This document shows, piece after piece, positions 1 through 64,000 of a stretch of 64,000 bases of DNA. This stretch comes from Patescibacteria group bacterium. Lineage in GTDB: Bacteria > Patescibacteriota > Minisyncoccia > Minisyncoccales > UBA5738. The translations under genes and the position numbers were made by a program. The DNA lies in assembly GCA_022710775.1 (NCBI GenBank), contig JAKLGH010000001.1, positions 69,824 through 133,823 on the forward strand. The letters run 5' to 3'. Under the pieces are notes generated by a model that saw only the letters and a program-made list of their open reading frames with translations, was not told the DNA's origin and ran no database searches. The first letter of the stretch is position 1, and the number at the start of each line of letters is the position of its first letter.

Positions 1-1248
1 ATTTTCCCGGCAATGACAAGCCGTCAAGTATACCCTTCCTCAAAACCGTGTCGCGTGCCGCTCTCGCCGCCTTCCTGGCCTTATGGGACAAGATGCATTT
101 TTCCACTATCACCCGGGCATCGCTGGGATTCCTTTCCAGAAAATCCGCCATAGCGTCGGCGACAACCGCTTCCACCGCGCTCTTAGCTTCAGGATTGCCT
201 AGCTTGCCTTTAGTCTGGCCTTCAAACTGCGGTTCATGGATTTTAATTGAAACAACCGAGGTCAACCCTTCGCGAATATCTTCACCCGTCAGATTATCGT
301 CGGTGTTTTTCAGGAAATTATTCTTCCTAACGTAATCGTTAAAAACGCGCGTAATGGCCGAACGGAATCCGGTAAGATGTGTTCCGCCCTCCATCGTTAT
401 GATATTATTGGCAAAGCTTTGCTCAAAACATTCAAATTCGTCAGTATAACGGAAGGCCGCCTCAACCACGATATCGTTCTTTTCGCCGGAACAGTAAAAA
501 ATATTCGGATGAATTGAATTGCGGCCGCGCGTAAGATATTTTATATACGAGTAAAGGCCCCCCTCGAAATAAAAAGAATAGGTCTGCCTGGGTTCCTCCA
601 CTTCGTTGGAAATATTTATCCGAATACCTTTAGTCAAATAAGCCTGCTGGCGCAAATGTCCAATAATCCGCTTGGTATCGTATTTAATTTCATGGAAAAT
701 CTCGGGATCGGCTTCAAAAATCACTTTCGTACCCAGCTTATTGCATTTGTCAACTTTCTTAACAGCCGCCTGCGGCTTGCCTTTTTTGTATTCCTGCACA
801 TACATCCCGCCGTCTCGGCAAACCTCCGCGCGCATCCAGGTCGACAAAGCGCAAACAACCGAAACTCCCACGCCGTGCAATCCGCCGCTCACTTGATAAG
901 CCTTGCCGCCAAACTTGGCGCCGGCATGCAAAGTAGTCATTACGGTCTCAAGCGCGGATTTTTTAGTCTGGGAATGAATGTCAACCGGTATGCCGCGTCC
1001 GTCATCGGCAACGCTGATCCTATTTTGCGGCAAAATTCCGATATCAATAATTTTGCAATGCCCGCCCATTGCTTCATCAAGCGAGTTGTCGACGCATTCC
1101 CAGATCAAATGATGCAAACCGTCAACGCCGGTTGACCCGATATACATACCCGGCCGTTTGCGAACCGGATCCAGGCCTTCCAGGACATAAATATCCTTAG
1201 CCCCGTATGAGGTTTCTTTTTTTTGGGTTTTTTCTTTTTCGTTAGCCA
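1..1248 (-). CDS. gyrB: DNA gyrase subunit B, N-terminal ~416 codons (3' end runs off the left edge of the window)
   Basis: Minus-strand frame is open from ATG 1248..1246 to position 1. It is absent from the ORF track because no stop lies in the window. Translation begins MANEKEKTQKKETSYGAKDIYVLEGLDPVRKRPGMYIGSTG..LHHLIWECVDNSLDEAMGGHC. Further on it reads GGLHGVGVSVVCALS and FEGQTKGKLGN, the GHKL ATPase/transducer motifs of GyrB. Confidence 0.95.
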
Positions 1249-1345
1249 TGGTGTTGATTAAGCTTGGCCAAAGCGATTCTGCTCTGTCCAATCGATTGAG
1301 CGGTACTGGATTTTACCTTTTGCGCGTCAAAAAGTTTAAAAAATA

Positions 1346-1538
1346 GAATTTATATTTTGCATTGGTATTTCGCCTCCCGGGGTACGAACCCCCGGCGGTG
1401 ACCGAAGGAAATCCCGAAGCATTGAGGGGCGACCAGAGGATGTTTCCTCCGGACTCCTCATTTCTGCGCGCTTTTTGCGGGCAGGAAGCCTAAGGCTTCA
1501 TTTTGTTCCCAAGACTTGCCCGGGGTTTATAAATTAAT
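1346..1538 (-). repeat. GC-rich structured intergenic element, copy A (long form), proximal to the gyrB start
   Basis: Near-identical to 1656..1849 and 23847..24040. Starts (plus strand) with the A/T box GAATTTATATTTT followed by ATTTCGCCTCCCGGGGTACGAACCCCCGG and ends CCCGGGGTTTATAAATTAAT. Orientation is given relative to the downstream minus-strand gene. Boundaries +/-5 nt. Confidence 0.9.
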
Positions 1539-1655
1539 CAAAACCTAAACCAAGAAAAACATAATTAATATGTTTTCTTGAACGCACCGCTGTCCAAGAT
1601 CTGTAAAAATCCTCTTTGATTGATTTTAGCTCAAAATCAAAAACAAGTAAATATC

Positions 1656-1849
1656 GAATTTATATTTTTCTATCGGTATTTCGCCTCCCGGGGTACGAAC
1701 CCCCGGCGGTGACCGAAGGAAATCCCGAAGCATTGAGGGGCGACCAGAGGATGTTTCCTCCGGACTCCTCATTTCTGCGCGCTTTTTGCGGGCAGGAAGC
1801 CTAAGGCTTCATTTTGTTCCCAGGACTTGCCCGGGGTCTACAAATTAAT
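1656..1849 (-). repeat. GC-rich structured intergenic element, copy B (long form), in tandem with copy A
   Basis: Essentially identical to copy C (23847..24040) over ~190 nt. Separated from copy A by a 117-nt AT-rich spacer containing two AT hairpins (about 1551..1580 and 1617..1641). Confidence 0.9.
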
Positions 1850-1961
1850 TAAATATGCCGGCCAAGCGACTCTGCCAAGTTAAAAATGCTTGTGCCAGGT
1901 CTTGTCAGAAGGCTTGAAAACAAAAAAACGCCACTTGCGCCAATTATTACTAATGCTTATG

Positions 1962-2033
1962 AGCCGACGGAGGGATTTGAACCCACGACCTACTGTTTAC
2001 AAAACAGTTGCTCTGCCACTGAGCTACGTCGGC
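1962..2033 (-). tRNA. tRNA-Thr (anticodon UGU), no encoded CCA
   Basis: Reverse complement is GCCGACGTAGCTCAGTGGCAGAGCAACTGTTTTGTAAACAGTAGGTCGTGGGTTCAAATCCCTCCGTCGGCT. It has a 7-bp acceptor stem (GCCGACG/CGTCGGC), a D arm GCTC/GAGC, and an anticodon stem ACTGT/ACAGT with loop TTTGTAA (anticodon TGT). The T loop is GGTTCAAATCC with one U-U mismatch in the T stem. Confidence 0.85.
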
Positions 2034-2051
2034 GGCAACCGCGCCGAAACG

Positions 2052-2555
2052 TTATTGCGCTTTTTTCCGCCTGTTCTTCTTTTGCCTGGCCGGTTCGGAT
2101 TTGATCTGGGCTACTTTTTCCACAACGATATTGGTCCGCCTGGCTGCTGCCGTTGTGCGCCTTTTTACAATCTCTTTATTCTTGATCAGGTTTTTGATAT
2201 CGCTCCAGTAATTATCATTAACCGCGGCTTCTTGTTTTTCTTTTGCCTGAACTCGTAATTTTTCAAGGTATGCGCTTGTTTTATTTTCCAGCCTGATCAT
2301 CATAACCCGTACTTTCGAAAGTAATTTTTGCAGAAAGGTCGTATAAGAAAAATCCTTGAACCATTTTTTAAACAAAGGAGCCTGTTTTATCCGGAGTACG
2401 ACCCAATGCCTTGCTTGGCCCGCCACGCCAATTTTGTTCTCCGAGATCTGCGGCTGGCGTTCAATTTGCTCCAAAGCCGGCATTTTCCTTGCCGCTATCG
2501 CCGCGATCGAGATTGTACATCCAAAAAAAATAATGGCCAATATCAAATCGATCAT
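2052..2555 (-). CDS. hypothetical protein with an N-terminal TM helix and a Lys/Arg-rich C-terminus
   Basis: 167-aa ORF directly downstream of tsf on the same strand. N-terminus MIDLILAIIFFGCTISIAAIAA is hydrophobic and the tail is highly basic. No family recognised. Confidence 0.5.
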   Translation of the reverse strand: MIDLILAIIFFGCTISIAAIAARKMPALEQIERQPQISENKIGVAGQARHWVVLRIKQAPLFKKWFKDFSYTTFLQKLLSKVRVMMIRLENKTSAYLEKLRVQAKEKQEAAVNDNYWSDIKNLIKNKEIVKRRTTAAARRTNIVVEKVAQIKSEPARQKKNRRKKAQ

Positions 2556-2569
2556 GTAAAGTTGTTTTC

Positions 2570-3016
2570 CTAAACTTCGAATCTTTCTACCGCGCCTAAA
2601 ACTATGTTTTCACCCAATTTTGCGATAGTTGCTTCAATGAGATCTTTAACCGTTTTGGATGAGTCTTTGATCCATGGTTGGACCAGCCTTGAATCCGCAT
2701 CAGATTGAACGGCTGCGAATTGCAGGCACAATTCGTGAGAAAGATTTTTAAAGTCATCCGATTTTGCCACAAAATCCGATTCGCAATTCAGCCGAATCAT
2801 GACTCCGATCTTTTTATTAGGGTGTATGTAGCTGTCAATGATTCCTTGCTGGGCGTTCCGTCCGCCTTTTCTTGCGGCAACGTCTTTGCCCCATTTCTTT
2901 AGAGTTTCCTTAGCAAGCGCCATATCGCCTCCGCCGGCTTCAAGAGCTTTTTTACATTCCGAAACCGATATTCCGGTCTCTTCGCGCAATTGCTTGATTT
3001 GTTCAATAGTAACCAT
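2570..3016 (-). CDS. tsf: elongation factor Ts (unusually short, 148 aa)
   Basis: The N-terminal UBA-like motif is MVTIEQIKQLREETGISVSECKKALEAGGGDMALAKETL. It is followed by GIIDSYIHPNKKIGVMIRLNCESDFVAKSDDF, typical of EF-Ts. Lies in the conserved rpsB-tsf order. Confidence 0.9.
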   Translation of the reverse strand: MVTIEQIKQLREETGISVSECKKALEAGGGDMALAKETLKKWGKDVAARKGGRNAQQGIIDSYIHPNKKIGVMIRLNCESDFVAKSDDFKNLSHELCLQFAAVQSDADSRLVQPWIKDSSKTVKDLIEATIAKLGENIVLGAVERFEV

Positions 3017-3073
3017 GGTTTGATGGATTATTTACTCCCGGTAGCCTTTTTTGTGGAAATAACCGCCTTTTGA

Positions 3074-3787
3074 TTAAACTGCGGCTTTAGGTTTGGAGGC
3101 AGCCACAACCTCCTTAAGCTTGTCAAGAATATATTTAACCGATGATACCGAATCGTCATTGGCGATAATCGGATAATCCGCTGTTTCAGGATCAATGTTC
3201 ACATCGGCAATCCCGATAACCTTAACGTTGTTCATCTTGGCCTCTTTTACAGCCAATTTATCCTTTTTCATATCAACTACGAAGATGGCATCAGGCATTT
3301 TATCTAAATCCTTGATACCTCCAAGTTTCTTGGCAAGATCTTTGATCTGCTTGCCTATTTCGGCCTGCTCTTTTTTTGTGTATTTATCGAATTCTCCGGC
3401 CGCCTTTTTTCTTTCCAATTCCTTGAAATAATCCAGCCGTTTCTTGATGATCTTAAAATTGGTGAATGTCCCGCCCAACCATCTTTCATTCACATAGGGC
3501 AAGTTCATTTCCAATGCCGCGTCTTGAACCATTTTCTTGAACTGGGTTTTGGTACCAACCAAGATAATTGATTTGCCTTCCGATACCAGGCTTTCAACGT
3601 ATTTTAAAGCCGCTTCGAACTTATCCTGGGTTTTTTCCAGATCGATTAAATAAATGGTGTTCCTCACGCCAAACAAATAAGGCTTCATCTTGGGATGAAT
3701 TTTCGCCTTCTTGTGGCCAAACTGCAATCCGGCTTTGGTCATTTCTTCAACATTAAGATTGAAGGTATTATTATCTTCTTTGTTCAT
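3074..3787 (-). CDS. rpsB: 30S ribosomal protein S2
   Basis: GLQFGHKKAKIHPKMKPYLFGVRNTIYLIDLEKT and VDMKKDKLAVKEAKMNNVKVIGIADVNIDP are S2 signature regions. Confidence 0.95.
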   Translation of the reverse strand: MNKEDNNTFNLNVEEMTKAGLQFGHKKAKIHPKMKPYLFGVRNTIYLIDLEKTQDKFEAALKYVESLVSEGKSIILVGTKTQFKKMVQDAALEMNLPYVNERWLGGTFTNFKIIKKRLDYFKELERKKAAGEFDKYTKKEQAEIGKQIKDLAKKLGGIKDLDKMPDAIFVVDMKKDKLAVKEAKMNNVKVIGIADVNIDPETADYPIIANDDSVSSVKYILDKLKEVVAASKPKAAV

Positions 3788-3867
3788 AATTCAATATTCT
3801 ATCATAGCTCATTTTATTTTTCAATACCAGTAAAGTTGCGCAAAAAACGAAGCGGCTGCCGATTTGC

Positions 3868-3896
3868 TTGCATTCCGCGGCAAAAAAAGATATAAT
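3868..3896 (+). promoter_or_regulatory. candidate sigma70-type promoter for rpmE (TTGCAT-N17-TATAAT)
   Basis: TTGCAT at 3868..3873, 17-nt spacer, TATAAT at 3891..3896, about 55 nt upstream of the rpmE ATG in the rpsB/rpmE divergent intergenic region. Confidence 0.4.
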
Positions 3897-3950
3897 AATT
3901 CAATTAAGAATGAAACTGGCGTCAAATGCCGGTCAATTTATAATTGAGAT

Positions 3951-4184
3951 ATGAAAAAAGATATTCATCCAAAGTACTTCCCGAACGCGCAAGTAAAGTG
4001 CGCCTGCGGCACTACCTATACGGTAGGATCGACCAAGGAATACATGGAAATCGAAATTTGTTCCAGCTGCCATCCTTTTTATACCGGAAAATCGAAAGTA
4101 ATCGATACAATGGGCCGCGTGGACAAGTTCAATAAAAAAATGGCAAAAAAAGAGCAGATGGCATCAAAGAAAAAAGCTGTATAA
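3951..4184 (+). CDS. rpmE: 50S ribosomal protein L31 (Cys-containing, zinc-ribbon type)
   Basis: [41 protein letters not shown] is the L31 signature with CxC...CxxC. Confidence 0.95.
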
Positions 4185-4204
4185 GGCGGATTTTGATTTA
4201 ATTA

Positions 4205-5308
4205 TTGAGCCAGCCAGCGCCAAATATGCCAGATACAGATTCTCAAAGCTTTACAAAACCCGATTATTACGAATCGGCTAAAGCGGAATACGATAAATTA
4301 ATAGGACAACTCGGCGACCCCGAGCTCATTTCAAATTGGGAAAAATTCGAAGAACTGAGCAAAAAAAAGGCATATTTGGAAAAGCTGTTGGAAAAAGCCC
4401 AGGAATTGCATGAGGTCGAACAAGCAATCAAGGAAAACCTCTCGATCATATCCACCGAAGAAGAACCTGAACTGACTTCCTTGGCCCAAGCGGAAGCCGA
4501 ACAACTGAAAATTCGCAAATCCTGCCTGGCAAAAGAATTGGATGAAATGATCGGCAACGAAAAAAAACCCAAAGGACCCAAGGCTGTGGTTATTGAAGTC
4601 CGGGCCGGCACCGGCGGCGAAGAAGCTGCTCTGTTCGCTGCCGACCTTTTCCGCATGTATTCGCGATTCGCCCAGAATATGGAATGGACGCAAAAGATTT
4701 TGGATTCCAACCAGACGGAAATCGGCGGTATCAAAGAAATCATCTTTGAATTGCGCGGCAATGAGGTATGGAATTACCTGAAATACGAGGCTGGCGTGCA
4801 TCGAATCCAACGTATTCCGCTCACGGAAAAAAGCGGCCGAATCCATACTTCAACGGCCACGGTTGCCGTATTGCCCAAACCCGACGCCGCCGAATTCAAG
4901 ATTAAAAATGAAGATATTAAGGTTGACTTTTTCTGCTCATCCGGGCCGGGCGGCCAATACGTTAATAAACGCGAAAGCGCGGTACGGCTCACTCATAAAC
5001 CAACCGGTTTGGTTGTTTCATCTCAAACCGAACGAAACCAGTTATCCAACCGGGAAAATGCCATGGCGATTTTAGTTTACCGCATCCAGGAACTCAAGCG
5101 CAAAGAGGAAGAGGAAAAGTACGGCGGAGAACGCAAAACCCAGATCGGCGGGGCCAAGCGCAGCGAAAAAATCCGAACCTACAACATACCCCAAGACCGG
5201 ATCACGGATCACCGAATTAAAAAAAGCTGGTACAATATCGATGATGTCATGAACGGCGCATTGAAACCCATCAGCGAAGAATTGATGGAAACCTTGCCAG
5301 ACGAATAA
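4205..5308 (+). CDS. prfA: peptide chain release factor 1
   Basis: GGQ motif SSGPGGQYVNKRESAVRLTHKPTG. RF1-type tripeptide region QRIPLTEKSGRIHTSTATVAVLP (PxT, not the SPF of RF2). The track start at 4205 is TTG; an in-frame ATG 7 codons downstream (..NMPDTD..) is an alternative start. Confidence 0.9.
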   Translation: MSQPAPNMPDTDSQSFTKPDYYESAKAEYDKLIGQLGDPELISNWEKFEELSKKKAYLEKLLEKAQELHEVEQAIKENLSIISTEEEPELTSLAQAEAEQLKIRKSCLAKELDEMIGNEKKPKGPKAVVIEVRAGTGGEEAALFAADLFRMYSRFAQNMEWTQKILDSNQTEIGGIKEIIFELRGNEVWNYLKYEAGVHRIQRIPLTEKSGRIHTSTATVAVLPKPDAAEFKIKNEDIKVDFFCSSGPGGQYVNKRESAVRLTHKPTGLVVSSQTERNQLSNRENAMAILVYRIQELKRKEEEEKYGGERKTQIGGAKRSEKIRTYNIPQDRITDHRIKKSWYNIDDVMNGALKPISEELMETLPDE

Positions 5309-5394
5309 ACCGCACCATGCGCTGCCAATAATATAGTTCTAATTGCGTGCTTTCTTGACCGTATTGCTATCTTAAACGCCCCAGCTGAAATTAA

Positions 5395-5422
5395 ACAAAA
5401 AAAGGCCACAAGCCTTTTTTTT
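5395..5422. terminator. weak bidirectional terminator-like hairpin between convergent prfA and the 5442 gene
   Basis: AAAAAAAGGC-CACAA-GCCTTTTTTTT: a short GGC/GCC stem extended by A:T pairs and flanked by A and T tracts. Confidence 0.35.
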
Positions 5423-5441
5423 GGTTGATGCGTTTATAATT

Positions 5442-6812
5442 TTACTGCCCCTCGATGGCCGCGATGTCGTCAGCGTACCCGGCGGCGATGGCGCACACGT
5501 TGTCGCCGTAGAAGCGGTATTTGGTATTCACAGATCCGGCAAAATAGATCATGGCCGACCGCCATTCGCCATTGTAGGTTTGTGAAGCAGCGCCATAATC
5601 CGATACATAGAGACCGGCAGCCATAAAAGCATCGCGAATATTCCAAGGATCGGCCGGATGACCGGTTATCGCCTTAACCCGGTCGCGATAACCTACCCAA
5701 GTCGCCGGAATAAACTGAGCCGGACCCATAGCGCCTCCCCAGCCAAAGCTCATGGGACAGGAAACCTGCGTCGCGTAAGGGTCGCGTCCTACTTCGGCGG
5801 TTATAGATAAGAACGGCTGAACGTCGCGGTTAGGATTCATCACTTTCGCCAGCGAAGCGCCGGTCCTTATGTTTATGCCCGCCCCCGTTGCGCTGTTCTT
5901 TAAGTAGCACTGGCCGACATTTTTCCCGATATTCGACTCCTGAGTCAGAATAGCCAGCAAAAAGGCCGGTCGGACGCCGACAGTCGCGCCTACCGTTTTG
6001 GCAATGGCATAAGCCTCGGCAAAGTTAGGCGCTTTGGTATTGCCTAATCCGGCCATCTCAAAAATACGGCTTTTGATCTGGGCAACTTTCGCGGCGGTCG
6101 CCTTTTTGTCACTGAGAGATTTTTGGTACTGCGCCTCGGTCATTCTTAAAGTCTGCTCCTGCTCTTTTTTAGTCGTTTCATGCTCCTGCTTTTCCAACAG
6201 CTGGACTTGCACCTGCTTTTCCAGATCTCCTTTCTCATCCTGAAGGCCTAATTTCTGGTCCTCTAAATAGGCTTTCATGTTTTTAATCTCGTTCAGCAAA
6301 TCATCGGAACTCTTGTTTAAGTTTTCCAAATAAACGATATTGTCAAAAAAGTCGGATAGCTCGTCCTCAGCCAAAACTAATTCGGCCAGCGATTTCTTGT
6401 CTTCTTCGTCAACGGTTCTCAATATCGCGGCTAAATTGATTTGCGCTTGCGCGATTCGCTCGCTCGTATCCTGAACAGATTTCTCCGTATCGTTAATCTG
6501 GAGCTTAAGATCGGAGATTACGGCGTTGCTCTGCTTGATCTTCACCGACAGATTCTCGGCTCTTTTTTTAAGGTAGGCAATCTGGCTTTGGAGCGTTTTC
6601 TTCTGGGCCGAAGTCTTTTGAATATCAAGCTCGTCTAAAGCAAGCTGCGCTTCGTATTTTCTCAATAGGATCTCGCAAGCCTCGCGTGTCGCGCAATTTT
6701 CTTCGCTGGCCGGCAAATTCAAAGTGCTTTGCCCGATAACCGGCGCCGTTATAGAAAAAATCAAAAAAATCGCGGGTAACCAGAAAAATGCTTTTTTTGA
6801 AACGAAGCTCAT
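5442..6812 (-). CDS. secreted coiled-coil protein with a C-terminal lytic-transglycosylase-like (SLT/MltB-like) domain
   Basis: N-terminal signal/TM segment (FFWLPAIFLIFSITAPVIG). A coiled-coil region of about 230 aa. The C-terminal region AFLLAILTQESNIGKNVGQCY...SCPMSFGWGGAMGPAQFIPATW resembles the catalytic-Glu region of lytic murein transglycosylases. Confidence 0.6.
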   Translation of the reverse strand: MSFVSKKAFFWLPAIFLIFSITAPVIGQSTLNLPASEENCATREACEILLRKYEAQLALDELDIQKTSAQKKTLQSQIAYLKKRAENLSVKIKQSNAVISDLKLQINDTEKSVQDTSERIAQAQINLAAILRTVDEEDKKSLAELVLAEDELSDFFDNIVYLENLNKSSDDLLNEIKNMKAYLEDQKLGLQDEKGDLEKQVQVQLLEKQEHETTKKEQEQTLRMTEAQYQKSLSDKKATAAKVAQIKSRIFEMAGLGNTKAPNFAEAYAIAKTVGATVGVRPAFLLAILTQESNIGKNVGQCYLKNSATGAGINIRTGASLAKVMNPNRDVQPFLSITAEVGRDPYATQVSCPMSFGWGGAMGPAQFIPATWVGYRDRVKAITGHPADPWNIRDAFMAAGLYVSDYGAASQTYNGEWRSAMIYFAGSVNTKYRFYGDNVCAIAAGYADDIAAIEGQ

Positions 6813-6896
6813 AGTCGGTCTATAATTTACCGCCGCATTTGCGGCTATGTGAATTTACTTTTTACTAATAAGGTTAATCCGAAATGAAAAGATAAT

Positions 6897-7556
6897 CTAT
6901 TTTTTTTCCTCTGATTCAAGTTCTTCTTCCTTCTTTTCCTTTTCGATCTTTTCAACCTCATCAACTTTCTCTTCGATCGGCTTTTCAAGCTCTTCTTCCA
7001 CCTTTTCAACCGGAATAACCAAAGCTATAATTTCTTCCGGATTTTTGACGGCTTTGACGCCCTCCGGCAACACCAGATCTTTTACCAAAATCACTTTTTC
7101 GAAGTCGGTAAGAACATCGATATTCACGTTAATCTGGCTCGGCAAGCGCTGGGGCATTCCCTTAACCGTAATTTCGGAGATATTTTTAACCAAGGTACCT
7201 CCGCTTTCCTTTACCGCCTTTGATTCTCCTTCGAAAACCAGCTCGACTTCGGCCTCGATCTCCTTCGTTAGATCGGGCTGGTATAGATCAACGTGCATCA
7301 ACTTTTCCGTGACGCCATTCCGGTCGATGTCACTGATCAAAACCATATATTTCTCCTTGGAACCTTCAATCTCAAGACTGACCAACGAACTCTGCCCGGC
7401 CATAGAGAGAATTTTTTCTATTTCCTTTCGGTCAACCGACAAATTCAGGTTTTTTAGACCAGGTCCGTACAACACGGCAGGAACGATTCCAACTTCCCTT
7501 AATTCCTCCACTTTTTTTCCGCTTTCTGTTCTGATTTTTGATGTTAATTTAAGCAT
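6897..7556 (-). CDS. rplY: 50S ribosomal protein L25 / general stress protein Ctc form
   Basis: MLKLTSKIRTESGKKVEELREVGIVPAVLYGPG..NLSVD is the L25/Ctc N-terminus, and the tail is acidic. The track ORF extends to 7631; the ATG at 7556 (MLKLTSK) fits the family start better. Confidence 0.85.
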   Translation of the reverse strand: MLKLTSKIRTESGKKVEELREVGIVPAVLYGPGLKNLNLSVDRKEIEKILSMAGQSSLVSLEIEGSKEKYMVLISDIDRNGVTEKLMHVDLYQPDLTKEIEAEVELVFEGESKAVKESGGTLVKNISEITVKGMPQRLPSQINVNIDVLTDFEKVILVKDLVLPEGVKAVKNPEEIIALVIPVEKVEEELEKPIEEKVDEVEKIEKEKKEEELESEEKK

Positions 7557-7637
7557 ATTTTTTCTTATACCATGAAGTACAAACCAAATCAACCCATGGA
7601 GCCGGCCCACATCAGTAAATAACCTTGCCAAAAAACT

Positions 7638-8066
7638 TTATTCAACCTCAAAAGAATTGGAATAAAAAACTTTATCTTCTTTAAAAGAGTCTCCGATCTT
7701 ACAATCAACGCAAGCGCCGATATTTATTCGGTTAATCCCGGTTTCGACTTCGTCGAGCGTGATCTTAAATTTTTTAGTCTCGCTTTTCCCGAGGCAAATA
7801 TCGACAACATCAGTATCCGAGCAGCTATCGTATTCGTAAGATTTCCATTCAGTTTCCCTTTTCTCAACCCGATATGGATAACAGGATGAAAAACATACCG
7901 TGCGGCCATAATTATTCTTAATGCTTACCACCTGGGTATCTCCGGGAGCGTATATTTTTTTATCGGTTCTTATTTCAACGCTCCCGGATTTTCCCAAAAA
8001 AACAGCCAAACCAAGGACGGATATCAGCGCGGCACCTATTAAGATATGAATATAGATGTTTTTCAT
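7638..8066 (-). CDS. hypothetical small secreted or membrane-anchored Cys-rich protein
   Basis: 142-aa ORF with an N-terminal hydrophobic segment (IHILIGAALISVLGLAVFLG) and 7 Cys. No family recognised. Confidence 0.45.
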   Translation of the reverse strand: MKNIYIHILIGAALISVLGLAVFLGKSGSVEIRTDKKIYAPGDTQVVSIKNNYGRTVCFSSCYPYRVEKRETEWKSYEYDSCSDTDVVDICLGKSETKKFKITLDEVETGINRINIGACVDCKIGDSFKEDKVFYSNSFEVE

Positions 8067-8076
8067 TGAAGAAACG

Positions 8077-9180
8077 CTATTTCTCCCTGATAGTAAATTT
8101 CTTTTCCAAGCTCTTTAACGTATCCATCACGCCGGTATACTCCAGTTCGCTCATCGGAAGCATCGCCGGCCCGGAGAAACCTTGCCTTCTGATCCATTCG
8201 GCTTTTTGCGAGACATTATTACGGACGTAATCCCAATAAGGATGGTCGAACGCGTCGGCCGGTTCGGTCAGCTTGCCGTTTTGGACGCAGAAAGCCATGC
8301 AGGAAATAATCGGCGGCCCATCAAAATAAGAAATGCATGAATTTCTCTTTACCGGCATCATTGGACCGTTATGAGAACCTCTCATAAAACCCGCCACATA
8401 ATGTCCGATCGTGTAAGGAGACAATATCTCTCCTGTCGCCGGAAAATCCTTTTGAGTGCGGACCAGCATGACCGGATCGTCTTTACCGACGTATTTTCCC
8501 GCCACATTGTGCAATCGCGTGGTTGAAGCAGCGACAACCTGCTCTCCGGATGCCCGCGACCAAACCGATTCCACGATATACTTCCCATTGTCTCTAAGCA
8601 AAACGGCAATATCGTATATCTCCTCGGGTGATTGCAGCTCGATCACTTTATCCTTGCCGGTATGCTCAACATCCATGATCACGAATTTATAACCCTTTTT
8701 CACAGCCGGAGACAATAACAACCCGGCGTTGTGCATCGGATCGCAAAATCCCAGGTATAGCGGCAGGTTGAACGCACCCGGCTCGGTTTTATCGGCACAA
8801 AACATCAAAAAAGACTCAGCTCCCCGTTCCTCGATATCCATCTCAGCTACCTGGGGCCCCATGCCTTTGATATTTCCCGAGAAAGCGTCAACCAGCAAAT
8901 CCTGGCCGGCTCCGTATAATCCCTGTTTTTTAGCCATGTCCGCGCCGGCGTATAAGGCATCGTAACACAATTTATGAATATCCTTGTTTCCGGCGCCTTT
9001 TTTGTGAGTCAGTAATATTGCTATATCGTCTCCGGTAAATTCCACAAAACTATCGATAAACAGTGTTTTTCCGAATTTTTTTACGTGCCCCTCCACCGCA
9101 TCGAATACCTTCTGGCTTGGCTTAATATGGCCGCCAATTGATCCGATATCTGCTTTAATTATACTTAAGGTTACTTTCAT
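8077..9180 (-). CDS. fbp: bifunctional fructose-1,6-bisphosphate aldolase/phosphatase (class V, archaeal-type FBPase)
   Basis: The N-terminus MKVTLSIIKADIGSIGGHIKPS matches the characteristic start of class V FBPase/aldolase. Length is ~367 aa. GPMMPV and DPMHNAGLLLSP regions are present. Confidence 0.88.
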   Translation of the reverse strand: MKVTLSIIKADIGSIGGHIKPSQKVFDAVEGHVKKFGKTLFIDSFVEFTGDDIAILLTHKKGAGNKDIHKLCYDALYAGADMAKKQGLYGAGQDLLVDAFSGNIKGMGPQVAEMDIEERGAESFLMFCADKTEPGAFNLPLYLGFCDPMHNAGLLLSPAVKKGYKFVIMDVEHTGKDKVIELQSPEEIYDIAVLLRDNGKYIVESVWSRASGEQVVAASTTRLHNVAGKYVGKDDPVMLVRTQKDFPATGEILSPYTIGHYVAGFMRGSHNGPMMPVKRNSCISYFDGPPIISCMAFCVQNGKLTEPADAFDHPYWDYVRNNVSQKAEWIRRQGFSGPAMLPMSELEYTGVMDTLKSLEKKFTIREK

Positions 9181-9267
9181 TATTGTACGCTCGCCGCTAC
9201 AAATGGCGCGTTTTCCGCCCCATAAATCACGGCGACGCTGTTAATTTATTTGCCGTATATGTTTATT

Positions 9268-11646
9268 TTATAAATTATTTTCCAACTTCGCAAGCTTCAT
9301 GATCGTTTTAATCACAGAATCGGGATTCAACGACATGGACTCAATCCCCTCATCCATGATGAATTGGGCAAAATCAGCATAATCGCTGGGCGCTTGTCCG
9401 CAAATACCGCAGTATTTTCCCCGCGCCTTGCATTTGGCGATGACGGCCCTAATCAGCGATTTCACCGCTTCATTACGCTCATCTCCGATCTTGGCAATTA
9501 GCGAAGAATCGCGGTCCAGTCCAAGCGTTAGCTGCGTCAGATCGTTAGATCCTATCGACATACCGTCGAAAATATCCAAAAATTGATCGGCGAGAACGAC
9601 ATTGGACGGAATTTCGCACATCACCATCACTTTAAGATCATCTGCTCCCTGCATGAGGCCATTTTCCTTCATCACCGCCAAAACTTTCCGCCCCTCTTCC
9701 ACGGTCCGGCAAAAAGGGATCATAGTCCAGATATTGCGCAAACCGAATTCCTCGCGAACTTTCCGTATCGCTGAGCACTCCATGGCAAAGGCCGGAGCAA
9801 ACTCCGGATCGTAATATCGCGACGCGCCGCGCCATCCGATCATCGGATTCGATTCGTTCGGTTCGTAAGCTTCACCGCCCAATAATGATCTGTATTCGTT
9901 GGTCTTAAAATCGGAGAATCTGACAATCACCGGTTTGGGCCAGAAAGCCGCGCCAATCTGCGCCACTCCTTGGGCAAGCTTTGAAACAAAAAATTCCTTT
10001 TTGTCTTTGTATCCGACCGTGATCTCGTCGATCTTTTTCTTCAAAACCGGATCTTTTAACTCGTCAAAATGGTATAACGCAAGCGGATGAACCTTCACTT
10101 TATCCGCGAAGATAAATTCCACGCGCGCCAACCCGACTCCGTCGTTCGGCAAAAAAGAAGATTTGAAAGCGCCATCAGGCGTACCGACATTCAGCATGAT
10201 CTTTACCGGAAGCTTCGGCATTTTCAAAAGGTCGTAGCGTTTAACCTCGTAATCAATCTTTCCCGAAAAAACCCGGCCATTGAGGCCCTGGGTGCAGTCA
10301 ACCGTAATTTCCTGGCCGGTCTTTAAAGATCTGGTTCCGTTTTTAGAACCGACGATACAAGGAATACCCAGCTCCCGCGAAATGATGGCGGCATGGCAGG
10401 TTTTCGACCCTTCGTCAGTAATAATGGCGGCCGCCAGGCGCATGATCGGCGTCCAATCAGGATCGGTCATCTTGGTCACGAGAATCTCTCCTTGCTTAAA
10501 TTCTCTGATCCGCGAAACATCGAGAATTACTCTGGCTTTTCCCTGTCCTATCTTATTGCCAACCGATATGCCCGTAATCACAGGATCCTCTACGCTCCTG
10601 ATATTGTATTCTTCATAAATCTGTCCGATATTGGTGGAATAGATCGTCTCCGGCCGCGCCTGCACGATAAAAAGTTCTCCGGTCTTGCCGTCTTTTGCCC
10701 ACTCGATGTCCTGCGGCGCGCCATAATGCTCTTCGATCAAAGCCGCCCAATTAGCCAATTGCAGCACTTCATCATCGGTAATCGAGTATTCCAGCTGGTC
10801 TTTTTTAGCTACCGGAACTTCTTTTAGGCCGTTTCCGGCGCCGTAAACATATTTTTTGTCCTTACGGCCAAGATTCCTGATTATTATCGGCCGCTTCCCT
10901 TCTTTTAAGGTAGGTTTAAACACATAAAACTGGTCGCTGGTAATTCGGCCCTTAACGATCAGCTCTCCGATCCCGTAGATTGATGAAATCGAAACAACAT
11001 TGCGGAATCCGGTCTCGGTATCGATTGTAAACATTATGCCCGAAGACGCCAGATCCGACCGCACCATTTTCATCACTCCTACCGACAAAGCCACTTTCAT
11101 ATGGTTAAAACCTTTTTCTTCGCGATAAACTATCGCCCGTTCCAAAAACAAAGAAGAAACGCATTTCTTTACCGCCGCCAAAACTCCCGCCGGCCCGGTC
11201 ACATTAAGGTATGTTTCGTGCTGGCCGGCGAACGATGCGTCCGCCAGGTCCTCGGCCGTCGCCGATGACCTGACCGCCACATCCACGTTTTTCGTGCCGT
11301 AAGCATTGGAGAGCGCGGCGTAGCTATCCAAAATGGCCGTTCTTAAATCGGCGGGAAATTTCCCCCCCATAACCAGATCTCGGGCTTTACGCGAAACCGA
11401 CTTAAGCGAATTAAGATTTTTGTGGTCCAGTTTGGAAAAAACCTGTTCCAATTTATCAATAAGGCCGTTGTGTTCCAGGTAATACCAGTAGGCATCGGAT
11501 GTAAAAATGAATCCATTCGGCACTTTGACGCCGCGCGGGGTCAGTTGGGAATACATCTCCCCCAGCGACCCGTTCTTTCCGCCAACCAGAGGAATATCTT
11601 TTTTCGTCACCTGGTCAAACCAAACAATATTTTGTTTTTGCTCCAT
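9268..11646 (-). CDS. ppsA: phosphoenolpyruvate synthase (pyruvate, water dikinase)
   Basis: 792 aa. N-terminal ATP-grasp region VWFDQVTKKDIPLVGGKNGSLGEMY. Phosphohistidine swivel TDEGSKTCHAAIISRELGIPCIVG. The C-terminal PEP-binding barrel reads GMSIGSNDLTQLTLGLDRDS. Confidence 0.95.
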   Translation of the reverse strand: MEQKQNIVWFDQVTKKDIPLVGGKNGSLGEMYSQLTPRGVKVPNGFIFTSDAYWYYLEHNGLIDKLEQVFSKLDHKNLNSLKSVSRKARDLVMGGKFPADLRTAILDSYAALSNAYGTKNVDVAVRSSATAEDLADASFAGQHETYLNVTGPAGVLAAVKKCVSSLFLERAIVYREEKGFNHMKVALSVGVMKMVRSDLASSGIMFTIDTETGFRNVVSISSIYGIGELIVKGRITSDQFYVFKPTLKEGKRPIIIRNLGRKDKKYVYGAGNGLKEVPVAKKDQLEYSITDDEVLQLANWAALIEEHYGAPQDIEWAKDGKTGELFIVQARPETIYSTNIGQIYEEYNIRSVEDPVITGISVGNKIGQGKARVILDVSRIREFKQGEILVTKMTDPDWTPIMRLAAAIITDEGSKTCHAAIISRELGIPCIVGSKNGTRSLKTGQEITVDCTQGLNGRVFSGKIDYEVKRYDLLKMPKLPVKIMLNVGTPDGAFKSSFLPNDGVGLARVEFIFADKVKVHPLALYHFDELKDPVLKKKIDEITVGYKDKKEFFVSKLAQGVAQIGAAFWPKPVIVRFSDFKTNEYRSLLGGEAYEPNESNPMIGWRGASRYYDPEFAPAFAMECSAIRKVREEFGLRNIWTMIPFCRTVEEGRKVLAVMKENGLMQGADDLKVMVMCEIPSNVVLADQFLDIFDGMSIGSNDLTQLTLGLDRDSSLIAKIGDERNEAVKSLIRAVIAKCKARGKYCGICGQAPSDYADFAQFIMDEGIESMSLNPDSVIKTIMKLAKLENNL

Positions 11647-11852
11647 ATTTTATTGAATTAACATTACGCATAACAACCAATTTCGCCTGCGAAAAAATAT
11701 TTTTTATAGAGTATCGGGAATTACTAACGCAAGCCATTTTAATTATCTAATTATTACTGCCGCTGGATTATGCCGCGTCGATTAGCGTACTTAAGAGCTA
11801 GGCCGGCAAGAAAAGCATCGGCGCCGCGATCAGCGGTTCCTTTGCTAAGAAA

Positions 11853-13790
11853 TCATGACTTTTGCTCCGGCCCTGAACCCTGGACCGTATCCTGGATCTG
11901 CTGAACGCTTTCGGGGTTGGCCAGGGTTGATAAATCGCCCATTTCCTCTTTGGAAAGGGTCTTCCGTAAAAGCCGCCTCATAATTTTTCCCGATCTCGTT
12001 TTAGGCAGATCCTTAACGATAAAAACTTCTTTGGGAGAAGCGATCGGGCCGATTTCCTCTCGAATTATCCTGATTACATCAGCCTTAAGCTGGTCGGCCG
12101 GAATATCGGATTTAGATACTACGAATACTACCGGAACCTCGCCCTTTATATCGTCAGCCACTCCAACTATGGCGCACTCGGCTACGCTTAAATTTTTAGC
12201 CAAAGCGCTTTCCATCTCGCCTGTCGTCAATCGGTGGCCTGCTACTTTTATCTGATCATCCGCCCGGCCCACCACCCTGATCAAGCCGTTTTTGTCCTTA
12301 TAGCCCAGATCGCCCGAAAAATACATTTTGTTGTTGTAAGCGCTCCAATAAGTATCCAAATATTTCTTTTCGTTATTGTAAATTCCCCGCAAAAGGCTGG
12401 GCGTGAAAGGCGGCAATAAAACCAGGTTGCCTTCTTTGCCCGCCTTGCATTCCTTACCGTCATCGTCAACAATCCTCACCCTAACGCCGGGAAAAGGCAA
12501 TCCGGTAAACGCCGGCTTAAACGGGCCGAGCCCGGCCAGGGAGGTAACAATGATCCCGCCGGTTTCCGTTTGCCACCAGGTATCAAGCAACGGGCACTTT
12601 CCTTTTCCGATTTCATTAAAATACCACAACCAGGCTTTTTCGCTGATCGGCTCGCCGACGGAAGCGATGACTTGAAGAGTATTTAAGCGGTACGGTTTCA
12701 ATGAATCCGTTCCGGTTTTCATAAACATTCTGATTACCGTCGGCGCCGTGTAAAAGGTAGTAACCCCGTATTTATCAATAACCTGAGCCCATCTGTCCGT
12801 ATTCGGCCAATCGGGCAGGCCCTCGAAAATAAGAAAAGTCGCGCCGTTCAGAAGCGGCCCGTAGCAGGAGTACGTATGGCCGGTCACCCAGCCGATATCG
12901 GCGGTCGACCAAAAAATATCTTCATCATTGATATCGAAAATCCATTTATCGGTAGCGTAAGCCTGCACCATATAGCCGCCGCAAACATGAACACACCCCT
13001 TGGGCTTGCCGGTCGAACCGCTGGTATACAAAATAAACAGCGGATCCTCCGAATCCATCGGTTGCGCACCGATAGAATCTGCCTCATCTTTGGTAACATC
13101 GTGGTACCAAAAATCGCGCCCTTCGTTCCACGGCACTTGGTTTCCCGCTCTTTTGACCACGATAACTTTTTTGACAGCGGTACCGTCCAAGCCGTCATCA
13201 GCTCCTTTTTTCAGTTCGATAACCTTGCCCCGCCGGTAATAACCATCTGCCGTGATCAGCAGTTTCGCTTGCGAGTCCTGTAGCCTCACTTGCAGAGCGT
13301 TGGAGGAAAATGCGGAAAAAACCACCGAATGCACCGCTCCAATCCGGGCGCAAGCCAACATCGAAACCACCACTTCAGGAATCATCGGAAGATAAATCCC
13401 GACCCGATCGCCCTTTTTTACGCCCATCTTTTTTAGCGCCCCGGCCAAACGCGACACATCGCGATAAAGATCGTAATAAGTAAGGATTCTTTTAGGCTCG
13501 GCCGGATTCTCCGGCTCCCAAATCAAAGCTACTTTGTTTTTGCGGAGCTTCAAATGCCGATCCAGGCAATTGATGGTAATATTCGATTTTGCGCCGGCAA
13601 ACCAGGAAAAATGGGGAGGAGTTCCAACGTATACTTTACGCCATTTTTTAATCCAATCCAGCTCCAATGCCAGAGTAGCCCACATTTTTTGGGGATTGGC
13701 TTCCGCTTGCTTATAAATCGCGCGGCTTTTCAGCCAAGCTCTTTTCTTTACCTCTGTTGACGGATAAAAAAGATCGCCTGATTTTTTCAT
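11853..13790 (-). CDS. acs: acetyl-CoA synthetase (AMP-forming)
   Basis: LYTSGSTGKPKG AMP-binding motif, WWQTETGG, and the tail KTRSGKIMRRLLRK. The track ORF extends to 13961 and overlaps gap. The ATG at 13790 (MKKSGDLFYPSTEV..) removes the overlap and fits the family N-terminus. Confidence 0.9.
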   Translation of the reverse strand: MKKSGDLFYPSTEVKKRAWLKSRAIYKQAEANPQKMWATLALELDWIKKWRKVYVGTPPHFSWFAGAKSNITINCLDRHLKLRKNKVALIWEPENPAEPKRILTYYDLYRDVSRLAGALKKMGVKKGDRVGIYLPMIPEVVVSMLACARIGAVHSVVFSAFSSNALQVRLQDSQAKLLITADGYYRRGKVIELKKGADDGLDGTAVKKVIVVKRAGNQVPWNEGRDFWYHDVTKDEADSIGAQPMDSEDPLFILYTSGSTGKPKGCVHVCGGYMVQAYATDKWIFDINDEDIFWSTADIGWVTGHTYSCYGPLLNGATFLIFEGLPDWPNTDRWAQVIDKYGVTTFYTAPTVIRMFMKTGTDSLKPYRLNTLQVIASVGEPISEKAWLWYFNEIGKGKCPLLDTWWQTETGGIIVTSLAGLGPFKPAFTGLPFPGVRVRIVDDDGKECKAGKEGNLVLLPPFTPSLLRGIYNNEKKYLDTYWSAYNNKMYFSGDLGYKDKNGLIRVVGRADDQIKVAGHRLTTGEMESALAKNLSVAECAIVGVADDIKGEVPVVFVVSKSDIPADQLKADVIRIIREEIGPIASPKEVFIVKDLPKTRSGKIMRRLLRKTLSKEEMGDLSTLANPESVQQIQDTVQGSGPEQKS

Positions 13791-13881
13791 GATTGGTCTG
13801 GTTTCGTTTTTTAAATCGCTAATTGAGTCGCGGCCGCCAAGTCGACAGCGGCGCTTGAAGAACAATTTAAAACTTGGCCTC

Positions 13882-14904
13882 CTAAATTTTCTTTCCAACC
13901 AGCTCGGCAAAGTCGGATAAGCGCGTGGCATATCCCCATTCGTTGTCATACCAAGAAACAATCTTAACCAAATTTCCGCTGGCCATGGTCAGCGCCGCAT
14001 CAACTACCGACGAATAAACGCAGCCGATGAAATCGGTCGAGACCAGCGGATCTTTCTCAAAGCCAAGAATCCCTTTTAAAGGGCCTTTGGCCGAAGCGGC
14101 CTCAAGAGCGGCGTTTACGCCAGCAACATCAACATCTTTATTTAAAACGCAGACCAGATCAACCACCGAAACGGTGGGAGTAGGCACCCTTAGCGCGATA
14201 CCGTCAAGCTTGCCTAAAAGATCGGGAATCACTTTGCCGATCGTTTTAGCCGCTCCGGTCGTTGTCGGAATGATGTTTAAAGCGGCAGCGCGCGTTCTTC
14301 TCAAATCCTTATGGGCAAAATCCAAAATGCGTTGGTCATTAGTGTAAGCGTGAACCGTGGTCATAAAACCGCGCTGAATGCCCCAATTATCGTGTAAAAC
14401 CTTAGTGATCGGCGCCAGGCAGTTGGTCGTGCAGGAACCCATATCGACAACGTCGTACTTGGAAAGATCCAAATCTTTGTCGTTTACGCCCAAAATATAA
14501 GAAGGCACCTTGTCAGCGTCTTTGGAAGGCGCTGAAATCACTACCTTCCTCGCTCCGGCATCGAGATGCTTTTTAGCGTCGTCGTATTTGGTAAACTTGC
14601 CCGTGCATTCCAGTACGATATCAACTTTCAGATCCTTCCAAGGCAGCTTGGTCGGATCGATCTCCGCAAAAACCGCAATCTCTTTAGAACCTTTTTTATC
14701 CGATATATTCAGTTTTCCTCCGTCAATCGATATGTCTTTTTTATATCCTCCATAAACCGAGTCATGCTTCAAAAGGTGGCAGAGAACTTTGGGATCCGTA
14801 AGATCGTTAACCGCCACGATCTGAACATTCGGATGGTTGTCAACGATATTCCTGAGCACAATACGTCCGATCCGGCCAAGGCCGTTAATTGCGATTTTTA
14901 CCAT
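13882..14904 (-). CDS. gap: glyceraldehyde-3-phosphate dehydrogenase (type I)
   Basis: MVKIAINGLGRIGRIVLR Rossmann start, active site SCTTNCLAP, and the WYDNEWGY C-terminal motif. Confidence 0.95.
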   Translation of the reverse strand: MVKIAINGLGRIGRIVLRNIVDNHPNVQIVAVNDLTDPKVLCHLLKHDSVYGGYKKDISIDGGKLNISDKKGSKEIAVFAEIDPTKLPWKDLKVDIVLECTGKFTKYDDAKKHLDAGARKVVISAPSKDADKVPSYILGVNDKDLDLSKYDVVDMGSCTTNCLAPITKVLHDNWGIQRGFMTTVHAYTNDQRILDFAHKDLRRTRAAALNIIPTTTGAAKTIGKVIPDLLGKLDGIALRVPTPTVSVVDLVCVLNKDVDVAGVNAALEAASAKGPLKGILGFEKDPLVSTDFIGCVYSSVVDAALTMASGNLVKIVSWYDNEWGYATRLSDFAELVGKKI

Positions 14905-15058
14905 ATGTTAATATGCGTTTGTTTCCCGCCAATCGGGCTCCAAGCCGCAGAACTTGGAAATTAATATTTGTCTTTAATGTGCCGGCCAGCCGGAAACGCC
15001 AACTGGCGGCTGTCTAACTTATGCGCCCGCTTGAACAGCGGGCGCATGCTTCAAAAAA

Positions 15059-15289
15059 TCAGGCGATTTTTAAAATCTTGTCGATCTTTTCTTTGTCAAA
15101 ACCGATTATGATCGAACCATCGATATCGAGCACCGGAACTCCGATTTGATCTGATTTTTTTACCATATCGTCACGTTCCTGCTCGTTGGACGATACGTCA
15201 ATATCGGTAAATTCAACACCCTTATCTCTCAGATACTGCTTAAGCGTTGAACAATAAGGACAATACGGAGTAGAATATAGTTTGACCAT
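15059..15289 (-). CDS. glutaredoxin-like / NrdH-like small redoxin
   Basis: MVKLYSTPYCPYCSTLKQYLRDKGVEFTDIDV...GVPVLDIDG: a CPYC active site on a Grx fold. The ATG at 15289 is preferred over the track start at 15361, which would overlap the upstream gene. Confidence 0.8.
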   Translation of the reverse strand: MVKLYSTPYCPYCSTLKQYLRDKGVEFTDIDVSSNEQERDDMVKKSDQIGVPVLDIDGSIIIGFDKEKIDKILKIA

Positions 15290-15308
15290 AAGTATGATTT
15301 GTTGGAAT

Positions 15309-16412
15309 CTACCCTCCGCAAGCTCCGCTCGATGCTCCGCTGGAAGAGGAATCGGAACCAAACCCGGACGAAGGACTCTCGTTGGAAAGCTCGGTAGCGC
15401 ATTCGGCCGGTTCGCTATTGAATGCCGCGCAAATAGTTTTTTTAAACTGCTCCGGAGTCCTGGGGCTTACTTCAACTTTCGTATCGTTAATAACTACTGT
15501 CGGGGAACCTTCAACGCCATATTGGACGTTCAATTCGGTATGGACGTCGAATTTCGGGAATTGGCCGCTCAACCATGATGCCTTGTCATTGTAGTTAGCG
15601 GTAACTTTAAATTGGGTATCCGATTCGGAAACGCACTTTCCCAGCACGGATTCATCGATCCGGGCTTCAGCAAGGCATTTCTGGAAATTTGCCGTGCAAT
15701 CGCCGGATTTGCAATCATTATACGCCGTATCAGCCACGAAACAGGCTAAATAGGCCGAATATTTTTCCTTCTGATCCTTTTGAATGCAATATTGCCTTAA
15801 ATTTTCATCGATCTCCGCTTTTCCATGCATAGCGTAATTTACGAAATAAACGCCCATATCGGTTTTATCCTTAAGCAAATCGTAGGCCGGTAAAAACATC
15901 TTTTCCGCAGACAAACCGAAAGGGCAATACGACATTACGAATAGTTTTACGCTGGGCTTATCGCTTTTTTCAACCTGAACCGGTTCGCTTGCCTCCGGCT
16001 CGCCATTGGTCTCCTCCATTTTTACCCCTTGGACAAAAAGCATTTTGCCGTTCTTTGTAACGTAAGATTCATATTCCTGGTCGTCTACTTTTAATTTAAA
16101 AGTGTAAAGGCCATTCTCTTCCTTGACGCTGACTAAAGTCGCGGTTGACCCTTCCGACAGCAAATTTTTGTTCGCGAACTCTATCGCTTTCTCTCCCGCT
16201 TCCTGGGGCGACAGATCCTTTTCTTTCGCCACAATTTTTAGATCAAGTACGCTGCCGGAAAGAACGCTTTTGTTGTCCGCGGCAGTATCCTCGGAACCAT
16301 CATTCTTTACCAACTGGTAGTTGCTGAAAAAATATATTCCTCCCGCTAATAAAACCAACAAAATCACTCCCCCTACATACAGTTTTTTCTTCGTTATTTT
16401 TATTTTATTCAT
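15309..16412 (-). CDS. membrane-anchored thioredoxin-fold (DsbA-like) protein with a Ser/Gly-rich C-terminal tail
   Basis: N-terminal TM segment (LYVGGVILLVLLAGGIYFF). The DsbA-like region is KLFVMSYCPFGLSAEKMF...YGVEGSPTVVIND, with a CPFG motif rather than canonical CxxC. The assignment is tentative. Confidence 0.5.
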   Translation of the reverse strand: MNKIKITKKKLYVGGVILLVLLAGGIYFFSNYQLVKNDGSEDTAADNKSVLSGSVLDLKIVAKEKDLSPQEAGEKAIEFANKNLLSEGSTATLVSVKEENGLYTFKLKVDDQEYESYVTKNGKMLFVQGVKMEETNGEPEASEPVQVEKSDKPSVKLFVMSYCPFGLSAEKMFLPAYDLLKDKTDMGVYFVNYAMHGKAEIDENLRQYCIQKDQKEKYSAYLACFVADTAYNDCKSGDCTANFQKCLAEARIDESVLGKCVSESDTQFKVTANYNDKASWLSGQFPKFDVHTELNVQYGVEGSPTVVINDTKVEVSPRTPEQFKKTICAAFNSEPAECATELSNESPSSGFGSDSSSSGASSGACGG

Positions 16413-16579
16413 GGTAATGATTCGGCTCGTTTTCCCGGATTTACGCTCCGCTGAAAATTGCAGATCGCTTTAATGCTTCAAATGCGAAAAAACGGCGGCC
16501 AATGGTATTTTATCGAATGTTTGTGGTTTAAACCAGATAAAAGGTTAATGCCAGCCATTCAATATATGAATGAAATATA

Positions 16580-16861
16580 TCACGATTCTTTTTTTGTGTA
16601 AACTTTGAGAGCCGAATTCAGCTCTCTTATCATGTTCTCCAAATCAAGACCGTAAGCCCCGCTAACCTGGCCGAGCGTCAAAGTATCTATTTCGAACTTG
16701 GCCATAGGACACGATAAACAAGGAAAATCGTACTTACGCAAAACATCCTCGACCAAAGGATACTCCAGAATTTCGGCCAGTTTCGTATTTTCAGTTATTG
16801 CCGATAATGGATTTATTGAGGATTTTTTTGGCCTATCTGTTTTTTTTCTTTGTTTAGGCAT
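16580..16861 (-). CDS. DUF1858-like small redox-disulfide domain protein (hybrid-cluster-protein-associated type)
   Basis: TKLAEILEYPLVEDVLRKYDFPCLSCPMAKFEIDTLTLGQVSGAYGLD resembles the DUF1858 CxxC domain. It overlaps the upstream membrane-protein gene by 8 nt. Confidence 0.55.
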   Translation of the reverse strand: MPKQRKKTDRPKKSSINPLSAITENTKLAEILEYPLVEDVLRKYDFPCLSCPMAKFEIDTLTLGQVSGAYGLDLENMIRELNSALKVYTKKES

Positions 16862-17369
16862 GGCTTTTTGACTTATACAATCTTACAGCTAAATATGCTG
16901 CCAGGCAACCCAGCAATGCCGTAGCCAATTGCGTATAGCTTATCACCGAAGAAACACCGCGGCTTATGGCAGGATCGGCGAAAAAACCCAGATAGAAAAA
17001 ACCGGCCAAGCTTAAAAAAGCGTATTTGGCGGAACTGGAAGCGATCGCAGCCGTTATAAAACCGCGATTCCTGAAAAAATCAAAAACTTCAATAAAAATG
17101 GCATTGGCTATGACAATAACCGGAATAAGGGGAGCCAATATGAGAGGCAATGTTCCATTGATAGCCGCGATCGTACTCGGCAGCAGCGCCACTCCTAAGG
17201 CCGGTTTTTTCCCCAGCGTGATTAAAGCGACGACCAGGCAGGCGTTTACAATGGTTCCGGTCAGCAATTGAACCCGAAGCAGCGGCGCCAGGACTGCAGC
17301 TAAGGTCAACACTGCCATGCCGGCCGCCACATTAATCCGTGATAAGACTGCAAATTTTTGTTGTATCAT
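16854..17369 (-). CDS. integral membrane protein (about 5 TM helices), function unknown
   Basis: 171-aa, very hydrophobic ORF lying between the hydrogenase genes and the DUF1858 gene. No confident family call. Confidence 0.5.
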   Translation of the reverse strand: MIQQKFAVLSRINVAAGMAVLTLAAVLAPLLRVQLLTGTIVNACLVVALITLGKKPALGVALLPSTIAAINGTLPLILAPLIPVIVIANAIFIEVFDFFRNRGFITAAIASSSAKYAFLSLAGFFYLGFFADPAISRGVSSVISYTQLATALLGCLAAYLAVRLYKSKSHA

Positions 17370-17417
17370 CGTTTTTTTTATTCAATATTTACCGGCCGCA
17401 GCCGCCATCAAGCATTT

Positions 17418-19157
17418 TTAATCTTTTTGCCGGATCGTAGCAATCCGGCTTTTTTGCTTTTGTTTATAACGCGTATGCAATATATGATGGATCTTTTTCT
17501 GGTCTTTAGCAAAAAAATCGTCATAGATCTTTAATACCTGCGGATTTTCGTGGGCAACCCGGACCTCCTTTTCGCAATCGATCTGATATAAAGCCTGCGC
17601 CCTTTTTTTACGGATCTCGTCGCTGACGGGCAGCGGCTGGCCGCCGCCGCCGATGCATCCGCCGGGACAAGCCATGATTTCAATATAATCGTACGCTTTG
17701 GGATCCTCCGCCAATTCATCCAAGATCAATTTGGCATTTTCCATGCCATTGGCAACCGCAGCTTTGAGCGTCAAATCGCCTATTTTAACCTGGGCTTTCT
17801 TAAAACCAACAATTCCCCGAACGCTTGTGCAAGCAAGATCAGCCATATTTTTACCGGTAAGCCGCCAGTAGGCGGTCCGGATAGCCGATTCCATCACTCC
17901 TCCGGTGGCACCGTAGATCACGCCTGCTCCGGTATGGACGCCAAGCGGATCGTCGGCAGATTCAGCTTTAAGACTCTTCAGGTCTATTTTATTCAGCCGG
18001 AACAGCCGCCCAAGCTCGCGGGTAGTGAGAACCGTATCGATGGGTTTTAAACCGTTTATCCTGGCCTCGGGTTTTTCAATTTCGTATTTCTTGGCCGTGC
18101 AAGGCATGATGGAAACAACCACGATATTCCTTGGATCGATCTTTTCTTTTTGAGCCCAGTAGGTTTTTATCAGGCTGCCCAGCATGTTTTGAGGCGACTT
18201 AACGCTGGTCAGGTTCGGAATCAGGTCGGGCCGGTAAAATTCGACATACTTGACCCAGGCGGGACAACAAGATGTGAACATCGGGAGAATCTTTTTTTGG
18301 CTGATGCGGTCCACCAGTTCTTCGGCTTCTTCGATCGTCGTAAAATCTGCGGCGGTTGACACATCGAATACCTTGTTGAATCCCAGTTTTTTAAGCCCGG
18401 CCACCAGCTGCCCGGTAACAACCGAACCGTAGGGCATTCCGGCCGCTTCGCCGATACTTGCCCTGATGGAAGGCGCGAACTGGACAACCATCACCTTTTT
18501 TTTATCGGCCAGCAGATTCCGGATCTCTTCGAATTCCCCAACCGCCTCGATTGCTCCAACCGGACAGTGGACAATGCATTGGCCGCAATAGATACAATCT
18601 TTTTTAGGATCGTATGACGGCTCGATCACGGTCCGGAAACCCTTGTTTTTCAATTCCAGAAAATTGGCCTGTTGCCGTGAACAAATTTCAACGCAATTGC
18701 GGCAATCGATACATTTGGAGCGGTCAAATTCGATCGGCCCGAATTTATAAGTAGCGAATTTCTTTTTACGGTCGGAAAACCGGTCTATTTTGGCTTTAAA
18801 CTGGGTAACATATTTCAAAAGACGGCATTCGGCGAGCCAAACGCAATCGGCGCATTCCTCACGATGCTGCGACATTATCAATTCCAGATTGGTTTTGCGC
18901 AAAGCCCTTAACCGGTCGTTGTCGGTTATAATCTGCATCCCCTGCCGGATTTTAGTCGCGCACGCGGGAACCACTCCTTTTTCTCCAACAATCTCCACTA
19001 CGCAAATGCGGCAGTTGGCGCGGACCGCCAAATCGGGATGATGGCAAAGGGCGGGAATTTCAATATTGGCCGCTGCCGCGGCCTCGAGTATGCTTTTTCC
19101 TGCCTGCGCTTTGACGGATCGTCCGTCAATCATGATCTCTATTTGTTCTGATTCCAT
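17418..19157 (-). CDS. hydA: [FeFe]-hydrogenase catalytic subunit (HydA/HndD-like, with N-terminal 2Fe-2S and 4Fe-4S ferredoxin domains)
   Basis: H-cluster motifs FTSCCPAWV, MPCTAKKYE and EIMACPGGCIGGGGQP. N-terminal 2Fe-2S region ALCHHPDL..CRICVVE. Two CxxCxxCxxxCP motifs (CIDCRNCVEIC, CIYCGQCIVHCP). Confidence 0.92.
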   Translation of the reverse strand: MESEQIEIMIDGRSVKAQAGKSILEAAAAANIEIPALCHHPDLAVRANCRICVVEIVGEKGVVPACATKIRQGMQIITDNDRLRALRKTNLELIMSQHREECADCVWLAECRLLKYVTQFKAKIDRFSDRKKKFATYKFGPIEFDRSKCIDCRNCVEICSRQQANFLELKNKGFRTVIEPSYDPKKDCIYCGQCIVHCPVGAIEAVGEFEEIRNLLADKKKVMVVQFAPSIRASIGEAAGMPYGSVVTGQLVAGLKKLGFNKVFDVSTAADFTTIEEAEELVDRISQKKILPMFTSCCPAWVKYVEFYRPDLIPNLTSVKSPQNMLGSLIKTYWAQKEKIDPRNIVVVSIMPCTAKKYEIEKPEARINGLKPIDTVLTTRELGRLFRLNKIDLKSLKAESADDPLGVHTGAGVIYGATGGVMESAIRTAYWRLTGKNMADLACTSVRGIVGFKKAQVKIGDLTLKAAVANGMENAKLILDELAEDPKAYDYIEIMACPGGCIGGGGQPLPVSDEIRKKRAQALYQIDCEKEVRVAHENPQVLKIYDDFFAKDQKKIHHILHTRYKQKQKSRIATIRQKD

Positions 19158-20116
19158 AGTTTATTTATCAGGCTCTCAAAAGAATTTGCAACACCTCTTC
19201 CGAACGGGCAAAAACTAGTCTCCTTGAGAACAGCGATTATTGCCTTGGCGCTTTCCGCGTCAAACGCGCCATCTTTTAGCATTTCGTCAAGGCGGTATAC
19301 TCCTTCGCGGCATGGAACGCATTTGCCGCAATTTTCGTTAATGAAAAATCGCGACCATTTTTTCATCAATCCGCATAAATTGGTCTTCTTCTTATCGAAT
19401 ACCGCGATGGAACCGGCTCCGCACAGCGGCTGGTTCAATTCTGATTCAAGCAGTATCTGGCCCGACGCGCCGCCGCCTGCCTGGACAAAAAATTCAAAGG
19501 CGGGAAGATTTCCGGTCTCCCTGAGAATTTTCACAATCGGATAATCTTTGTTCAGTTCAAACACTCCCGGATTTTTAACATCGCCGCAAATGGTATAAAA
19601 ACGGTTTCCGATATATTCACCGGAAGCGATCTTGGCAACCCAAAAAAAAGTTTCCAGATTATTAATCAGGGTCGGACAACCGCGCAAACCCGATTGCGGC
19701 GGATACGGCGGTTTGAAACGGGGCTCCGCGCGGTTTCCTTCGATCACTTCCAGCAATGTTGTTTCTTCTCCACCCAGATATCCGCAAGTTTCTTCGAAAA
19801 GCTCGATCGGCGATCCGGCAGCCAGCGATTTAAGCCTGGTTTTATGCTTCTTGTAATAATCCTTCCTCAAATAAATGATCCCCAAACTGCCTTTGATCGC
19901 GCTCAAAGCCAACTTAACGCCATCGATCACAATTTCCGGATGCTTAGCCAGAAGATACCCGTCTTTGGTAACCGCCGGTTCTCCCTCCGAAACATTGCAA
20001 ATAACATATTTTTTTTCGCCGGGGGCGTCTCTTACCATCTCCCATTTTAAAGCCGTCGGAAAGCCCGCGCCCCCGCAACCGCGCAGGTTAGCGGCTTTTA
20101 TCTTTTCTATGATCAT
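19139..20116 (-). CDS. NuoF/HydB-like NAD(P)H-binding flavoprotein subunit (short, 325 aa)
   Basis: LRGCGGAGFPTALKWEMV, NVSEGEPAVTKDGYLL, GGEETTLLEVIEG and the cluster motif ENCGKCVPCREG, which are NuoF 51-kDa family signatures. Its stop overlaps the hydA start by 19 nt. Confidence 0.85.
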   Translation of the reverse strand: MIIEKIKAANLRGCGGAGFPTALKWEMVRDAPGEKKYVICNVSEGEPAVTKDGYLLAKHPEIVIDGVKLALSAIKGSLGIIYLRKDYYKKHKTRLKSLAAGSPIELFEETCGYLGGEETTLLEVIEGNRAEPRFKPPYPPQSGLRGCPTLINNLETFFWVAKIASGEYIGNRFYTICGDVKNPGVFELNKDYPIVKILRETGNLPAFEFFVQAGGGASGQILLESELNQPLCGAGSIAVFDKKKTNLCGLMKKWSRFFINENCGKCVPCREGVYRLDEMLKDGAFDAESAKAIIAVLKETSFCPFGRGVANSFESLINKLWNQNK

Positions 20117-20121
20117 ATGGG

Positions 20122-23100
20122 TTAAATCGGTTCATTATACGGACTCTGCGGGGTTTTTGATTGCGATTTCGGTTGCGCCGCCGTTTGTTTTTCTTCGACT
20201 GCTTTCAGCCGCTGGACCTTAACCGGATCATTTGAACCCACTACCAGCACCTTCCACAAAAACGGGTCAATCTCAATAATATCGTAGCGTTTGATTTCCT
20301 TGGAAAGCAATGCATTGGCCACCAGATTTTCCACGTTGTTCTGAACCGCCCGCCTCATTGCCCGGCCGCCGAACGCCGGATCAAACCCCAGGTCTCCAAG
20401 CTTCTCGATCAGCTTCTGGCTGATCCTGAACTCAATATCCTTCACGGCCAAGCCTTTCTTTATATCGGCAACCATCAATTGCGCAACCTGCTTCATTTCT
20501 TCTTTATCAAGAGGCCGGTAAAGAACAACTGCGTCAAAGCGGTTTAGGAATTCCGGCTTAAACAATTCGCGCCTAAGCAAATTGTCGATGAATGTTTCCT
20601 TGAAAGCGGCATTCAGCTTGCTGCCCCGGTCCACAGCCTCCTTGATATATTCCGCTCCGGCATTCGATGTGGCAATCATAATGGTTTTTTTGAAATCAAC
20701 TTTCCGGCCCGAACCGTCAGCCATCTCGCCATCGTCAAAAATGCTCAAAAACAGGTTTAAAATATTGGGATGCGCCTTCTCGATCTCGTCGATCAAGATC
20801 AGAGACTGGGGATTCTCCATTACCTGGGTTGTGAAATATCCGGGCGAATTGAGATTGCCGATCAGCTTATCGATCGAATCCATAAGCTGGTACTCGGCCA
20901 TATTGAGCCTGATCATATTCTTCTCCGAACCAAAGTAAACCTTGGCCAGCTGCTTGGCGGTTTCGGTTTTGCCGATACCGGTCGGACCGAGGAACAGGAA
21001 ATTACCGATCGTCCGCTTGCTGGTCTTAATGTCTGCCTGTGCGCGCCTTAAGGCGTTGCAAAGTTCGCTTACCGCCTCTTTCTGGTTGATCAACCCCTGG
21101 TGGATGGTATCTTCCAAATGCATCAGGCGATCCGCTTCGGCATCCTGCTCTTTTTGGTCTCCAATGAATGTTCCTTTCTTCTTTTCGTGGTAAGTGTCTC
21201 GTTCTCCGGGAGGTATAAGTTTCCATTCCGCCGGATCAATTTCAATCACATCGCCCGCTTTAACGGTTCCGGCAAGCACGGCTGTGGCGATAATGTTTTC
21301 CACGTTGTTCTGAACAGCCCGGCGCATGGCCCGGCCGCCGAACGCCGGATCAAAACCCTCGTCGGCCAGCTTGCTGAGCAATTCCGGCGTAATGGCCAGT
21401 TCCATGTTCTTCTCGCGCAGCCCAGCGCGAATATCCTTTAACATCAGTTCGGCTACTTGCTGCATCTCTTCCTTGTTAAGAGGCCGGTAAAGCACCACCG
21501 CATCGAAACGGTTGACGAATTCCGGGCGGAAAACGTTCTTTCTTAATAAATTATCAATGAAAACATCTTTAAAATTGGTAAGCTTGGAACCGCGTTCAAC
21601 CGCCTCTCGAATGTAATCCGCGCCCGCATTGGATGTGGCAATGATAATAGAGTGGCGGAAATCAACTTTCCGGCCCGAACCGTCCACCAGCTCTCCGTCA
21701 TCCAGAATACTCAAAAAAAGGTTAAGCAAATTGGGATGCGCCTTCTCGATCTCGTCGATCAGCAGCAGGCAGAACGGATTTTCCCTGATCGCCGTTGTCA
21801 GATATCCCGGCTGGGTGAGCGACCCGATAAGTTTATCGATCGATTCCAAAAGCTGGTACTCGGCCATATTAAGCCTGATCATATTTTTGTCGGAACCGAA
21901 ATAAACCTTGGCCAGCTGCTTGGCAGTTTCGGTCTTGCCGACGCCCGAAGGCCCCAAGAACAGGAAGTTGCCGATAGTACGCTTTCGTTTTTTTAAATCC
22001 GCCCGGGCGCGCCGCATGGCGTTAGCCAATTCCGAAACCGCTTCTTTCTGGTTGATCAATCCTTGGTGTATCAGATTTTCCATGTTGAGCAGCGTTTCCT
22101 TTTCTTTCTGCGCCGCTGATCCGGCCGGCACCTCGTATTTAGCCGAAAAGAACAGATCGATCTCTTCGGGCAAGATCACGCCTCTAGCCTTGGTAGAACG
22201 GGTCCGTTCGTAAACCATCACGTCATCGAGCAAATCTACGGCCTTCTTGGGAAAAGAAATATCGCCGATGAAATAATCACAGAGCTTGATGATCTCCTGA
22301 AGGCTCAATAAAGGCGCGAAGACGCCGGTCCGAGATTCCCGCCAGACAACCTCTTCCTCCAAAATATGAAGCGTTTCATCAAGACTCGGGCTGGGAACCT
22401 CGATCTTGGCAAAATTACTCGCTACATCCCGATTGGTCTCAATGGATTTATGGTATCCGTCGAAAGAGGTGATTCCGATCAGCCGGAAACCCGGCGTCGT
22501 CAAATACTGGGAAAGAATCCCCGTTATATCAATCTTGGCTACCGCTTCGGCCCCGAAAGATTCACCGACGTAATTATGCATCTGCGGTATGACCAGAATG
22601 ACGTTCTGCGCTTTGATCGCCTCGTTAAAAACTTTTTTTAACCTCACTTCCAACATGCGCTTATCCCCCGCGCTGCCGATCAGAGACGGCATATCAATCT
22701 CTAAAATCCTCATGTACGACAGCTCGCGGAAGCTCATATTCTTCAAGATCTTCTTTGCAAAATTGAAAAGCACGCTTTTCCGTCCGGAACCAACCTCTCC
22801 AACCAAAAGCAGGCAATTGCTATTTTGTTTGATCAAGGTTTCCTCGATATCCTTCACCTGTTTTTCGTGAAGAACAACTCGGCTCCAAAACAAGGGATTG
22901 CGGACCGAAAGATCGCGAGAATACTGGTTTAGGGTCAGGGTATAGCCGCCGACAAGCTCCTGAACCGGGCTCGTCTGGAAGTATAGGCATAAATTCTCCC
23001 GCTCCCAGTATCTGCTCTTTTTCTCTCTGTCAACTCCCAGATTATACATCCACAGCACCGTCTCGATCACATCGTTTCTGACAATTTCCAGCGAATCGAG

Positions 23101-23796
23101 CTCCTTATGAAAAAACGGCTCTTCTTCGAGCAAACTTAACAATAAAGCATAAATATTGATTTTCGGAAAACCGTTATCAACGGCGACCTGCCGCGCGCGC
23201 GACAGCACCGCCTCAATCGCCCTGGTATTATCCTCCTGCAAGATCACAGCTTCCTCGCGGGATCGGGCTTGGGGCTGGGTTTTAGCGTAAGCCAGAAGAT
23301 CTTGCTCGAAGTCTGATTTTTTAATGTAAAGCCGGTTAAAAATAAACAGCAAGCGGCTGCCTTTCAAAAGCATGGATAAAAGCATTAATTTAAAAGGCAA
23401 AGCGCTTTTAGCCAAAGTTGCTTTGATCAACTGGGCCGCCTCGAAATCAAGATAATTCAGCAGGTTTTCCCGCTCGCTCATATTCTCATGAAGAAGCGGC
23501 CCCACCTTCTTCAATTTTTTCTCGACAAAACCAATAACAAGCCAGGAAGAACCCCAAAAGAAAAAAGATAAATAAACCACGGCTAGCAAAAGGTCGCTAG
23601 TAATCTTAGGCAAGGTGATTTTAGCCAGAATCGACGGTAAAAACGCTTTAATAGCTTCCAGTCCGCCAAACATCAACAAAGACAAAATCAACAACACATA
23701 CGCCAAAGGCTTGACGGTTTTAAAAACCCGCAACGGGATCAATTTGGCGTAATCAACCATTTTGAAAGTAAATGCGGATTTTTGATTGAATGCCAT
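20122..23796 (-). CDS. membrane-anchored Clp/Hsp100-family AAA+ ATPase with a degenerate D1 and two tandem D2 modules
   Basis: 1224 aa. Residues ~27-95 are hydrophobic (TM). Clp_N-like repeats are present (ALLLSLLEEEP). In D1 the Walker A is degenerate (GEVGSGRKS) and Walker B is replaced (VILVIPQMH). Two D2 modules of ~287 aa follow (residues ~575-861 and ~897-1184). Each has GPxGxGKTE, LLIDEIEKAHP, SNAG and GGRAMRR motifs. They are offset by exactly 322 aa (966 nt). Confidence 0.85.
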   Translation of the reverse strand: MAFNQKSAFTFKMVDYAKLIPLRVFKTVKPLAYVLLILSLLMFGGLEAIKAFLPSILAKITLPKITSDLLLAVVYLSFFFWGSSWLVIGFVEKKLKKVGPLLHENMSERENLLNYLDFEAAQLIKATLAKSALPFKLMLLSMLLKGSRLLFIFNRLYIKKSDFEQDLLAYAKTQPQARSREEAVILQEDNTRAIEAVLSRARQVAVDNGFPKINIYALLLSLLEEEPFFHKELDSLEIVRNDVIETVLWMYNLGVDREKKSRYWERENLCLYFQTSPVQELVGGYTLTLNQYSRDLSVRNPLFWSRVVLHEKQVKDIEETLIKQNSNCLLLVGEVGSGRKSVLFNFAKKILKNMSFRELSYMRILEIDMPSLIGSAGDKRMLEVRLKKVFNEAIKAQNVILVIPQMHNYVGESFGAEAVAKIDITGILSQYLTTPGFRLIGITSFDGYHKSIETNRDVASNFAKIEVPSPSLDETLHILEEEVVWRESRTGVFAPLLSLQEIIKLCDYFIGDISFPKKAVDLLDDVMVYERTRSTKARGVILPEEIDLFFSAKYEVPAGSAAQKEKETLLNMENLIHQGLINQKEAVSELANAMRRARADLKKRKRTIGNFLFLGPSGVGKTETAKQLAKVYFGSDKNMIRLNMAEYQLLESIDKLIGSLTQPGYLTTAIRENPFCLLLIDEIEKAHPNLLNLFLSILDDGELVDGSGRKVDFRHSIIIATSNAGADYIREAVERGSKLTNFKDVFIDNLLRKNVFRPEFVNRFDAVVLYRPLNKEEMQQVAELMLKDIRAGLREKNMELAITPELLSKLADEGFDPAFGGRAMRRAVQNNVENIIATAVLAGTVKAGDVIEIDPAEWKLIPPGERDTYHEKKKGTFIGDQKEQDAEADRLMHLEDTIHQGLINQKEAVSELCNALRRAQADIKTSKRTIGNFLFLGPTGIGKTETAKQLAKVYFGSEKNMIRLNMAEYQLMDSIDKLIGNLNSPGYFTTQVMENPQSLILIDEIEKAHPNILNLFLSIFDDGEMADGSGRKVDFKKTIMIATSNAGAEYIKEAVDRGSKLNAAFKETFIDNLLRRELFKPEFLNRFDAVVLYRPLDKEEMKQVAQLMVADIKKGLAVKDIEFRISQKLIEKLGDLGFDPAFGGRAMRRAVQNNVENLVANALLSKEIKRYDIIEIDPFLWKVLVVGSNDPVKVQRLKAVEEKQTAAQPKSQSKTPQSPYNEPI

Positions 23797-23846
23797 GTGG
23801 TTAAAATATTAAATCTGCCGCAACGGGTTCGCCTCGTTTTAGAATC

Positions 23847-24040
23847 GAATATATATTTTTCTATCGGTATTTCGCCTCCCGGGGTACGAACCCCCGGCGG
23901 TGACCGAAGGAAATCCCGAAGCATTGAGGGGCGACCAGAGGATGTTTCCTCCGGACTCCTCATTTCTGCGCGCTTTTTGCGGGCAGGAAGCCTAAGGCTT
24001 CATTTTGTTCCCAGGACTTGCCCGGGGTCTACAAATTAAT
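23847..24040 (-). repeat. GC-rich structured intergenic element, copy C (long form), 5' of the Hsp100-like gene
   Basis: Essentially identical to copy B. It begins 10 nt after the stop of the upstream (minus-strand) gene at 24051. It ends ~50 nt before the ATG at 23796. Confidence 0.9.
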
Positions 24041-24050
24041 AAATTATCGC

Positions 24051-24560
24051 CTACTTTCCAGGCAGGGAGAGCAGCAATTGAAACCCTTTAAAAAAAGCGA
24101 ATACCAAGGCGAACAAAAACATTGCCCAGATCAGAAATGAGGCGATTCCCGCCAGAAAAACAAGCACCATCAAAATCATGCCGATTGCCAAAGCAAACGT
24201 CCTGATCAGCATGCCCATAAAGCGCGAAAAAGCGTTAGAAAACGCTACGTAAAACATTTCGCCGAAATCAAAACCCACGGATTCCCGCTCGAAGTTCAAG
24301 CCTTTCCAAGGCGAAAAAAAATCATGGATCAATTCGCGGATAGCAAAATACTTTTCAAAAAACCAGAGGTAATTTACCCAGACGTGTTTGATCTGTTTAG
24401 GCAGTTCAACAAAATACCAAGAAAAAAATAGATCGATCATGATAAGATGGATCGTTTTTTGAAAACCACGAAATAGTTCAGCTTTATCGGCTGGAGGAAT
24501 TCTCCGCTGGGATTTTCCGCGGCAATACCTGCCAACCTTAAAACACAACTTAAGATACAA
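24051..24560 (-). CDS. hypothetical membrane protein
   Basis: The C-terminal half has 2-3 TM helices (LIRTFALAIGMILMVLVFLAGIASFLIWAMFLFALVFAFF). The real start may be the internal ATG at 24440 (MIDLFFSWYF..), because a terminator-like hairpin lies at 24583..24627. Confidence 0.5.
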   Translation of the reverse strand: MYLKLCFKVGRYCRGKSQRRIPPADKAELFRGFQKTIHLIMIDLFFSWYFVELPKQIKHVWVNYLWFFEKYFAIRELIHDFFSPWKGLNFERESVGFDFGEMFYVAFSNAFSRFMGMLIRTFALAIGMILMVLVFLAGIASFLIWAMFLFALVFAFFKGFQLLLSLPGK

Positions 24561-24582
24561 ACTGTTTTCCCATCAATATGCG

Positions 24583-24627
24583 AAAAAACTTTTCCTATCG
24601 GCAAAGATTTATCAGAGCGGATAGGAA
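24583..24627 (-). terminator. terminator-like hairpin after the GltB-domain gene
   Basis: In minus orientation: UUCCUAUC-(20 nt loop)-GAUAGGAA followed by AAGUUUUUU. The loop is large, so confidence is modest. Confidence 0.35.
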
Positions 24628-24740
24628 TACCTCAGGCCAAGGCCGCGCGGTAATTTATTAATTTATTGTATCAAAGAATGAAACTCGTTGCAAAACAGCA
24701 ATTACCATTGTTTAATACTGCCAAAAATCCGGCGAGCCTC

Positions 24741-25946
24741 TTAGCCGACAATGAAAGCAACGTTAGCAACCTGCGCCGCTTCCAGCGTCAGCGCCCGCAG
24801 ATCGTCGGGGCTAAGGTCGTGAACAATATCCCGTCCGCAAGCGCCAGCCGCCATTTTTATCTCCTCGGTGCAATTCTTGATAAAATTAGAAACATTCGCC
24901 GCCGCGGTATCAATTTCCAGCTTGTCTTTCAAATCCGGTTCCTGGGTCGTAATGCCCTTGGGACACCGGCCAAGATAGCATTGGTTGCAAGATTGGCAAC
25001 CCATGGCGGCAAGAAGCGAAAATCCAAAAAAGACCCCGTTGGCGCCAAGGGCCAAAGCTTTAGCCGCTTCCGATCCTTCGGAAAAACCTCCTCCGATCCA
25101 AAGCTCCTGGCGCGCCCCCAGCCGGTCGAGCGTTTGCCTGGCGATAGTCAAGGCAGCCAGCGTCGGAAGGCCAACCTCATTCAACATAATCTCGGGAGCA
25201 GCGCCCGTTCCTCCTTCCAGGCCGTCAATGGCGATAATGTCGGGATCGGCCATAACAGCCAGCTCCACATCTTTGGCTACATGTCCACCAGCCATCTTTA
25301 TGGTAATCGGCGCGCCTCCGGATAATTTCCGCAGCCAAGAGACTTTTTCCCTAAGATCATCGATACTTTTTATGTCCTTATGATAGGCCGGGGAATGCAC
25401 GTCCTGTCCTATCGGCACTTTTCTCAATTCAGCTACCTCGGCTGTTACTTTATCTTTAGGCAGAAGGCCGCCTTGGCCCCCTTTGGCGCCCTGTCCTATC
25501 TTGATCTCGATCACATCCGCTTTTTTCAATATTTCCTCGTCGATCCCGAACCGCCCGGTGCTGTATTGGATCGTGAGATATTTTGAATACTCCCGTTCTT
25601 CGGGTAAAACTCCGCCTTCCCCGGTGTTTTCAATCGTACCGGCCAGCGCCGAAGCTTTAGCCAATGCGGTTTTAGCGTTGCGCGATAAAGCGCCAAACGA
25701 CATTGCCGCGATCGCGATCGGAGTTTCCAATTCCACCGGCCGCGCGCTTAATTTTCCCAAAATCGTTTTGGAACTGATCGGCTCCTTAAAGTAATCAACC
25801 GGCCGAACCGCCAGTTGACCCGGTAAAAATACCAGATCGGAAAAACCGATCCGTCCCAGCTTGTCGCATCGCCCGCTGGAAACCGGAATTTTCTTGGTCC
25901 GGTCCTGTACTGATTTGATCCAATTTTTGCTCATTTTTTTTAGCAT
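24741..25946 (-). CDS. glutamate-synthase-domain-2-like FMN-dependent oxidoreductase (GltB FMN-domain family)
   Basis: IEIKIGQGAKGGQGGLLPKDKVT..VHSPAYHKDIKSIDDL..ITIKMAGGHV..IAIDGLEGGTGAAP matches the conserved FMN-domain motifs of the large subunit of glutamate synthase, as a stand-alone ~400-aa protein. Confidence 0.8.
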   Translation of the reverse strand: MLKKMSKNWIKSVQDRTKKIPVSSGRCDKLGRIGFSDLVFLPGQLAVRPVDYFKEPISSKTILGKLSARPVELETPIAIAAMSFGALSRNAKTALAKASALAGTIENTGEGGVLPEEREYSKYLTIQYSTGRFGIDEEILKKADVIEIKIGQGAKGGQGGLLPKDKVTAEVAELRKVPIGQDVHSPAYHKDIKSIDDLREKVSWLRKLSGGAPITIKMAGGHVAKDVELAVMADPDIIAIDGLEGGTGAAPEIMLNEVGLPTLAALTIARQTLDRLGARQELWIGGGFSEGSEAAKALALGANGVFFGFSLLAAMGCQSCNQCYLGRCPKGITTQEPDLKDKLEIDTAAANVSNFIKNCTEEIKMAAGACGRDIVHDLSPDDLRALTLEAAQVANVAFIVG

Positions 25947-26034
25947 CTTTTTAAGATGCCTGATAAATATCGTTGCCTTTACTATTAGGACGATATGGGA
26001 TTATTAAATGCCGAATCTAAATTTTTCAATTTAA

Positions 26035-27219
26035 TCAAAAGATCTTGAAAAGGAATGCCAATCCGAGCAATGCCAGTAAAATACCCGAAACCAGGCGCAT
26101 AGTCTTTCTTGACCGCTCGCGCCAATCCTGGAGGCGGTCAACCCGGGAATAACCGAATCCGATTAACCCGACAATGAAGAACAGCGGCAGAACGAAAAAC
26201 AAATTGTAAAGAATGATATAAGGATAAGCTGCCGCGTGCCGCGTCGCTAAAATCGTAACATAGCCGAGAGGCAGGGCGAAAGTACACGGCAATTCCACCA
26301 GTGAAGAGAATAAGGCCAGCATAATAACAGCCGCAAACGACGACTGGTTAACCAGTTTTTTTATTAACGGATGCGCCATTTTTGGTATGGCAAACGATAT
26401 TTTTTGCCCAGGCTTCAGAAAAAAGAAATCCTTGGCCATCCATAACCCGATTGCGATAAAAACCAAGCCGAATAATATTTTCATGTAAACCATCAACCGC
26501 ATCAAATTCTGGCCGAAAAAAACCAGGCTTTCATAGATGCCTACCATTATCAGAAAATAGATCGCAAAAACGCTTACTCCGAACAGAATACCCGAAATTA
26601 CCGCGCGCCGCGCCGAACCGGAAGACAATAAATAAGCTAAAAGCATCATTAAAACCGAGAACATGCAGGGATTGATGCCATCAGCCAACCCGAAAATCAC
26701 CGCCAAAAGCGGCAAAGGGCTCTCGGGGTCAATCGAGAAATTCCAGCCGAAAACCGAAAAGCCGTTCCGTGAACCGCTATCCGGACCAATCAGGCCGCTT
26801 TGCAGGGAATTAACCTCGTTTTCGATGTTCTTGCCCGTAGTTTCATCTGTTTGATAGCCAAGAATATATTTATCTCCAATCACCGTCAGCGGCACGGCGT
26901 ATATTGACAGAGCGTTTTCAGGAACACCCAGACGCTGGCCGTATTCCCGGTAAATTTTTTGGTTCTCCCGACCGGAAATTTCGAAACTGACAACCTTAAG
27001 ATACGGCCGGCGGGCTGTCAATTCATCCAAATACGTTTTTTCGGCCCGGCAGTGAGGGCAGGTATCGCTGTGGAAAAAGATAATTTCTATTTTCGCCTCC
27101 CCGGCGGCAGTCAATCCGCCAACCGCTAAAGCCGCGCCAGAACCCAACGCAAAAAAAGCCAAGACGGCCAATAAAAAAACACTTTTCAATAGCGTTTTGA
27201 TGAATTTGATAATTGCCAT
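26035..27219 (-). CDS. thioredoxin-like domain fused to a CcdA/DsbD-type transmembrane thiol-disulfide transporter
   Basis: N-terminal signal/TM, then a Trx-like CxxC region (IIFFHSDTCPHCRAEKTYLDEL). A polytopic domain follows with GLADGINPCMFSVLMMLLAYLL and a second Cys-containing helix (VELPCTFALPLGY), as in CcdA/DsbD. Confidence 0.75.
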   Translation of the reverse strand: MAIIKFIKTLLKSVFLLAVLAFFALGSGAALAVGGLTAAGEAKIEIIFFHSDTCPHCRAEKTYLDELTARRPYLKVVSFEISGRENQKIYREYGQRLGVPENALSIYAVPLTVIGDKYILGYQTDETTGKNIENEVNSLQSGLIGPDSGSRNGFSVFGWNFSIDPESPLPLLAVIFGLADGINPCMFSVLMMLLAYLLSSGSARRAVISGILFGVSVFAIYFLIMVGIYESLVFFGQNLMRLMVYMKILFGLVFIAIGLWMAKDFFFLKPGQKISFAIPKMAHPLIKKLVNQSSFAAVIMLALFSSLVELPCTFALPLGYVTILATRHAAAYPYIILYNLFFVLPLFFIVGLIGFGYSRVDRLQDWRERSRKTMRLVSGILLALLGLAFLFKIF

Positions 27220-27338
27220 ACCGGCCTGCCCGTTATTGGCCGCAGATTAATTAATAATATTCCCGCAATCCCTATTCGTCAATATGCAAAAACAACCCGC
27301 GTCGATCGGGCTGTTTTTAATTTCGTCGGATTCTTACC

Positions 27339-27521
27339 CTAGGCTTCTTTTTTCTCGATCGCTCCGTGCGGGCAAACGTCCGCCCCGCCGCAGCCGGACA
27401 CTTTATCGGAATCAATAACTTTTGCTTTCCCATCGGTATCCAGCTCAACTCCACCCGGACAATTTACCGTGCAGACTCCGCATCCCAAACACTTATCTTT
27501 ATTAACTTCGAATTTTTCCAT
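27339..27521 (-). CDS. small 4Fe-4S ferredoxin
   Basis: 60 aa. CLGCGVCTVNCP (CxxCxxCxxxCP) plus a second Cys-rich segment (SGCGGADVCPHGAI). Confidence 0.75.
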   Translation of the reverse strand: MEKFEVNKDKCLGCGVCTVNCPGGVELDTDGKAKVIDSDKVSGCGGADVCPHGAIEKKEA

Positions 27522-27682
27522 AAATTTGTGATTATTATTTTACGTTTTACCCTTCTTCAGCTTAGCAAGTATTAGCTAAAAAATAAATATGGAAACCCGC
27601 TGTTGAATAAACTACCCCGGGACAGAGCCCCGCGGCATTCCTTCCGCTGCGCTTCGCTTCGCAAAAGGAAAAGCTTGTTTAA

Positions 27683-28426
27683 CTAGGCTTTTCCCTGATT
27701 TTTCACCTTCTCCATTTGACGGGCTATTTCTTTCTGGTCCCCGAGATAGTAATGCTTGACGGGTTTTAAATCCTTATCCAATTCGTAGACCAAGGGCGCT
27801 CCGGTCGGAATATTGAGAGCGGTGATTTTATCCTCGGAAACGTCGTCTAAATGCTTAATCAGCGCGCGCAAACTGTTACCGTGCGCAGAAATTAAAACTG
27901 CCTTTCCCTTTTTGACGGTTCTGGCAATATGATTTTTCCAATAAGGCGCGACCCGTTTGCACGCATCTTTGAGCGATTCCACCGACGGCAAATTTTTGGC
28001 CGGCAGGCCTGCGTACTTCCTGTCCTTGGCCGGATGGGATGGATTATTGACCGAAAGGGCAGGCGGCCTCACATCGAACGAGCGGCGCCAGGTAAATACC
28101 TGTTCTTCGCCGTATTTTTGGGCCATTTCCGCTTTGTTCAACCCCTGCAAACCGCCATAATGGCGCTCGTTCAGCTGCCAGGCATTAACTTGCGGAATCC
28201 ACATCAGGTCCAGAATATCCAAAACGATCCAGGTGGTCCTTATGGACCTTTTCAGGTATGAATTATAAACGATATCAAAGCTAAAACCGCACTTTTTCAG
28301 CGTCTCTCCGGCCTTTTTGGCCTCTTCGATCCCGGCCTCGGACAGATCAACATCGGTCCACCCCGTAAACCGGTTCTCCTTATTCCAAAGGCTTTCTCCA
28401 TGCCGCAACAATACAATCTTGTACAT
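27683..28426 (-). CDS. gpmA: 2,3-bisphosphoglycerate-dependent phosphoglycerate mutase
   Basis: [29 protein letters not shown] (RHGE catalytic motif) and [11 protein letters not shown]. Confidence 0.95.
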
Positions 28427-28487
28427 AATGCTGTTGGGTCTATTAATTAATGTTGTAGGCTTTTTGCCGTAATTTTTCCGGCCTAAC

Positions 28488-29726
28488 TTACTTTTTGAGA
28501 TCTTCTTCGATCTTGGCTAAACGATTGTATTTAGCCAGCCTTTCTCCTCTGGCCGGAGCGCCGGTTTTAATGTAATCAGCCCCGATGCCGCAGGCGAAAT
28601 CGGCTATGAAATCGTCGTTTGTCTCGCCGGATCGGTGGGAAACCATGATTTTCCAGCCGTAACTTCTCGCCAGCGCCGAGGCTTCCAGCGATTCGGATAC
28701 CGTCCCGATCTGGTTAATCTTTAAAATCATCGCGTTACAAGCGTCTTTTTCCTTGGCAATTTTCATCATTTTGGAATTAGTAACCAGCAAATCATCGCCG
28801 ATCACGATGACCTCCGGCTTAAAAGCCGACCATGACGGATAATCCGCTTCGGCGAACGGGTCTTCTATGCCTTCGATCGGGTATTTGGCGATCAGCTGTT
28901 TGTAGTAATCGCCCAACGCCGCGCCGGAAAAATTTCCTATCTTCATTTGATAGGAGTTATCTTTATAAAATTGTGTTGCGGCTACATCCAGAATGATCTT
29001 GATTTGATCCGTGTATCCGCGATTGGCTGCAGCCTCCATGACCAAGCTCAAGGCTTCATCCGCATCCGATATCGACGGCGCGAACCCCCCCTCATCGCCC
29101 AGATTTCCGGAAAGACGGCCGTACTTTTTTACCAGCAATGACTTTAATTCGTGATAGATCTCGGAAGCCATCCGCAAATTTTCTTGAAAACTCCCGCTTT
29201 GGGGAACCAGCATAAATTCCTGAACGTCCAGATCGTTTCCGGCATGCGCGCCACCGTTAATGATATTGAAACCGGCCTTGGGCACTTTGATAGCAGGATT
29301 CTTCGCCAAACCGGCGACATAATAATAAAGCGGCTGGTTTGAGGCCACGGCGGCGGCGCGCGCCACCGCCAGCGATACGCCGCATGTCGCGTTGGCGCCG
29401 AGCCTTCCCTTATTTTCGGTGCCATCGAGCTTTATCATCAAATCATCGATCTCTTTTTGGTTTTTAGCGTCTTTGCCGACAAGCGAAGGCGCAATAATTT
29501 CGTTTACGTTCTTCACGGCTTGCAATACGCCTTTACCATGATAGCGCTCTCCGCCGTCGCGCAATTCGACCGCTTCATTGGTGCCGGTGGACGCTCCCGA
29601 AGGAACGGCAGCCGAAACCCAAATCCCTTCGGTTTCGATCAACACCTCGACAGTCGGATTTCCGCGGGAATCGAGGATTTCCCGGGCTTTTATTTTCTTG
29701 ATTTTAGTCGGACGATTTAGGAACAT
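28488..29726 (-). CDS. eno: enolase
   Basis: [18 protein letters not shown].., [15 protein letters not shown], and the tail [32 protein letters not shown]. The ATG at 29726 ([20 protein letters not shown]) is preferred over the track start at 29780, which overlaps trxB. Confidence 0.95.
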
Positions 29727-30684
29727 TTTTTTTGGCGGAACGGACCGGCTTGGCTTTGGGCGCCGCCGCCAATCCTCCATCCCGGAAATGCTCCGAAATC
29801 GAAAGGACGGCTTTTGCGCCTTCGCCGCAAGCGATCACGATCTGTTTATATTTTATCGAACTTACATCCCCGGCCGCGAACAAACCCGGAGTTTTGGTCT
29901 GGAAGGTGTTGGCATCGTATTTGATCTCGCCGGCTTCGTTCAGCTCGGCCAACATTCCGGCGATCAATGATGCTGGTTTATAGCCAATCTTGACAAACAC
30001 TCCTTCAGCGTCAATCGTGCTTTCCGTTCCGCTTTTCTGATCCAAATACTGAATCCCGGTAACAAATTTATTGCCCAAGATCCGCAAAACTTTAGCATTG
30101 GCAATAACCACTATCTTTTTTGTCGCTTTCGCCTGATCCTGGATCTCGGCTGAGGCTCTTACCCGGTCGGAAGCTTCCAGAATATAGATCTTGGCCGCGA
30201 ACCTCGACAAAAAAAGCGCCGATTCAAAAGCCGAATTTCCGCCGCCCACAACCGCGACCGTGCGGGAAGCAAAAAGCGGGCCGTCGCAAGTGGCGCAATA
30301 GCCAACCCCGCGGCCGATGAATTCCTTTTCCCCCGGAACGCCTAAAAATCTCGGATCGGCACCCGTGGCCAGTAAAACCGCTTTTGATTCATATCGGTTT
30401 TTTTCGGTCTCAACCGAAAAACCTGTTCTCTTCTTGGAAATTTTTACGACATTCTCCATTTCTATACCTACGTCCAGCGATCTGGCATGGTCGCGGAATT
30501 TAGCGATCAAATCCTGGGCTGAAATCCTGCCCATGCCCGGAAAGTTATCGATCTCGACTTCTTTTCTGGCCATTTGTCCGCCGAATTCCCGCGTCAGCAG
30601 CAAAGTGTCCAATTTTTCCCGCTTAGCATAAATAGCCGCCGTCATTCCGGCTGGCCCGCCTCCGATAATGATAAGGTCGCGCAT
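29704..30684 (-). CDS. trxB: thioredoxin-disulfide reductase (low-Mr type) with a basic C-terminal extension
   Basis: DLIIIGGGPAGMTAAIYA (FAD site), the redox-active CATC in GVGYCATCDGPLF, VVGGGNSAFE (NADPH site), and FAAGDV. The ATG at 30684 (MRDLIIIGGG) is preferred, because the track N-terminal extension to 30795 is translated through repeat copy D. Confidence 0.9.
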   Translation of the reverse strand: MRDLIIIGGGPAGMTAAIYAKREKLDTLLLTREFGGQMARKEVEIDNFPGMGRISAQDLIAKFRDHARSLDVGIEMENVVKISKKRTGFSVETEKNRYESKAVLLATGADPRFLGVPGEKEFIGRGVGYCATCDGPLFASRTVAVVGGGNSAFESALFLSRFAAKIYILEASDRVRASAEIQDQAKATKKIVVIANAKVLRILGNKFVTGIQYLDQKSGTESTIDAEGVFVKIGYKPASLIAGMLAELNEAGEIKYDANTFQTKTPGLFAAGDVSSIKYKQIVIACGEGAKAVLSISEHFRDGGLAAAPKAKPVRSAKKNVPKSSD

Positions 30685-30687
30685 ATT

Positions 30688-30803
30688 GAATTTATATTTT
30701 TCATAGGAATTTCGCCTCCCGGGGTAAGAACCCTGGGGCGGCGACCAAAGGATGTTTCCTTTGGAATCCTCATTAATTTGTTCCCCGGAGTCCACAAATT
30801 AAT
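30688..30803 (-). repeat. GC-rich structured intergenic element, copy D (short deletion variant), 5' of trxB
   Basis: Shares both ends and the core with the long copies: GAATTTATATTTTTCATAGGAATTTCGCCTCCCGGGGTA..GATGTTTCCT..CACAAATTAAT. It lacks three internal segments. It fills the whole gap between the nnrD-like stop (30803) and the trxB ATG (30684). Confidence 0.85.
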
Positions 30804-31714
30804 TAATATTTAATTTTAGGGATAATCTGGGCGATTTCATCGATCAAATCGGTCGCGCACATAGACTCGCCGTGTTTGGCGCCCGCAATCTCTCCGGCCG
30901 CCCCGTTGATATAAGCAGCCGCAATGCCAACCGTAAACGGATCGACTCCTCGCGCCATCAGCGCTCCGGCAATTCCCGCCAAAGTATCTCCCAAGCCGCC
31001 CTTGGTCATCAAAGCGTTGCCGGTATGTCCAAGCATCGTCCGTTTTCCATCCGAAAGAATGTCTACCTTGCCTTTCAGGACAATCGTGGTTTGCAGGCGA
31101 GCCGCTTCGTTAAGCACCAGCTCCGTTTTTTGCTCCAAGGTCAAACCGTCGGTTTTTTTACCCGTTAAGACAAAAAATTCGTAGGCATGCGGAGTAAGCA
31201 GGATCGATTTCCCGATAATGACCGGCAGGTTTCCCTCCAGGGCATAAATTCCCTCGGCATCTACGACCGTCGGCACGTTCACTTGCGACAGATACGCTGC
31301 CACCGCTTCCTTTGTTTCCGGCGACCGGCTGATCCCGCCTCCGATCAGCACAGCGCATTTTCCGCGCGAAACCGCTTCCAAAACATTGGTTTCCTCGATC
31401 AGCGTGTCTACGTGCCTTTTTTCAATGATCATGCCGTCAAGGGGAACCGTTGAAAGATTGGGAGAATATCCCGCAATGGCATCGCTGGCGCGCTGGGGAG
31501 CGATCACGCGCACCATATCGCAACCGGCGCGCATGGCTGCCATCGCCGAAAGGTAAGACGCCCCGCAATAATGATGCGAACCTCCGATCACCAGCAAATA
31601 CCCATAATCGTATTTCCGGCTATCAGGATCCCTTTTTTGGTAAATATCCTTAAGCAGCGATTTGTAACGCGCGTTTGCGTTTTTTTCCGCTCTTTTGTTG
31701 TTTTTTTTATTCAT
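30803..31714 (-). CDS. nnrD: NAD(P)H-hydrate dehydratase (YjeF C-terminal / carbohydrate-kinase family)
   Basis: KYDYGYLLVIGGSHHYCGASYLSAMAAMRAGCDMVRV and TKGGLGDTLAGIAGALMA are signatures of the YjeF_C domain. Confidence 0.85.
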   Translation of the reverse strand: MNKKNNKRAEKNANARYKSLLKDIYQKRDPDSRKYDYGYLLVIGGSHHYCGASYLSAMAAMRAGCDMVRVIAPQRASDAIAGYSPNLSTVPLDGMIIEKRHVDTLIEETNVLEAVSRGKCAVLIGGGISRSPETKEAVAAYLSQVNVPTVVDAEGIYALEGNLPVIIGKSILLTPHAYEFFVLTGKKTDGLTLEQKTELVLNEAARLQTTIVLKGKVDILSDGKRTMLGHTGNALMTKGGLGDTLAGIAGALMARGVDPFTVGIAAAYINGAAGEIAGAKHGESMCATDLIDEIAQIIPKIKY

Positions 31715-31750
31715 TGAAATATTGGCGGCTGAATCCGTCCGGAGCCCGAT

Positions 31751-33439
31751 TCAGACGTCTTTAGGCCGTTTGCGTAAAAAAGCCGGAATATCCCACATTT
31801 TTTCTTTCTCCAGCATTTCTTTTTCTTCCTGCTCCAGATCTTTTTTAACCTGCATGGCATTTTTGCGCACCGGCGGGCCTTCGGCTTCGGACTGTTTCTC
31901 AACCGCCAAAGGAAGAGACGCAAAGAGTTCTTTTATATCGTCGATCTCCGGCTTTGGCTTAACGCCCGCAAGACCGCTTTCCTTTACGCGAACCTTGGTT
32001 TGCGGTTTTTTTTGAGGCTGGGCCGGGGATTTCGGAATTATAGCATTTTTCGTTTTCCTTTTCGGTTTGTCCTGCGCAACCGCTTTCAAAACCTTAGCTG
32101 CCGGTTTTTTCGGTTTTGGCTTTTTTTTTGAATTCTGGCTTTTTTTTTCGGTTTTGGCTTCAACGGGTATTTTTTCCTCATTCCGGCCGTAATCTTTAGG
32201 CACATCCCTTTCCCGCGGTTCGTTTTTCTCTTCATCCTTGGATACGCAGCCAGTGGCCAGAATTGTCACTTTGAAGGTTTTATCGTTATTAACGGGCTGG
32301 GATACGCCAAATATGATCTTGGCATCCTTATGGATTTTCTGCTGGATGCCGTTAAGGATCTGGTTTACTTCCGAGAGTTTAAGGTCTTTTTCCCCGACGA
32401 TGTTTAAAAGAATGCCCTTGGCTCTTTCCACGTTATAAGGAAAAAGCGGCGAGTTCAACACTTCTTCGATCGATTCCAAGCCCGGAGTTTCGGCTTTCTT
32501 AAAATCAACCGAATTCAAAAAAGCCAATTTTCCCTGCCCGGAAAGTATAGTGCGCAGATCGGCAAAATCGATATTGATAAGCCCGGGCTCGTAAATGGTT
32601 TCTATCAATCCTTCCAGTCCGTCGGAAAGGGTTTTATTGATGTAAGACAATGTTTTGGAAAAAGGAGTGGTTTTAGGAACGATTGTGAACACGCGCTCGT
32701 TTGGCAGGATCGTAAGCGCGTTCAGATAAGGCCGCACGCGCTCCAAAGCGGCCGTAGCAATCTCTTTTTTCTTCGCGCCTTCAAAAGCAAACGGCAAAGT
32801 GAATATTCCGAAAGTAAGTATTCCCAGACTCTTGGACACCTGGGCGAAAACCGATGCCGCGCCCGAACCCGCGCCGCCTCCCAGCGATGAAACCAAAATG
32901 ATCAAATCATGGCCTTCGAGCATCTTCTTGATCTTTTCTTTCTCTTCGCGGGCCGCGTCCTCGCCGATCTGCGCGTCCATACCCGTACCCAAACCATGGG
33001 TAAACTTCTCCCCAAATTGGAAAATGGATACTTTATCCGAGATCGCTTTTAAAGCGGCGCTGTCAGTATTGGCAGCGGTAAACGTCGCTTTTTTCACCCG
33101 CGCCGAGATCTCTGAAACTATATTGCATCCGCCGCCGCCGATGCCGATAATCTTGATCTTGGTTTTTCTGATCTCAAATTCCGGTTCTGAAACATCCCGC
33201 ATTGCGTTGCTGATCGTTTTTTCTTCGAGCCGGACCGGCGGCTGGTCCTTGATAATGGAATCAACGGCCGATTTGGCTGCTGGCAAGGTTTTCTTGGCGC
33301 AACTTTTCAAATCGGCGCGAAACGGTTTTGCCGCTATCCTGGTTTTGGCGGCAATAACCTTTTTTTTAATTTTTTTTGCTTTTTCTTTCTTCATTTGATT
33401 GGAAAAAATATTGTGGCCTATCCAACTAAAAACTATCAA
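31751..33439 (-). CDS. ftsZ: cell division protein FtsZ with long basic N- and C-terminal extensions
   Basis: IKIIGIGGGGCNIV, GLGTGMDAQIGEDAA, SSLGGGAGSGAASVFA (tubulin signature), and the C-terminal peptide DIPAFLRKR. About 95 aa precede the GTPase core. A Lys/Pro-rich linker of about 170 aa follows it. The exact start is uncertain. Confidence 0.9.
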   Translation of the reverse strand: MIVFSWIGHNIFSNQMKKEKAKKIKKKVIAAKTRIAAKPFRADLKSCAKKTLPAAKSAVDSIIKDQPPVRLEEKTISNAMRDVSEPEFEIRKTKIKIIGIGGGGCNIVSEISARVKKATFTAANTDSAALKAISDKVSIFQFGEKFTHGLGTGMDAQIGEDAAREEKEKIKKMLEGHDLIILVSSLGGGAGSGAASVFAQVSKSLGILTFGIFTLPFAFEGAKKKEIATAALERVRPYLNALTILPNERVFTIVPKTTPFSKTLSYINKTLSDGLEGLIETIYEPGLINIDFADLRTILSGQGKLAFLNSVDFKKAETPGLESIEEVLNSPLFPYNVERAKGILLNIVGEKDLKLSEVNQILNGIQQKIHKDAKIIFGVSQPVNNDKTFKVTILATGCVSKDEEKNEPRERDVPKDYGRNEEKIPVEAKTEKKSQNSKKKPKPKKPAAKVLKAVAQDKPKRKTKNAIIPKSPAQPQKKPQTKVRVKESGLAGVKPKPEIDDIKELFASLPLAVEKQSEAEGPPVRKNAMQVKKDLEQEEKEMLEKEKMWDIPAFLRKRPKDV

Positions 33440-33510
33440 TTGCCGCGAATCGCTTAATGTTTAAGAATAGCATAAAAGCCGGCGCCTCTCAAATCGAAAT
33501 AATTCCGGAA

Positions 33511-34614
33511 TTACCGCGCGATAAATCCTCCGCCGATCAAGCGGCTGCCTTGGTAGAATACGGCGGACTGGCCGGGCGTTATGGCCGGCTGGGGCCGCGC
33601 GAATTCCAGACAGACCAGGCCTTTTTTCTTTTTTATCAGTCCGGCCGCCGCCTTGGACCGCGAACGGATCTTTACTTTGACCGACAGCGGCAGTTTAGGG
33701 CAGATTCCGGCCGTCCAGTTAAGGCCGCCAAGAATCGCGGTTTTTCCGGACAGATCCGATTTTCTTTTCGAAACGGCCAGTACGTTGGCCTTCGCGTTCT
33801 TTGAAACAACGTAATAAGGGCCGCCGGATAATTTTATGCCTTTGCGCTGGCCGATGGTATAATGCCACAAGCCGTCATGAGTCCCGATCTTTTTGCCAAA
33901 ACTATCCACGATATCCCCAGGCCTGGCCGCCAGCCTTTTGCTCAAAAAAACGTCGGTGCCCGCGGGCGCAAAACATGCTTCCTGGGATTCCGGCGTATCG
34001 CGCGAAGGCAAAGCAAGCTCTTGCGCCGCGGCACGAACTTCGGCTTTGGTAAATTCTCCCAGCGGAAAAATTATTTTGGAAAGCTCCTTCTGGGTCAATT
34101 GCCACAAATAATATGATTGGTCCTTCTCTTTGTCTTTTCCCTTTAAAAGCTCAAAAATCCCATCCTTCCTCAATTTTATCCGGGCATAATGGCCGGTAGC
34201 CGCGCGCGCGGCGCCCAGCTCTTTCGCTTTTTTCAAAAGGCGGCCGAATTTGATGGCCTTATTGCAAACCACGCAGGGATTCGGCGTCAATCCGTTCTGC
34301 GTTCCCTTGAGGAAATCACCGACCACCTTTTTTTTGAACTCGTCCGAAAAATCCAGTACGTGAAAGGGGATACCCAATTTCCCCGCCGTCAGCTCGGCCC
34401 GGCGCCGGGCATCACACATACAGTCTAAATTGGCAGATTGCGCCTCACCCGCGCCAAGATCGTCTACCCAAAATTTCATAAACACTCCGATCACGTCAAA
34501 ACCCGCCTTTTTTAACAAAAAAGCCGCCACCGCGCTATCCACCCCCCCGGATATTGCGCAAAGCACCCGGATTTTTTCATCGGTTTTTTCCATTGCTCCA
34601 TAATAGCTTTTCAC
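33511..34614 (-). CDS. mnmA: tRNA-specific 2-thiouridylase
   Basis: PP-loop IRVLCAISGGVDSAVAAFLLKKAG, TPNPCVVCNKAIKF, and ATGHYAR. Confidence 0.95.
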   Translation of the reverse strand: MKSYYGAMEKTDEKIRVLCAISGGVDSAVAAFLLKKAGFDVIGVFMKFWVDDLGAGEAQSANLDCMCDARRRAELTAGKLGIPFHVLDFSDEFKKKVVGDFLKGTQNGLTPNPCVVCNKAIKFGRLLKKAKELGAARAATGHYARIKLRKDGIFELLKGKDKEKDQSYYLWQLTQKELSKIIFPLGEFTKAEVRAAAQELALPSRDTPESQEACFAPAGTDVFLSKRLAARPGDIVDSFGKKIGTHDGLWHYTIGQRKGIKLSGGPYYVVSKNAKANVLAVSKRKSDLSGKTAILGGLNWTAGICPKLPLSVKVKIRSRSKAAAGLIKKKKGLVCLEFARPQPAITPGQSAVFYQGSRLIGGGFIAR

Positions 34615-34700
34615 GATAAAAAATCAAAATTCACCATATTATCGCGAACAAAAAACCGCAGAAGCAAGTCTCCCGCGGGTTTTTGTTATACGTCTGTCCA

Positions 34701-34799
34701 CTTAACAAACTTAATCAGCTTAATAGGCTTAAAAAACTTAATAGGCTTAATGAGCTTTTCCTGCTGACCAGCTTGATTAACTTACTAAGCTTAGCCAGC
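34701..34799. repeat. 9-nt periodic tandem repeat (CTTAANNNN x6, then 5 degenerate units) in the ppiB-mnmA intergenic region
   Basis: Read in 9-mers from 34701: CTTAACAAA CTTAATCAG CTTAATAGG CTTAAAAAA CTTAATAGG CTTAATGAG CTTTTCCTG CTGACCAGC TTGATTAAC TTACTAAGC TTAGCCAGC. Confidence 0.7.
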
Positions 34800-34824
34800 T
34801 AATTTGCTCTTCTTGCTTTCTTAC

Positions 34825-35550
34825 TTATTTCTCTATTGTTATGCTTTCTATGGCTGGCGGGACCAGGGGACAGTCTTTTTCGTCAACCTGAAGTTCGGCT
34901 ATCTTGTCTACCACCTCGATACCAGAAGTTACTTTTCCAAAGATCACGTAATCGTGAGACAGCGGATAATCCTGGTGCATGATAAAGAATTGGCTCCCGT
35001 TGGTATTGGGACCGGCATTGGCCATTGCCAAAACTCCGCGCGAATAGCTGCCCTCGAATTTCTCATCCGCGAACTGATATCCGGGCCCGCCCGTGCCCCA
35101 GCGCGCCTTCGTCGAATCATCCTTCGTGAGGGGATCCCCGCCCTGGATCATGAATCCTTTGATCACCCGATGGAACTTCACCCCGTTGTAAAAACCAGAT
35201 TCCGCCAATTTAACGAAATTAGCCGCGGTCAAAGGCGTTTTGTCGCCGGTAATTTCCAATTTTATTTCCCCTAAGCTCGTTTTCATGGTTGCGTTCATGA
35301 TTTTGTTGTTAATATCGCTTTCCTGCGGCGGTTCTTGCTTGGCCGTATCGGCCGGAGCCTGCGGAGGAACAGACGCTTCTTTTGCAGTTTTATCTTCCTC
35401 GTTTAAAAATTCCTTTTTCACCACGTCTTCCGGAGAATTTCCGCCCTCCGGCGCGACAAAAGGCTGTTTTTGATTTCCGGAAAAGGCCCAAATCCCAAGG
35501 CCGATAAATACAATTATAAGCGCGCCAATAATCGCATTGTTCTGGTTCAT
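34825..35550 (-). CDS. ppiB: cyclophilin-type peptidyl-prolyl cis-trans isomerase, membrane-anchored
   Basis: TPLTAANFVKLAESGFYNGVKFHRVIKGFMIQGGDP and GVLAMANAGPNTNGSQFFI, with an N-terminal TM (AIIGALIIVFIGLGIWAF). The ATG at 35550 is preferred over 35652, which overlaps nifU. Confidence 0.9.
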   Translation of the reverse strand: MNQNNAIIGALIIVFIGLGIWAFSGNQKQPFVAPEGGNSPEDVVKKEFLNEEDKTAKEASVPPQAPADTAKQEPPQESDINNKIMNATMKTSLGEIKLEITGDKTPLTAANFVKLAESGFYNGVKFHRVIKGFMIQGGDPLTKDDSTKARWGTGGPGYQFADEKFEGSYSRGVLAMANAGPNTNGSQFFIMHQDYPLSHDYVIFGKVTSGIEVVDKIAELQVDEKDCPLVPPAIESITIEK

Positions 35551-35606
35551 AAGATAGGCATTAATTTGTAATACTATAATTATAGCTTTAAAGGCGGCAA
35601 TTGCAA

Positions 35607-36158
35607 TCACCCGGCGCGCTTGCTTTGGATTTTTTCTTCTATGTCCACCCAATCTTTGTACTTTTCCTCAATGATCTTCTTTTCAGCCGCGATGCGTTGA
35701 TGCTTTTCCTCCAGATCCTTGGGAATAACGCGTTCCTTTTTTTGGTAATAATCATAGATCGCTTCAGCCAGCGCGTCGGCCGCCAGGACGGAGCAATGCA
35801 ATTTAACGGGGGGAAGCCCGCCCAGTTCTTTGACGATCCCGGCTTTATCGATCTTCAACGCGGCTTCCAAAGTTTTGCCCTTAGCCATATCGGTTATCGC
35901 GCTGGATGTGGCAATGGCCGCCACGCAGCCGAAAGTCTCGAATTTGATGTCCTGCACGATCTCTTTCTTCGCCGCATTCCTGCCGATCTTGACATAAAGC
36001 CACATCACGTCGCCGCAAACGATATTACCGACCTTGCCAACGCCGTCGGGATTTTCCATTTTCCCGTAATTATGCGGAGTTTGGAAATGCCGGATGACCT
36101 TGTCGGTATAGGCGCCGCCGGTCTGGGCGGGGCATAGCTTACGAGTTGGTTTCTTCAC
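35607..36158 (-). CDS. iscU: IscU/NifU-like Fe-S cluster scaffold protein
   Basis: NPDGVGKVGNIVCGDVMWLYVKI, IKFETFGCVAAIATSS and LPPVKLHCSVLAADAL supply the three conserved scaffold Cys. It overlaps the nifS stop by 20 nt. Confidence 0.9.
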   Translation of the reverse strand: MKKPTRKLCPAQTGGAYTDKVIRHFQTPHNYGKMENPDGVGKVGNIVCGDVMWLYVKIGRNAAKKEIVQDIKFETFGCVAAIATSSAITDMAKGKTLEAALKIDKAGIVKELGGLPPVKLHCSVLAADALAEAIYDYYQKKERVIPKDLEEKHQRIAAEKKIIEEKYKDWVDIEEKIQSKRAG

Positions 36159-37368
36159 TTTTTTTAAAGGGAGAGATTTCTCTCAGCCTTTGGATTATTG
36201 CTGGCAAGGCCTTTAAAACGTAATCAACGTCGGAATCCTTGGAAAAACGTCCCAGGGACAAGCGTAAAGATCCGTGGGCTTCCTGGGGCTTCATGCCCGC
36301 CGCGATCAGGACGTGGCTCGGCGCCAGTTTGGCCGAGGAACACGCTGAACCGGTCGAGGCGGCAATGCCGCGAAGGTCAAGCTGGATGATCAGGGATTCG
36401 CCTTCGATAAACTCGAACCAGACATTCAAAATATTGGGTACGCGTTTTTGCGGATGGCCGTTCAAATGCGAGCCTTCGATGGATTTTAATATGCCCGCCT
36501 GCAGCCGGTCGCGCATTTTTTTCAAGCGGGGCGTTTCTCGCGCCATATTGCGCCTGGCTTCCAGCGCCGCCAGCGCAAAGCCGTAAATAGCTAAAACATT
36601 GCTGGTGCCGGCGCGCAAACCCGATTCTTGGCCGCCTCCATGGATCACAGGATCGATCTTGACTCCTTCGCGGACATACAGCAATGCCGCGCCTTTCGGA
36701 CCATAGATCTTTTGGGAACTCGCCGTAAGCAGGTCGACATTCATTTTTTTGACATTGACCGGGATCTTGCCGAAAGTCTGGGCGGCATCGGTATGGAAAA
36801 GAACGTTCTTTTCGCGGCAGATCTTTCCGATCTCCTCGATCGGCTGAATCGTTCCGATCTCGTTGTTGGCATGCATCACCGAAACCATAACAGTGGACTG
36901 GTTGATGGCGTTGGCCACGTCTTGAGGATTGACCTGCCCGAAGCTGTCCACGCCCAATCTAGTCACTGTGAAGCCCTGGGACTCCAGCCATTTCGCCGAT
37001 TCCATGATACAAGCATGTTCGATCGAGGAAATAATGATGTGGTTGCCTTTGTGTTTGTTGGCGGACGCCACGCCCTTGATCGCCAGATTATTGCTTTCGG
37101 TCGCCGAGGAGGTGAAAAAAACCTCCCGGCTCTGAGCTCCGATCATTTGGGCCAGAATGGCGCGGCTTTCCTCCAAAACTGCTCTCGCGGCCTGGCCGTA
37201 AGAATGAAACGACATTGAATTGGCAAAAACACCGGTTAAGGCCGCATTGACCTTTTTGGCGACCTTGGGATCAACCGGAGTAGCCGCTGCGTAATCCATA
37301 TAAACGCGGCGGACAGAATTTTTTGCTTTTTTAGTTGTTTTTTTTACCATGTGGTTGCCAATGATCAT
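36139..37368 (-). CDS. iscS: cysteine desulfurase (NifS/IscS family)
   Basis: VYMDYAAATPVDP, SSIEHACI, SSQKIYGPKGAALLY (PLP Lys), and STGSACSS (catalytic Cys loop). Confidence 0.95.
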   Translation of the reverse strand: MIIGNHMVKKTTKKAKNSVRRVYMDYAAATPVDPKVAKKVNAALTGVFANSMSFHSYGQAARAVLEESRAILAQMIGAQSREVFFTSSATESNNLAIKGVASANKHKGNHIIISSIEHACIMESAKWLESQGFTVTRLGVDSFGQVNPQDVANAINQSTVMVSVMHANNEIGTIQPIEEIGKICREKNVLFHTDAAQTFGKIPVNVKKMNVDLLTASSQKIYGPKGAALLYVREGVKIDPVIHGGGQESGLRAGTSNVLAIYGFALAALEARRNMARETPRLKKMRDRLQAGILKSIEGSHLNGHPQKRVPNILNVWFEFIEGESLIIQLDLRGIAASTGSACSSAKLAPSHVLIAAGMKPQEAHGSLRLSLGRFSKDSDVDYVLKALPAIIQRLREISPFKKSEETNS

Positions 37369-37460
37369 TGATCGTTAATCTTTGATCCTTGATCATTAAT
37401 GTTAAACTTATTAATAATAATTTTTAGAATATAATCTTAGAAATAAAATTGGACGCGGGG

Positions 37461-37859
37461 TTAAACTTTGCCTTCAATGATGTCTTTAAGCGTTATCTTG
37501 TCCAGCATCGCATCGATCTTGGCTTGGATCGACTCCCAAGCTCCTTTGGCCACGCAACCGCGGCATTTGGGGCATTTGCCGTCAAGGCACCGCACCAAGG
37601 TTTTTCGGCCTTCCAAAACTCCGATCAAGTCGCCCAAGCGGATGTTGCCGGGGCTTCGGGCCAGGACATATCCGCCGGTTTTGCCTTTTTTGCTGGCCAA
37701 AAAACCGCTTTTTTCAAGCCGGGAAATGATTTTTTCCAGATAGTCGGGGGAAATGTTTTCAGCCGCCGCGATCTCGGCAGCCGGACAAACCTTTTTTTGA
37801 TTTTTGGCCAGATAGGCCATGGCGCGCAGGCCGTATTGCGCTTTGGTCGATATTTTCAT
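37461..37859 (-). CDS. iscR: Rrf2-family transcriptional regulator (IscR-like, Cys-rich)
   Basis: MKISTKAQYGLRAMAYLAKN (Rrf2 wHTH) and the Cys cluster RCLDGKCPKCRGC. First gene of the iscR-nifS-nifU operon. The ATG at 37859 is preferred over the track start at 37880. Confidence 0.85.
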   Translation of the reverse strand: MKISTKAQYGLRAMAYLAKNQKKVCPAAEIAAAENISPDYLEKIISRLEKSGFLASKKGKTGGYVLARSPGNIRLGDLIGVLEGRKTLVRCLDGKCPKCRGCVAKGAWESIQAKIDAMLDKITLKDIIEGKV

Positions 37860-37887
37860 GGATAGGTTTGGCCGGCTCAAACTAATA

Positions 37888-37976
37888 CCGACCTTTTTAG
37901 TCGGCTTTTAATTTAAAAATGAACGCCGACTATTATTGTCGGTTTTAGCTTACCATCTTTGGACTTTTGTTGTCAA
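37888..37976 (-). promoter_or_regulatory. candidate iscR promoter with two CCGAC-N7-GTCGG palindromes (putative Rrf2/IscR operators)
   Basis: Site 1 at 37888..37904 is CCGACCTTTTTAGTCGG. Site 2 at 37926..37942 is CCGACTATTATTGTCGG. In minus orientation, TTGACA (37971..37976), an 18-nt spacer and TAAGCT (37947..37952) lie just upstream of site 2. ATACCGACCTTTTTAGTCGGCTTT resembles the E. coli type-1 IscR site consensus (ATASYYGACTRWWWYAGTCRRSTAT). Confidence 0.55.
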
Positions 37977-38131
37977 TGATCAATTTGGGAATGAATTTTG
38001 CCGCGCCGCTATGCCGAAACATGGTTAAATTTAGCTAGTCTTCCCTTTCCCCGAAAAAATAAAAATCCTATCGCGTTTTTTTCACATTGGCTAATTGCCC
38101 ATCCCCCTTCTTAAAGTTAATATCGCTTTTC

Positions 38132-38160
38132 TTGACAAAATAAATTTATTATATTATTAT
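38132..38160 (+). promoter_or_regulatory. candidate promoter TTGACA-N17-TATTAT for the 38175 gene (very short leader)
   Basis: TTGACA at 38132..38137, 17-nt spacer, TATTAT at 38155..38160. The ATG at 38175 is only ~8 nt from the predicted TSS. Confidence 0.45.
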
Positions 38161-38174
38161 TCGGCCAGTTTGAA

Positions 38175-39683
38175 ATGCGCACCTTAACAACGCGCGGGAA
38201 AAGGATTGAAATGGATAAATGGATATTCGTCGTCTGGCTCTTGTTCAGCCTTTGCTGGATTGATCCAGCCACAGGTAAAAATTGGAAAAAACGCTCCGCC
38301 CTGGGTTTTGTTTTGGGCGCGACCTTAAACGGCCTGTTTCTCTATTTAACCCAGATGACGCTGATTCCTGTCAACATTTTGCTGTATCTTGCGACCAACG
38401 TTGCTTGCGGAAAGATCTTTAACTCCATAACCAATGAATTCGCCAGATTCAAATCCGATGATAAGCACGACAGAAAGGTGCTGCCCTTCTTTTTCGGCGG
38501 AGTTGTATTATTTTGCGCGATGCTGGGATTGGCAATCATTTCGGAACCGGCTAACACAACGGCGCTTTACAACCTGGCAGAGCTCGAAGAACCCGATTTA
38601 AACCTTTTGAATACCAGCCATATCATCCTTATTAGCAGCAATAACGCCATTCGGCTGGGAAACAACAAGCTGGGAGAACTTGGCAACCAAGCCAAGATCG
38701 ATGAGGCCCGCTGGCAAGTGGTAAACGGCAAGCTCAATTATTTATTGCCGCTCGCTTACGCGGGCACCACCCAAGCCTGGGTTTTGGGCAACAAGGGCAC
38801 CGAGGGCTATTTGATGCTTTCGGCGGAAAACCAGTCCCCGGAAGTCCAATATGTCAAAGGACATAGCTTGCGTTATATTCCCTCGGCCATATTCGGACAC
38901 GACTTAAAACGGCACATCTGGGCCAAGTATCCAACCTTTTGGCAAGGCGACTCGATCTTCCAGCTGGACGGGAACGGCAACCCGATTTATGTGACAGTGC
39001 TTGACTTGCCTTCAGTCTGGGGCATTACGGGCGATAAACCGGCGGGCATTGTGGTCACCGATCCGGAGACAGGCCAAATGGCAAAATACGGCGTTTCCGA
39101 AATACCCGCATGGGTCCAGCGATCATACGAAGGCGAAACCGTCACCCAATATCTTCGCTGGTGGGGCTTATACCCGCACGGTTTCTGGAACACCTTGTTC
39201 TCCAAAAACGGCATAACCGCTCCCGTTAAGGATCTGTCATACCGTAAAGACGATATCGGAGAAATCAAGATCGTAGCCGGCCAAACGTCCGCCCTGCAAC
39301 CGCTTTGCGGCAATGACGGCCGCCTTTACTACGCCGCGGCCATGGGCAATCCAAACGACGACAGCCACAGCCTGACCGCGTATGTCGTCGCAAACGCCGC
39401 CAAACTGCCGATCAAGCTGATGCTTTACCCGATCAATGAGTCAATCGACAGTTTGGGCGCGGCCCAAAACATCCAACAGCTTGATGCCGTATCCCACGTG
39501 CCCGGACATTGCGTCCAACCTTTGAACCTGTATAACATTAGCGGAAAATACGCATGGCTCGGACCGGTAGCGACATCTTACGATGAATTCGCCGTCATAA
39601 GCCTGACCAGGCTTGACAACGGCAAAGCATACTTTGGCCAAAACCTGGCCGATGTTTACGCAAAAGCCGGATTAGACGGCTGA
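38175..39683 (+). CDS. hypothetical membrane protein (about 4 N-terminal TM helices plus a ~380-aa extracytoplasmic domain)
   Basis: 502-aa ORF with its own promoter and terminator. The N-terminal 130 aa are hydrophobic and the remainder is soluble and Trp/Gly-rich. No family recognised. Confidence 0.5.
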   Translation: MRTLTTRGKRIEMDKWIFVVWLLFSLCWIDPATGKNWKKRSALGFVLGATLNGLFLYLTQMTLIPVNILLYLATNVACGKIFNSITNEFARFKSDDKHDRKVLPFFFGGVVLFCAMLGLAIISEPANTTALYNLAELEEPDLNLLNTSHIILISSNNAIRLGNNKLGELGNQAKIDEARWQVVNGKLNYLLPLAYAGTTQAWVLGNKGTEGYLMLSAENQSPEVQYVKGHSLRYIPSAIFGHDLKRHIWAKYPTFWQGDSIFQLDGNGNPIYVTVLDLPSVWGITGDKPAGIVVTDPETGQMAKYGVSEIPAWVQRSYEGETVTQYLRWWGLYPHGFWNTLFSKNGITAPVKDLSYRKDDIGEIKIVAGQTSALQPLCGNDGRLYYAAAMGNPNDDSHSLTAYVVANAAKLPIKLMLYPINESIDSLGAAQNIQQLDAVSHVPGHCVQPLNLYNISGKYAWLGPVATSYDEFAVISLTRLDNGKAYFGQNLADVYAKAGLDG

Positions 39684-39689
39684 TTATTG

Positions 39690-39716
39690 AAGAGAGAAAT
39701 TATCTCTCTTTTTTCT
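39690..39716 (+). terminator. rho-independent terminator
   Basis: AAGAGAGA-AATTA-TCTCTCTT (8-bp stem) followed by TTTTTCTTT, starting 7 nt after the stop codon. Confidence 0.6.
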
Positions 39717-39790
39717 TTATCTTAATGGCTTGTTTAACGCCGTATTGCTTGTTATAAAGATATATCGACTAATAATAATCGAATACCATT

Positions 39791-40570
39791 ATGACTAAAA
39801 TCCAGCCCAAATGGAAGCTCACTTTAAAGGTTTTGCCTTTTGTTTTTGCCGCGGTCGCGGCCAAGTCGATCACCCATTACTACGGCTGGGAATATTTTTC
39901 GCTGTCCCCGCTTTTCACCGCGCTTATTTCGGCCAACATCTTTCTGGTAGGTTTTTTAATAACCGGCGTTTTAAGCGATTATAAAGAAAGCGAAAAGCTT
40001 CCAGCCGAGCTGGCGTCAAGCATTGAGACCGTCGCCGACGAATTCATCATTATTGCCAAAACCAAAAAAGCCAAGGAAGCCAGGGACGGCCTCGCCTATT
40101 GCATCGCTTTCGCGCAGGCTTTTTTGAACTGGACCAGGAAAAAAGTGAAAACCGGTGCGCTGATGGATAAGATATCGGGCTTCAACGACTGCTTTATCGC
40201 TGTCGAAAGCCTTACCCAGCCAAACTTCATCGCCCGACTCAAATCCGAACAACATCTGATCCGAAAAGTTGTCAACCGCATCCACACCATCCGCGAAACT
40301 AATTTTTCGGAAGCCGCTTACGCAATCGCCGAAATCATCACCATGCTTCTGGTGGCCGGGTTTTTGTTTGTTAAGATCGAACCTTATTATGAAAGTATTT
40401 TCTTTTTGGCGTTCGTAAGCTTCATTCTTATTTACCTGCTTTTCCTCATCCGCGATCTCGACAACCCTTTCAGTTATTACGAAAAAGAATCACTCACCGA
40501 AGAAGTCTCGCTTTATCCGGTCGAAAACGTCAAAAACCGCCTCACAGCTGCCACACGTGAATTTGATTGA
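39791..40570 (+). CDS. hypothetical membrane protein (2 N-terminal and 2 C-terminal TM helices)
   Basis: 259-aa ORF whose topology is reminiscent of bestrophin/DUF4239-type proteins. The motifs are not convincing, so it is left unassigned. Confidence 0.5.
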   Translation: MTKIQPKWKLTLKVLPFVFAAVAAKSITHYYGWEYFSLSPLFTALISANIFLVGFLITGVLSDYKESEKLPAELASSIETVADEFIIIAKTKKAKEARDGLAYCIAFAQAFLNWTRKKVKTGALMDKISGFNDCFIAVESLTQPNFIARLKSEQHLIRKVVNRIHTIRETNFSEAAYAIAEIITMLLVAGFLFVKIEPYYESIFFLAFVSFILIYLLFLIRDLDNPFSYYEKESLTEEVSLYPVENVKNRLTAATREFD

Positions 40571-40593
40571 AGACGGAGCAAAACCGGCATAAG

Positions 40594-40624
40594 AAAATCC
40601 TGGAATCATGTTCCAGGATTTTTT
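40594..40624. terminator. bidirectional rho-independent terminator between convergent genes
   Basis: AAAATCCTGGAA-TCATG-TTCCAGGATTTT: a 9-bp core stem extended by A:T pairs, with an A-tract upstream and a T-tract downstream. Confidence 0.65.
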
Positions 40625-40654
40625 ATCGCCTTAAAGCGGAAAATTATAAAAGAA

Positions 40655-41218
40655 TTAAGGAAAAAACTGCTTTAAAGTAAGCTGCGCCCGTTTTTTCTTT
40701 GCCTCTCTTTTTTCCGCCAAGGCCCGATCCTTAACCTGCCGCTCGTGTTCTCTGATCGCCATTATGATCGCGTCGATCAGTTCGCAGGGATAGTTGAAGA
40801 CGAACAGGGTCTGCGTACCCGGAACTTGGACTGAATCGGTCTTTTCATACTGGTTGCCTTCACAACCGTTCACGGCAAGATCCTGATAGTCAAGAATTTG
40901 CCGGCCGTGGTTATAGATAAGACACCTTCTATAACCGGATCTTGGCGGCAATACCGTATACAAGACCGAAGTTGCCACTTCAGAAAAATAAGCTATCCCG
41001 TCGAAGTCAGAATTAATTTTCTCGCTTTCGTAGGAGATCAACAGATTCCGGCGGCCGTCTTTCTTGTGAAAGATCTTGGTTGTTTCGCTGATCGCTTTTT
41101 GAGCGATCATTTCCAGCGGCACCTTCTTAACATATCCTGAAACCATTAAGCGCCGTTCTATCTCTCGTGCCGTGTCTGGTACCAGCTGTTGAAACCCTTC
41201 ATATTCCATTAATACCAT
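40655..41218 (-). CDS. hypothetical cytoplasmic protein
   Basis: 187-aa ORF with no TM helix, a basic C-terminal tail (KREAKKKRAQ), and no recognised motifs. Confidence 0.45.
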   Translation of the reverse strand: MVLMEYEGFQQLVPDTAREIERRLMVSGYVKKVPLEMIAQKAISETTKIFHKKDGRRNLLISYESEKINSDFDGIAYFSEVATSVLYTVLPPRSGYRRCLIYNHGRQILDYQDLAVNGCEGNQYEKTDSVQVPGTQTLFVFNYPCELIDAIIMAIREHERQVKDRALAEKREAKKKRAQLTLKQFFP

Positions 41219-41302
41219 CCTCCTATGCGATTGCTTATTTCGTAATTCAAAAAACGGCCCCAGTCAATGGCCGCGCAAAAAAAATGCCGGTTGCCCGCGT
41301 AT

Positions 41303-42250
41303 CTACTCGCCCTTCAGCCGCCCTTGAATGTCGGTCTTGATTTCCTGAGGCGTGGAAAATCTTGCGTCAGCGGGCCGGTAAGGATTCATCGGCGCCAGCT
41401 TCGCGTAAAGGGCGTCGAAACCCTCCCAGGCTTTATCCGATTCGCCCGCCGCCAAATAATTGGCGGCCCGTTCCGCGAAATAGCGGCAGCGCGCCGCCGG
41501 CAAATCCGTATCGGGATATGAATTTTTCGAAGTATTGTAATATTTCTCCAGATCCAGTTCGTTTTTTTGAGCCGCCTGGATAAATTCGCTTTTAAAATCC
41601 TGGTTTTTTTCGGTTAATTTTCCATCCGCCAGCTGGAAATACCGGTAGATCATGGGAGAATCCTGAAAGGAGCCGCAAAAATACATCAAACGGTCATCGG
41701 CAAGCTTCAAATAAAGATTGCCGTCCTTTTCCACTAGATTTTCTTCGCCTTCCGGATAAACATTTCCCATGTCGGCCATCGAAACAGTTGATAAAACGGG
41801 GTTTAAAATATTCTGGGCATCCAGCGTAAAAGCATACCATCCAAAACAGCAATGCTCTCCGCCGGTATAATCGGCGGAAACAATATACCGCGATCCCCGG
41901 TAATCAAACGCGAAAGAATAGTTATCAACGGTTTCCGACGCCGCGGCCCGCGCCTCATCAACGGCGCTTAAACCAAGCTCACGGTAAACGGGCGATACGG
42001 ATAACAGCTTGGCAACCAGCAATTTCTTGATGTCGTCGTTTAAACCGGCCATGGAATATGTCTTTTCTCCGGTTTTGGGCGGCGTCTTCACCACCGGCGC
42101 CTCTTTTCTGGGAACTTCCACTGAAGGCAAAGGCTGGTCGAGTTTTTTTTCCGCGCTAAAAAATTGCCAGTATAATCCCAGCCCCGCAGCTCCCAAAATT
42201 ACGATTAAATAAAAGCCGGCATGGCTTTTGTTTTTTGCCTTTCTGCCCAT
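41303..42250 (-). CDS. hypothetical protein, N-terminal TM anchor, extracytoplasmic
   Basis: 315-aa ORF with a TM segment (FYLIVILGAAGLGLYWQFF) followed by a Pro/Lys linker. No recognised motifs. Confidence 0.5.
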   Translation of the reverse strand: MGRKAKNKSHAGFYLIVILGAAGLGLYWQFFSAEKKLDQPLPSVEVPRKEAPVVKTPPKTGEKTYSMAGLNDDIKKLLVAKLLSVSPVYRELGLSAVDEARAAASETVDNYSFAFDYRGSRYIVSADYTGGEHCCFGWYAFTLDAQNILNPVLSTVSMADMGNVYPEGEENLVEKDGNLYLKLADDRLMYFCGSFQDSPMIYRYFQLADGKLTEKNQDFKSEFIQAAQKNELDLEKYYNTSKNSYPDTDLPAARCRYFAERAANYLAAGESDKAWEGFDALYAKLAPMNPYRPADARFSTPQEIKTDIQGRLKGE

Positions 42251-42334
42251 GATTTTTTGTTTATGTTTTCATTATAGTGTTTTTTATTAATTTGTTAACT
42301 GCCTCCGATGCGCCGCAAACGATAAAAAAAGAAG

Positions 42335-42673
42335 CTAGGTTTTACCCGCTCCCTTTAACGCCATTTTTTTTGCATCCTCCCTAAACAGAAAGATACAAAC
42401 GGCTAGCGCCGTAAGAATACCGCCGGATGCCGCCGCCACCTGCAAATCTTGGTACCAATACAATAAGTATCCAAGCAACGCGGCTATCGCGCCCGAAACT
42501 ATCAAATCCTTGAAAGTATCAAGATCATTGACCGTACTTTTCCGGTCGATCTGCCGCAATCCAACCCAGATAAGGCCTATAGAAAAAGCCACGCAGGTCA
42601 GAACCGCGGCTTCAAGGTTTTGGTTTAAATGTAATACCCAGTAATACAGGATAAATCCCACGGTAGCGCTCAC
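42335..42673 (-). CDS. small hypothetical membrane protein (3-4 TM helices)
   Basis: 112-aa hydrophobic ORF with a GTG start in the track. The start is uncertain. Confidence 0.4.
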   Translation of the reverse strand: MSATVGFILYYWVLHLNQNLEAAVLTCVAFSIGLIWVGLRQIDRKSTVNDLDTFKDLIVSGAIAALLGYLLYWYQDLQVAAASGGILTALAVCIFLFREDAKKMALKGAGKT

Positions 42674-42821
42674 GATGACATCCTTACCGATATCGATATT
42701 TTGAAGACCCTTCGTATCTATTCCCCCTTTGATAGGTTAACATTATTATATATAATATTATTCTTTTTGTCAAAAAATAGGGTTAAAAAGTTCTCATTAT
42801 TTAAAAATCCGGCTTCTTTGG

Positions 42822-44687
42822 TCACTGGTTGCGATCCTTAATCACCTGTTTTCCCGCCTCCATCAGCAATTCCAAAAAGGCTGCGCTGGTCCACGCCTGG
42901 GCCGGAGAACCAGCCGAGTCGAAATGGCTCGCCGGGCTAAGCTCCGCGGCGTATCCGGATATTCCGGTCCATAAAAGGTCGTAGGATCCGGCCTCGAATA
43001 TCTTTTTTATATTATAGTCAAAACGCTTTTGATCCAAACGGCTTAAAACGATCGCGGCCAGGTCATTTAGATAAAACCAGCTGTCTCCGTTGTGATAGCT
43101 AGCCGGATTTTCGCCGGTATGTCCGTCATGGAATTCCGGCAGGGTCTTGTCGATAGTGGCCAGCCCTCCCCAGTCAAGCCAGAGTTTTTGCAAGGCACCT
43201 TTAAAGCATTTAATCCATTCTTCCCTGTCCAGCAGCTTCGGATAGGCGTAAGCGGCCAGGAAAATATTCGGCCTTAAGGTCCAATCGGGCTGTCCGGATT
43301 TCGGATCGAAACCGTCGGCCAGGCGGGTTCCGTCCCAGAAGTTTTTGCGCACCAAGCGCAATAAAGCGGCTTCAAGCCCGGCATACCGCTCTTTGCTCCG
43401 CGGAGAAACGGCCAGATCCTTGGCCAAACGGTACATTGCCAGCCTCATTGCCTGGATCTCGATTAACGCGCCCGCCCGGCTCAAACTATCCATCCAGGTT
43501 TCTTGGGACTGGCTGTAAGCCAAACCTCCAACCGTCCTTTCGGCAATATCGCGGTCGATCGTTTTTCTCAAAGCCTCGATAACCCGCTTTTTTTCCGCGC
43601 TTCCGAGCAGCCCTTCAGAAATCATCCAGCCCGAACGCAGAAAAAACCACCCAGCCTCGTCAGCTGTCTTGGTTTTGTATTCAAAAACCTCCATTTCCAG
43701 AAGGCGCCTTGCGAAAATGCTTTGCGCGGCTTTGGGATTGAATTCGGCTAGCGCTTTAAGGCAAACTCCCTCGTCACGGTTCCAGAACTGGTAAAACCAA
43801 GGCAAGCCCGCGAACATGCCGGAAAATTCCCCGGCCTTAACGACAAAGGAATTCAAAGAAGTAAGCGCGCAAAAAGCGTTGGCGATCAAATCCTTGTTTT
43901 TCAGCTGCTTTTCCTTAATATGCTTATTTCCAATGAAAGAGCGAAATAACTTCTTGCATTCATTAATTTTTGCCAGCTTTAAACGTTCGTAATTTTGATA
44001 AATGAAACGCGCCAATTCTTTAGCTTTGCCCGCATCAAACGATACCGCCATAACGATTTTTGACGCAGTAACATTCAGCGCCCGGAAAACATACCGTTCA
44101 TAGGGAGGGGAATTTCTCGAGTGGTCATACGAGTAATCCCGCCTGACCCAATTAGGGGGCAATCCGTTGTCGCCTCCGTCGAACCTTAAAGCGATGTATA
44201 ATTTTTCGCAAAGCATTCCCGGATGGGAATATTCAATAATCGTGTACCCGTCTTGGCGCGAGATTTTGTAATACCGGTCCCAATCGCTATGGTCGTTGCA
44301 TTCGGCCACGTCGAAATAAAGATCGCAGGTAACTTTGCGGTTCGTTTCATACACCAGGCCGTCATAGCCGGGTGTTAAAAAAAATTTTTCCGACACATCC
44401 CCTCTGACGCGGTCAAAAGAACAAAAATTGTTCCTCAATTCATCAACCGGGCCCGAACCGGCAATCTCAATGCTTTCAAGGACTTTGATCATTTTCTTGC
44501 CGCGGATATCCGGCGGCGAAAAAAACCAACCCTGGTAGCGGCTGGACGGACTGCCGTCAAGCCAGAGGAATCCGCCCGAATTATCAGCCAAAATCAAGCC
44601 AAGCTGTTCCTGGCTTTTTATCTCCTTTTGGACGGTAAATTCTTTTTCAAGGGTGTGGATTATCTTCATCGGAAAATATTCTGACAC
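42822..44687 (-). CDS. glycogen-debranching-enzyme-like amylo-alpha-1,6-glucosidase (GDE_C, six-hairpin glycosidase family)
   Basis: GLPWFYQFWNRDEGVCL, SYHNGDSWFYLNDLAAIVL and SPAQAWTSAAFLELL resemble the conserved motifs of archaeal/bacterial GDE_C proteins. Confidence 0.78.
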   Translation of the reverse strand: MSEYFPMKIIHTLEKEFTVQKEIKSQEQLGLILADNSGGFLWLDGSPSSRYQGWFFSPPDIRGKKMIKVLESIEIAGSGPVDELRNNFCSFDRVRGDVSEKFFLTPGYDGLVYETNRKVTCDLYFDVAECNDHSDWDRYYKISRQDGYTIIEYSHPGMLCEKLYIALRFDGGDNGLPPNWVRRDYSYDHSRNSPPYERYVFRALNVTASKIVMAVSFDAGKAKELARFIYQNYERLKLAKINECKKLFRSFIGNKHIKEKQLKNKDLIANAFCALTSLNSFVVKAGEFSGMFAGLPWFYQFWNRDEGVCLKALAEFNPKAAQSIFARRLLEMEVFEYKTKTADEAGWFFLRSGWMISEGLLGSAEKKRVIEALRKTIDRDIAERTVGGLAYSQSQETWMDSLSRAGALIEIQAMRLAMYRLAKDLAVSPRSKERYAGLEAALLRLVRKNFWDGTRLADGFDPKSGQPDWTLRPNIFLAAYAYPKLLDREEWIKCFKGALQKLWLDWGGLATIDKTLPEFHDGHTGENPASYHNGDSWFYLNDLAAIVLSRLDQKRFDYNIKKIFEAGSYDLLWTGISGYAAELSPASHFDSAGSPAQAWTSAAFLELLMEAGKQVIKDRNQ

Positions 44688-44690
44688 GCT

Positions 44691-46505
44691 TTAGGCGCGG
44701 CTCTTTGAAGCTTTCAAAGCCTTGTTATGCGCTTCAATGTAATTTTGCGCCAGATTGGCCCAGTCGCAATATTCAACCAGTTCGCGAGCCTTGATCTTGT
44801 TCTCGACGCGGTCTTTGCGAGTCAGTGTCGAAAAATCGTACAATACTCCCGACAGCTGCTTTCCCGCTTCAGAGGCATCCTTTCCGAAATTATTGATCAC
44901 AAAAATTCCCGGCTGGTTGTTATCGCGCGGAACATGGCTCATAAAGCGCCCGACTCCGGACATATCGCTTGTTACCGCGGCAACCCCTTCCACCGCCGCT
45001 TCCAACGGAGTATATCCCCAAGGCTCGTAATAAGAGGGAAAAATACCCAGATGGCAACCTTGGATCGCTCCCTGGACGTTTAAATTCAAAATACCGTCGT
45101 GTTCGGTCAGATACACCGGATAGAATACAACCTTGACCCTATCGCTTTTGGCATTCGCCAAACCCGCTTCCTGGAATGCGTTCATAATAGTTTCGTCGTG
45201 GCTGCTTAAACGGTGCGTGCAGATAAGCGGGTTTCCTTCGCGTTTGGTCTTTTTTAATTTTCTTTCCAGGATGTCGTGGGTTTTATCGTCGAATACATCG
45301 GTGTCTTTCAGCGTTTTTCCGGTTAAGATCGAGTTGACAAAGCTTTCGACCATATCCTGGGAATTTTCCTCGACGAATTGTTTAACATCGTTGTACCCGC
45401 TCCGGTTTTCCAAAAGCTCCTCCTCGATTCCGTTTACCCCGGCCGGGATCCAGAAAAACGTTACAATCGTTTTTTTGCTTTTTTCTTCCTTCAGCCTGTT
45501 GTTCATCTCGCCCAGAGATTTGATCAGCAGATCTATCCCTTTGGCATGGAATTCATAGCGCCCGATAATGAAGTAAAAAAGCGTGTTTTTCAAGTCGAAC
45601 GTGTAATAAGGAAAAAAATAGTAAAACAGAAATTCCCGAATCCGGCCGCGCTGGATATGATGCTTGACGGCCACTTCCTCGAAGCTGGTCGATTTGGACA
45701 AATCCAGGCCGTTAGGCAAAAAAACATCCGGCATCCGGTTCAAAAAGCGGTCGCATTCCACGCCGGTAATTTCGGACACCGTTGTGAAGATATCGCAATT
45801 CAAAGCGGCGGCGCGCTCCAGCAGATGCTTGGCGGCTATGCCGTAACGATAAGCTTCTTTCTGCGCATCGATCTGGTCCAGGATAGTGTAAAAATCAACA
45901 TTCGCGAAAGCCATGCTCCTCCCTAAAGACGTGGCATGAGTGGTAAATACCGTCGCCGTTTTAACGCCGAATTTTTTTGCGAACAGAAGCGCCGCCCCGG
46001 CCAGCCATTCGTGGAAATGAGCTACGATCTTCTCTTTTTCATAAGCCTGGCTCAATTTCTCCAAAAGTTTCGCAACCGCGAAACCCCAGACAACCGGTTC
46101 GTCGAACTCGCGAATTGAATTTAGCGAATCGATCTGATATGCGTCCCATAACTGCCATTTGAACTGGTTTATGTCCTTCCAAAGGGCGCTAAAATCAACC
46201 AAAATAACTTTGGGCTCGCCATCGATGATCCAGCGGCCAAAATGGCAATTGATTCCCTCCGCGGCCAATGAATCGAAAATCTCCTGCAACTCGCGCTCCG
46301 GTTTACGCTCTTCAAAAAAATTCTTGGCGCTGCTGTCCAGATACGGGCCAACCAGGTAATAACCGGGGCCGTAATATTTTTGCATCTGAACAGCCTTGGT
46401 CGCCAAAACCGTATTGATTCCGCCTACTTTGTTGCAAACCTCCCATGAGATCTCGAAAGCCAGATCGGCTTCCGCTACGATTGTTTTTTTAGATATTTCT
46501 TCCAT
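44691..46505 (-). CDS. glycogen synthase of the eukaryote-like GT3 type
   Basis: The N-terminus FEISWEVCNKVGGINTVLATKA...YYLVGPY...FGRWIIDGEPKVILVDF parallels the animal/fungal glycogen synthase N-terminus ([39 protein letters not shown]). The C-terminus reads PSYYEPWGYTPLE. Confidence 0.85.
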   Translation of the reverse strand: MEEISKKTIVAEADLAFEISWEVCNKVGGINTVLATKAVQMQKYYGPGYYLVGPYLDSSAKNFFEERKPERELQEIFDSLAAEGINCHFGRWIIDGEPKVILVDFSALWKDINQFKWQLWDAYQIDSLNSIREFDEPVVWGFAVAKLLEKLSQAYEKEKIVAHFHEWLAGAALLFAKKFGVKTATVFTTHATSLGRSMAFANVDFYTILDQIDAQKEAYRYGIAAKHLLERAAALNCDIFTTVSEITGVECDRFLNRMPDVFLPNGLDLSKSTSFEEVAVKHHIQRGRIREFLFYYFFPYYTFDLKNTLFYFIIGRYEFHAKGIDLLIKSLGEMNNRLKEEKSKKTIVTFFWIPAGVNGIEEELLENRSGYNDVKQFVEENSQDMVESFVNSILTGKTLKDTDVFDDKTHDILERKLKKTKREGNPLICTHRLSSHDETIMNAFQEAGLANAKSDRVKVVFYPVYLTEHDGILNLNVQGAIQGCHLGIFPSYYEPWGYTPLEAAVEGVAAVTSDMSGVGRFMSHVPRDNNQPGIFVINNFGKDASEAGKQLSGVLYDFSTLTRKDRVENKIKARELVEYCDWANLAQNYIEAHNKALKASKSRA

Positions 46506-46599
46506 ATCAACCTATATGAAACACACTTGCTTAAAAGCATGCTTGCCTGAATACGCGCATAAAAACACTGCCAAAAATTCCGCTTAATTCTGCGGCGGC

Positions 46600-46947
46600 T
46601 TAAAAGAATGTCCAGAGCTTAGCGCTTTCGGTTTTGCTTTTTATCAGCTTTGCGGCCGCTTTCGCGGTCTTGGCTTTCCGGATCGCCAGCCCCAGCTTCT
46701 TTTCCTGGAAAACATCCTCGATCCAGTTGGCAAAATCGTTCTTATCCTTGGTTACATGGAATTTCCATATGGAATCTTCCATTTTTTCCAAGACGGCACC
46801 CAAGTCGCTTAAACCGGCAATCACCTTGCCGCTATTCAGCCAAAACCGTTTGTCAATGGGCGCTTCGAACGCCGCTTTTTTAGCCGTTGTTGTTTTTTTT
46901 ACCATTTTTTTTCTTAAGCGCGCTTCCCGGTCAACGGTTAGACGCAC
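46600..46947 (-). CDS. hypothetical small protein embedded in the glycogen gene cluster
   Basis: 115-aa ORF between the GH57 and GT3 genes on the same strand. No recognised motifs. Confidence 0.45.
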   Translation of the reverse strand: MRLTVDREARLRKKMVKKTTTAKKAAFEAPIDKRFWLNSGKVIAGLSDLGAVLEKMEDSIWKFHVTKDKNDFANWIEDVFQEKKLGLAIRKAKTAKAAAKLIKSKTESAKLWTFF

Positions 46948-46972
46948 CTTAAGTTCATTGCTTGCGACCTTT

Positions 46973-48292
46973 TTAAATTCCTTTTTTATTCTTATTTTTA
47001 AGCTCCTCTTTTTTTCTCTCGCGCGCTATTTCCTTTGCGATATCCTTTTTGATCGATCTTGCGCCGATCTCGATCCGCTCTTTTTCTCCTATCGCGCCGG
47101 CTATCCTCATTTCCAGATCTCCGATAATGTTCATAAACGCAATGTATGATTCGTAGGGGCTTTCATAAGGATTGAAATATTTATGGACGTCGCCGTCGGA
47201 AAACCATTTGGTGCACATATAATAGAAATGATCCGAAGTTTGCAGCTTCCGCCAGTCATCCAGCAGATCCCGATCGCCGATTCCCTTAATTGCCCCCTCC
47301 AGCGCGTAAACCCTTTGGAGCGCCGATTGCTGCATTTGGTTGCCAAGCCACGCGCTCAAATCGCGCTCGGTATCGGCCCAGGACAGCGGATAGGGCACAT
47401 CGACGCAATCGACCGGTTCATATAATTGTATCAATTCCGACACAGTTTTAAAACTGTTCTGCGGATGTTCCAATGCGCGCCACACGAACGCCTCGAAAAA
47501 ATCGAATATCCCGGTTTCTTCCCATTGATGCTCCCCGAAAGTTTCGTAATCCATAAACAAATTGACCGTCTGGGCCGCGTCCCCGATATTGGTTTGGTTG
47601 ACCCAATCGGCATACTTTTCCGAAGTAAGCGGCCATTCTTTCCACCCTCGGTTGGAAAAACGGAACGCGATATCGTCGCTCAAACGGTAGTTTCTCATCA
47701 GCAGGGCGATATTGGTATCCTTGGCGCGATAAACAAAATTCGCGCTCCGCCAGCCCAGCACCTTATCCCATCCTTCAGCCAGAATACCGGTAAAACCCAT
47801 TTCCTCCACGGTCTTGGCAACCGCGTTGGTATACATCAGCTCCGTGTTGCGGAAAACCGCAGGCGTAAAGGAAAACAGCTGCTCAAACTTTTTTTTCTGC
47901 TGATCCACCTGGCTCACGAATTCATCCTTGGAATAAAGCGCGGCCAGCGAATGGTAATAAGTTTCGGAAACTAGCTCGCAGCAACCGGTCTCAACCAGGT
48001 CTTGGAAGCTTTTCAACACTTCGGGAAATCTGCTTTCCAGCTGCTCTAAAAGAACGCCGGTAATGCTCATGCTCACCTTAAACTTCCCAAGCGACTTCCT
48101 GATCAGCTCTAAAAGCATCCGGTTCGTCGGCAAGTAGCTTTTTTTGGCGATCCGATCCAGGATCGCGCCGTTCATCGCTTCATCAAAATAAGGATTGCTC
48201 GACCCGATATCGAAAACCGAGTATTTTTTCATCCTCTGCGGCTGATGGCAATGGAGATATAAGGAAATGGCTGGCATGTAATTTGTTTGCAA
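46973..48292 (-). CDS. GH57-family alpha-glucan-active enzyme (alpha-amylase / glucanotransferase type)
   Basis: ISLYLHCHQPQR (GH57 region 1), NLFMDYETFGEHQW (the catalytic Glu region), and WADTERDLSAW. Confidence 0.85.
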   Translation of the reverse strand: MQTNYMPAISLYLHCHQPQRMKKYSVFDIGSSNPYFDEAMNGAILDRIAKKSYLPTNRMLLELIRKSLGKFKVSMSITGVLLEQLESRFPEVLKSFQDLVETGCCELVSETYYHSLAALYSKDEFVSQVDQQKKKFEQLFSFTPAVFRNTELMYTNAVAKTVEEMGFTGILAEGWDKVLGWRSANFVYRAKDTNIALLMRNYRLSDDIAFRFSNRGWKEWPLTSEKYADWVNQTNIGDAAQTVNLFMDYETFGEHQWEETGIFDFFEAFVWRALEHPQNSFKTVSELIQLYEPVDCVDVPYPLSWADTERDLSAWLGNQMQQSALQRVYALEGAIKGIGDRDLLDDWRKLQTSDHFYYMCTKWFSDGDVHKYFNPYESPYESYIAFMNIIGDLEMRIAGAIGEKERIEIGARSIKKDIAKEIARERKKEELKNKNKKGI

Positions 48293-48366
48293 TTTTCAAT
48301 CGCTGATTCTCTGCTTCCAAGCATTAATTGAAAATTAGAAATTGAAAATTGAAAATTTTTTATCGT

Positions 48367-49605
48367 TTAAGCTTGCAATACTTGGTCGTAGACCGACAGG
48401 CATTTTTTCGCCGATTCCTGCCAGGAAAAATTCCGGACTTCTCCAAAACCGTTCTCGCTAAGACACCGGCCAAGCGCCGGGTATTTCACGACCGCCAGCA
48501 TTTTCGCGGCCATTTGGTCAACATCCCAGAAATCCACTTTCAGGCAATGGCTGATCATTTCGGAAGCCCCGCATGTCCTGGAAACTAAAATAGGCGTGCC
48601 GCTGGCCATTGCCTCAAGGCTTGTTAGGCCGAAAGGTTCCGATACCGACGACATCACGTAAAGATCGGCCATTTTATAAAGCCTGGCCAGATTAGCGCCG
48701 CGCAAAAAACCCGCGAAGATCACGCGATCCGAGATCCCCAAACGCCCCGATTCCTCGATCAGCCAGCGCTCCATATCTCCAGAACCGGAAAAGACAAAAT
48801 ATACATCCGGATCTTTTCTCAAAACCATTTGCGCCGCGCGTAAAAAATAATCCGGTCCTTTTTGATACGTGAGGCGGCCCACGAAAAGCACCATCTTTTT
48901 TCCGTTCTTCTTGAAATTCAGATCCAAAAATTCCGTCCGGTAATCGTTTGGCTCAACGGCATTGGGAACAACGCTCACCTTTGCCGGATCCACTCCGTAG
49001 CGGCTACAGATCACGCGTTTCGTGTAATCGCTTACCGCAATAATGGCATCAGCCTTCTTAAAGCCCTCTTTTTCAATCACGTAAATATCGGGGTTCAGCG
49101 AACCTTCGCCCACGCGGTCGTACTCGGTGGCATGAACGTGGAAAACCAAAGGCTTTCCCGAAACTTCCCTGGCCGCCAGTCCGGCCGGAAAACTCAACCA
49201 ATCATGGCAGTGGATCACGTCAAAATCGGCAGTTTTCGCGATTCGCTTGGCATTGCGCGCGTACCGAAAAACTTCGCTCACCAGATCGCGAGCGTAAATG
49301 TCGCGCTTTTTTTGGGCGGCCAGCCTTCGGTAGGTTTCGTTATAAGTACGGGAATTCAGGTAAGGAGCAAGAATTGAATCCACCTTTTTCATGGTTATCA
49401 TTCCCGATTCTTCCTCGCCAAACTCGAAACGGCAGGCCGTTGAAGCCAAAGCTACCGGTTTTGGCAATACAAAAGTTATCCGCGCGCCGTTGGATGCCAA
49501 ACCGCGCACCAGACCTTCGCAGGCAACGCCCAAACCGCCGGAATTGAAGGGAGGAAATTCCCATCCGAACATTAAGATTTTAACGGGTACGCTTTTGTGC
49601 ATCAA
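48367..49605 (-). CDS. GT-B glycosyltransferase, GlgA-like (GT4/GT5)
   Basis: KILMFGWEFPPFNSGGLGVACEGL (compare KTGGL of GlgA), HCHDWLSFPAG, and the EX7E-type region SVSEPFGLTSLEAMASGTP. Confidence 0.8.
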   Translation of the reverse strand: MMHKSVPVKILMFGWEFPPFNSGGLGVACEGLVRGLASNGARITFVLPKPVALASTACRFEFGEEESGMITMKKVDSILAPYLNSRTYNETYRRLAAQKKRDIYARDLVSEVFRYARNAKRIAKTADFDVIHCHDWLSFPAGLAAREVSGKPLVFHVHATEYDRVGEGSLNPDIYVIEKEGFKKADAIIAVSDYTKRVICSRYGVDPAKVSVVPNAVEPNDYRTEFLDLNFKKNGKKMVLFVGRLTYQKGPDYFLRAAQMVLRKDPDVYFVFSGSGDMERWLIEESGRLGISDRVIFAGFLRGANLARLYKMADLYVMSSVSEPFGLTSLEAMASGTPILVSRTCGASEMISHCLKVDFWDVDQMAAKMLAVVKYPALGRCLSENGFGEVRNFSWQESAKKCLSVYDQVLQA

Positions 49606-49852
49606 TGGATCTAAATATGTTTCATCGGCGCGAATATCGGCCTAAAACCGCGCCGGATGGATTCATCCTTTTTTTTGCTGGGCGATTGAAAAATCATAAA
49701 ATGCCAAATTTCATATGGCTTTATTGTTCCTCCTTTCTCATCGCCCCGTTTTTTTATTCTGAGTTTATTATACAGGATAAAATAAAAAAAATGAAAAGCG
49801 GAAAAGCATTGATTTTATTGGCGTTCTTTTCGGGCTGCCAGCGATCGCCGCC

Positions 49853-52468
49853 TCACTCGATAACCTTCACCAAGCCTCGATTGCCGTCAACCAATATTCT
49901 CTGGCCGTCTTTGATTTTTCCGGTCGCGGCGGCAATATTGGATACTACAGGCAAACCGTATTCCCGCGCCACGATCGAAGCATGGGAAAGCAAGCCTCCG
50001 GTATTGGAAACCACGCCTTTAACGACTACAAAAACCGGCGTCCAACCCGGATCAAGGTGGTCGCAAACCAGAATTTCTCCGGGACGAACCTTCCAAATAT
50101 CGTCAATTTTTTCTACTACCCGGGCAACGCCTTGCGCCATACCGGAACTCACGCCCAATCCCTGCAACGCCTCAACTTTTTTGCTGCCCGGCGATAAATC
50201 TGCGACAGGCAGAAGATTAGGCTTGCCTTTAAAAACGTCGGGCATAGTAAAGGCCGCTGACCGTTTGTATTCGCTTTTCCGGCGCTTCACCAAAGCCGCC
50301 AGTTTAGGATCAGCCTCAAGAGCTTTGCGGCGCACGGCGTCAATTTCGTCGCGTGTCAGAAAAAAAACGTCCGAGGCTTCCCTTAAAGCGCCTATTTCCT
50401 TGAATGCCAAACCAATTTTTAAGTAAACCGATCTTAGCGGGAAAAGCAAACCAATCAGAACCGATTTGAATTGTTCGCGCAAAATTTGGGCGGATTCCGC
50501 CGATCGTAAAATTTTATTAAAAATGGCGAATTTCCAATTTGGAAGCAGCCTCTTGGTTTCCCAAAGAAGCATTTCTTTCCGCTTGGCCAGTTTCTCGATC
50601 CTTGAAGTCGGGTCAGCGTCCTCGGATGCTCCCAAATAAAGCTTAAGGGTGTTGATCAAAAAACTCGGATTTTCCTTCCAGCGCGGCCGTGAAAAATCAG
50701 CCTCATTGGCGCATCGGTGTCCGTACTTCTCAAGATACAGCATCCATGCGGCGCTTATCTCCCGGGACTCAACCAAAACAGCGAGCGCCTTTGATATCGT
50801 GGCGGCTTTAAGAAACCGGTGGGACAAGCTGCGGTTGTTTTTAATAGCGCGGCTCAAGTCCCAAAGCGCCTCAAATGACACCAGCATTTCAATTTGCCGG
50901 GAACCCGATGCCATAAACGCATTAGCTTTTTCACCGGTCTTATCGTTAAGCCATTTTTGGCATAAATAGGTAAAAATATAAAAATAGGCAAGCGGATAAA
51001 GCAAAGTACTGGCGCCAGCCATGACCGATCCAGCGTATGAGGAGATTTCCGATTCCAAAACCAGCAAATCAGGCAAATCGCGAGAAGCCGAAACTCGGCG
51101 ATCGAATTCTTTAGCCATTTTATCGGCACCGCCTATCCGGGCTTTAAATTTATGGGACGCCGCAAGCGAATGAAAAAAAACTTTGGCGCAATAGGACATC
51201 AATCCCAGTTTTCCGGAAAAGGAAATTTCCAGCCGTCCGCCGCCGCCGCGCCCGCCAAAGAAATTTTCAATGGGAAATTTCTTCAGTTTAGTCACCTTCG
51301 CGAGCGACCCGGCAACGGCTGTCGCATTAAAATACAGCCGGCCTTCAAAATCCCGGAGCAGCCTCTCGTTCCTTTCAACCGGCAAAACGGATAACAAGGC
51401 CGGCTCAATAATATAAATCATGTTGCCAGAAACCAGAGGCAGAACGATTCCGGGCAGAATTTCCGAAATGTTCGCGTTTGACCAAACGCATTCTTTATTC
51501 GAAAAGCAGCCGCCCGCCGCTATAGGACGGCACCGGAGAATAGCAATCCTGCCGGAGGCAAAACTCCATTCCACATCCTGGGGAGAGCCAAGTATCCCGT
51601 CGATTTTTATTACAGCTTGAGCCAGCCATTTTATCTGGTCATCGGTCAGTATTTGCGTTATGCGGCCGGCAGAAGAACGGCGCAAAGCAAAAGAATTTCC
51701 CTGATAACCAGTCATTCGGCACCGGCCAGCCGCTTTTTTTGCAATGATATAAAGCGGATCGATATTTAAGTCGTAGCATTCCGGCAGTGCTTTTCTTGGC
51801 GGCGTCGGCCCGCCAAACCTTTGGCGCGCCTCAATAACCAGACGCTCCTTTCCCGCTCGATCGGCGAGCCTCGAAAAAGCCGTACCGAAAATTTCGCTGT
51901 TGATCATTCTTTGTACCAGCACCGCCGGCCGGATTTTTTCCGGATCAACGCTTAATTTGAGAAAATAAACGAGCGCGGGCGCTGAAAAAGCGGATGCCCA
52001 GCAATCTTTTATCCGCTCATTCAGATCCGGATGAGCAACTGTTAAAAAACTTCCGGCAGGAACGGCAGCCGAAGCCGCTGAAAAACCGCCTTCGATAGCG
52101 ACCGATGACCTCACAGCGGCATAACTGGTATTCAACATATCGAAAGCGCCGTCGATTTGATGCACAATTTCTTTTTGGATCGGATGTTTAATGATCAAAT
52201 CGAAAATTGCGGAGCTTCTCCTGGAAAGATCCGGCAAATTCTTGATATCGCATCCTTTAAGCAATTCGTTTAAAGGCCCATCGATCTTGGCATCTTTGCA
52301 GAACCGATCGAACGCGGCCGCCATTACCACAAAACCGGAAGGAGTAAAAATTCCTTTTTTAACCACTCTGGCTAGCGAAACTGCTTTAAATCCCGCTTGC
52401 GATAAGTCATTTTCGGTAAGCCTATCCAGCTTTTTAACGTAAATCATTGGTATTAGCCGGTTCCTCAT
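49853..52468 (-). CDS. PEP-utilising-enzyme-family dikinase lacking a PEP/pyruvate barrel (ATP-grasp N-domain, long central domain, C-terminal phosphohistidine swivel)
   Basis: The N-terminal PPDK_N-like region runs from AGFKAVSLARVVKKGIFTPSGFVV to SPQDVEWSFASGRIAILRCRPI. The C-terminal mobile His domain reads ILVCDHLDPGWTPVFVVVKGVVSNTGGLLSHASIVAREYGLPVV. Size and domain order resemble rifampicin-phosphotransferase-like proteins. The substrate is unknown. Confidence 0.8.
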   Translation of the reverse strand: MRNRLIPMIYVKKLDRLTENDLSQAGFKAVSLARVVKKGIFTPSGFVVMAAAFDRFCKDAKIDGPLNELLKGCDIKNLPDLSRRSSAIFDLIIKHPIQKEIVHQIDGAFDMLNTSYAAVRSSVAIEGGFSAASAAVPAGSFLTVAHPDLNERIKDCWASAFSAPALVYFLKLSVDPEKIRPAVLVQRMINSEIFGTAFSRLADRAGKERLVIEARQRFGGPTPPRKALPECYDLNIDPLYIIAKKAAGRCRMTGYQGNSFALRRSSAGRITQILTDDQIKWLAQAVIKIDGILGSPQDVEWSFASGRIAILRCRPIAAGGCFSNKECVWSNANISEILPGIVLPLVSGNMIYIIEPALLSVLPVERNERLLRDFEGRLYFNATAVAGSLAKVTKLKKFPIENFFGGRGGGGRLEISFSGKLGLMSYCAKVFFHSLAASHKFKARIGGADKMAKEFDRRVSASRDLPDLLVLESEISSYAGSVMAGASTLLYPLAYFYIFTYLCQKWLNDKTGEKANAFMASGSRQIEMLVSFEALWDLSRAIKNNRSLSHRFLKAATISKALAVLVESREISAAWMLYLEKYGHRCANEADFSRPRWKENPSFLINTLKLYLGASEDADPTSRIEKLAKRKEMLLWETKRLLPNWKFAIFNKILRSAESAQILREQFKSVLIGLLFPLRSVYLKIGLAFKEIGALREASDVFFLTRDEIDAVRRKALEADPKLAALVKRRKSEYKRSAAFTMPDVFKGKPNLLPVADLSPGSKKVEALQGLGVSSGMAQGVARVVEKIDDIWKVRPGEILVCDHLDPGWTPVFVVVKGVVSNTGGLLSHASIVAREYGLPVVSNIAAATGKIKDGQRILVDGNRGLVKVIE

Positions 52469-53048
52469 CCGGATGGTTAGTCTGCGGTCTTTCTGCCCAT
52501 TCGCACCCGCGCTTGGCGGTTTTAGCCCCGCTTTCGGCCGACTTCACTTCATCGCGGTATTTATGGTTATCGTCAAACAAATAAGCTTCGGCTAAACCTT
52601 CGCTTAACAAGACCAGGCTTATATTTTGCGATTCCGCAAAAACATATCTTAAGCTTCGGCCATACCGGTCCGTATCGCTTCCGGAGGCCTCCAGCCTTAC
52701 GGGCTTGCCCAAGACCAAATCTTTTAGCCGGGTTTTAGCCGCGCCGTAGCAGCGCCCGCCTTTTTCATCGGTATCGATACCCAGCAGCCTTACGGTTTTT
52801 GGCCCGGCTACTTCAATGGTGTCGCCGTCGATGACCCGGGTAACTATTGCCTCATCAGGGCCAGGCGCGCCGATCGGCTTTTTATCGAACCATTTATGGA
52901 TCAACACAGGCGCTTCAACAATATTTGCGGCATAATATAACGCTGCGGATAACGCCAAAGCAGAAACCAATAAAAAAAGGAAAAGAAATATTTTCCAATA
53001 GCTTTTCGGGGTCATATGTCGAATAGGTTCAAACTTTTTGATAAGCAA
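52434..53048 (-). CDS. membrane-anchored/secreted staphylococcal-nuclease-like (thermonuclease, SNase) protein
   Basis: N-terminal TM segment, then VTRVIDGDTIEVAG..VRLLGIDTDEKG...DRYGRSLRYVF, which are SNase fold motifs. Confidence 0.8.
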   Translation of the reverse strand: MLIKKFEPIRHMTPKSYWKIFLFLFLLVSALALSAALYYAANIVEAPVLIHKWFDKKPIGAPGPDEAIVTRVIDGDTIEVAGPKTVRLLGIDTDEKGGRCYGAAKTRLKDLVLGKPVRLEASGSDTDRYGRSLRYVFAESQNISLVLLSEGLAEAYLFDDNHKYRDEVKSAESGAKTAKRGCEWAERPQTNHPDEEPANTNDLR

Positions 53049-53130
53049 AAAATTATTAATCCATTATACAACAATCGTCCTTATGCAAAAAGCGGGAAAA
53101 ACGGGCCGGACGGACAGACGGACATAACTA

Positions 53131-53159
53131 TTGACATTTATATTAATATATATTATAAT
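53131..53159 (+). promoter_or_regulatory. perfect-consensus promoter TTGACA-N17-TATAAT positioned for a leaderless mRNA
   Basis: TTGACA at 53131..53136, 17-nt spacer, TATAAT at 53154..53159. The ATG of the downstream ORF is at 53166, which is 7 nt after the -10 hexamer. Confidence 0.6.
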
Positions 53160-53165
53160 ATAAGC

Positions 53166-53468
53166 ATGAACAAATTATTAGCTTCTAATTGGCTGGCTTT
53201 ATTCGCCATTGTGATGCTCGTTGGAACATTCGGGTCATTCCCCTACGTTTACAGCCAGCTCACCAATTGGGTTGTAACGATCGCCGCATTAATGACCGTT
53301 TACGCGGCCAGGAAAGCCGGACAAAGAACCTATATGTGGCTTTTCGTTTTCGTCGCGGTCATTTTAAACCCGATCGCTCCGATCTATTTTACGGCAAGCC
53401 AGTGGCGCATAGCCTATACCGCAACCATGCTGTTAATGGCGATATCGATATTCAAAATAAAAAAATAA
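53166..53468 (+). CDS. small hypothetical membrane protein (3 TM helices)
   Basis: MNKLLASNWLALFAIVMLVG.. is 100 aa long. The ATG at 53166 is chosen because the promoter lies inside the longer track ORF (53016..). Confidence 0.55.
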   Translation: MNKLLASNWLALFAIVMLVGTFGSFPYVYSQLTNWVVTIAALMTVYAARKAGQRTYMWLFVFVAVILNPIAPIYFTASQWRIAYTATMLLMAISIFKIKK

Positions 53469-53536
53469 GGCGAGAAAAAAGAAAAAACGGTTAAACAAAG
53501 ATAGTGATAATCAAAGGTTTAAAACCAATCTAAAAA

Positions 53537-53566
53537 CACCCCCGGCTTTCGGCCGGGGGTGTTTGC
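53537..53566. terminator. bidirectional rho-independent terminator
   Basis: CACCCCCGGC-TTTCG-GCCGGGGGTG (10-bp GC-rich stem), preceded by AAAAA and followed by TTTG, between convergent genes. Confidence 0.65.
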
Positions 53567-53582
53567 TAAAGCTAAAATTTTA

Positions 53583-53999
53583 TTAATCCTTCCTGATCTT
53601 GTTTATGTATTCGACGGCCAGCCAGTTTTTTCGATTGAAAAAATCAACCGCGAACGGTCCGATCCGGGAAACTTTATCCAATTCCACCAGCAGGATATGC
53701 TTGCGTTTTGACCAGGCTCCGGCTTCCTGATCGGTAAAACCCATTTTCTTCATATTGCTTCTCACAAGATTTACGGAATTCTGATCCTTGCCCGAAAAAC
53801 GGCGGCAATCTTTAACTAACCCGCGCGCTACCGCAACCTGTTCTCCTAGGTCGCGGACGAAATAAACGTACTCGCCCGGAAAAACTTTATCGCAAGGCAA
53901 CATCCGGCCGCTCGCTCCCCGGATGATCGCCGTGGTTTTGCCATTCAGCAAGCGTTCGAGTTCGTTTGATTTTAGGTCGACGGATACCGCGTGGTCCAT
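53583..53999 (-). CDS. hypothetical protein, possibly ASCH/PUA-like fold
   Basis: 138-aa ORF. LLNGKTTAIIRGASGRMLP..GEYVYFV is reminiscent of ASCH-domain N-termini. Weak call. Confidence 0.35.
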   Translation of the reverse strand: MDHAVSVDLKSNELERLLNGKTTAIIRGASGRMLPCDKVFPGEYVYFVRDLGEQVAVARGLVKDCRRFSGKDQNSVNLVRSNMKKMGFTDQEAGAWSKRKHILLVELDKVSRIGPFAVDFFNRKNWLAVEYINKIRKD

Positions 54000-54049
54000 A
54001 ATTGATAAAACAGGTTCTTCTCAATTAATTATACAACGATCTGTAATGT

Positions 54050-54078
54050 TTGACAAAAACAGATGATGGCGATATATA
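54050..54078 (+). promoter_or_regulatory. candidate promoter TTGACA-N17-TATATA of the TetR-MFP-RND operon
   Basis: TTGACA at 54050..54055, 17-nt spacer, TATATA at 54073..54078. Confidence 0.55.
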
Positions 54079-54093
54079 GACTAAGTCAAACTG

Positions 54094-54109
54094 CCTACCA
54101 AACGGTAGG
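54094..54109. promoter_or_regulatory. inverted repeat CCTACC-AAAC-GGTAGG, candidate TetR operator
   Basis: A perfect 6-bp-arm palindrome ~16 nt downstream of the -10 hexamer and upstream of the TetR start. Confidence 0.4.
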
Positions 54110-54149
54110 TAATTTATATACCGTATGGCAAAATTACCCGTTAAATTCC

Positions 54150-54704
54150 ATGGATAACCGATGCTGCACCAAATCAAAGATCCTGGCCGCGGCCCGGAAA
54201 CTATTTTCAAAAAGAGGATATGCCCTCACTTCCCTGGATGAGATCGCAAAAAATGTTTCGATAGCCAAACCGTCCCTGTTTTACCACTTTAAGAACAAAG
54301 AGAATATTTATGCCAGCGTCGCGAAAAATTCGCTTGCCGTGATCATAAGCGACCTGGAAATTTATTTGGAAGAAAGCCGCCTCAAGCAAAGAAACCTTGA
54401 AAAAATCCTGGTTGAAGTGATCGAAAAACGCCTTAACGACGAAATCGTTATCAGGCTGGTCGATATGAAAATGATCGGCTTGGACCAGGAAGTCATTATT
54501 AGCATCCGCGAAGACCTGCAAAAAATACGCAATTTGGTCCGTAAGATCCTGGAAGTTTACGATATCAAAAATCCTAAACTGGCGGCGGAAGTCCTGATCA
54601 ATTCGGTTAATTGCTACGTATTGCATGCAAACGGCAATCTTTCGGAAATTCCGCCCAAAAAATACGGCGCGTACCTGGCTTCCCTTTTTTGCAAAAACGC
54701 TTAA
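54150..54704 (+). CDS. TetR/AcrR-family transcriptional regulator
   Basis: KILAAARKLFSKRGYALTSLDEIAKNVSIAKPSLFYHFKNKENIY is the TetR HTH signature. The ATG at 54150 is preferred because the track start (54063) lies inside the predicted promoter. Confidence 0.85.
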   Translation: MDNRCCTKSKILAAARKLFSKRGYALTSLDEIAKNVSIAKPSLFYHFKNKENIYASVAKNSLAVIISDLEIYLEESRLKQRNLEKILVEVIEKRLNDEIVIRLVDMKMIGLDQEVIISIREDLQKIRNLVRKILEVYDIKNPKLAAEVLINSVNCYVLHANGNLSEIPPKKYGAYLASLFCKNA

Positions 54705-54755
54705 AAAAATGGTAATAACGTTGATACCTAAGAAAATACTAAAAAATAAAATAAC

Positions 54756-56360
54756 ATGCCAACTCCCGATTTTCTCAAAAAAAACCCGATTCTGACTTTT
54801 TTTGTTTGCGCCGTAATAATCATTTTAATCCTGATCCAGCTGCCTAAGATCCGGCAAGCAGCCATTAACGGCGAAAATGCCAGAGACGCGGCGGCGGTGA
54901 GCCTGATTACGATCAGCGATTATAAAAAAACGTCTTCGATCACGCTGGACAGCGGCTTGGTCGAATCGATAAGCCAGGCCGATCTGCGAAGCCAATTCTC
55001 GGCTCCGGTCGAATCGGTCAACGTCGCCTTGGGCGACCGCGTAGCTAAGGGCCAGATTCTTGTCTCGCTTAAAAATGACGATCTGACTGCCCAGCTCGAC
55101 CAGGCTAAAGCCGGTTTGGTAAGTTCCCAAGCCTCTCTTCAAACCGCGGAAAACGGAGCCAGGCCCCAAGAATTGGAAATTTCGAAAACCCAAGCCAGGC
55201 AAGCGGCTCTGTCCCTGGAAGCGGCTCTCCGGGATTCTTACGCCAAAGCCGACGACAGCGTCAGAAACCATATTGATAAATTTTTTCTGAACCCCTCAAG
55301 CAGCTCGCCGGATTTCTTAATCATCATCAATTCCGAAGGGACCACGATCCGATATGGCGCGATCGGCAATGAACAAGCGGCTTTAGCTGAAGCCAAGCGG
55401 GTTGAAATGGAAAAACGCCTGAACAGCTGGCAACAAGACCTGGCGTCGATGGATGGATCCGCTGATCTTTCCAACCATATTTTAACCGCGGCTTCAAACC
55501 TCGAATTCTTGATCGATTTTTTAAATGATCTTTCTCCTTTAGCCAACGCCATTACCGCCAACAACGGCGCGGAAAAACAGGTTTTAGACGGATATAAAAG
55601 CGAACTTTCCGCGGCCCGATCAGCGGCCGCCGGATCATTAGCCTCGCTGCTCGGATCCGAAACAAGTTGGAAGCTGGCGGTCCAGTCGCTGGACCTGATG
55701 AAAGCCGGATCGACCAAAGAACAGCTGATACAAGCCAAAGCTATGGTGGCCCAAGCCGCGGCATCGGTCGAGGCTCTCGAAGCCCAAGTGGAAAAAACCG
55801 TCATCAGAACTCCAATCGCGGGCACTATCTCCTATTTGGATGCGCGCCTCGGAGAAGTGGCCGCCTTTGGACAGCTTGTCGCGTCTATTATCAATCCCGG
55901 CGCTTTGCAGATCAAAACCTATGCCAGCATCGAAGACCTGCCTAATATTGCTATTAATGACCGGGTTGAAATCGGAGACGGCCGGGCGGTCGGTTATGTT
56001 TACCGGATATCCCCGGCGATCGATCCGGCCTTGAAAAAAGCCGAAGCGATCGTCATCGTCGACAAAAACAGCGCTGATTCGCCCATCGTCGCCGGCCAAA
56101 CCGTGAATTTAAGCATCGAAAGCAAAAAAAGCGGATCCAAAACGCTTTATTTGCTGCCGATCCAAGCCGTTAAAACCAACGGGGCAAGCTACGTATACGC
56201 CGCCAGCGGCGAAAACACGGTCGTATCGATTCCGGTAACCGTGGGAAACCTGGTCGGCGAAACAATTGAAGTTTGGGGAGATTTTAACGCGGACCAAAAA
56301 ATTATTTCTTCGGTTATGGGCATCGCGCCGGGAAATAAAGTAATAATCAGCGAACAATAG
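54756..56360 (+). CDS. efflux RND periplasmic adaptor (membrane fusion protein, HlyD-like) with a long coiled-coil hairpin
   Basis: N-terminal TM, lipoyl-like KGQILVSLKNDDLTAQLDQAKAGL, a long Ala/Gln-rich coiled coil, then IRTPIAGTISYLDARLGEVA. Confidence 0.85.
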   Translation: MPTPDFLKKNPILTFFVCAVIIILILIQLPKIRQAAINGENARDAAAVSLITISDYKKTSSITLDSGLVESISQADLRSQFSAPVESVNVALGDRVAKGQILVSLKNDDLTAQLDQAKAGLVSSQASLQTAENGARPQELEISKTQARQAALSLEAALRDSYAKADDSVRNHIDKFFLNPSSSSPDFLIIINSEGTTIRYGAIGNEQAALAEAKRVEMEKRLNSWQQDLASMDGSADLSNHILTAASNLEFLIDFLNDLSPLANAITANNGAEKQVLDGYKSELSAARSAAAGSLASLLGSETSWKLAVQSLDLMKAGSTKEQLIQAKAMVAQAAASVEALEAQVEKTVIRTPIAGTISYLDARLGEVAAFGQLVASIINPGALQIKTYASIEDLPNIAINDRVEIGDGRAVGYVYRISPAIDPALKKAEAIVIVDKNSADSPIVAGQTVNLSIESKKSGSKTLYLLPIQAVKTNGASYVYAASGENTVVSIPVTVGNLVGETIEVWGDFNADQKIISSVMGIAPGNKVIISEQ

Positions 56361-56361
56361 C

Positions 56362-59300
56362 ATGTCAGGAAAATCATCATCCGATTACCAATACTTGAAC
56401 CGGCTGGAGTTTAAACCGGAGCTCAAAAAGACCTGGTTGAATTTTTTTGTCTCCCGCTTCCGCGTCGTCATTTTGCTCATTCTTTTGATCACGGCTTGGG
56501 GCCTGTATTCCTATTTCAAACTCCCCCGCGAATCCAATCCCGAAGTAAAAATCCCGATCGCGGTGGTTTCAACCGTTTTCCCGGGAGCGTCTCCAACCGA
56601 CATTGAGGAATTGATAACCAAAAAAGTCGAAACCAAGATCTCCGGGCTGAAAGGCGTAGACTCGATAACCTCCTATTCATCCAATTCCGTTTCGACGGTA
56701 GTCGTGGAATTCGACGCCAAAGAAGACCTTGAAGACTCCATCAGGAGCGTGCGCGACAGCGTTTCCACCTTGAAGAACAGCCTGCCGGAAAACGCCAATG
56801 ACCCGGTCGTAAACCAGATATCGCTTGACGATACGCCCATCCTGACAGTCGCCGTCAGCGGTCCCTACGACGGATTTGCCTTGCGCGACCATGCCGACAA
56901 CATCAAGGACGAGCTGGAAAAGATCAGCGGCGTAAGGGAAGTGATGATTTCGGGCGGAGACCAAAAAGAAATATCCGTTTCCTGCCTGCCGGAAAAACTC
57001 CGTTTTTACGGCGTTTCCGTCGACCAGGTAACTTCAAGCCTCGCTGCCGCCAACCTTTCGATGCCTTCCGGAAATTTTGACGGCGGCACCTACGTCTATT
57101 CGATCTCGGCCGACGCGAGGGTTTACGACGCCGAAGCTTTCGGCCAGATTCCGATAGCGGCAGGCGGCACCCTGGCTCCCGTCTACTTAAAAGACGTAGC
57201 CGAGGTTAAGGAAACCGCCATCAAGAAAACCGCCTATTCGCGGATCTCTTCGGCGGGCCAAGCGCCTTTGGATGCCGTTGAGATCAGTATCGTCAAAAGG
57301 GCGGGCGGAAATATCATCGAAACCGCGGATGCCGCGAAACTGGCTTTTGATTCCTACATCGCAAAAAATCCGGGATTAAGATACGACGTAACGCTTGACC
57401 AATCCGATTATATCCGGGAAGATTTCGACCAGTTGACGCACGATTTCATCCTTACTATTTTCCTGGTAATGGGCGTTCTGCTTTTGATGGTCGGATTCAA
57501 AGAAGCTTTTGTCGCCGGCTTGGCCATACCTTTGGTCTTTTTCGTCTCTTTCGGGGTAATGAGCCTTTCGGGTATTACCATGAACTTTCTTTCAACTTTC
57601 GCTTTACTGCTGTCGCTGGGCTTGATCGTCGATGACGCCATCGTTGTCGTTTCGGCAACCAAGATGTACATGCGCACCGGAAAATTCACGCCCGAAGAAG
57701 CGATTCTTTTGGTTTTAAACGATTTCAAGGTCGTACTTACCGCCACGACGCTGACCACGGTCTGGGCCTTTTTGCCTTTGCTTTTTTCATCCGGCATTAT
57801 GGGCATTTTTATCCGGTCGGTTCCAATCGTCCTCTCGGTTACCCTTATCTCTTCGCTGGCTATCGCGCTGATGGTCAACCATCCTTTAGCCGCTGTTCTT
57901 GAAAGAGTGCGCTTAACTCCCGTTTTTTTCTTTATTTACCTCTCTCTGGCGTTTTTGGCCGCCCTCTCGCTCCTGGCTCAAGGCGGCATCGTTTCAACTG
58001 TCATCGCCGCGGCGATCATCGTTGCCGTCGGCGCGCTGATATTCTGGTATGAACGCGGAGGAAAGAAACCGCTTTGGGAAAACCGCCGCCTGCTCTACCT
58101 TGAAGCGAAAAGCGACGAACTGATAAAGGCCAAGCTAAAGGCCCAATCCTTAAACGACGATAAAACCGATTTTAGCGCCAGATTGTCGCACGGCATCGCC
58201 AATATCAACGCTTTCCTGCCATTGTACGAGAAACATCTGGCCATGCTGATCGACGATAAAAAGAAAAGGAAATTTTTTTTGGCGGCGGTATTCGGCTTGT
58301 TCCTGGCGGCGGCGGCGCTGCCAATCCTTGGAATAGTTAAAACCGAGTTCTTTCCGGCCGACGATTTTAATTATCTTACCATTAATATTGAAGCCCCCAT
58401 CGGATACAAGCTGGAAAAGACCGGCGCAATCGTCTCTAAGGTCGAGGAAAAATTGCTGGCTTACAAGGAAATAAAGAATTTCTCGACCGTGGTCGGCGGA
58501 TCAGCCGCCACGGATACTTTTACTTCAGGATCCTCCTCATCCGCGGACACGGCCGGCATAACGATAAATCTTGTACCCAAAAGCGAACGCAAACTAAAAT
58601 CCTATGAACTCGGCGAATTGATGCGGAATGATTTCGCGGATATTAAGGATGCTAAAATCGTCGTTACCGAGCTTCAAGGCGGACCGCCAAGCGGTTCGGC
58701 TTTCGAAGCCGACATTATGGGAGACGATCTGGATGAACTGACCCGCATCGCCAACGACCTTAAACCCCGGCTGGAAAAGATCAGCGGCGTCATCAACGCC
58801 GACATTTCGTTAAAAGAAGCTCCCCCGGAATATACCTTTATCCTAAACCAGCAAAAACTGGCCGAGCACAGCCTGAATGCCGCCTATGTCGGCGCGGTTT
58901 TGCGCAGCGCTGTTTCGGGCACCGAAGCGACAACGGTATTCAGCAATAACAAGGAAATATCGGTGAATGTCCGTTTCGATCCCGGATCGATCCCGTCATT
59001 GAACGATATCCAGAACCTTCAGATCGTCAACCTCGCCAAGCAGCCGGTTTATCTGAAAGATGTGGCCGATATCAAACTGGTGCCCAGCGTCCGCACCATC
59101 GAACGAATCGATCAAAAAAGGACGGTCGTCCTTTCCTCCGACGTAGCCGCGACCGCCAATGCCAACCTGGTTTTATCCGAATTCCAAAGCATATTAAAAA
59201 ATGACTATAAACTGCCCCAGGGCTATGAAATATCTTACGGGGGGCAAAATGAGGAAAACGCCAATTCGGTCATGTCGATCTTACTGGCCATGATCGTAGC

Positions 59301-59751
59301 GTTCGTATTGATCATCACCACCCTGGTCATCCAGTTTAATTCGTTCATTAAAGCCCTGATCGTGCTGATCACCGTACCTTTGGCTTTGATCGGAACTTTC
59401 ATTGGAATGGCGCTCACCGGCATCACCTTAAGCTTCCCCGGGCTGATCGGAATCCTTGCCCTGTTCGGAATCGTCGTAAAGAACGCCATTATCTTAATCG
59501 ACAAGATCGGGCTTAATTTAAAAAGCGGCATTGCCTGGCGCGATTCGATCATCGACGCGGGAAAATCCCGGCTTGAAGCGATCTTTATCACTTCATTTTG
59601 CACGATATTAGGCATCGTTCCGATCACCTTATCGAGCAAAACCTGGGAAGGCTTGGGCGCGGCCATAATCTTTGGCCTCTCCATCTCCTCTTTCTTTACC
59701 CTGTTTGTCATCCCCGCTTTGTTTGCCCAATTCTTAAAAGAGGAAAAGTAG
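56362..59751 (+). CDS. RND-family efflux transporter permease (AcrB/AcrD/AcrF family)
   Basis: 1129 aa. LPRESNPEVKIPIAVVSTVFPGASPTDIEELITKKVE, with duplicated 6-TM bundles (..SLGLIVDDAIVVV.. and ..LFGIVVKNAIILID..). It starts 2 nt after the MFP stop. Confidence 0.95.
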   Translation: MSGKSSSDYQYLNRLEFKPELKKTWLNFFVSRFRVVILLILLITAWGLYSYFKLPRESNPEVKIPIAVVSTVFPGASPTDIEELITKKVETKISGLKGVDSITSYSSNSVSTVVVEFDAKEDLEDSIRSVRDSVSTLKNSLPENANDPVVNQISLDDTPILTVAVSGPYDGFALRDHADNIKDELEKISGVREVMISGGDQKEISVSCLPEKLRFYGVSVDQVTSSLAAANLSMPSGNFDGGTYVYSISADARVYDAEAFGQIPIAAGGTLAPVYLKDVAEVKETAIKKTAYSRISSAGQAPLDAVEISIVKRAGGNIIETADAAKLAFDSYIAKNPGLRYDVTLDQSDYIREDFDQLTHDFILTIFLVMGVLLLMVGFKEAFVAGLAIPLVFFVSFGVMSLSGITMNFLSTFALLLSLGLIVDDAIVVVSATKMYMRTGKFTPEEAILLVLNDFKVVLTATTLTTVWAFLPLLFSSGIMGIFIRSVPIVLSVTLISSLAIALMVNHPLAAVLERVRLTPVFFFIYLSLAFLAALSLLAQGGIVSTVIAAAIIVAVGALIFWYERGGKKPLWENRRLLYLEAKSDELIKAKLKAQSLNDDKTDFSARLSHGIANINAFLPLYEKHLAMLIDDKKKRKFFLAAVFGLFLAAAALPILGIVKTEFFPADDFNYLTINIEAPIGYKLEKTGAIVSKVEEKLLAYKEIKNFSTVVGGSAATDTFTSGSSSSADTAGITINLVPKSERKLKSYELGELMRNDFADIKDAKIVVTELQGGPPSGSAFEADIMGDDLDELTRIANDLKPRLEKISGVINADISLKEAPPEYTFILNQQKLAEHSLNAAYVGAVLRSAVSGTEATTVFSNNKEISVNVRFDPGSIPSLNDIQNLQIVNLAKQPVYLKDVADIKLVPSVRTIERIDQKRTVVLSSDVAATANANLVLSEFQSILKNDYKLPQGYEISYGGQNEENANSVMSILLAMIVAFVLIITTLVIQFNSFIKALIVLITVPLALIGTFIGMALTGITLSFPGLIGILALFGIVVKNAIILIDKIGLNLKSGIAWRDSIIDAGKSRLEAIFITSFCTILGIVPITLSSKTWEGLGAAIIFGLSISSFFTLFVIPALFAQFLKEEK

Positions 59752-59783
59752 CAAACTGGCTGTTGTTCCAGCCAAGGCAAAAC

Positions 59784-59809
59784 CGCCCTTATCGGGCGGT
59801 TTTGTTTTC
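59784..59809. terminator. bidirectional rho-independent terminator between the RND operon and the distal end of the CRISPR array
   Basis: CCGCCC-TTATC-GGGCGG, preceded by AAAA and followed by TTTTGTTTT. Confidence 0.7.
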
Positions 59810-59880
59810 CAGAGACCGGGACTCTGCTGGCTTCTGGTCTCTGTTGGCTTTTTGGGTGGCGTAATTTTGGAGCAGAATAA

Positions 59881-60721
59881 ATCTACAAAAGTAGAAATTG
59901 AATATGCCTATTAGAGTTGTTAAGTGATAGGTATAACAAGTAATCTACAAAAGTAGAAATTGAATATGCCTATTAGAGAAAGAAGAACTAAAAAGATTAC
60001 AATATCTACAAAAGTAGAAATTGAATATGCCTATTAGAGTTTTAGTGCTATTGATGGTTTTTCTATCTACAAAAGTAGAAATTGAATATGCCTATTAGAG
60101 TTTTTAATTCTTTTAAGATGTCTTCATCTACAAAAGTAGAAATTGAATATGCCTATTAGAGAACAGACAAATCGCCAATATTATCTTATCTACAAAAGTA
60201 GAAATTGAATATGCCTATTAGAGTTTACCGGAATCAGGACCCCTCGTTTATCTACAAAAGTAGAAATTGAATATGCCTATTAGAGTGCCAAGAGTCCGGG
60301 CAATCATCTGATCTACAAAAGTAGAAATTGAATATGCCTATTAGAGTTAAAAATTTTTTGAAATATCAGTACAATCTACAAAAGTAGAAATTGAATATGC
60401 CTATTAGAGAAACTGGCGCTCGGAATTCTATGAGATCTACAAAAGTAGAAATTGAATATGCCTATTAGAGTCCCATAAAGGCAATCGGCTGTCGTATATC
60501 TACAAAAGTAGAAATTGAATATGCCTATTAGAGCTTTCGTTAGATGATCAATACTATCAATATCTACAAAAGTAGAAATTGAATATGCCTATTAGAGACC
60601 GCCTTGTCATAAAAACATACGTTATCTACAAAAGTAGAAATTGAATATGCCTATTAGAGTCGCCTACTTGCTATGGCTGATATACATCTACAAAAGTAGA
60701 AATTGAATATGCCTATTAGAG
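59881..60721 (-). CRISPR. CRISPR array: 14 identical 36-nt repeats and 13 spacers of 25-28 nt, Cas12a-type repeat
   Basis: Plus-strand repeat is ATCTACAAAAGTAGAAATTGAATATGCCTATTAGAG. Repeat starts are 59881, 59943, 60004, 60065, 60126, 60188, 60250, 60311, 60374, 60435, 60498, 60562, 60624, 60686. The reverse complement CTCTAATAGGCATATTCAATTTCTACTTTTGTAGAT ends in the Cas12a handle, so transcription runs on the minus strand, as for the cas genes. Confidence 0.97.
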
Positions 60722-60852
60722 AGCTGATCGGATCGTAATTAGCTTTAAAGATGCGATTATTGAATAAAATTCAGATAACGACTTTAAGCTAATTACGACC
60801 GAAAAAAGCATAAAGACTAAGGTTTTTTCTAATAGATACATGGCAATTTCCA
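60722..60852 (-). promoter_or_regulatory. CRISPR leader (between cas2 and the first repeat), AT-rich with a long inverted repeat
   Basis: A 131-nt AT-rich region adjacent to the cas2-proximal repeat. The inverted repeat TCGTAATTAGCTTTAAAG (60733..60750) / ACTTTAAGCTAATTACGA (60781..60798) flanks a 30-nt AT-rich loop. Confidence 0.5.
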
Positions 60853-61164
60853 CTAATTTGCTACTTTTTGATTTGGTATTAAATTGCCAAAGAACAGAAA
60901 GTCTTTCTCTTCATTTTCCGCATATCCGTACCGCTTTAATTTTCCCTTACAACCTTCGCATACGGTGATTATAATAATGCTGTCTCTTTTTGTAAAGATT
61001 GGCTTGTATTTCATATCTATCTCTTTCAGCAAATTTGCCAAAAACCGGGAACTGTTTTTAACTTCATAAACCGAATATTGCAACCGCCGTCCGTATTTTT
61101 TTAAAAACTTGGAAAATTTGCTTCTGGTTTTATTATCTTCAAAATCATAAGAAACTATAAACAT
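60853..61164 (-). CDS. cas2: CRISPR-associated endoribonuclease Cas2
   Basis: MFIVSYDFEDNKTRSKFSKFLKKYGRRLQYSVYEV is the Cas2 N-terminal beta-alpha motif with the conserved Asp. 103 aa, adjacent to cas1 and the array. Confidence 0.9.
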   Translation of the reverse strand: MFIVSYDFEDNKTRSKFSKFLKKYGRRLQYSVYEVKNSSRFLANLLKEIDMKYKPIFTKRDSIIIITVCEGCKGKLKRYGYAENEEKDFLFFGNLIPNQKVAN

Positions 61165-61196
61165 TTTAAGTTAATCCGCCGCAGACCGAACATTAT

Positions 61197-62171
61197 TTAA
61201 CCGTGGCTCGCTTGTTTTTTTTGCTTCAAAGAAAACTTCGGAAAATCCGAACCGTTCATCACGCAATAATAAAAATCCCGAACATAACAATAAATTTCTT
61301 CCCGATGATCCAAAATCGCCTGCGCAAATATCGCCAGATACTTTTCCTGGCGATCCCAGCCTAATTCCCGCTTTCCGGCTCTTTCCTTAAAATCATCTAC
61401 ATCAATTTGCCTAAGATGATAGGCCTTAACAATCGCTTTATCGATAATACAGCGAAAAGGCTCAATCAAATCGCAAACAAGCGATTTTCTCTGAAAAAAC
61501 AGCCGGTGATAAAACCCTTTATAAGAATCGAAGCCGTATATACCAACCATGCCGTCGATAAAATTGAATAACATGGTATACCCGATATCGAGCAAAACAT
61601 TGCTTACATCGGTTTTGGCTCGCGGCAAGCGGCGTTTCCACCCCATTTCTGAAAAATATTCCTGAAAGAAAAACTTGCTTGCTGACCCTTCAAGTCCCAG
61701 CAAATCATTGCCATTTTTTGCTTCCGCCACTTTTAATTTAATATCCTTAAGGCTTGCCGGGTTTTTGGTCATCTTTTGCTCCAACAGCAATCCAACCTGA
61801 TTATCAATTTTATTCGAAACAAGCTTCTTGGCCATTTCAAGCTCAGCTGCATTATCCCAAGAATATTGCTTTTCCCGCAATAAATAATTACCTTCGGCCG
61901 TCGAGATTATCCGGGCGTAGGCTAAAAAATTTCGGTTGCATAAAAATACGGAAACACCGCATTTTTTGCAATTTCTAACCATCACGCTGGTAAGCGAACA
62001 TTCTCCAATGATAAATACACAAAAAACCTTGTGGCAAGATATCTGGTTCTCGATCTTACCGTTCTTGCATAAACAAATATTGTCATTGGCAATCTTAATT
62101 TTGTCCACATCGATATTCCCGGCGCTCACGAACAATATTTGTTTTTCCCGAAAATCAGGCAGGCTCAGCAT
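61197..62171 (-). CDS. cas1: CRISPR-associated integrase Cas1
   Basis: LGLEGSASKFFFQEYF.., NVLLDIGYTMLFNFI.., GFYHRLFFQRKSLVCDLIEPFRCIID are Cas1 catalytic-domain motifs (E, H, D/E). Confidence 0.93.
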   Translation of the reverse strand: MLSLPDFREKQILFVSAGNIDVDKIKIANDNICLCKNGKIENQISCHKVFCVFIIGECSLTSVMVRNCKKCGVSVFLCNRNFLAYARIISTAEGNYLLREKQYSWDNAAELEMAKKLVSNKIDNQVGLLLEQKMTKNPASLKDIKLKVAEAKNGNDLLGLEGSASKFFFQEYFSEMGWKRRLPRAKTDVSNVLLDIGYTMLFNFIDGMVGIYGFDSYKGFYHRLFFQRKSLVCDLIEPFRCIIDKAIVKAYHLRQIDVDDFKERAGKRELGWDRQEKYLAIFAQAILDHREEIYCYVRDFYYCVMNGSDFPKFSLKQKKQASHG

Positions 62172-62175
62172 ATAA

Positions 62176-62715
62176 TTAGTGGCAAAGCGGCTGGTAAACG
62201 CATTGCAAGCATTTATTTTCGTTAACCGGCCGCGGAATTTCGGGCCGATATTTTTTCATTTTTTCGACAAGCGACAAAAAATGGTTCATTTCTTCCTCAT
62301 CGGGGATAGCTATCTTATAACGTTTATTGTCGGCCAATGATTGAATCGCCAGTGATTTAACCTCGTAACCCATTTCCCGCAAGCAAACCATTTGCGCGTA
62401 AAGCTGGTATTTATAACCGTCAAATATCGTTTTCACTTTGTACTTCCGTTCAACAAGCAACCCGCTTTTAATATCGAAAGTATCAATCTTTCCCATAATC
62501 CCCAGCCGTTCCGAGCAAACTTCCAATCCCTGCAAAACATTCTTAGCGGTCGTATAGGTTCTGTTGTCCACCGCTTCATGCGCAAGCCGTCCAACCGTCT
62601 GCGCCGTCCGATGATAGGTTTTAACGCTAAAATCATCATATACCGAGTGCAAATAGATCGAATAAGGGCAAAAAATAAAATCATTTATCTTGGAAATCTG
62701 TATATAGTCTTCCAT
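62176..62715 (-). CDS. cas4: CRISPR-associated exonuclease Cas4 (RecB-like, 4-Cys)
   Basis: The N-terminal Cys is in INDFIFCPYSIYLH. The nuclease core reads GKIDTFD..LVERKYK. The C-terminal cluster is CLQCVYQPLC. Its ATG overlaps the effector stop (TAATG at 62713..62717). Confidence 0.9.
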   Translation of the reverse strand: MEDYIQISKINDFIFCPYSIYLHSVYDDFSVKTYHRTAQTVGRLAHEAVDNRTYTTAKNVLQGLEVCSERLGIMGKIDTFDIKSGLLVERKYKVKTIFDGYKYQLYAQMVCLREMGYEVKSLAIQSLADNKRYKIAIPDEEEMNHFLSLVEKMKKYRPEIPRPVNENKCLQCVYQPLCH

Positions 62716-64000
62716 TAAACAGTTTTCTGCCTTATTTTAAGATTGTTCGCCATATAATCTACCCAATTTTTTTCTCCCGCAAGCCAAGCATCCCACTCTT
62801 CATTTCGCACAAACAAATCCGCGTTTCTTTTAATATGTTCGCTCATAATAATTCCCTTGCGGGCAATATTATACGCGCCGTTAGCATCGCCATTTTGCGG
62901 GAGTTTTGCACCATTTTTGATCTTACGAGAGTCAAAAAAGTCACCACTCGCACCCCTAACGGGAGAAAGAATAAAGTCGTTGTCTTTTTCATCTTCTCCG
63001 GTGTTGCGGATCTGTTGAATAACATCAATAACAAATCTTAAGCTTTCCCAAGCTGTTCGTTCTTTGTCGAATTTATTCAATTCTTTACCATCTTTAATCT
63101 GCTCTTTGAAAGATTTATTTTTATCAAATCCCTTAAAAATATTTTCTAAATTTTTAACGATATCAATTCTATCCGGGCTCCAATGCTTCTTACCCTCTTT
63201 TTCTGAAAATTTATCGCGATATCTATCCAATTCCGCACCATTTTTTCCGGAATATAAAATCCATTCTTTACCAATATTCGCGTCTTTATATTTGAAATAA
63301 TAATCCTTACCATCAAAACCAAAATCACTGAATAAATCAAAAATTTGCTCTTTAATTTCTGACCCCTTTTTAATAGATATTGTTTTGTGCCAGCCCGTAA
63401 TTGGATCAGTGGCTGAGGTAAAGCTTGGATTAGTATAAAACATAATCCCAAATTGCTTGCCTTTAATATCGTTAAAATCATGAACTGGCGGAGTAAACTG
63501 CAAGGCATTATCAACCGAAGCCATTTCCCCATCTTTAGCGCTTTTATCAACAAGAAAATTCAATTTTTTAGCCAAGGCAAGTTCAAGTTTTTGGTAAACC
63601 TGTTTTTCAATTTTCTGCCGCCCGCGCTTGAAGCCGATATTTAAATCCTCAAGAATAATAAGCGCGGGAGTTTCGCGAAAACCTTTTTTCCTGTCGCCCT
63701 CGTTGTAAACCGCCAAATCGACAATTTTTCTTACAACTTGCGAAATATATCCATCTTTTAAATCTTTTATATTGCCGATTGTCGTCCAATTTTTGCGCGC
63801 CAAGTCGCGATCGCCTTGTTTTATGTCCAACTTTTCCCAATAATTTTGCTTATTTATTATATTAAAACTACCCTGCTCTAAAATTTCTCCCCTTTGATTT
63901 ACAAGAGAATAGTAAGCAAGGTTTTTTTCGCCTCTGTCAATTCCGAGAAATAGCTGGTTTTTGGTTTCTACAATAACTTGATTCACTAAATCATTAATTC
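62715..64000 (-). CDS. cas12a: Cas12a (Cpf1)-like type V-A effector, C-terminal ~428 codons (5' part lies beyond the right edge of the window)
   Basis: The frame stays open to position 64000; the track M at 63986 is an internal GTG. RuvC-I is [17 protein letters not shown]. RuvC-II is [28 protein letters not shown]. The Nuc-region reads [17 protein letters not shown]. RuvC-III is [17 protein letters not shown]. It is collinear with FnCas12a (SIDRGERHLAYYTL / [26 protein letters not shown] / LISPVADVNGNFFDSR / QDADANGAYHIGLKG). No HNH domain lies between RuvC-II and RuvC-III. Confidence 0.93.
   Translation of the reverse strand, partial: [427 protein letters not shown]

What the first reader, a model, noticed from the sequence alone, without database searches (positions are those of the whole stretch)
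59881..60721. The repeat encodes the Cas12a 5'-handle hairpin, and no anti-repeat (tracrRNA) is visible nearby
In the transcribed (minus) orientation each repeat reads CUCUAAUAGGCAUAUUC-AAUUUCUACUUUUGUAGAU. The last 19 nt form the UCUAC-UUUU-GUAGA stem-loop preceded by AAUU. This matches the established Cas12a handle consensus AAUUUCUACU(N)UUGUAGAU. All 14 repeats are identical, including the leader-distal one, so there is no degenerate terminal repeat. By eye I found nothing longer than 8 nt complementary to the repeat in the 59752..62200 flanks. That fits a tracrRNA-less system. Spacer lengths are 26,25,25,25,26,26,25,27,25,27,28,26,26 nt (left to right), at the short end for this family.
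Basis: partly seen in the sequence, partly recalled or inferred. Interest (0 to 1): 0.55.

Follow-up and report, generated by a model that had tools for sequence, protein, structure and literature searches.

The report
Cas12a array with leader anti-repeat
This is a genuine Cas12a (type V-A) CRISPR array with the textbook repeat hairpin, but contrary to "no anti-repeat nearby" its leader carries a conserved, co-evolving imperfect complement of the repeat, a feature shared by Cas12a loci of candidate-phyla-radiation bacteria and not found described for this CRISPR type in the papers I could search.

Summary
There are 14 identical 36-nt repeats at 59881-60721. Read on the minus strand, each ends in AAUUUCUACUUUUGUAGAU. 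Spacers are 25-28 nt. cas2, cas1, cas4 and the 3' end of cas12a lie directly upstream on the same strand. No exact complement of the repeat of 12 nt or more exists in the window.

The inference "no anti-repeat" is only partly right. A gapped search that allows G-U pairs puts the best complement of the repeat in 72 kb inside the leader (60828-60861), 106 nt upstream of repeat 1. Leader plus repeat 1 fold at -53.6 kcal/mol (z = -6.8), and this fold masks the handle.

The same element sits 103-147 nt upstream of repeat 1 in about 27 related arrays. A covariance model scores strongly in 36 of 84 sequences searched. The element co-varies with each locus's own repeat and shows sense-strand G-U pairs, which points to RNA-level selection.

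It occurs only with a Cas12a clade, mostly from candidate phyla radiation bacteria. In that clade the WED loop lacks the catalytic His of the pre-crRNA RNase site, and in this protein the catalytic Lys position is Glu.

Most likely this is a cis leader-repeat duplex. A tracrRNA-like role in trans is not excluded. In this strain cas12a carries a frameshift just outside the window. A spacer length of 25-28 nt is ordinary for the family.

The parts
59881..60721 (-). CRISPR array: 14 identical 36-nt repeats and 13 spacers of 25-28 nt
   Evidence: The array is identical in three other public assemblies that reach it.
60686..60721 (-). Repeat 1, the leader-proximal repeat and predicted pairing partner of the leader anti-repeat
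60722..60865 (-). Structured leader. The covariance-model hit spans 60686-60865 and includes repeat 1.
   Evidence: Covariance model R1: 136.4 bits, E = 7e-27, the only strong hit in the window. Rfam has no match in 58000-64000.
60828..60861 (-). Imperfect anti-repeat, 5'-GCAAAUUAGUGGAAAUUGCCAUGUAUCUAUUAGA-3'. It overlaps the cas2 stop codon in this strain.
   Evidence: Best complement of the repeat in 72 kb on both strands. Duplex -26.5 kcal/mol. Conserved and co-varying in relatives.
60810..60827 (-). Conserved unpaired leader box AAAAACCUUAGUCUUUAU (family consensus AAACCUYRGUCUUUAU)
   Evidence: Alignment A3; coordinates.
60736..60795 (-). Long inner leader hairpin: three stacked stems with conserved loop motifs AAGUCGU and AUCGCAUCUUU (family consensus AUUUGCAUCUUU)
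   Evidence: RNAalifold: 17 of 23 predicted pairs (18 in this hairpin, 5 in the repeat-1 handle) have compensatory changes. The three stems are 81-92% paired. Coordinates.
60968..60996 (-). Sigma-70-like promoter match TTTACA-17-TATAAT (11 of 12) inside cas2, upstream of the anti-repeat. A candidate only.
   Evidence: The same match is found in L010, and similar matches recur upstream of the element in relatives. Function not shown.
60853..61164 (-). cas2 (103 aa, 11 aa longer than in the closest relatives)
   Evidence: TIGR01573 and PF09827; comparison with relatives.
61197..62171 (-). cas1, type V kind
   Evidence: TIGR04329: 309.8 bits, cut-off 300.
62176..62715 (-). cas4, type V kind
   Evidence: TIGR04328: 227.5 bits, cut-off 70.
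62715..64000 (-). 3' part of cas12a (last 427 codons, RuvC and Nuc domains). The gene runs off the window end.
   Evidence: TIGR04330: 288 bits on the fragment; PF18516 and PF18510. The RuvC motifs IDRGE, E117 and DANGA sit in invariant alignment columns.
59781..59806 (.). G+C-rich hairpin with U-tracts on both strands. Likely a shared terminator of the array transcript and the convergent RND permease gene.
   Evidence: Sequence and fold. Inferred.
59665..59832 (.). One copy of a 168-nt direct repeat (94% identical). The two copies bracket the whole cas12a-to-array cassette. The other copy lies beyond the window end.
   Evidence: L001 4995-5162 and 12340-12507, 7345 bp apart.

Best explanation
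This is the CRISPR array of a type V-A (Cas12a) locus in a Candidatus Paceibacterota genome. It is transcribed on the minus strand from the cas2 side, and each repeat supplies the canonical 19-nt 5' handle to the spacer that follows it. There is no separate tracrRNA gene.

The roughly 145-nt leader is a conserved structured RNA. Its 5' segment (60828-60861) is an imperfect anti-repeat. In the pre-crRNA this segment most likely pairs in cis with almost all of repeat 1, over a long inner hairpin, so that the repeat-1 handle is held in a leader-repeat duplex instead of its own stem-loop. This architecture is specific to a Cas12a clade, mostly from candidate phyla radiation bacteria, whose WED domain lacks the canonical RNase His.

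Shown: the sequence elements, their conservation, their covariation with the repeat, the bias towards the sense strand, and the predicted thermodynamic dominance of the duplex.

Inferred: that the element is transcribed with the array, that the duplex forms in vivo, and what it does. The probable role is control or initiation of production of the first (newest) crRNA, perhaps through a host double-strand RNase.

In this strain cas12a itself is interrupted by a frameshift, so the system may be silent or weakly expressed.
For: Locus identity:
- Cas12a, type V Cas4, type V Cas1 and Cas2 all match.
- The frameshift-corrected 1316-aa Cas12a matches FnCas12a structures at E = 1e-135.
- All 56 related arrays share UCUAC-N4-5-GUAGAU, and 16 have the identical 19-nt handle.

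Anti-repeat in the window:
- The best complement of the repeat in 72 kb on both strands lies in the leader (score 36; shuffled-repeat maxima 30.5 +/- 2.5, 7 of 300 reach it).
- Duplex -26.5 kcal/mol against -9.5 +/- 2.9.
- Leader plus repeat 1 fold at -53.6 against -28.1 +/- 3.75 kcal/mol, z = -6.8.

Conservation:
- Present in relatives with 65-81% identical Cas12a.
- 26 of 59 arrays score z > 3 against shuffled repeats. The element ends 103-147 nt upstream of repeat 1 in all but three outliers (L062, L076, L067, set aside later). The leader beats the trailer 39 to 6.
- The covariance model scores 61-168 bits in 36 of 84 sequences searched, nine of which were not used to build it.

Covariation:
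- 29-pair helix, 83.9% of cells paired, 17 pairs with changes on both sides.
- Over the whole structure, 85.3% paired against 37-49% in slid controls, and 0 of 500 shuffles reach the observed values.
- The locus's own repeat is the best partner in 13 of 25 loci; mean rank 3.2 against 13 expected, p < 5e-5.

RNA level, sense strand:
- Columns with only A-U or G-U pairs (14/13 and 16/11, none unpaired).
- A>G and C>T changes number 60, against 30 for G>A and T>C.
- The sense duplex is more stable than the antisense one in 20 of 27 loci, p = 5e-4.

Cis masking:
- Mean probability that repeat-1 bases pair with the leader is 0.66 (0.78 for this locus) against 0.23 with a shuffled leader. It is 0.21 in canonical loci.

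Clade link:
- Loci with the element: 20 have the short, His-less WED loop and 2 the canonical loop. Loci without it: 21 canonical and 3 short. Fisher p = 1e-7.
Against: - No expression data. The transcription start is unknown. Promoter-like matches lie upstream of the element but inside cas2, and are consensus matches only.
- In a repeat-then-guide system the first repeat is needed for the newest spacer. Masking it therefore has no obvious benefit under the published 'extraneous crRNA' logic (PMC13187072).
- Pairing is imperfect. The position opposite the C of UCUAC is unpaired in 14 of 27 loci. In 5-6 loci that have the element, the repeat's own hairpin is still predicted to win.
- G>A changes, which break pairs, are not clearly depleted per site.
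- Loci are phylogenetically related, so the p-values overstate independence. The link to the WED loop amounts to one clade.
- The covariance model and the pair structure were derived from these same sequences.
Confidence: 0.55

Rival explanations
1. The leader acts as a tracrRNA-like maturation factor in trans. A leader-derived RNA, or the 3' UTR of the cas operon, carries the anti-repeat and pairs with every repeat. A host double-strand RNase such as RNase III then cuts the duplexes. This would replace the pre-crRNA RNase activity that this Cas12a clade appears to have lost. Cas12a would afterwards bind the refolded handle.
For: - The anti-repeat covers about 30 nt of the 36-nt repeat and is as imperfect as known tracrRNA anti-repeats.
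- It co-varies with the repeat.
- It occurs almost only in loci whose Cas12a lacks the His-bearing loop. In this protein the FnCas12a K869 position is Glu, and that position varies across the clade (residue roles from PMC11127173).
- Most loci show a 1-nt bulge opposite the junction between the handle and the 5' part of the repeat, where I recall the canonical cleavage site to be.
Against: - One anti-repeat per transcript must serve 14 or more repeats.
- No consistent terminator or own promoter defines a separate small RNA.
- The duplex destroys the handle hairpin that Cas12a needs, so the anti-repeat RNA could not be part of the effector complex.
- Lack of the His does not prove lack of RNase activity.
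- All studied Cas12a work without tracrRNA (PMC6546382, PMC10120712).
- The correlation is confounded by clade.
Confidence: 0.18
2. The element is a DNA-level signal. An inverted, degenerate copy of the repeat about 110 bp upstream, together with the conserved boxes, would be recognised by the Cas1-Cas2(-Cas4) integrase. It would help to fold the leader and direct new spacers to repeat 1, as upstream leader motifs do in types I-E and I-F.
For: - Fixed distance from repeat 1 (103-147 nt).
- Conserved unpaired boxes: AAACCTYRGTCTTTAT, AAGTCGT and ATTTGCATCTTT.
- An integrase that recognises the repeat would make an inverted copy co-vary with it.
- Leader inverted-repeat motifs bound by Cas proteins are documented for type I-F (abstract of bioRxiv 10.1101/2023.05.26.542337).
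Against: - The substitutions are strand-asymmetric and G-U compatible, with A/G-only columns opposite U.
- Sense-strand structures are more stable than antisense ones.
- The inner hairpin keeps complementarity while its sequence changes freely, which is typical of nucleic-acid structure rather than a protein site.
Confidence: 0.12
3. This is an ordinary tracrRNA-less V-A array. The leader element would be a decayed, functionless inverted repeat copy that persists because leaders of related arrays are similar.
For: - Close relatives have 87% identical leaders overall.
- In the window alone the complementarity score is only modestly above the shuffled maxima (7 of 300).
Against: - The element persists across orders of candidate phyla radiation bacteria whose repeats differ in their 5' halves, and it changes along with them.
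- Slid-partner controls, which keep relatedness, give 37-49% pairing against 85% observed.
- A functionless relic would not keep complementarity.
Confidence: 0.07
4. Independently of how the leader works, the locus in this strain is a recently inactivated or phase-variable system. cas12a is split by a 1-nt deletion in an A-run, and the array is static.
For: - In L001 cas12a reads as two ORFs, of 274 aa and 1004 aa. Inserting one A into the A7 run restores a 1316-aa protein.
- The sequence is the same in four assemblies from different sources.
- The closest intact relatives are 77-81% identical and full length. No intact 100%-identical protein is in the database.
- The arrays are identical in all assemblies that reach them.
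Against: - There is only one lesion. The RuvC residues, the adaptation genes and all 14 repeats are intact.
- A -1 slip on the A-run would give exactly the conserved protein sequence, so some full-length protein may be made.
Confidence: 0.5

Closest known systems
Canonical type V-A CRISPR-Cas (FnCas12a, AsCas12a, LbCas12a loci)
   Same: - Gene order cas12a-cas4-cas1-cas2-array.
- 36-nt repeats with the 3' handle AAUUUCUACU(N)UUGUAGAU.
- Spacers of about 25-30 nt.
- RuvC and Nuc domains present.
- No separate tracrRNA gene.

   Different: - The leader contains a conserved anti-repeat and a long covarying hairpin. Canonical loci show no leader-repeat pairing (probability 0.21, equal to the shuffled control).
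- The WED loop is 27-34 aa in most of the clade and lacks the catalytic His, against 43-48 aa with an 'H-x-A-N...NKN' motif in most canonical loci. In this protein the K869 position is Glu.
Leader-repeat hairpins of type II-A (Liao et al. 2022) and type VI-B and related systems (Migur et al. 2026, PMC13187072)
   Same: - A leader RNA segment complementary to the first repeat.
- It is predicted to out-compete the repeat's functional fold.
- It is conserved across a clade.
   Different: - Those systems have the guide-then-repeat layout, so the first repeat is extraneous and masking it is beneficial.
- Here the layout is repeat-then-guide, and the first repeat belongs to the newest spacer.
- The paper reports no such hairpin in VI-A, which also has the repeat-then-guide layout, and says that V-A deals with the extraneous (last) repeat by mutating it.
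- Here the last repeat is intact.
tracrRNA of type II and of types V-B/E/F/G/K
   Same: An imperfect anti-repeat encoded between the cas genes and the array, which co-evolves with the repeat.
   Different: - No evidence of a separate transcript.
- It lies on the same strand, directly upstream of the array.
- Pairing would unfold the Cas12a handle rather than build the effector's RNA scaffold.
- Cas12a is known to act with crRNA alone (PMC6546382).
Standalone repeat-like units and CreR mini-arrays of V-A loci (Shmakov et al. 2023, PMC10120712; bioRxiv 10.1101/2023.03.10.532045)
   Same: A degenerate repeat-derived sequence outside the array in a V-A locus, conserved among relatives.
   Different: - Those units lie mostly upstream of cas12a and occur in the Francisella, Moraxella, Ruminococcus and Eubacteriales clades. 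At least CreR is crRNA-like, with an intact handle.
- Here the copy is inverted, lies in the leader, and its reverse complement has lost the hairpin.
- No repeat-like unit is found upstream of cas12a.

Membership tests
Type V-A CRISPR-Cas (Cas12a) | Effector with the Cas12a-type RuvC and Nuc domains | tested here: met
   TIGR04330 gives 288 bits on the 427-aa fragment in the window (cut-off 300 for a full protein). PF18516 and PF18510 match. The corrected full-length protein matches FnCas12a at E = 1e-135. The RuvC motifs sit in invariant alignment columns.
Type V-A CRISPR-Cas (Cas12a) | Adaptation module cas4-cas1-cas2 of the type V kind next to the array | tested here: met
   TIGR04328: 227.5 bits (cut-off 70). 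TIGR04329: 309.8 bits (cut-off 300). TIGR01573: 57 bits (cut-off 24.5).
Type V-A CRISPR-Cas (Cas12a) | Repeat of about 36 nt ending in the handle AAUUUCUACU(N)UUGUAGAU, on the same strand as the cas genes | tested here: met
   The 19-nt handle is identical in 16 of 56 related arrays, and all 56 share the stem.
Type V-A CRISPR-Cas (Cas12a) | WED-domain RNase site for self-processing of pre-crRNA (FnCas12a H843, K852, K869; PMC11127173) | tested here: not met
   By sequence alignment only. The loop is PALEGKNLKRKKWKNKEIIENFRFSKEK, with no His and with Glu at the K869 position. A Lys may align with K852. Activity was not tested.
Type V-A CRISPR-Cas (Cas12a) | No tracrRNA or anti-repeat in the locus | tested here: inconclusive
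   No separate candidate in 72 kb, but there is a conserved leader anti-repeat at 60828-60861. Expression is unknown.
Type V-A CRISPR-Cas (Cas12a) | Intact effector gene | tested here: not met
   A frameshift in an A7 run splits cas12a into ORFs of 274 and 1004 aa in all four assemblies. The site lies just outside the window.
Type V-A CRISPR-Cas (Cas12a) | T-rich 5' PAM next to protospacers | not testable with these tools
   No credible protospacer was found. The phage BLAST gave no hit with an E-value below 0.02. Two spacers had no exact match in the viral contig collection.
tracrRNA-dependent class 2 systems | Anti-repeat complementary to the repeat, encoded in the locus and co-evolving with it | tested here: met
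tracrRNA-dependent class 2 systems | Anti-repeat expressed as a separate small RNA that is required for maturation or interference | not testable with these tools
   No RNA data. No consistent own promoter or terminator.
Leader-repeat hairpin systems (II-A, VI-B and related) | A leader RNA segment pairs with the first repeat and out-competes the repeat's own fold | tested here: met
   Prediction only. For the window locus, pairing probability 0.78, handle 5' arm paired with the leader 1.0, own hairpin 0.0. Clade mean 0.66 against 0.23 for the control. z = -6.8.
Leader-repeat hairpin systems (II-A, VI-B and related) | The first repeat is the extraneous one (guide-then-repeat crRNA layout) | tested here: not met
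   The handle is at the 3' end of the repeat, so the layout is repeat-then-guide and the extraneous repeat is the last one (PMC13187072).
Standalone repeat units / CreR of V-A loci | Repeat-like unit, crRNA-like with a handle in the case of CreR, usually upstream of cas12a | tested here: not met
   Nothing above the shuffle level upstream of cas12a (score 18 against 18.5 +/- 2.4). The leader element is inverted, and by my reading of the sequence its reverse complement lacks the stem.

The most novel reading that the evidence does not exclude
A whole clade of Cas12a, mostly from candidate phyla radiation bacteria and including this one, has lost the canonical WED RNase site. It would depend on a leader-encoded anti-repeat RNA, with a host double-strand RNase, to start or carry out crRNA maturation. 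That would be a tracrRNA-like maturation factor inside the supposedly tracrRNA-free type V-A. It could be an evolutionary intermediate between tracrRNA-dependent and self-processing type V systems.
Probability: 0.15. Interest if true: 0.9.

Novelty: new variant of a known kind. Interest (0 to 1): 0.62.

Why it matters
Type V-A is the textbook tracrRNA-free, self-processing CRISPR system. Leader-repeat hairpins are currently explained as a way to silence an extraneous first repeat in systems with the guide-then-repeat layout.

A conserved, co-varying leader anti-repeat in a Cas12a clade fits neither picture, because here the first repeat serves the newest spacer and the canonical RNase His is missing. 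Three consequences follow.
- It makes directly testable how crRNAs are made in Cas12a systems of candidate phyla radiation bacteria.
- It suggests that such orthologs may need their native leader, or another processing route, to work from arrays in heterologous hosts.
- It may bear on how tracrRNAs arise from inverted repeat copies.

For the finding as written, the practical message is narrower. Exact-match scanning for anti-repeats is not enough; gapped searches that allow G-U pairs, and comparison with relatives, are needed.

Tried and rejected
- Rfam scan of 58000-64000 at permissive E-values: no family matched.
- RNAduplex sliding scan with shuffles: timed out. Replaced by a Smith-Waterman search with G-U credit.
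- Spacer targets and PAM: BLAST of the whole array against 50,697 phage records gave no hit with an E-value below 0.02, some of them overlapping repeats. Exact scans of the viral contig collection for two spacers found nothing. Abandoned.
- Spacer turnover between assemblies, to show polarity: the arrays are identical, so this was uninformative.
- Separate small-RNA gene: promoter-like hexamers recur upstream of the element but inside cas2. A conserved CTTTGAMAAT box (resembling a -35 element) lies 10-15 nt upstream of the anti-repeat but has no -10 partner at a consistent spacing. The U-rich stretch after the inner hairpin is absent in the window's subclade. No transcript boundaries could be claimed.
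- Crossing the element's own small hairpin (GCAAAUU/AAAUUGC): by my reading of L006 it is not conserved. Rejected.
- Reading the element on the opposite strand as a degenerate crRNA or CreR: the handle stem is lost there, and G-U pairs would become C-A mismatches. Rejected.
- Degenerate terminal repeat as a clade marker: rare in both groups with my detector, so uninformative.
- Repeat-like unit upstream of cas12a: none.
Full report
**1. Observation**

The + strand of the window holds 14 exact copies of ATCTACAAAAGTAGAAATTGAATATGCCTATTAGAG, starting at 59881 and ending at 60721.

On the minus strand the repeat reads CUCUAAUAGGCAUAUUCAAUUUCUACUUUUGUAGAU. Its only predicted structure is the 5-bp stem UCUAC/GUAGA with loop UUUU, at -4.8 kcal/mol. 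This is marginal for one sequence (z = -1.6; 12 of 200 shuffles fold as well). However, all 56 related Cas12a arrays I collected share UCUAC-N4-5-GUAGAU, and 16 carry the identical 19-nt handle.

No exact complement of the repeat of 12 nt or more occurs anywhere in the window on either strand. The longest is 11 nt, at 48336, far from the locus. In the flanks there is a 10-mer at 61561 and a 9-mer at 61969, lengths that I estimate chance would give in 64 kb on both strands.

A spacer length of 25-28 nt is ordinary. Across 884 spacers the 5/25/50/75/95 percentiles are 25/26/27/28/30, and 20 of 56 arrays have a median of 26 nt or less.

**2. Context**

Directly upstream on the minus strand lie four genes:
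- cas2 (60853-61164; TIGR01573).
- cas1 (61197-62171; type V model TIGR04329, 309.8 bits against a cut-off of 300).
- cas4 (62176-62715; type V model TIGR04328, 227.5 bits against a cut-off of 70).
- The last 427 codons of cas12a (62715-64000; TIGR04330, 288 bits; Pfam RuvC_1 and NUC). This gene runs off the window.

On the other side a convergent RND efflux permease gene ends at 59751. A G+C-rich hairpin with U-tracts on both strands (about 59781-59806) probably terminates both transcripts (inferred).

The exact Cas1 protein is encoded on contigs from four public sources: ENA, JGI 3300009776, NCBI GCA_035914655.1 and Logan. The ENA contig (L001) is identical to the window over the 12,804 nt they share. 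Window position equals 72172 minus L001 position. The NCBI record names the organism Candidatus Paceibacterota (P0005).

**3. The effector gene**

On those contigs cas12a is called as two ORFs, of 274 aa (REC1 domain) and 1004 aa. The break is a frameshift in the run TATAAAAAAATAAAG. Adding one A gives an uninterrupted 1316-aa protein. That protein matches FnCas12a structures over its full length at E = 1e-135. The lesion is identical in all four assemblies.

The nearest full-length relatives are 77-81% identical. One of them reads TAT GAG AAA AAC AAA GAT at this site. The RuvC motifs (IDRGE, the Glu of EDLN, DANGA) fall in invariant alignment columns.

This strain therefore carries a very recent inactivation, or a slippage-dependent, weakly expressed cas12a. 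A -1 slip on the A-run would give exactly the conserved protein sequence; that is inference.

**4. The anti-repeat**

The query was the reverse complement of the repeat, with credit for G-U pairs. The target was the window plus the 8 kb beyond its end, on both strands, with the array masked.

The best hit in 72 kb lies in the leader, at 60828-60861 on the transcribed strand: 5'-GCAAAUUAGUGGAAAUUGCCAUGUAUCUAUUAGA-3'. It ends 106 nt upstream of repeat 1. Its score is 36. The best scores reached by shuffled repeats averaged 30.5 +/- 2.5, and 7 of 300 reached 36. That is modest on its own, but the location is striking.

Its longest exact runs are 8 nt, which is why it was invisible by eye. The duplex with the repeat is -26.5 kcal/mol, against -9.5 +/- 2.9 for shuffled versions (1 of 500 as low). 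Leader plus repeat 1 (196 nt) folds at -53.6 kcal/mol, against -28.1 +/- 3.75 for shuffles (z = -6.8). In that fold the anti-repeat pairs with repeat 1 across a long inner hairpin.

**5. Comparative evidence**

*Close relatives.* Loci encoding Cas12a 65-81% identical to this one (L005-L008) carry the same element.

*Wider family.* A scan of GTDB species representatives with a Cas12a alignment returned 80 loci. I detected arrays in about 60 of them. Of 59 arrays, 26 have a leader complement of their own repeat at z > 3 against shuffled repeats, and for 20 of these no shuffle out of 200 reached the observed score. Except in three outliers (L062, L076, L067), which I set aside in later analyses, the element ends 103-147 nt upstream of repeat 1. 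The leader beats the trailer 39 to 6.

The positive loci are mostly candidate phyla radiation bacteria: Woesebacteria, Gracilibacteria, Peribacteria, Peregrinibacteria GW2011_GWA2_33_10, Doudnabacteria, Moraniibacteriota, Yonathbacteria, Ryanbacteria and Parcubacteria. All but two have the UUUU loop in the handle; those two have UGUU.

*Leader architecture.* A MAFFT alignment of 27 leaders (A3) shows a shared layout, in this order:
- the anti-repeat;
- the box AAACCUYRGUCUUUAU;
- a three-part hairpin with loop motifs AAGUCGU and AUUUGCAUCUUU;
- a short linker;
- repeat 1.

*Covariation.* RNAalifold finds the inner hairpin, and 17 of the 23 pairs it predicts (18 in this hairpin, 5 in the repeat-1 handle) have compensatory changes.

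Counting pairs for the structure I specified gives:
- Whole structure: 85.3% of cells paired, against 70.1 +/- 0.8 in shuffles (0 of 500 as high) and 37-49% in slid controls, which keep relatedness.
- Anti-repeat:repeat helix: 29 pairs, 83.9% paired, 17 pairs with changes on both sides.

In a matching test, the 3' half of each element was scored against the variable 5' part of every locus's repeat. The locus's own repeat ranks first in 13 of 25 loci. The mean rank is 3.2 against 13 expected (permutation p < 5e-5).

*Family-wide detection.* A covariance model built from A3 finds one strong hit in the window (60686-60865, 136.4 bits). It gives strong hits (61-168 bits) in 36 of 84 sequences searched, nine of which were not used to build it. 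Everything else scores 49 bits or less. Rfam has nothing here.

**6. RNA or DNA, and which strand**

Three results point to RNA-level pairing in the transcript of the crRNA strand:
- Several columns opposite an invariant U of the repeat hold only A or G. The counts are 14 A-U to 13 G-U and 16 to 11, with no unpaired cell.
- With symmetric scoring, changes that stay compatible with sense-strand wobble (A>G, C>T) number 60. The antisense-compatible changes (G>A, T>C) number 30 (not normalised for base composition).
- The sense duplex is more stable than the antisense one in 20 of 27 loci (means -20.3 and -16.4 kcal/mol; Wilcoxon p = 5e-4). The inner hairpin is more stable in sense in 21 of 27 (p = 1e-3).

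The inner hairpin also keeps complementarity while its sequence changes freely, which is typical of nucleic-acid structure rather than of a protein site.

Partition-function folding of 180 nt of leader plus repeat 1 gives the following:
- Loci with the element: mean probability that a repeat-1 base pairs with the leader is 0.66, and 0.78 for this locus. With a shuffled leader it is 0.23. The handle's own hairpin forms at 0.20.
- Canonical loci: 0.21 (control 0.23), with the handle's own hairpin at 0.86.

**7. Link to the protein**

The segment between the conserved motifs ...AEIFYR and F-x-F-H-x-P is PALEGKNLKRKKWKNKEIIENFRFSKEK in this protein. Two loop types are seen across the loci:
- Most canonical loci: 43-48 aa with an 'H-x-A-N...NKN...YD(I/L)IKDKRF' motif. 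A smaller His-containing group has 38-41 aa with 'GHH'.
- Loci with the leader element: mostly 27-34 aa, without that His.

According to PMC11127173, H843 (acid), K852 and K869 (base) of FnCas12a form the pre-crRNA RNase site. The numbering of the IKDKRF motif is from my memory of FnCas12a. By alignment to AsCas12a and to the ReChb chain of PDB entry 8qwd, the His-bearing stretch is absent here. The K869/K860 position is Glu in this protein and varies (K, E, D, A, G) across the clade.

The association is strong. Among loci with the element at z > 3, 20 have the short loop and 2 the canonical one. Among the rest, 21 have a His-containing (canonical-type) loop and 3 were scored short. Fisher p = 1e-7. 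This probably reflects a single clade, so it is a correlation and not proof of a functional link. Lack of the His also does not prove lack of RNase activity.

**8. Comparison with what is known**

- The literature I could search states that V-A has no tracrRNA (PMC6546382, PMC10120712).
- Repeat-like units are known in V-A loci. They lie mostly upstream of cas12a and occur in the Francisella, Moraxella, Ruminococcus and Eubacteriales clades; at least CreR is crRNA-like with an intact handle (PMC10120712; bioRxiv 10.1101/2023.03.10.532045). This locus has none there.
[quoted passage not shown] There they silence the extraneous first repeat. The same paper uses VI-A, which has the repeat-then-guide layout, as a negative control, and says V-A handles its extraneous last repeat by mutation (PMC13187072).
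- Here the layout is repeat-then-guide, the first repeat serves the newest spacer, and the last repeat is intact. The published rationale therefore does not apply.
- A search for papers containing ecrRNA, V-A and leader found only that paper. I found no description of this element, but the library is incomplete.

**9. Mechanism**

*Best supported (about 0.55).* The element acts in cis as a leader-repeat duplex in the pre-crRNA. It masks, and so controls or primes, the first repeat, perhaps as a substrate for a host double-strand RNase. The sequences, the covariation, the strand bias and the predicted dominance of the duplex are shown. Transcription of the element, formation of the duplex in vivo and its effect are inferred.

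*Rivals.*
- A trans-acting, tracrRNA-like maturation factor that compensates for the lost RNase site (about 0.18).
- A DNA-level integrase signal (about 0.12).
- A functionless relic (about 0.07).

Independently of these, the frameshift makes it about even odds that the system is silent in this strain.

**10. Verdict**

The array and the handle are real and ordinary for type V-A. 'No tracrRNA gene' stands in the narrow sense. 'No anti-repeat' does not stand. The leader anti-repeat, and its restriction to a Cas12a clade without the canonical RNase His, is the interesting part. It rests on comparative computation only and needs RNA data.

Noticed in passing
L001 6267-6281 (window-equivalent about 65891-65905, just beyond the window end): cas12a is split into ORFs of 274 aa and 1004 aa by a frameshift in an A7 run. 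A run of eight A's, or a -1 slip, restores a 1316-aa protein. The lesion is identical in four independent assemblies, and no intact identical protein is in the 5.8-billion-protein database.
   Followed up: yes
window 59665-59832 and L001 4995-5162: 168-nt direct repeats, 94% identical and 7345 bp apart, bracket the whole cas12a-cas4-cas1-cas2-array cassette. The repeated sequence is the 3' end of the RND permease gene plus its terminator. This suggests that the CRISPR-Cas locus arrived as an insertion or by recombination at this site.
   Followed up: partly
window 60853-60885 (3' end of cas2): cas2 is 103 aa here, against 92 aa in the closest relatives. The usual stop has been lost, a hairpin of about 27 nt (GAGGTTATTAAACCTC in relatives) has been deleted from the leader, and the ORF now reads into the anti-repeat and stops inside it.
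   Followed up: partly
window about 60862-60885, and the corresponding positions in L009-L073: A conserved CTTTGAMAAT box, resembling a -35 element, lies 10-15 nt upstream of the anti-repeat in most loci of the clade. No -10 partner at a consistent spacing was found, and its role is unknown.
   Followed up: partly
L005 6287-8338: A relative with 81% identical Cas12a has exactly the same 36-nt repeat in a 33-repeat array. None of the spacers I inspected (the leader-proximal part of the array) matches a window spacer; the full set was not compared. Its spacers are 24-32 nt.
   Followed up: partly
L012 13286-13447 and 13927-15766; L084 13189-13412 and 14808-14969: Some loci of the clade have a short array (3-4 repeats) behind the structured leader, and a second array a few hundred nt (L012) to about 1.4 kb (L084) downstream that has no leader element of its own.
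   Followed up: no
window 54063-59751: A TetR-family regulator, a membrane-fusion protein (534 aa) and an AcrB-type RND permease (1129 aa) lie next to the CRISPR locus. This is an unexpected gene set for a contig labelled Paceibacterota and might merit a check of the binning.
   Followed up: no
window 48326-48357: A tandem AATTGAA repeat contains the longest exact match to the repeat outside the array (TAGAAATTGAA, 11 nt). I judged it a chance match in low-complexity sequence.
   Followed up: partly
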